A stretch of 20,670 nucleotides of DNA from an uncultured bacterium. GTDB taxonomy: Bacteria; Hydrogenedentota; Hydrogenedentia; Hydrogenedentales; JAEUWI01. Positions 1 through 20,670 of the stretch are shown piece after piece. The DNA lies in NCBI GenBank assembly GCA_963977445.1, contig CAXBPH010000110.1, forward strand, positions 1 to 20,670, in the 5' to 3' direction. The translations under genes were made by a program, and so were the position numbers. How positions within the stretch are numbered: the first letter of the stretch is position 1; each line of letters begins with the position of its first letter. The notes under the pieces are model-generated. The model saw only the letters and a list, made by a program, of their open reading frames with translations, was not told the DNA's origin and did not search any database.

Positions 1-157
1 GAATTTTAATCGAAACACAAGAAATCCTTCCATAGGGAGAGCGACTCCAGCCGGGAAGAAGGGCCCATTCCGTCTACGCGGTCAGTCCCTTGCCCGGCCC
101 GTTCGCTCAATCATTGAACCAGGGGGCCATAGTAGCAGGTTCCCGGGGCGCGGCTCA

Positions 158-166
158 TGTTACAAT
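158..166 (+). promoter_or_regulatory. Putative extended -10 promoter element for larE
   Basis: TG-T-TACAAT about 60 nt upstream of the ATG at 228; same TGn-TAnnnT pattern occurs before several other genes in the window. Confidence 0.4.
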
Positions 167-227
167 AATGGAAACGTGGCCTATTTACAGGGCTTACCCC
201 AGTGAAACGACAAAGCAGGTAGTATTC

Positions 228-1061
228 ATGTCCACCCAGACGATTCCCGCTTCGGTGCAGCAAAAAGAAGAACAGCTCAAGTCCCTCCTCGCGGACTATG
301 GTGCCTTGGCCATCGCCTATTCGGGCGGCGTGGACTCGGCCTATCTCTCGGCCATCGCCCATGAAATGCTTGGGTACAATGCGCGGATGATTCTTGCGGA
401 TTCACCGAGTATTCCCCGGGCCGAAGTGCATGATGCCTGCGCGTTGGCCAAATCGCGGGGATGGAATCTCCGGGTTGTGTCCACGACCGAATTTGAGAAC
501 GAGGACTTCCTGAAAAACGACGGCACGCGGTGTTATTACTGCAAGACGGAACTTTTCACCCAGATGGATGCCTTTGCGAAGTCAGAAGGCATCTCCGTGT
601 TGGCTTATGGCGAGATCACCGAAGACCAGCTGGATCCGACCCGATTGGGTGCCAAAGCGGCCCGGGAACATGCCGTAGTCGCGCCTTTAGCGTTGGTGGG
701 CCTCGAAAAGGAAGAAATACGTCGTCTGAGCCGGGTCCGCGAGTTGCCGACCTGGAACAAGGCCTCTTTTGCGTGCCTTTCTTCACGTTTTCCGACAGGG
801 ACGCGGGTGGTTCCGGAGGAAGTGAAAAAAGTGGAGGCGGCGGAAGAGGTGTTGAAGGCCCTGGGCTTTCACCAGTACCGTGCCCGTCATCACGGTTCCG
901 TTTGTCGCGTTGAGATTGACCCCGAAGACATTCCGAAACTACTCGACCCCGCATTACGGCAGGCGGTGGTGGCTGGGATTACAGAAGCGGGTTATCGCTA
1001 TGTCACGCTGGATCTGGCGGGCTACCGGACGGGCAGTACGGCGGACTTGCCACCGGCATAG
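228..1061 (+). CDS. larE: LarE-family ATP-dependent sulfur transferase (PP-loop; nickel-pincer cofactor biosynthesis family)
   Basis: PP-loop AYSGGVDS, RCYYCK, ACLSSRFP, RARHHG, C-terminal YVTLDLAGYRTGS. Start moved from TTG at 90 to ATG at 228 because homology begins there and GCAGGT precedes it. Confidence 0.9.
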   Translation: MSTQTIPASVQQKEEQLKSLLADYGALAIAYSGGVDSAYLSAIAHEMLGYNARMILADSPSIPRAEVHDACALAKSRGWNLRVVSTTEFENEDFLKNDGTRCYYCKTELFTQMDAFAKSEGISVLAYGEITEDQLDPTRLGAKAAREHAVVAPLALVGLEKEEIRRLSRVRELPTWNKASFACLSSRFPTGTRVVPEEVKKVEAAEEVLKALGFHQYRARHHGSVCRVEIDPEDIPKLLDPALRQAVVAGITEAGYRYVTLDLAGYRTGSTADLPPA

Positions 1062-1122
1062 ACGCTCCAAAACCTGGTGAATCCGCCTTGTACCAAGCGA
1101 AAAAGTCCAAACTCCTTGAAAT

Positions 1123-1151
1123 AAAAAGCCCACCCGAGCGGGTGGGCTTTT
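1123..1151. terminator. Bidirectional intrinsic terminator between convergent larE and sodC
   Basis: AAAAAGCCCACCCG-AG-CGGGTGGGCTTTT inverted repeat with A-run and T-run flanks. Confidence 0.9.
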
Positions 1152-1179
1152 CTATTCGAAGGAAAATTATCGAGACGTG

Positions 1180-1740
1180 TTACTCGGCGGATGCGATGCC
1201 GATAACGCCTTGGGCAATGCGAGAACCCGCGTCACCCGTAGGCTGAGTCTTCATGTCATCGGTGCCGGCGTGAAGGATCATGCCGCGACCAATGATGTTG
1301 TTATCGCCATCAAAGGCAATGCCCTTGTCCAGGCGCTTGTAGGTGGCATTGCCCTCTTTGTCGGCGACGACGTTACCCAGATCGCCCACATGGCGCATGT
1401 CGGCGTCGGGTCCGGCGTGATCCATGCCGTGGGGGTTAAAGTGACCGCCCGTTGCTTTGCCATCGGCTCCGGAAATATCTCCATACTGGTGAATGTGGAA
1501 TCCGTGGGTGGATTCGGGCGTCAAACCCGAAATCATACCCTCGATCATGATTCCATCGTCGGTCTTGGTGAAGGTGATGGTGCCCGAGGTGCTGCTGCCT
1601 TCGGTGGGTGTCAACACGCAAATGGCCTTGGAAGCACTTTCGCCGTGGCTGTGGGCTTCTTTGCCGTTTGCCACCATGGCCAGACCGGCCAATCCCAATA
1701 CGACCACTGCCATCGATATGATACGACTCGTCTTGCTCAT
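1180..1740 (-). CDS. sodC: Cu/Zn superoxide dismutase, exported
   Basis: HGFHIH, GGHFNP, HAGP, RHVGDLGN, ILHAG..DD, GSRIAQGVI; signal peptide MSKTSRIISMAVVVLGLAGLA; AAGGAG RBS before ATG at 1740. Confidence 0.95.
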   Translation of the reverse strand: MSKTSRIISMAVVVLGLAGLAMVANGKEAHSHGESASKAICVLTPTEGSSTSGTITFTKTDDGIMIEGMISGLTPESTHGFHIHQYGDISGADGKATGGHFNPHGMDHAGPDADMRHVGDLGNVVADKEGNATYKRLDKGIAFDGDNNIIGRGMILHAGTDDMKTQPTGDAGSRIAQGVIGIASAE

Positions 1741-1990
1741 TGTTAAACTCCTTACCGTTGTTATTCTGAGTGAGGTTACGCTTCGACAGGACCCGCGCCA
1801 GACGGGACGGAACGGGTGCGTGAAATCGGCATACCGGCGAGGTACACGGTCAATCACATTGAACACTGCCGCTCGGATGGCCAGCAACGGGGTACCGCAG
1901 GGTATTCGTTACTACCATCGGGTCCTGATTGACAGAACAGGGTTTACTGTACAAGGCAATCGCCCCGTGAAACAAGTCTGACCCAGGTCG

Positions 1991-2092
1991 CATTGGGTGC
2001 CGTTACCCATTGAACATTCGTCACGAATTCCTTGTGCAGGGTGCATCGGAAAATCGGATTCCATCCCCCAGATTACATTGGGTACCGTTACC
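1991..2092. repeat. 17-bp imperfect direct repeat (CATTGGGT[G/A]CCGTTACC) at 1991-2007 and 2076-2092; possible operator pair
   Basis: Two copies with one mismatch, 85 bp apart; core is a near-palindrome. Confidence 0.55.
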
Positions 2093-3603
2093 TAACGAAA
2101 CAGAATCAGGGTCGTTGCTTCATACCACGCGGCGAGATAGAGAAAGACACCAGCCATGGTCACCGTGCCCAGCAACACAACGAAGGCCTGGGGCAGTCGC
2201 TTGAGGGCATTTTCCATGATCGGAATACCCTTCGCCTTATCCCCCATATACCAAATCTTAACCGGAGCCCACAGAAAATCGAAGACGGCAATGGCCCAGG
2301 TCAGCATCCCAAATGCGGCGAGCACATAGGGTGGTAGTTCGAGGGCCAGGGTCAGGGCGTGGTAGGTCATTCCCGAGGCGGTACCCGACCACACGGGGGC
2401 CATGGCAAACCCAACAACGACAAAGCTGGCCAGGGTCTTAAGCACCCCGATGCCAAGAATCGCCAGGGAGGGTATGGCACCAAGCATGAGTGTCTGCACC
2501 ACAAAATTATTTCGAAAGGTGGCATGGGCCGCGCGGGGAATGTTTCCTGACTTATAGGCGTCGCCCACATACTGAAGGCCGCCTTCGGTAAACTCGTGAG
2601 ACGCGAATTCTGTAAAGAGGTAGTTCATCTCCACGTCTTGCATGCCGAGGGCCATGGCACCAAAGAAGCCCGCAAAAAGCCCGAGATAGAGTCCCCAGAG
2701 CAAACGGCGGTTCTTTTCGATTTCCTGGAGGGCTACGTTAAGAAAACCCAGATTCCACCGAGTGAGGTAGCGAAACAGGGTCATGAAACAAACGGTGGCC
2801 CCAATCGCGACCAGGAGCAGGCTGAACCAGACGCCCCAGGCGATATCGGAGCGGGTCATGGGTTTGCCACCATAAACGACGGGATGAATGGCTTCCTCTT
2901 CCGGCTCGGGAATCAGGGTAGCGATTTTTTCTACGCCCTGAAGGTGTACACTCCCCTGCTCGCCCGACAGCGTGCTGTCCAGCTCCTGCCGAATCGTGGG
3001 ATCGGCAGGCATGACGAAGGTCTTCACAAATCCCGACACGTGGGGATGGAGCCGGCCGACGACGGTATAGGTGTTCCCGCCAATTTCCAGTGGCCGATCA
3101 GAAACCAACGGTGCGGCAAGTAGCTCCCGTTTTCCAGCGACGGGCAATCGTCCCGATGCCAGCACGGGGGCGAAGACGGAGGCGTCCTTGTCGAACATGA
3201 CGATCCGGGCTTTCGGCAACAGGGATTCGTCGAGCATGTCGGTTGAGGACATGGCCACCACGGGGGACTCTTCTTTGAGGCGCTCGGGAGATTTCTTTTC
3301 CAGGTCAATCATGCGGAGCAAATCGTTCTGGACCAATTGGGCCAGATTGCTATCTCCCACACTTTGCTCGGCCGTAAGTTCCCAACTCCAAACGGGGATA
3401 GCGTCCGGGTCGTCTATCTGGTAGTCCACGGTTCGGATGGCATCGTGCCAGGGCATGCTCTTGAGCCAGCGAGCTTCCAGGCCATCCAACACAAAGAGCA
3501 TGAGAATTCCCACAGCGATTAGCGCAACACCCAGTGATGCGCTGCGTCCCAAGCGAACTTGTACGGACTCCACTACGGGTGCCAACGGCGTATCTTCACT
3601 CAA
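2092..3603 (-). CDS. Integral membrane protein: N-terminal TM, extracytoplasmic MacB-like segment, C-terminal SpoIIM (DUF95)-like multi-TM domain
   Basis: FRNN...YHALTLALELPPY resembles the SpoIIM IFxNN...HGxxElP pattern; LASGRLP..GKRELL...IGGNTYTVVGRL resembles the MacB periplasmic core. Start placed at TTG 3603, immediately after the upstream stop; the ORF-track start at 3687 overlaps the upstream gene. Confidence 0.65.
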   Translation of the reverse strand: MSEDTPLAPVVESVQVRLGRSASLGVALIAVGILMLFVLDGLEARWLKSMPWHDAIRTVDYQIDDPDAIPVWSWELTAEQSVGDSNLAQLVQNDLLRMIDLEKKSPERLKEESPVVAMSSTDMLDESLLPKARIVMFDKDASVFAPVLASGRLPVAGKRELLAAPLVSDRPLEIGGNTYTVVGRLHPHVSGFVKTFVMPADPTIRQELDSTLSGEQGSVHLQGVEKIATLIPEPEEEAIHPVVYGGKPMTRSDIAWGVWFSLLLVAIGATVCFMTLFRYLTRWNLGFLNVALQEIEKNRRLLWGLYLGLFAGFFGAMALGMQDVEMNYLFTEFASHEFTEGGLQYVGDAYKSGNIPRAAHATFRNNFVVQTLMLGAIPSLAILGIGVLKTLASFVVVGFAMAPVWSGTASGMTYHALTLALELPPYVLAAFGMLTWAIAVFDFLWAPVKIWYMGDKAKGIPIMENALKRLPQAFVVLLGTVTMAGVFLYLAAWYEATTLILFR

Positions 3604-3604
3604 T

Positions 3605-5011
3605 TTACCCCTGCCCTTCCGGTATGGAGAGGTCAGCAACAATTGTGTGAAACAACTCCGTGTAATAGGCTTCAACATTGGGTCCAAACCAACTCATGAG
3701 CCCCGTTTCGTAATTCATCGGCTCATCCCAGTAATACTTATCGGGAGAAAAATAACCGCAATAGGTTGAACAAAAGCTCAGGGTCCACAGATCGAGCCCT
3801 TGGGATTCCGCCCACTGTTTCCACTCCACGCTGGTCTCCCCAGAGAAATCGAAGGGCATACCGATGAAGAACAGGTCCCCCACGCGGACGCCGTGAATCC
3901 AGCCTTCCCGCTTGAGGCCGACAAAACGGGCCAGGAAGGGAGAAACGCGCCATTCCGCATAGTCCTCAATGGGGCGCATTTGAAAGTTGGGCATCCCCAC
4001 GGGAACGCCGACCGCCGCGATATCGACGGCATCTCGGAATTCCAGATTGTCATCATTGTCGAGAATGAGTTGTCCCAGGGCCTGGCCCATGGCAGCGATT
4101 CGATCGGCGACGTCCCCTCCTTCGGGGGCGCGGGGCCCCATCGAACCAACGGCCCCACCAAGATACTGGGCGTCGTTGCCTGTCTCGCCTTCGAGGTGGC
4201 GCACCAGCTCGCCGGGATACTCGGCGCTGAACTCCATCATGCCGCTACCATAGGTCGTAGGATGGGCTGAATAACTGGCGATGTAGCAGCTGTCTCCATC
4301 GTCTTGTCGCACCAGGAGAAAGCTCAATTCGGGATCAACCGGTGCCCCGTCTCGCATACGATTGCGGATGTATTGGGGGGCGTCCACACTGCCCGACGCG
4401 AGTGATGCCGGTTCAAGGGATGACACCGCTTCCACGATGGCCTCGGTGAACCCCGCGACGAGAAAATCGACGAGGGCGGGGTCAAATTCACCACCGGACG
4501 CCGACGAGGCGAGACCGGGCATGAAGCCGCCTGGGCCGCAGTGGGTGTGGCTGGCATTGAAGAGAATCTGGCTGGGTGTGAGTCCTGCCTGTATGGCGAC
4601 ATTATTGCGGACCGCCTCGGAGAGATTGGGCGGAATAATTAACATGTCCGAGCCGACCAGCACGGCGAGATCCTGACCATCGCTCAAGGCCATGGCACGA
4701 ACGTAGAGATCATCGTGAACGCCGACGGATTTCTTGCCATTTTTTCGAGCGGAATATCCGCCCATGGGGGTTCCAATGAGGGGGGTAATTATCCGCTTGG
4801 CCCACCCGGCCTGGAGGCGACCTGGCTGGGTAGTCAGGCTGTTGCTTGCAGCCCCGGCATGAATGTCTTCGAGGGCGTTGTGATAGTAGGACTGATTGGC
4901 GTAATCACTGTCGTCGTAGGTGGGCCAGGGGCCAATAAACAACACAAACAACAGGGCCATCACGATGGGCGTCATGGCGAGGCTGATGAGGATTTTTTTC
5001 TTGCGCGACAT
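3605..5011 (-). CDS. Neutral/alkaline ceramidase-like amidohydrolase with N-terminal membrane anchor
   Basis: ITPLIGTPMGGY, VHDDLYVRA, ASHTHCGPG, IRNR, YSAHPT, SAEYPG, GAVGS; GGAGG RBS; hydrophobic N-terminus. Confidence 0.85.
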   Translation of the reverse strand: MSRKKKILISLAMTPIVMALLFVLFIGPWPTYDDSDYANQSYYHNALEDIHAGAASNSLTTQPGRLQAGWAKRIITPLIGTPMGGYSARKNGKKSVGVHDDLYVRAMALSDGQDLAVLVGSDMLIIPPNLSEAVRNNVAIQAGLTPSQILFNASHTHCGPGGFMPGLASSASGGEFDPALVDFLVAGFTEAIVEAVSSLEPASLASGSVDAPQYIRNRMRDGAPVDPELSFLLVRQDDGDSCYIASYSAHPTTYGSGMMEFSAEYPGELVRHLEGETGNDAQYLGGAVGSMGPRAPEGGDVADRIAAMGQALGQLILDNDDNLEFRDAVDIAAVGVPVGMPNFQMRPIEDYAEWRVSPFLARFVGLKREGWIHGVRVGDLFFIGMPFDFSGETSVEWKQWAESQGLDLWTLSFCSTYCGYFSPDKYYWDEPMNYETGLMSWFGPNVEAYYTELFHTIVADLSIPEGQG

Positions 5012-5034
5012 GTGGGTGCCTCCGGGTAGCCGAT

Positions 5035-5060
5035 AAAAAAAGCGCGTCAGAAGACGCGCT
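5035..5060 (-). terminator. Intrinsic terminator after the Na/Pi cotransporter gene
   Basis: Minus strand AGCGCGTC-TTCT-GACGCGC followed by T7. Confidence 0.75.
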
Positions 5061-5112
5061 CTCTATAATACGTGATTCACGGCAGACATTAAAAATACGG
5101 AATCGGAAAGGT

Positions 5113-7608
5113 CTATGCGTTGGCCTCGGTTACCGTCAGAATCTGCCCGGAACGCTCCGCGATGTTGACGAGGTGGTCCCCCACACGCTCGAGGTGGGCC
5201 AGGGCATCCAGATAGATTACGCCGACTTGCACATCACCGGTGCCCGAGTCCAGCCGAAATACATGCTCGTCGGTCAGACGTTTGACCAATACTTTGAGCT
5301 CTTCATGTACTCGCTTGGCCACAACAACACTATCAGCATTACCTTCATCAAGCATGTCATAAATAGGTTCGAATCCGGCGTTCAATTGCACCTGGAAGGC
5401 TCGAATCCCTGCCCGGTCTTCATCGCTCAGGACCAGACTGTTTTCCTTGAGTAGACGATGGAGTTCGACCTGCGACTCGGCATGATCACCCAGTCGCTCG
5501 GCGTCGTTTACGGCGTGAATCAGCGCGGGAATAAGGGCAGATTCGTCGGTATCCAGGCTCTCGCGAGACAATTCGACCAGATACCCGGTAATTTCATGCT
5601 GGAGCTTGTCGATTACATCTTCCCGGGCCAGAATCGAGTCAATGAGGCCGACCTGATTCTCGCACAAGAGCTCGCAGCTCTCGTTCATGGATTTTTGGCC
5701 CTTGCGAACCATGAAGACGACTTCTTTGACCGCCTGCTGAAGTGCTATCGCGGGGGCGGTCAGCAACCTTGGCTCCAGATATTGCAAGACCGAATCCCGC
5801 TCAGATTCCCGGACTGGAATCAGGAAATTACATACCCGCGCCATAGTCCCGGTAAAAGCCACAAAGAGGACCACGTTGAACACATTGAACACCGTGTGGG
5901 CATTGGCGACGTGGCGCAAGAGATTTTCATCTTCCCCGTTGAGCACCTCCCCGGGCGTGAGCCAGTCGATGAATCCGAGAAACAGAGGATGGCCATCCCA
6001 CAGGGGAATAAACAACAGAATATACATATAGGCCGCGCCAAAGACGTTGAACAAGGTGTGGGCCAGGGCGGCGCGACGGGCATTGCGGCTGGAACCGATG
6101 GCCGCGAGGTTGGCCGTGATGGTGGTACCGATGTTATCACCAAGAATCAAGGGGACGGCGGTCTCAAAACCGATGAGTCCCTGACTGGCGAGGGCCAACA
6201 CGAGTCCCACGGTGGCCGAGCTGGACTGAACCACAACGGTGGTCACGGTACCGATAAGGATACACATGAATGCTCTTCCAAAGGGAATCATGCCGCCGTC
6301 TACAGGCGAACAATCAAAGAGCTGGAACCAGGCCTTAAACTCCGGACTGTATTGGAGGGGCTTGAGAATCCCGCCCATGGTTTTCATTCCCAAAAAGAGC
6401 AGTCCAAATCCAAGCAACACCTGCCCGAGGAACTTCCAGTTCTGACGCTTGAAAAACATCATAAACAGAAGGCCGATGGCAATGGCCGGATAGGCCAGAT
6501 CGTCGAGCTTGAATGCAATAATCTGTGCCGTTACCGTGGTGCCGATATTGGCACCGAAAATTACGCCGATGGCCTGTTGAAGGGTCATCAATCCTGCGTT
6601 GACAAAACCCACGGTCATCACGGTCGTTGCACTCGACGACTGGACCATGGCGGTCATTAGCGTTCCCGCAAAAACTGCCATCAGGCGATTGCGGGTCATA
6701 AACTGGAGGAAACTTTTCAGCCGGCGGTCAGCCATTCGTTGCAGGCCTTCCGACATGAGCTTCATACCGAAAATGAATATGGCCAACCCTCCGAAGAGGA
6801 TAATTATCATCTCGCGGGAATCGGTCGCCATGGCTTCGAAAGTCACACTTCGAACCCTGAAGCGCGTGTTTGCGGGGAGGTTCGGCCGACTATCAATAAC
6901 CTCTGCATCGGCGAAGTAACGCTGAATCTTGCTGCCAAGAGTCCACGAAGTTTCCGCGATTCCGCTGGCGTCAGTCAGAACACGGTGGGCCTTTACTTTG
7001 GCCCCTTCGCTATTACCGGCCACGCGGAAATTTATTTCTACACCCTCCGCGGGCGTCCCGTCAGGATTGGTCAGCTGAAGACCCATGGGACCGACGCTGC
7101 CACCGGTGATACTTTCAAGGTCTTCCCCGATTCGCTGTACGCCCGCAATCACGCGAAATTCTACCTGCCCTGCATCGGGATACTCTGGCAAACTTGCCCG
7201 GATAATAACATCACCGGGCAGGTTGCCCGTCCGCACGCGGGCACGGGCGGTGCCGGATGAGTCCGTGGGCGCATCTATGATGGGTGTTTCGGTATCTTCA
7301 AACACGGCTCCGGTATCGGGATTTTCGATTTCGAAACGTACTATCTGGTCCACCGCCACTCCCCGGGAACCCGTGCCGCCGAGCATCCCGGGACGAACAG
7401 GTCCCTCTACAACGACGCGAAGGGGCTTTTTGATGAGTTCCCCGTAGAGCGCCATCTGATCATCGCCAGCCGCGTGCTTGTCCTGACTTATTTTATCGGG
7501 GACGACGGTTTCGGTGCTGTCACAGCCAGAGACAAAGACCACCAACAGGGAGACGATAAGAAGGGTAAAAGCTGTGGGGACGTTTCTGAGGGTGTTGTTT
7601 GGAAACAT
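5113..7608 (-). CDS. Na+/phosphate cotransporter (NptA/YjbB, PNaS family) with C-terminal PhoU-like domains and an N-terminal lipoprotein-like signal plus two Ig-like domains
   Basis: GGLAIFIFGMKLMSEGL, two QSSSAT...G[A/D]NIGTT repeats, PhoU-like DAERLGDHA and LERVGDH. Start chosen at ATG 7608, giving a signal peptide ending VFVSG-C. Confidence 0.9.
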   Translation of the reverse strand: MFPNNTLRNVPTAFTLLIVSLLVVFVSGCDSTETVVPDKISQDKHAAGDDQMALYGELIKKPLRVVVEGPVRPGMLGGTGSRGVAVDQIVRFEIENPDTGAVFEDTETPIIDAPTDSSGTARARVRTGNLPGDVIIRASLPEYPDAGQVEFRVIAGVQRIGEDLESITGGSVGPMGLQLTNPDGTPAEGVEINFRVAGNSEGAKVKAHRVLTDASGIAETSWTLGSKIQRYFADAEVIDSRPNLPANTRFRVRSVTFEAMATDSREMIIILFGGLAIFIFGMKLMSEGLQRMADRRLKSFLQFMTRNRLMAVFAGTLMTAMVQSSSATTVMTVGFVNAGLMTLQQAIGVIFGANIGTTVTAQIIAFKLDDLAYPAIAIGLLFMMFFKRQNWKFLGQVLLGFGLLFLGMKTMGGILKPLQYSPEFKAWFQLFDCSPVDGGMIPFGRAFMCILIGTVTTVVVQSSSATVGLVLALASQGLIGFETAVPLILGDNIGTTITANLAAIGSSRNARRAALAHTLFNVFGAAYMYILLFIPLWDGHPLFLGFIDWLTPGEVLNGEDENLLRHVANAHTVFNVFNVVLFVAFTGTMARVCNFLIPVRESERDSVLQYLEPRLLTAPAIALQQAVKEVVFMVRKGQKSMNESCELLCENQVGLIDSILAREDVIDKLQHEITGYLVELSRESLDTDESALIPALIHAVNDAERLGDHAESQVELHRLLKENSLVLSDEDRAGIRAFQVQLNAGFEPIYDMLDEGNADSVVVAKRVHEELKVLVKRLTDEHVFRLDSGTGDVQVGVIYLDALAHLERVGDHLVNIAERSGQILTVTEANA

Positions 7609-7801
7609 GCAAAGCACCTGAGACTCGTTGAAGTTAGAAAGTGGATATAACGATAGATGGATTGATGAATCCTGGCGAATCGAAAAAGTTCCCATCTGAA
7701 TAACACTTCCCGGTGGGGAAATGACACTCCACGGGCGAAATGTTAACATCTTGCTAGTCTTTGCATCAATTTTTGCTAGGACGAAACCCCATCGACCGTA
7801 G

Positions 7802-7830
7802 TTGTCCCGGACACGGGACTGGGGTATTAT
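7802..7830 (+). promoter_or_regulatory. Putative sigma-70 promoter for ltaE
   Basis: TTGTCC-N17-TATTAT, 52 nt upstream of ATG 7883. Confidence 0.5.
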
Positions 7831-7882
7831 AGAGGGTGACTCAATTTCATAATTCTTTCTTTACCAACAGGTTAGAACGCTC

Positions 7883-8905
7883 ATGCGCCCTGAAGTCGAC
7901 CTTCGAAGTGATACCCTTACCCTGCCAACATCAGCTATGCGGGCGGCCCTTGCCAACGCCCATGTCGGGGACGATGTCTTCGGCGAGGATCCCACAGTCC
8001 GCGCGCTGGAAAGCCTGGCGGCGGAGCGTCTGGGCAAAGAAACGGGACTATTTCTTCCCACGGGAACGATGGCCAATCTGGTGGCTTTCCTCTCCCAGAG
8101 CAATCCCGGTGATTCGGTTATCCTGAGTGGAGAATCCCATCCCTACCGTTACGAAGGGGCCAATTTCGCCCGTTTTGGCGGTCTCCTACCCCGCACCCCG
8201 GCCAGCATTTACGGAAAAATCGATGTTTCCGGAATTGCCGCCCATCTGATGCAGATTGACGACCCCCACTTCTCTCCCACGACCCTGGTCAGTATTGAAA
8301 ACACCACCAATCTGGGTGGCGGTGCCTACTACACCGTGGCGGAGGTGGAAGGCATCGGTGCCCTCTGTCGCGATACCGGGTTGCGGCTCCATTGCGACGG
8401 TGCACGCCTCTTTAATGCGGCGGTGGCACAGAAGGTGGACGTGGGGTCCCTTGCGGCACCCTGCGACAGTGTCAGCTTCTGCCTGTCGAAAGGCCTGGGC
8501 GCGCCCGTAGGGTCCCTCCTGGTGAGCGATGGCGAAACTATCCACCGTGCCCGGCGCATACGGAAGCAACTTGGTGGCGGCATGCGACAGGCGGGTATCC
8601 TTGCGGCGGCGGGCATCTATGCGCTGAATCACCACGTAAATGATCTGGCAGAAGACCACCGGCGGGCCCGAAGCTTTCGGGAGCACCTGGAGGGGGTGGG
8701 CATCCCATTCCCCTGCCCTACCCCGACCAACATCGTACTCATTTCTTCGCCCGACCCGACAACCCATGTCGCCGCCCTCGCCCAAATGGGGGTAAAGGTG
8801 CTGGCGGTAGGGCCGTCGGTCATTCGCGCCGTTTTTCATCGCGATATCGATGACACGGCGCTGAATCATGCAATCGAGTCGTTTACCGCGGTCATGGCTC
8901 CGTAG
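7883..8905 (+). CDS. ltaE: Low-specificity L-threonine aldolase (PLP-dependent)
   Basis: DLRSDT, GDDVFGEDPTV, PTGTMANL, IENT, HCDGARLFNA, CLSKGLGAPVGS (PLP lysine), GGGMRQAG. Confidence 0.93.
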   Translation: MRPEVDLRSDTLTLPTSAMRAALANAHVGDDVFGEDPTVRALESLAAERLGKETGLFLPTGTMANLVAFLSQSNPGDSVILSGESHPYRYEGANFARFGGLLPRTPASIYGKIDVSGIAAHLMQIDDPHFSPTTLVSIENTTNLGGGAYYTVAEVEGIGALCRDTGLRLHCDGARLFNAAVAQKVDVGSLAAPCDSVSFCLSKGLGAPVGSLLVSDGETIHRARRIRKQLGGGMRQAGILAAAGIYALNHHVNDLAEDHRRARSFREHLEGVGIPFPCPTPTNIVLISSPDPTTHVAALAQMGVKVLAVGPSVIRAVFHRDIDDTALNHAIESFTAVMAP

Positions 8906-10499
8906 TCATGGACTCGGCCAGCTGGTCTGGCGTCGCGCTTTCCAGCGCCAGGCGAATTTCCAGGGAAAGCACACCGTCTTCGTAGCCAAGCATCGCGCTC
9001 AGCTCAGGTATGCGCTTGGCCGACTGTTGTATTTCGGCAAAGTATTGCTCCACGGAGGCTTCGTCTTGCCCACGTATCATGCCCAGGCTCGCATAGATCA
9101 TAGCGCCCTCGTAAAGGGTCTCGACCAATTCAGGTGGGCGCACCCGCATAAACATGTGCTTCGCCTCGGAGACGGTCGCCTGTTCCATCGTCTGGGTCGT
9201 AAGCATGGCGACGTGATAGGGATGCAAAACCGTGTGAAAGTCATTGCCCGCCCAGAAGCCACTGGGCTCGACTATATCTCCCCAGCCCAAAGGCAGGCGG
9301 GTGACGCCATCTTCACCCATCACGAAGGGGCCCACGCCTTCGGGGGCGGCGGTACCATCGGTGGGGGCAGGAGGCGGCAACAACATGTTGAAGCCCTCGA
9401 GATTGGGCTTTAGAGAAACATCCAACACGGGCATGGGGACCATGCCGTCCAGATCGAATCCTGCCAGTCGGATCGAAAAACGGTCCCCCAATACGCCTGC
9501 CATCTCTTGCAGGGCGGACAAGGCGATTTCCTGTTCCGCAGCGGTCAACTGATCCAGGGGACCAAATTGTACGACTGCTTCCTGCAGGGCGTTGCCTGTC
9601 AACTGGTCCAGGGTGTCCCACACGCGCGCCAGGGGCACACCAAAGTCGCCGGCGATGACCAGGCCACCGTGCTCTGGCGCACTCATCTCACCACGTGGTT
9701 TGGGCAGATTGAGCGCATCAAACTGTGCCCGCCACTCCGGTTTCAATATGGCGTGACTCGAAAATGCGATGGCCGTCGCCGCAAGATCGAGACGGCAGTC
9801 GGCCTGCTCGAAGTACGCACCGAGGGGCTCGTCCTGCGAAAATGCGACCCGTCCTTCAAGATCGTCGACACCGTCGAGACCGGCCGTCTCCAGGGTTTCG
9901 ATGGCGTCGGTTTCGCGCAGGGTCAATGCCCGAACAATAGCATCACGGGATGGGCTGAAGATGAGGGTACGTCCTCGAACGGCGTAGTAGCCGTCCACGT
10001 TCTCAAGGCGACGCAGGGCGAGGCCTCCAGCGTGCTCATCTTCGATACCATCCATAAAACGGTGATAGCGTTCGAGGAGGGCGCCGATGCGACTCATTCG
10101 TGTAACCACGAGGAGGTCACTGAACGCAACGAAGTCGGTGCCCGACACATAACAGACATCGGACACCAGATTGTTTAAGACCCAATCGGGATAGCCAAAG
10201 CTGTTCCCCATCCATGTGGGTATTTGCGCGTAGGCATCAGGGACGAGACCGGTTTCCCAAAGGGCCGAATGGGCCAGTTCCTGGCGGGAATAAAGCAGAT
10301 CCCGGGCCTGAAAATAATAAGTCTGGTTTCCGGGGATAACCCGCTCAACCGGACAATTGTCTCGGGTCGTCCAGATCAGCCAGAGGGTACCCACCGCCAA
10401 GGAAATCAGCGCAACCCAACGAATAAGTCCGCCGGGGCGCCCGGGCCCACTGTAGTTTCCACCCCTTGGAGGTCGATAGCTTCGTATCGCTTCACTCAT
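8892..10499 (-). CDS. Hypothetical membrane-anchored protein (535 aa)
   Basis: Long ORF with a single N-terminal TM (LIRWVALISLAVGTLWLIW); ATGA overlap with the upstream gene at 10496-10499; 14-bp convergent overlap with ltaE. No family recognised. Confidence 0.8.
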   Translation of the reverse strand: MSEAIRSYRPPRGGNYSGPGRPGGLIRWVALISLAVGTLWLIWTTRDNCPVERVIPGNQTYYFQARDLLYSRQELAHSALWETGLVPDAYAQIPTWMGNSFGYPDWVLNNLVSDVCYVSGTDFVAFSDLLVVTRMSRIGALLERYHRFMDGIEDEHAGGLALRRLENVDGYYAVRGRTLIFSPSRDAIVRALTLRETDAIETLETAGLDGVDDLEGRVAFSQDEPLGAYFEQADCRLDLAATAIAFSSHAILKPEWRAQFDALNLPKPRGEMSAPEHGGLVIAGDFGVPLARVWDTLDQLTGNALQEAVVQFGPLDQLTAAEQEIALSALQEMAGVLGDRFSIRLAGFDLDGMVPMPVLDVSLKPNLEGFNMLLPPPAPTDGTAAPEGVGPFVMGEDGVTRLPLGWGDIVEPSGFWAGNDFHTVLHPYHVAMLTTQTMEQATVSEAKHMFMRVRPPELVETLYEGAMIYASLGMIRGQDEASVEQYFAEIQQSAKRIPELSAMLGYEDGVLSLEIRLALESATPDQLAESMTTEP

Positions 10500-12856
10500 T
10501 CTACTTCCCCTCGCTTCAAGGTATGGTTGGTATATTCCCCGGGCATTCCCGACTCGCCGAGACGTGCGACGCTCATCAGGCCCCGTTGGGGCAGGAGAAT
10601 CACGCTCTGCCGCGTCTGGCTATTCCAAAGACGACGACGTTCGGTGTCGCCTACGGTCCCATCGGTCAGGGTACGTTTTAACTCTTCGACCCCTACGATG
10701 CGCTCACTTCCGAGGGCACTTTCGAGGTATTGGTAGCGCTCCCGCGTTGCTTCATCCGACCCTTCGTGAACGATGTCGACACCAAAGAGGAGCCCTTCTT
10801 CCACGTTGCGGAGGGCAATTCCGTCGCCCAGAGAGATGACTGCAGTCATCCAGCCTGATTTTCCCGGCCCGGAAAGGAGGACGCGGCCATTTTCATGTTG
10901 CACGGCGTTGCCCAGGTATTCCAGCGCCGCTTCATAGGTCGCAGTTCGCTGCAGGATGTCACGCAAAACAAAATCTATAGGCAGGCCTATTGCGCCCCCA
11001 TCGGGCTGCCCGTCCAATTCCAGAACCGCCACGGTAACGCCGGCATCGTTCATGCCCACGAACGCACCCATCTGCCAATCGAAACCGGTTTGCAAATAGA
11101 CGTGGCCCTCCGAGGGCTCTACCGTAGTCAGGACGGACAGGTCCGTCCAGGGCCAGTCGAGATTGAGCCCGATAATCGTTTGGTCGGCCCCCGCACGCTC
11201 GCCCACGATCGCGACTACCGTACTCATAGGTGATTGAAACCAGGGGGCGTCATCGCCGGGGTAGACAGACGCCCCAACGCTTTGCAAAAGCCAGAAGGCA
11301 TCTACTGGCATCGCTACCGCCGCAGCGCCTGCTTCCACTTCGGCCAACACCGTTTCATCAAGGCGCTGTAGCATGGGCCGGGCTTCGGCGGCCAAAGGAA
11401 GCATCGCCAACGGGGTGGGGTCAAGCATCGGGGGAAAATAGGGCCAGGCACCACCAACGGGACGGAGATCGCCCTTTCGGACCGCTTCAAGCACAACGGT
11501 GTTGTATCGGGCCCGCATGGACGATGCAAATCGAACTGCCCGCTGACGACCCCGCTCCGCCGCGTCGCCGCGCAGGGCAATTTCTTCGCTCTTCGAGGTG
11601 GACTCCGTATTCGTCGAATCGGCCGTTGGGGGATTTTCTACCGGCACCCCGCGAAGCATGGCATCCACATTGGCGTAGAGCCAATCGGCCATGTCGGGAC
11701 CATAGGGATGCCGACTGGCCTCAGGTGTCCCCGATGCAAAACCGGACCGCGGTACGATATTGCCAATGTAGGCATTGGCGGCGGCGACGGTAAATTGATT
11801 CTGGTAGCCCAGGGCGGACGCTTGCTTCCGCAGCGCCAATCCAATTTCCACATCGGGCACGGCCGGTAGGAAAACGAGGAGGAGTCCATCGATTTCCAGG
11901 GCCTGAAGTACGGTCGTCGAAGGCATGGTGGCATCGGCAATGGTCGAAGGCAACTGGACTTCCCGGTAATAGGATTTCAATCGGGCGTCGCGGAAGGTCA
12001 TCTTGTTGGCGACTTCCTTGGCACGACCGGCCAGCAGGCGCCCTACCGCTTCAATGGCAGCCCAGCTCTGTTGGCTTTCGGGATTGGCGGTCACCTGTCC
12101 CCCACCGGCTCCGAGCAGAAACATGGCCTTGCAGCCGGGATCGGTGAGTTCCTCCATGGCGGTATAGTAGGCACCGGGATAGTCGGCCGAAAATTGATAG
12201 CGCTGCGCCGCGGGTACCATGTGTGGCATGGCCGCAAAATTGGTCGCAACGGCAATGGCCTGGCCATCAGCATTGTCTACCCGTATAACCCCGATTTGCT
12301 CATCGACGGGGCCACCGGTTTCATTGGCGTTGGCGGAGAGTACCTGTTGACGCGCTGTTCCGTAGCCGACAGTCGCGCGCTGGGAAACCGCCTCGGCTCC
12401 CTGCATGGAAACGATGATTTTTTCCGCGATCTCTTCCACAAGAACCGGGTTATATCGACCGTCGCTCCAGCGAAGGGGCAAGCTCTCTTCCATGGAACCC
12501 GGACCGTTGCCTGTATGGGTTGCGGTGAGAAAAATATTCTCTTTATTGGCCAGGCCTGCGGCAAGGGCAACAACCCGTTCCCGAAGGCTTTGGGGGATGT
12601 GATGTATATCGAGGGTCAGAAGATAAATCTTCGTCGTGCCATCGTCGAGACGAAGACAACGAATCCACAGTGGATCGTGCTCGGCCGTCGCTGGCCGTCC
12701 CTGCCGCGCGGGATCACCTGCAAGTGGCGTACCCACGGAAAAGGTCAGGCGTTCCGCATGGGCACCGGCCTCCAGGGCATCGACCGTGGACCCGTTCCCT
12801 AAAAGAACGGGAGCCAGGATACAGAGTAGAAGACGCTTTATTAATGGTGTGTTCAT
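10496..12856 (-). CDS. Exported fusion protein: neutral-ceramidase-like domain plus C45/acid-ceramidase-type Ntn-hydrolase domain, both with degenerate catalytic motifs
   Basis: HDPLWIRCL, ATHTGNGPG, GPVDEQI, NFAAMP, SADYPG in the N-half; LRGDAAERGRQ, PMSTVVA, GLNLDW, GMNDAGVTV, GLPIDFVLRDIL in the C-half. Signal peptide; ACAGGA RBS before ATG 12856 (alternative TTG at 12874). Confidence 0.8.
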   Translation of the reverse strand: MNTPLIKRLLLCILAPVLLGNGSTVDALEAGAHAERLTFSVGTPLAGDPARQGRPATAEHDPLWIRCLRLDDGTTKIYLLTLDIHHIPQSLRERVVALAAGLANKENIFLTATHTGNGPGSMEESLPLRWSDGRYNPVLVEEIAEKIIVSMQGAEAVSQRATVGYGTARQQVLSANANETGGPVDEQIGVIRVDNADGQAIAVATNFAAMPHMVPAAQRYQFSADYPGAYYTAMEELTDPGCKAMFLLGAGGGQVTANPESQQSWAAIEAVGRLLAGRAKEVANKMTFRDARLKSYYREVQLPSTIADATMPSTTVLQALEIDGLLLVFLPAVPDVEIGLALRKQASALGYQNQFTVAAANAYIGNIVPRSGFASGTPEASRHPYGPDMADWLYANVDAMLRGVPVENPPTADSTNTESTSKSEEIALRGDAAERGRQRAVRFASSMRARYNTVVLEAVRKGDLRPVGGAWPYFPPMLDPTPLAMLPLAAEARPMLQRLDETVLAEVEAGAAAVAMPVDAFWLLQSVGASVYPGDDAPWFQSPMSTVVAIVGERAGADQTIIGLNLDWPWTDLSVLTTVEPSEGHVYLQTGFDWQMGAFVGMNDAGVTVAVLELDGQPDGGAIGLPIDFVLRDILQRTATYEAALEYLGNAVQHENGRVLLSGPGKSGWMTAVISLGDGIALRNVEEGLLFGVDIVHEGSDEATRERYQYLESALGSERIVGVEELKRTLTDGTVGDTERRRLWNSQTRQSVILLPQRGLMSVARLGESGMPGEYTNHTLKRGEVE

Positions 12857-12887
12857 AGGAGTTCCTGTGGTCAATTGGAAGGTCCGC

Positions 12888-12896
12888 AGTCTAGCA
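12888..12896 (-). promoter_or_regulatory. Putative extended -10 for the ceramidase/C45 operon
   Basis: Minus strand TG-C-TAGACT about 30 nt upstream of the start. Confidence 0.4.
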
Positions 12897-12957
12897 CGTT
12901 TTCGGTGGTTGGATAAACGCCCGAAGCTCCGAAGGGTTCCGCCAGCCCCCCTGTCGA

Positions 12958-12966
12958 TGATATAAT
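12958..12966 (+). promoter_or_regulatory. Extended -10 promoter for the DJ-1 gene
   Basis: TG-A-TATAAT, perfect extended -10, 60 nt upstream of ATG 13027. Confidence 0.55.
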
Positions 12967-13026
12967 AGTCCTTTGGCCCCGACCTGCAATATCAGGTCGA
13001 TTAGACGTATGGAGATAGTACCAAGT

Positions 13027-13578
13027 ATGCCTAAAGTATTGGTCCCCCTGGCTCAAGGCTGTGAAGAGCTGGAGGCGGTCACGATTATCGATTTGCTGCG
13101 ACGAGCAACTATTGACGTTGTCTCCGCAGGCCTGAATTCCGAACCGGTACGGGCGAGTCGCCGTGTCCTTCTGGTGCCCGACACCACCCTGGAAGAAGCG
13201 GTGGGTATGGACGAGTTCGACATGATAGTGCTGCCTGGTGGCCTCCCGGGTGCTGATAATCTGGCCGACTGCCCATTGTTAATTGAAACATTGCGACGAT
13301 TCGCCGCTGAGGGCAAGAAAATTGCCGCGATCTGTGCGGCTCCCCGGGTGCTGGCCACTATTGGGCTCCTCGATGGAAAACGGGCCACGGCCTATCCGGG
13401 CGCCATAGATTCCGGCAACTACCCGGGTATTTCTTACACGGGAGAGGCCGTTGAAATCGATGGACTTATCACGACGTCGCGTGGCCCGGGTACCGCAATG
13501 GATTTTACGCTGGCGTTGATTGAGCAACTTACGGATCGCAAAACGCGGGACACGGTGGAAGCGGGACTGGTCCGTTAG
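13027..13578 (+). CDS. yajL: DJ-1/PfpI family protein (YajL/ThiJ-like glyoxalase/deglycase)
   Basis: GCEELEAV, DLLRRA, DMIVLPGGLPGA, AAICAAP (nucleophile Cys), TSRGPGTAMDF. Confidence 0.9.
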   Translation: MPKVLVPLAQGCEELEAVTIIDLLRRATIDVVSAGLNSEPVRASRRVLLVPDTTLEEAVGMDEFDMIVLPGGLPGADNLADCPLLIETLRRFAAEGKKIAAICAAPRVLATIGLLDGKRATAYPGAIDSGNYPGISYTGEAVEIDGLITTSRGPGTAMDFTLALIEQLTDRKTRDTVEAGLVR

Positions 13579-13624
13579 CCGGTCATCGCCTGGCAGACCG
13601 GGCTGCGGGATTCTTGCATCGAAC

Positions 13625-13633
13625 TGGTAAAAT
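13625..13633 (+). promoter_or_regulatory. Putative extended -10 upstream of the small hypothetical and isomerase genes
   Basis: TG-G-TAAAAT. Confidence 0.4.
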
Positions 13634-13761
13634 TGATAGTTTCTAGAGACCGGTTCAGGCCGGGAGCACCTTTGTCCTACCTGGATTGGCCTATACGTCG
13701 GGCCGAAATCATTCGGTCGGATTCGGAACCGGTTTGACTGCGACGCCATAAGGATTATGAC

Positions 13762-14040
13762 GTGCCAGACGACTTTCGAGAATATATAGACCCTATTAAA
13801 CCTTCCGCGCCACTCGATCCCGTTCATCGGGGCAGTGGAATACCTCCCCTTCCGCCAAGTCGTGACGCGATTCGGGGGAAAGTGCAAGGTATACGTCGTG
13901 GTCAGGTTCACAAGGAAGGACAGCATCGTCTCGACATCTCTGTCGGGGCCGATGATTCAACGGAACTTATTATCCGCGTACCCAGCGGAGTCTATTCGGG
14001 CCTGGAGGGTAAACGCGTTATTATCTACGTGGACGATTGA
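13762..14040 (+). CDS. Small hypothetical protein (92 aa), Pro-rich N-terminus and beta-rich C-terminus
   Basis: GTG start preceded by TAAGGA; fills the gap between co-oriented genes; protein-like alternating beta-strand pattern (LDISV, ELIIRV, RVIIYV). Confidence 0.65.
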   Translation: MPDDFREYIDPIKPSAPLDPVHRGSGIPPLPPSRDAIRGKVQGIRRGQVHKEGQHRLDISVGADDSTELIIRVPSGVYSGLEGKRVIIYVDD

Positions 14041-14097
14041 TTTCGATCCACATGAATTCTGGTGTATTGAGTACACGTTACTGACAAGGAACTCCCC

Positions 14098-14949
14098 ATG
14101 TTTTTTTCTGGTATAAGCGACGAAGCCGGTCAGCCGATTGCGACGCAAATCAAGGCCCACAAGGAATTGGGTTGGAAGCATCTCGAACTGCGCATGGTCG
14201 ATGGCAAAAACATCACGCAGTTAGACGACGCCGATTTCGACGCCGTTGTAGCTGCTGTGGAAGAGGCGGAAATGAGTGTTTCCTGTTTTGGTAGCGCCAT
14301 CGCCAATTGGGCACGCCCCATCACGTGTGACGCCCAGATCGATATTGACGATCTGAAACAGGCCATTCCACGGATGAAACGTATGGGTACCGAGTTTATC
14401 CGCGTTATGAGCTATCCCAACGACCCCAAGAACCCGATCGATGAGCCGACCTGGCGCAAGGAAGCCATCGCCCGGATGAAGACCCTGGCCAAGATGGCGG
14501 AAGATGGCGGCATCATTCTGGCCCACGAGAACTGCAGTGGTTGGGGCGGCCTTTCGGCGGACAACAGCAACCTCCTGTTGCAAGAAGTAAACAGCCCGGC
14601 CCTGAAGGTGGTCTATGACACAGGGAACCCGGTCAGCTACAAACAGGATGCCTGGGATTACTACCAGACAGTCTCCGACCACATCGCCTATGTGCACATT
14701 AAAGACGCCAATCTCGTCGACGGCGAAGCGGTCTACTGCTACTGCGGTGATGGACAGGGCTTCGTGAAGGAAACGATCGCCGATATGTTGGCCAAGGGAT
14801 ATACGGGCGGATTCTCCATTGAACCCCACCTGGCCGCCATTATCCATACCGGTGCGACGACGGACAATGCCGATGAACTCTACAACTCCTATACGGAATA
14901 TGGACGTCGGCTCATGGCCATCGTCGAAGAAGTGAAGGCGGCCAAGTAG
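14098..14949 (+). CDS. Sugar phosphate isomerase/epimerase (xylose isomerase-like TIM barrel, AP_endonuc_2 family)
   Basis: SGISDEA, LAHEN, YDTGN, VHIKD, SIEPH metal-binding motifs; AAGGA RBS. Confidence 0.9.
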   Translation: MFFSGISDEAGQPIATQIKAHKELGWKHLELRMVDGKNITQLDDADFDAVVAAVEEAEMSVSCFGSAIANWARPITCDAQIDIDDLKQAIPRMKRMGTEFIRVMSYPNDPKNPIDEPTWRKEAIARMKTLAKMAEDGGIILAHENCSGWGGLSADNSNLLLQEVNSPALKVVYDTGNPVSYKQDAWDYYQTVSDHIAYVHIKDANLVDGEAVYCYCGDGQGFVKETIADMLAKGYTGGFSIEPHLAAIIHTGATTDNADELYNSYTEYGRRLMAIVEEVKAAK

Positions 14950-14975
14950 CCCCATTCTTCAATCATGCTGAGCTC

Positions 14976-15007
14976 AGGCCGGGTAGGGAACTCCTATCCG
15001 GCCTTTT
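14976..15007 (+). terminator. Intrinsic terminator after the isomerase gene
   Basis: AGGCCGGGTAGG / CCTATCCGGCCT stem followed by TTT, between convergent genes. Confidence 0.75.
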
Positions 15008-15028
15008 GCTATGGGCAGGAACAGGGCT

Positions 15029-15451
15029 TCAGCGAATCGCTTCGATGTCTTTTGCCGTCGGGGGGACCGATGATGGCTGGGCAACGTCACCCTCTGGAGC
15101 AGGTGCCTGGAGAACGTCCTGTGCCAAGACGCCGTTGCTGTCCTCTTCGGGTAACAACGGAAGTCCTCTTGATTTCACCGCCGTTCCCAGATCGACGATT
15201 TCCGCCGCGTGGGAGGCCTCCAGATTCTCGCGGGCTGCATCAATTGCTGCGCGCAGGAGCGACGTTGATTTTCCACCGGTCGCATCGGACGAGTAGGTTA
15301 CCTCAGGAGAACGCCCTCCGGATACGTGCACGAAAGAGTCGTGAACTTCCGAAGAGGATTTCGCCCTGACGCGCACGGAGTCCACAGTCCGCGTCTGATA
15401 CGGTGGCACGACAACGGGGGCCACCGTTTTATTGGTTCCATCCACATACAT
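15029..15451 (-). CDS. Hypothetical protein (140 aa), probably in the sigma-28 regulon
   Basis: ATG at 15451 preceded by GGAGGG; sigma-28-type promoter 50 nt upstream. Confidence 0.65.
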   Translation of the reverse strand: MYVDGTNKTVAPVVVPPYQTRTVDSVRVRAKSSSEVHDSFVHVSGGRSPEVTYSSDATGGKSTSLLRAAIDAARENLEASHAAEIVDLGTAVKSRGLPLLPEEDSNGVLAQDVLQAPAPEGDVAQPSSVPPTAKDIEAIR

Positions 15452-15500
15452 GACCAAACCCTCCATTGTTTGGTAGCTGACTACTACTTCACCGTCCCTT

Positions 15501-15528
15501 TTATCGGCAGCCAAGTACGGAAACTTTA
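15501..15528 (-). promoter_or_regulatory. Sigma-28 (FliA/SigD) promoter
   Basis: Minus strand TAAAGTTT-N12-GCCGATAA: both boxes match the FliA consensus, with spacing TAAA-N16-GCCGATA as in SigD-type promoters. Confidence 0.8.
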
Positions 15529-15565
15529 GCCTTCCGACAATCGCCACTACAAACCAACAGAAACA

Positions 15566-17827
15566 TCAATAAAACTTGAGGCCATTGACGGTGGTTTGGG
15601 TGTGAGACTTTTTCAGGAAGCTGGCAATGGTATCGCCTGTCAATCCCGTGTCTGGCAGGGAAACGGCAGCAATGTAGTCGGGGTCGAGGCCCCGGTGGAA
15701 TTCACCCTCGTACTGCAGGGCTTCGAAGGGACTCAGGCCTCGGTCATAGTGGAGGGCCACGCCGGGTGTATACCCCATTTCCTGTCGCTTTTTGTGAATC
15801 TTTATGGTTGTTTTTGTTGTTTTTGGAAATTTAGTGGCGTCTATATCCGCAAAGCGTTGGCCCACGCTCCGTTGGGTCTCCCCCACCACCGATATTCGCA
15901 GACTGCGATTGCGACTTTCCTGGGCCGCCTTTTCGAGCACGCGATTGACAATGCGTTTGCCCAAATCCCGCGCTTCCGCCTGTTCGTGCATCTCAATACC
16001 AAAAAGGGCTTTCACCGCCTCATTTAACCCCAATACAGACAAAAAGCCACGAGAATTGCGCAGTGGAAGGACCGCTCCATCGGACCGAGAGGCGGAAAGC
16101 AGGGCCAGGGGGCCAACCGTACCACGGTCCATAAGGCCTTCGAGAAAATCGTAACGTTCGGCGAGGGCCACCGCGACGAGGGAGACGCGCTGATCGAGCA
16201 GGTCCATGAAGCGGGATTCTTTTCCCGCCGCGTAGGCGATGCGGGGCAGATTGAGGGCCACGCGGTGAAACACGGCATCGAGGGGCTGACATGGCGTGAG
16301 CTCCTGGCCAACAACATCCTCTCGGTTAAAGTAAAAACGAATGCCAAATCCGGCTTCTACCAACAGTGCCGCTTTGGCGAGAAAGGCGTCGCTGCCCGGT
16401 GACTGGAAGAAATCGGGTCCCAGACAAATAGCCACGGCAGGTGCCACGACGGGCAGCCCTTCACAGGTTGCCAGGACCTCCAGAAACTTCCAGGCCAGTT
16501 GCTGGGCGGGATGCTCCAAGGCGCGGTAGGTGCAATCGGGTACGAGGCCCTCGGGCCCGGCGACCTTCTGGTCAGCGAGGTGGGCCGGCACGTTCCAATA
16601 GAGACGCAGCTCCGTCCCGGGCCCGTCTCCCCCGTGGGCGAGGGCGCGGTAGGCGAATTCGTAGACCATCATCTGGGCGAACTGCTGGAGCTCCTGGGGA
16701 GACAATTCCCGGACGTAGGGGGCAAAATGGTAATTGACGGCATCCCAGTGAATGGGCCCGGCCACACACGCCTGAAAGCCGGCGGTGGCTTTCGCCAATT
16801 GGGCGAGGAAGGTAATGGCGTTTCGGGGTGGTGAGGCAAAATCGGGCGCACCGGGCAAGCCCACCCCGTAGGTCGCAACCATCGCAGGCGACAAGGTTAC
16901 CTGATGAAGCCGGTCGGGCTTGTCGAGGTCGTATAGGTGGATATCGCCTTCCAGATGGGCATCACTCACATGGGGCACGTGTATCTGGGTCAGGGCATAT
17001 TCTTTTTTGACCGCGCCGGCCAGAACCCGGTCGGTCGCAACGGGATCCCGCCCGGTGGTGGCGTCGGTCAGGCCTTTGATGATTCGCTCACAATCATAGA
17101 GGGGCACGCCCAATCGACGGTGTCGGTCGCGGTATTCCCGCAAGTCATGTGCGACCAGACGGGCCGCGACCAATTCACGGACGAGGGAGGTCGTCAGGGT
17201 CTCGATTTGGGCCGATTCCAACTGCTGCTCGACTTCGGTGGCCACGACGAGCGCCATGGACTGCTCCAGGCCGGTCTCCCGCACGAGGGCATCGACGATT
17301 TTGTCCCGATTCCAGGAGGTCAGCGTATCGTCACTGGTGCGAACGAAAAGGTTTCGGTCGTCGCGGGGTTGCTCCCCATTATCTCTCGCCTCTTCCAACT
17401 CCCCCAGCAACAGGCGCATATCGCCCTCGCGCAGGCGGCGAATACGAGCCCGACGGTCCCGATAACGGGCGTAGGCGAAGGCGGTGCGCACGTGGGTCAT
17501 CTGGATGAGGACCCGTTCCACGGCGTCGTGAATATGGTCCACCGTGGGCACGTGACTGCCGAGCTGTTTGGTCAGATAGATGGTGACGGCCCGGGCAAGG
17601 CTTTGGGCGAGGTCCTGGTCGCTACCCCCAATCGAATGGGCAGCCTGAAAGATGGCGTTGGCGATTTTGTTGCGATCGAAGGCCTCTTCCCGCCCATTCC
17701 GCTTGAGAACGGTGGAAAAGGGCTCGGGAGCCTGCACAAAAGGCAGGGGCAGGGACATTTGGGCATCGAAAATGCCTTCATTGTCCAGAATATCGTCAGA
17801 TTGCTTGTCGGAATCGTCGTGGAGCAT
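15566..17827 (-). CDS. NrdD (class III ribonucleotide reductase)-like protein with two ATP-cones; catalytic cysteine motifs and glycyl-radical domain absent
   Basis: ATP-cone 1 VLKRNGREEAFDRNKI...AYARYR; cone 2 VRTSDD..SWNRDKI; RLGVPLYD, AHLEGDIHLYDL, WDAVNYHFAPY, LNLPRIAY, GLNEAV, RFADID, EGEFH. Ends at VNGLKFY without CxxC..CxxC or RxxGY. Confidence 0.85.
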   Translation of the reverse strand: MLHDDSDKQSDDILDNEGIFDAQMSLPLPFVQAPEPFSTVLKRNGREEAFDRNKIANAIFQAAHSIGGSDQDLAQSLARAVTIYLTKQLGSHVPTVDHIHDAVERVLIQMTHVRTAFAYARYRDRRARIRRLREGDMRLLLGELEEARDNGEQPRDDRNLFVRTSDDTLTSWNRDKIVDALVRETGLEQSMALVVATEVEQQLESAQIETLTTSLVRELVAARLVAHDLREYRDRHRRLGVPLYDCERIIKGLTDATTGRDPVATDRVLAGAVKKEYALTQIHVPHVSDAHLEGDIHLYDLDKPDRLHQVTLSPAMVATYGVGLPGAPDFASPPRNAITFLAQLAKATAGFQACVAGPIHWDAVNYHFAPYVRELSPQELQQFAQMMVYEFAYRALAHGGDGPGTELRLYWNVPAHLADQKVAGPEGLVPDCTYRALEHPAQQLAWKFLEVLATCEGLPVVAPAVAICLGPDFFQSPGSDAFLAKAALLVEAGFGIRFYFNREDVVGQELTPCQPLDAVFHRVALNLPRIAYAAGKESRFMDLLDQRVSLVAVALAERYDFLEGLMDRGTVGPLALLSASRSDGAVLPLRNSRGFLSVLGLNEAVKALFGIEMHEQAEARDLGKRIVNRVLEKAAQESRNRSLRISVVGETQRSVGQRFADIDATKFPKTTKTTIKIHKKRQEMGYTPGVALHYDRGLSPFEALQYEGEFHRGLDPDYIAAVSLPDTGLTGDTIASFLKKSHTQTTVNGLKFY

Positions 17828-17982
17828 GCGAAAGAGTCACTTTTTGGGATTCGGGGGCCGGGGAGCGCGGTCAACGCGACCAACGGGGGAGCCGTCAGTC
17901 TAGCGAAACAGGGCGGCGCAAGACAAGCCACAGGGGGTTGGGCGCTCCGAAATATGGGCAACACGGGGGTATCGGTTCGGGC

Positions 17983-19302
17983 CTACTTCGCGTTGGGTGC
18001 GCCTTCTGCACTCATGACACTCCCCTGCTTCTCCATATCGTCGAGGACCACCTGGAGGGTATCGTGGACCGCCCGGGCCGCCTCGCTCAACGACGCTTTG
18101 TCCATGGGATGTGCTTCATCGGGATCGTCGTGCACGTCGTAAAAACGGCCATCGGCGAAGAGCTTGTATTGGGTCGTTCGGGCGGAGCGCCCCCGCCATT
18201 GGTTGATATTGCCCCAGCGGGGGTCGTAGTGACAGTATAGCCAGGGTTTCTCGTCGATGGACTCTCCGCGCAGGAGGGGAAGAATTGACCGTCCGTCGAG
18301 TGGGCTTTCGCGGTACTCTTCGATGCCTGCCAGGTCGAGGAGGGTGGGAAAGAAGTCTTCGAATCCGACCAGGCCTTCGTGGAGACCTCCCTGCTTAATC
18401 GTTCCGGGCCAATAGGCCATGAGGGGAACGCGGGTACCTGCGTCGGTCATCATCCCCTTACCGCCCGCGATTTTTCGTTCGCCCATCATGGACGTTATCT
18501 TGCGATTGGTGCCGTTGTCTCCCGTGAAGAAGATGATGGTATCTTCTGCCAGCCCCAGGGCGGCAACGTGATCGACGACCCGCCCCACTACGCGATCGGT
18601 ATAGGCCATCATGTCGGCAAAGTGCTTGTTGTCATCCTTGTGGCGGTCCCCCTTCTCCCATTCCGGACTGTCGGGTGTGGGCACGAAGGGGTTGTGTACG
18701 AGTGCCATAGGAAAGTAGAGTAGAAAGGGCTTTTCCCGGTTGCGGGTCATGAAGTCACAGGCAAAATCGGCGAACACCGTGGGACCGTAGGTAGCTTCAT
18801 TTCGGGGCAGGGCAACCCCATTCTGCTCGATGAGGGGATTGGCGTAGCGTTCACCGTCCTTTTTCTCGTAGGTGAGTTGCCAGAGACTGTATTCGTCGAA
18901 TCCGAAATGGGCGGGCAGAGATTTGTCGTGTCCAAGCTGCCACTTACCCGCGATAGCCGTGGCATAGCCTGCGGACTTGAGGGCTTGGGCGAAGGTCTTC
19001 TGGGCGGGATCCAACGTGCCGAATTGGCGATAATTCCGGAAGTTGTATTGCCCCGTCATAATTTTCACCCGCGTGGGCGTGCACAGGGGTTGGCTATAGC
19101 CTTGGGTGAAGCGCATGCCTGCGGCAGCGAGGGCATCAAGGCGTGGCGTGGCGTAGGAGGTGCTGCCGTTGACCCCAAGGCATTCATAGCCCATATCATC
19201 GGCCATGATGAGGACGATATTGGGTTGACGCGCCGAGACCGACATGGTGATGACGATAGCGAGGAAGAACGCACACGCTCGACTTGGAATTCGGATGGGC
19301 AT
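17983..19302 (-). CDS. Exported formylglycine-dependent (S1) sulfatase
   Basis: PNIVLIMADDMG, LCTPTR..IMTGQY (CxPxR), GKWQL, VHNP, GDNG, GTRVP, LDGRS; signal peptide from ATG 19302. Confidence 0.93.
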   Translation of the reverse strand: MPIRIPSRACAFFLAIVITMSVSARQPNIVLIMADDMGYECLGVNGSTSYATPRLDALAAAGMRFTQGYSQPLCTPTRVKIMTGQYNFRNYRQFGTLDPAQKTFAQALKSAGYATAIAGKWQLGHDKSLPAHFGFDEYSLWQLTYEKKDGERYANPLIEQNGVALPRNEATYGPTVFADFACDFMTRNREKPFLLYFPMALVHNPFVPTPDSPEWEKGDRHKDDNKHFADMMAYTDRVVGRVVDHVAALGLAEDTIIFFTGDNGTNRKITSMMGERKIAGGKGMMTDAGTRVPLMAYWPGTIKQGGLHEGLVGFEDFFPTLLDLAGIEEYRESPLDGRSILPLLRGESIDEKPWLYCHYDPRWGNINQWRGRSARTTQYKLFADGRFYDVHDDPDEAHPMDKASLSEAARAVHDTLQVVLDDMEKQGSVMSAEGAPNAK

Positions 19303-19526
19303 TGGGCTGTCCCTTTTTGGGTGCTGACGGCGTAAGGATGACGTCCTGACGCCCCAAGTAGCATCAGAAAATTCTTGGGGATAGTGTTCCCCATTCCCCC
19401 TGAACTTTGCAAAAAGCCGCTGGGTGTAATGAACCGGATTTTGTCGTGGGCTTTCCCCACATAACATTTGGGTGCTACTATGCTTCGGAAATCCACCACA
19501 CCAGATTCCTCCGGAGGGCTCCCACT

Positions 19527-19613
19527 ATGAAGCACCACCTTATTCCTGTTTTCACGTTTCTCACCCTGACCGTCGTGGTTAAAGAATACCACGGCATAAC
19601 CGTAACCCACTGA
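19527..19613 (+). CDS. Possible 28-aa small protein or leader peptide MKHHLIPVFTFLTLTVVVKEYHGITVTH
   Basis: GGAGG at 19513-19517 before ATG; TG-C-TACTAT at 19473-19481; stop 15 nt before the TSUP gene. Confidence 0.3.
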   Translation: MKHHLIPVFTFLTLTVVVKEYHGITVTH

Positions 19614-19628
19614 GAAACGAGCATTACT

Positions 19629-20405
19629 ATGGATATATGGTACGCGCTACTGCTGATCGCGGCAGGACTGGTTTCTGGATTCATGAATGTACTCGCCGGT
19701 GGGGGCTCCCTGCTGGTGATGCCCATCATGACGCTCTTGCTGGGTATGTCCGGACCCGTCGCCAATGGCACCAACCGCGTTGCCATCCTGGCGCAAAACG
19801 TGTCCGCCGTCGCCGGATTTCGGAAGAAGGGTTTCTCTGACATTCGCCTCAGCATCAGCCTGGCCCTCTGCGCCCTGCCCGGTGCCGCCATCGGTGCGTG
19901 GTATGGAACGGCCCTGAGAGGGGAACAGTTTAATCGGGTATTGTCCGCCGTGATGATTGCCGTGATGATTCTCATGGCGGTCAAGCACCGACAGTCGAAA
20001 AAGAAGAAAAGCACCCCCCCCCCCGATTCGTCAGTCGTCCATCGACCTACCCGAAAGCAGCTCATTGCGGGCCATGTATTAATCGTTGCCGCCGGATTCT
20101 ATGGGGGATTCATTCAGGCCGGCGTGGGGTTTATCCTGATGGCCATACTGAATCAGGTGATGGGACTCGATCTCGTTCGGGTCAATATGCACAAAGTCTT
20201 TATCGTCGCGAGCTACACCGTAGTTGCCCTGGGCTTTTTCGCGTGGGGTGGCCATATCCTCTGGGTGCCGGGCCTCATCCTCGCGGCCGCCATGGCTATC
20301 GGCGGATGGGTAGGCTCCCATATGGCAATCAGCAAGGGTGAAGGGCTCATTCGCGTCGTTCTCAATATCGCCCTCAGCATCATGATCATCAAGTTGCTCT
20401 TTTAA
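19629..20405 (+). CDS. TSUP family (TauE/SafE sulfite-exporter-like) membrane transporter
   Basis: SGFMNVLAGGGSLL, ANGTNRV, GFYGGFIQAGVG, highly hydrophobic two-half architecture. Confidence 0.9.
   Translation: MDIWYALLLIAAGLVSGFMNVLAGGGSLLVMPIMTLLLGMSGPVANGTNRVAILAQNVSAVAGFRKKGFSDIRLSISLALCALPGAAIGAWYGTALRGEQFNRVLSAVMIAVMILMAVKHRQSKKKKSTPPPDSSVVHRPTRKQLIAGHVLIVAAGFYGGFIQAGVGFILMAILNQVMGLDLVRVNMHKVFIVASYTVVALGFFAWGGHILWVPGLILAAAMAIGGWVGSHMAISKGEGLIRVVLNIALSIMIIKLLF
20014..20024 (+). repeat. Poly-C homopolymer (C11) inside the TSUP gene
   Basis: gcaCCCCCCCCCCCgat, read as T-P-P-P in the central loop. Confidence 0.9.
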
Positions 20406-20449
20406 GAAAAACTCCTGTGGGGTACGTTTATCGCACAACCCACAGGAGT
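20406..20449 (-). terminator. Hairpin terminator between TSUP and the convergent terminal gene
   Basis: ACTCCTGTGGG (20411-20421) / CCCACAGGAGT (20439-20449) 11-bp stem; T-tract follows on the minus strand. Confidence 0.7.
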
Positions 20450-20501
20450 AGAATCTACTACATCTATTTGCCTGTTAACCCTTTTTGCCTTTGCGTAGTA
20501 T

Positions 20502-20670
20502 TCAGGACATGGAACGTCCGTATCCTGCCAGCGTCAGCAACGCGAGTCCCATGATGAAGAAGTCCGCGATCTTGGTGCGGAAGTCTTTCGCCGTCAAGTC
20601 ACAAGCACAACCGGTACCTTCACCTTCACCTTCACCTTCACCTTCACCTTCACCTTCACCTTCACCTTCA
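20502..20670 (-). CDS. 3' end of a surface or exported protein: (EG)9-TGCACDLTAKDFRTKIADFFIMGLALLTLAGYGRSMS* (5' part outside the window)
   Basis: Manual translation of the minus strand; open from the window edge to TGA at 20502-20504; acidic linker, GCxC, then hydrophobic helix. Not in the ORF track. Confidence 0.8.
   Translation of the reverse strand, partial: EGEGEGEGEGEGEGEGEGTGCACDLTAKDFRTKIADFFIMGLALLTLAGYGRSMS
20616..20670. repeat. Perfect hexanucleotide tandem repeat (ACCTTC)9+, encoding Glu-Gly
   Basis: Nine full units running off the window end. Confidence 0.95.

Follow-up and report, generated by a model that had tools for sequence, protein, structure and literature searches.

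A catalytically dead class III ribonucleotide reductase of Hydrogenedentales with a clamp-type N-terminal motif, a possible nucleotide sensor

A class III reductase fold without its catalytic parts

The window, a stretch of 20,670 nucleotides from the genome of an uncultured member of the Hydrogenedentales, contains on its minus strand an open reading frame of 753 codons, zero of them internal stops, which encodes a protein related to the class III ribonucleotide reductase (RNR) NrdD and is called here the pseudo-NrdD gene (Table 1). Residues 266-743 of its product match positions 13-495 of the 562 positions of the Pfam profile NRDD (PF13597; E 3.3e-45), and two further Pfam matches are ATP-cones. 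On the NCBIfam NrdD model the protein reaches 120.5 bits, below the cut-off of 326.35, and its intact orthologue from a sister order reaches 412 bits. The AF2 model of the barrel has a mean pLDDT of 88.9, the top Foldseek matches of the model are class III RNRs (E 1.9e-22), and Pfam, AF2 and Foldseek together identify the ten-stranded alpha/beta barrel of RNRs, the final strand of which (E749-752 in the model) is also the C-terminal end of the chain. A DnaA-like AAA+ domain is not matched in Pfam or NCBIfam, and the NrdR-type Zn-ribbon DNA-binding domain is absent, TIGR00244 giving 13.5 bits against a cut-off of 124.65 and over the cone region only.

Table 1. Features of the pseudo-NrdD gene and its product, with positions in the window
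Feature	Residues	Position	Strand	Remarks
Pseudo-NrdD gene (P0001)	753 aa	15566..17827	minus	clamp-type motif in a predicted disordered N-terminus, two ATP-cones and a class III RNR barrel that is catalytically dead
Linear motif EGIFDAQMSLPL	17-28	17744..17779	minus	conserved; predicted disordered
QMSLPL	23-28	17744..17761	minus	matches the Hda-type hexameric beta-clamp-binding motif
ATP-cone 1	39-133	17429..17713	minus	two-nucleotide type; K42, R43, N/D44, R46, Y122, R126 and R130 kept
ATP-cone 2	159-236	17120..17353	minus	inner-cone type, KRxG absent; same conservation as in intact ancestors
Lost NxN substrate flap site	254-261	17045..17068	minus	N.N in 2/176 family members
NrdD-type alpha/beta barrel	262-752	15572..17044	minus	AF2, Foldseek; without Zn-ribbon and glycyl-radical loop
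Degenerate HxHD...RPYC segment	297-309	16901..16939	minus	substrate-site Cys lost; D305, R306 kept
Shortened finger-loop region	502-525	16253..16324	minus	CCRL radical-Cys motif deleted

An alignment of 176 dead NrdDs, read against 57 intact relatives, confirms a class III RNR fold without both active-site cysteines, about 17 finger-loop residues, the NxN flap and the Zn-ribbon/glycyl-radical domain. The RPYC motif reads RLHQ, with Q309 at the position of a Cys that is present in 57 of 57 intact relatives and is not among the common residues of the dead family at this site. The triphosphate-binding Asp of HxHD is kept in 55 of the 176 members, and both His are largely kept. The span from R502 to N526, measured slightly differently in the two sets, has a median of 24 aa in the 176 family members versus 41 aa in 50 intact enzymes, and each column of the CCRL finger-loop motif is gapped in 173-175 of the 176 rows. 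C513, the Cys of LTPCQP, aligns with a column that is mostly Trp (W in 116/176) and is therefore ruled out as a displaced radical Cys. The Asn columns of the flap, as defined by PMC11226230, are invariant in 57 of 57 intact relatives. Paired CxxC motifs are found within the last 100 aa of 0/176 members, and a search of the family for RxxG[YF] returns two matches, neither of which is a Gly loop. The helices at the expected specificity site are moderately conserved (Q385 in 106/176, E390 in 139/176).

These results bear out most of the preliminary description, which had read the gene as an uninterrupted NrdD scaffold ending before the Zn-ribbon/glycyl-radical domain. The motif changes listed there hold against real relatives: besides the changes at RPYC and CCRL, TPAES has become ETQRS, YYTNS has become GYTPG and RGGQ has become HGGD. 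The reported absence of an adjacent nrdG extends to the source genome as a whole (94% complete), in which the best TIGR02495 match is 32 bits against a cut-off of 131 and a tblastn search with NrdG-like ORFs of 13 relatives gives one weak match.

The two ATP-cones had both been described as looking well preserved; both are conserved, but they are not equivalent. The nucleotide-binding residues of the Prevotella copri NrdD, K7, R8, D9, R11, Y83, R87 and R91 (PMC11226230), were carried to cone 1 by alignment, and the corresponding positions are retained across the family, with K42 and R43 each in 174 of 176 members, D/N44 in 170, R46 in 139, an aromatic residue or His at 122 in 169, R126 in 164 and R130 in 169. 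Cone 1 thus has the residues of a two-nucleotide ATP-cone (PcNrdD/PaNrdA type) and cone 2 does not: the latter reads VRTS...RELV, as it does in the intact ancestors, and the KRxG pattern occurs in cone 1 only. The last helix of cone 1 is very Arg-rich. No other part of the protein is as well conserved as the cones: columns conserved at 85% or more number 35 of 96 and 33 of 82 there versus 4 of 90 around the finger loop, and of the 11 pairs that gave usable dN/dS values, 10 show a lower value in the cones than in the barrel. The kept ligand residues suggest that cone 1 may act as a sensor of ATP and dATP.

Distribution and origin of the family

Of 92 Hydrogenedentales genomes, 86 carry the dead NrdD, in 75 of them matched at E<1e-60 and in 11 as a divergent copy. 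Open frames of about 755 aa are retained across the family at 35-78% identity; in a check for split or cone-only forms, 14 shorter matches were mostly located on short contigs or marked partial. Pairwise dN/dS is 0.03-0.17 for the whole protein and 0.03-0.18 for the barrel. Because of this distribution and these dN/dS values, the loss of catalysis is neither decay nor artefact, which agrees with the earlier proposal of a repurposed pseudo-RNR under selection: the same losses are seen order-wide, and the three outcomes that would have spoken against it did not turn up, since no full-length catalytic version was found among the orthologues in the order, no Cys lies at the radical position with a separate Gly-radical subunit found alongside, and the gene does not evolve neutrally.

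The dead NrdD descends from the phylum's own rsmD-nrdR-nrdD-nrdG enzyme. Two sister-order genomes (G041 and G042) carry the intact orthologue in this operon, together with NrdG2, NrdR and RsmD, and the dead copy occupies the ancestral position, minus nrdG, in 21 of the 86 genomes, belonging to five families. The two intact sister-order NrdDs and seven dead copies form one clade (SH-aLRT 98). A FastTree of 80 rows leaves the degenerate lineages unplaced because of their long branches. In the source genome, rsmD-nrdR lies on another contig than the pseudo-NrdD gene; the 172-aa ORF downstream of the latter is its neighbour at the genus level only. Neither the operon origin nor the N-terminal motif (residues 17-28) figured in the preliminary description.

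A related-locus scan queried with seven intact relatives returns catalytic-type genes, of which the best 80 of 587 matches were considered. Among these, 21 of 79 relatives have lost the Gly loop (RxTGY) and kept CCRL and the Zn ribbon, and 10 of the 21, from Omnitrophota, Ratteibacteria and TA06, lie near nrdR, as do 43 of the 79 catalytic-type relatives. The RxTGY loss in those relatives probably arose separately from the one in Hydrogenedentales (AU p=0.042).

The N-terminal clamp-type motif

The N-terminal region of the dead NrdDs carries a family motif, EGxFDAQ[LM]S[LF]P, in which Q23 is present in 176 of 176 members, L/M24 in 175, L/F26 in 170, G18 in 172 and D21 in 173. The commonest hexamers are QLSLPL (28), QMSLPL (17), QLSFPA (12) and QLPLPL (7). 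The invariant residues coincide with positions 1, 2 and 4 of the clamp motif, and QMSLPL, with M counted as aliphatic, conforms to Q-phi-x-[L/M]-[F/L] or Q-phi-x-[L/M]-x-[F/L]. Residues 1-30 have a pLDDT below 50, which predicts disorder; the surrounding segment is acidic, with a net 3.5 acidic residues in the 15 preceding the Gln, the linker is 30% Pro, and the distance from the Gln to the cone hardly varies (19 aa in 162/176). Two clamp-binding proteins of Escherichia coli provide models in the accessible text of the respective sources: Hda binds the clamp through PAQLSLPLYL in a disordered N-terminus with a KD of 0.38 uM (PMC11139829), and CrfC binds it through an N-terminal QLALP (PMC6374313).

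The strict motif definitions, as given in the accessible text of PMC11139829, are matched by only 76 of the 176 family motifs, and 65 of the 176 read Q-L-x-F followed by small residues. Positions 4 and 6 covary (L4 with a large residue in 93, F4 with a small one in 65, other combinations in 18), in counts taken over kin that are not independent. No clamp-type motif precedes the cone in any of 79 catalytic-type relatives among the best 80 of 587 matches; a looser pattern also flags 3 of 31 catalytic-type rows. One highly eroded copy (L057, 26% identity) has QLELW at the motif site, and at least 7 of the 11 most divergent copies have no Gln there (FLFDLFG or LFDLFG in six, GLPFP in one). Clamp partners of the source genome carry similar words, namely DinB (QMPLF), DnaE (QFSLF), MutS (QTYLF) and MutL (QLAVP). 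Such words often arise by chance: 608 of the 4929 called genes contain the generic pattern, and a check of 11 strict matches left a single one with a plausible link to DNA, a radical-SAM protein with QLSLF at its C-terminus; the genome-wide scan was dropped as support because most of its matches are unrelated proteins. The extended motif is unique to the pseudo-NrdD gene in the genome (38 bits versus 16 for the next match). The EGxFD upstream of the Gln is as conserved as the Gln itself and lies outside any published clamp motif compared, as far as the accessible texts go, which suggests that the binding site is larger or of another kind.

Possible functions and known counterparts

As the catalytic parts have been lost, the sensing domain kept and a clamp-type peptide gained, the protein likely reports nucleotide status to replication and no longer produces DNA precursors. 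Our preferred reading, a tentative one, is that this catalytically dead but selected class III RNR senses ATP/dATP and is anchored to the sliding clamp (DnaN) by the gained N-terminal peptide. The barrel would still dimerise as in NrdD and serve as a scaffold; two ATP or dATP would bind cone 1, and the nucleotide would switch cone-cone contacts and the oligomeric state, as in the P. copri NrdD. The QMSLPL peptides of the oligomer would fill the clamp pocket in the manner of the Hda and CrfC peptides, so that the dATP:ATP ratio would set the protein load on clamps, where pseudo-NrdD might compete with DnaE, DinB or MutS, or recruit a further factor. Among the 41 genomes searched, none has an Hda above the family cut-off. 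If the reading holds, the allosteric switch of an RNR would be directly linked to the replisome in a lineage with no stand-alone Hda, and dNTP status would be coupled to clamp occupancy, polymerase choice or initiation. More speculatively, the RNR may have been converted once, in the ancestor of the Hydrogenedentales, to a dATP/ATP-gated clamp-binding factor, as one branch of a wider trend in which dead class III RNRs were turned, more than once, into regulators that sense nucleotides.

The main rival, which we consider unlikely but worth weighing, is that the dead NrdD is a co-regulator of NrdR that senses (d)NTPs, binds NrdR through cone-cone contacts or through EGxFDAQL, and tunes the repression of RNR genes. 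The occurrence of nrdR directly upstream of the dead gene in the 21 operons, its presence in 92 of 94 genomes, the NrdR-box-like sites ahead of nrdR in several of these operons (found with a model built on a starting consensus and retrained on 15 local sites), and the repeated Gly-loop loss near nrdR among the best 80 of 587 subfamily matches speak for it. However, the adjacency goes back to the intact operon, as its frequency in catalytic-type relatives among the same matches indicates, and it is broken in about three quarters of the genomes, that of the source included. No pair of boxes lies ahead of the pseudo-NrdD gene there; one weak site at window position 17983 (8.2 bits) was rejected because it has no partner box and is not conserved in relatives, and a scan for promoters and terminators gave results at chance level. 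The mechanism of NrdR, as described in the accessible text of PMC9110341, requires no partner, and the Q-phi-x-phi motif is left unexplained unless NrdR binds it.

Slightly less probable is a nucleotide-switched scaffold in which the 12-residue motif binds another lineage-specific partner and resembles a clamp motif by chance. It would account for the conservation of EGxFD beyond the needs of clamp binding, the fixed spacing to the cone, the more than half of motifs that miss the strict definition, the uniqueness of the extended motif in the genome and the Arg-rich helix of cone 1; it fits poorly with invariant residues falling at clamp-motif positions, in a disordered and acidic N-terminus like that of Hda, and with the QLELW of the eroded copy. 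New non-radical chemistry or ligand binding in the barrel (e.g., of a nucleotide phosphate), regulated by the cones, is improbable: the barrel is selected, confidently folded by AF2 and conserved at H291, H297, H299, D305, R306, N365, N526, R529, R658 and D663, but almost all of them show the same conservation in the intact enzyme and look like structural residues, the HxHD Asp and the TPAES loop are degenerate, and the active-site region has gained no new invariant polar residue.

The preliminary description had also considered a regulatory subunit that pairs with a true NrdD, and this part of its interpretation is not supported, in contrast to the selected pseudo-RNR. A full canonical NrdD co-occurs in 53 of the 92 genomes of the order, but it belongs to another subtype, which has a single cone and is accompanied by an nrdG of its own; some 37-39 of the 92 show no catalytic NrdD, and none is found in 12 of 12 genomes of the source family, including the source genome and the single-contig G008, in which the dead gene is nevertheless conserved. 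Such heterodimerisation is thus very improbable. A decaying pseudogene, an artefact of assembly or annotation, or an RNR that stays active by means of a separate radical subunit can practically be dismissed, since the frames stay open under selection and, although the T. maritima NrdD is active without a Cys at its crystallographic finger tip (PMC4493059, accessible text), that enzyme has SCCR, a Zn ribbon, Gly621 and nrdG, none of which is present in the dead family, and a free Gly/Zn domain, a PF01228 protein or NrdG was not found in the source genome.

Among known systems, the clamp-tethered sensor proposed here shares its barrel fold with the class III NrdDs of P. copri (8P23/8P28), Streptococcus thermophilus (9D3X), T. 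maritima (4COI) and phage T4 (1H78), and it also has their two-nucleotide ATP-cone residues and the ancestral operon place after nrdR. The nearest NrdDs by sequence belong to the double-cone HLHDLGFIDRPYCS/ISECCRL subtype of G041/G042, WOR-3, Eisenbacteria and Omnitrophota. Pseudo-NrdD differs from NrdD in lacking the substrate Cys, the finger-loop Cys, the NxN flap, the Zn ribbon, the glycyl radical and NrdG, and in having the additional N-terminal motif. Hda, the regulatory inactivator of DnaA, combines an AQLSLPL-type hexameric motif in a disordered N-terminus with a nucleotide-binding body (PMC11139829, accessible text), whereas in pseudo-NrdD clamp binding is predicted from sequence and the AAA+ domain is missing, so that it cannot stimulate ATP hydrolysis by DnaA in the manner of Hda. 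CrfC is a dynamin-like oligomer of unrelated fold that binds nucleotide, in a GTPase domain rather than in ATP-cones, and can bind several clamps through its N-terminal peptide (PMC6374313, accessible text). NrdR, a repressor with a Zn ribbon and an ATP-cone, uses the cone as a non-catalytic ATP/dATP sensor (PMC9110341, accessible text) and is encoded by the ancestral neighbour gene; pseudo-NrdD differs in its RNR-type cone, its whole dead barrel and the lack of a DNA-binding domain. Literature searches, with most subscription papers and supplements outside their reach, returned no paper that describes a catalytically dead NrdD or the binding of an RNR to the clamp, and no case of a dead-RNR adaptor of class III or from a bacterial chromosome.

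Enzyme folds without catalysis have been reused for protein interactions in other enzyme classes and hosts. ImuB is a dead Y-family polymerase with a clamp motif that works as an adaptor, and the beta-herpesvirus R1 homologues M45/UL45 are dead class I RNRs used as adaptors. The usual account of how bacteria match their dNTP supply to replication invokes the allostery of RNRs and the action of NrdR and DnaA on transcription; if the clamp link is true, it would be a third, post-translational connection. The subfamily provides a graded series for studies of pseudoenzyme origin, from intact enzymes through loss of the Gly loop, the Cys and the Zn ribbon to gain of the motif. The dead gene is annotated in the source records as a working anaerobic RNR, and surveys of metagenome-assembled genomes that count PF13597 matches therefore overcall anaerobic dNTP synthesis.

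A class III reductase fold without catalytic parts

The pseudo-NrdD matches the Pfam NRDD profile over residues 266-743 (profile positions 13-495 of 562) and the ATP-cone profile twice, with an NrdD family score of 120.5 bits, far under the cut-off of 326.35. Its AlphaFold model, built with a 130-row alignment as input, has a mean pLDDT of 88.9, and its top structural matches are class III RNRs. Among the best 120 of 681 homologues, the source names, where given, are mostly Candidatus Hydrogenedentes/Hydrogenedentota; the family member P0066 is labelled Candidatus Bathyarchaeia, and its contig is possibly misbinned.

The family alignment holds 176 distinct proteins, each 690-840 aa long, drawn from the best 120 of 681 matches and, in a second list, from the first 63 further identifiers among the best 150 of 2925. 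The intact P0163 was excluded, and the rows were set against 57 complete relatives. The finger-loop CCRL segment is deleted, leaving a span of 24 aa versus 41 in intact enzymes, the Cys of RPYC is absent, TPAES is scrambled, and a Zn ribbon or Gly loop was found in none of the 176. The NxN flap, described as substrate-binding in P. copri NrdD (PMC11226230), is kept in two members and the HxHD Asp in 55. On each catalytic feature tested the protein falls outside the active class III RNRs; it is catalytically dead, as the preliminary description had proposed from one sequence. The Cys of LTPCQP (C513) was rejected as a displaced radical Cys, as it sits in a Trp column of the alignment. T. maritima NrdD, described as active although its finger tip has no Cys, is no precedent, because SCCR, Zn ribbon, Gly621 and nrdG are still there (PMC4493059).

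Conservation within the 176 rows is concentrated in the cones. Cone 1 keeps the equivalents of P. copri K7, R8, D9, R11, Y83, R87 and R91, from a cone whose residues are described as coordinating two ATP or dATP and forming cone-cone contacts (PMC11226230); cone 2, of the inner type, lacks KRxG, and the inner cone of P. aeruginosa NrdA binds no ligand (PMC9669993).

Retention and origin in Hydrogenedentales

The dead gene is present in 86 of 92 Hydrogenedentales genomes, each at least 90% complete, and was not found in the other six. Seventy-five copies have E-values below 1e-60, with contig ends truncating a few; the other 11 are divergent, and nine of these were translated. The C-terminal domain is absent from all of a separate set of 37 translated copies. 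Of 13 pairs compared, 11 gave a usable dS, with several pairs near saturation; dN/dS in these 11 is 0.03-0.17, and 10 of them have a lower value for the cones than for the barrel. The earlier suggestion of repurposing is supported by these data: the gene is under selection, not decaying.

The two sister-order genomes encode an intact NrdD with two cones (412 bits, with RPYCS, ISECCRL and RVTGY) in the gene order rsmD-nrdR-nrdD-nrdG; in Hydrogenedentales the dead gene takes the place after rsmD-nrdR, and nrdG is missing. In a 20-row tree, made by a quick method and with the window's pseudo-NrdD on a long branch, seven dead copies and the two sister-order enzymes form one clade (SH-aLRT 98). Shared operon position and clade identify the dead gene as the class III RNR native to the phylum, which lost its activity in place and has since often been relocated. 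The sister-order enzymes have an extra C-terminal domain of ~100 aa after the Gly loop, with CxxC and glutaredoxin-like by eye.

A candidate clamp-binding peptide

Residues 17-28 carry EGxFDAQ[LM]S[LF]P, a motif that is new compared with intact enzymes. It is conserved at Q23 (176/176), L/M24 (175), L/F26 (170), G18 (172) and D21 (173), lies 19 residues ahead of K42 in 162 of 176 members, follows an acidic lead-in, precedes a Pro-rich linker and is modelled as unstructured (pLDDT <50, residues 1-30). The top hexamers are QLSLPL (28), QMSLPL (17), QLSFPA (12) and QLPLPL (7). In E. coli Hda, the peptide that binds the beta clamp is PAQLSLPLYL, in the disordered N-terminus (KD 0.38 uM; PMC11139829), and the clamp motif of CrfC is an N-terminal QLALP (PMC6374313). 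By the definition in a review, clamp motifs read Q-phi-x-[L/M]-[F/L] or Q-phi-x-[L/M]-x-[F/L] (PMC11139829). Against the clamp reading, only 76 of 176 motifs conform to it strictly, and in 65 others small residues come after Q-L-x-F. The window's genome encodes DnaN and the partner words QMPLF (DinB), QFSLF (DnaE), QTYLF (MutS) and QLAVP (MutL), and in DinB-family loci of relatives a clamp-type word, mostly Q[LM]xLF, was parsed in 22 of 28. The pseudo-NrdD is not Hda, which was found above its family cut-off in none of 41 genomes searched, nor is it NrdR.

Chance matches to such words are common: among 4929 genes called with a simple gene caller of our own, 608 match the generic pattern, and 1 of 11 strict-pattern matches checked is plausibly a DNA protein. 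What speaks for the clamp reading is therefore not the match by itself but the motif's invariance, its position and when it was gained. In the 79 catalytic-type relatives the sequence ahead of the cone has no clamp-type motif; with a looser pattern, 3 of 31 catalytic-type rows were flagged. The EGxFD part has no explanation under the clamp reading, and among the 11 most divergent copies 7 or more have lost the Q, although one other reads QLELW. In the fast-evolving family f13 the motif lacks the Q and reads LFDLFG, and DnaN there is likewise divergent (39% versus 63-93% identity), which may reflect general rate acceleration.

The pseudo-NrdD is a real order-wide RNR pseudoenzyme, and a clamp-tethered sensor is a testable hypothesis for its role, put forward tentatively, as the likeliest reading, at somewhat under even odds. 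The dead barrel would dimerise and present the cones, these would switch between ATP-bound and dATP-bound states, and the N-terminal peptides would dock in the clamp pocket, so that nucleotide status would set clamp occupancy, with a presumed downstream effect. A co-regulator of NrdR is a less probable alternative: in its favour, nrdR lies directly upstream in 21 of 86 genomes; against it, in the window's genome rsmD-nrdR is on a different contig and no NrdR-box pair precedes the dead gene. A scaffold for some other partner is slightly less probable again, and new chemistry in the barrel is improbable. Pairing with a true NrdD, also raised in the preliminary description, is contradicted here: 53 of 92 Hydrogenedentales genomes (plus two fragments) have a canonical NrdD, of a different, single-cone subtype accompanied by its own nrdG, but none of the 12 from the window's family does, a single-contig genome among them. 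Such pairing therefore cannot explain retention in this family; as a general account it is very improbable. Decay or cryptic activity can be dismissed almost entirely, given the retention and dN/dS and, in a search for a separate radical partner that the preliminary description had called for, no second NrdD, free Gly/Zn domain or NrdG in the genome (94% complete), which encodes class I NrdAB, monomeric-type NrdJ and NrdR. NrdJ sits behind a ThyX-like gene (by eye), and nrdR has a weak box pair upstream.

Beta-herpesvirus M45/UL45 are dead RNRs reused for other jobs, and ImuB is a dead enzyme carrying a clamp motif. Dead NrdDs or RNR-clamp binding are not described in the literature searched, nor mentioned in main-text passages of two family-wide RNR surveys (PMC9531940, PMC9669993).

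Other degenerate relatives and genes

Among 79 relatives from outside the order, taken among 80 of 587 matches listed, 21, plus one truncated, keep CCRL and Zn ribbon and lack the Gly loop (RxTGY); nrdG is absent from the fetched flank in 20. This loss is probably independent of that in Hydrogenedentales (AU p=0.042), and these proteins appear to be at early steps on independent routes to a pseudoenzyme; the double-cone subfamily seems prone to losing catalysis. More eroded forms occur in other phyla; named members of those keeping the Zn ribbon include Deltaproteobacteria and Synergistaceae, P0200 has QERLF near its N-terminus, and the Atlas holds degenerate cone+NRDD clusters in Planctomycetota.

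Features of the window, its genome and relatives
Feature	Location	Strand	Remark
Pseudo-NrdD ORF, 753 aa	window 15566-17827	-	ORF reading of window
ORF, 172 aa (probably shorter), low-confidence	window 15029-15547	-	directly downstream of dead gene; genus-level conservation only; no family
Na/Pi-cotransporter-like membrane protein	window 5113-7749	-	N-terminal extension (by eye)
535-aa protein	window 8892-10499	-	no Pfam match
Neutral-ceramidase-like protein	window 10496-12874	-
Working RNRs (NrdAB, NrdJ) and nrdR region, window's genome	C269:532-4507, C77:19312-22330, C125:6729-7847
NrdR-box-like site, window's genome	C77:19007
DnaA-like protein, window's genome	L091:1258-3447 (contig C28)	-	729 aa
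Sister-order NrdD	L093:5049-7883	-
Sister-order NrdD	L094:1309-4164	+
Family f13 loci	L042, L043, L054, L195-L197; L071, L072, L088
Gly-loop-less near-intact double-cone NrdDs	L115, L116, L119, L129, L132-L134, L146, L157, L162		Omnitrophota, Ratteibacteria, TA06 among them
Gly-loop-less near-intact double-cone NrdDs	L117, L118, L121-L126, L130, L131		Eisenbacteria among them
Gly-loop-less near-intact double-cone NrdD	L161
Dead NrdDs, Zn ribbon kept, no CCRL or Gly motif	P0187, P0191, P0193, P0196, P0197, P0200, P0204, P0205
Dead NrdDs, Zn ribbon kept, no CCRL or Gly motif	P0210, P0220, P0221, P0224, P0246, P0251, P0257

The DnaA-like protein has an MshEN-like N-terminal segment (by eye), a long low-complexity middle and a DnaA-like AAA+ domain; a DNA-binding domain IV is not obvious. 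Its gene lies upstream of one for a PilB-like ATPase, and most of 41 genomes searched have a second long frame of the DnaA-like kind.
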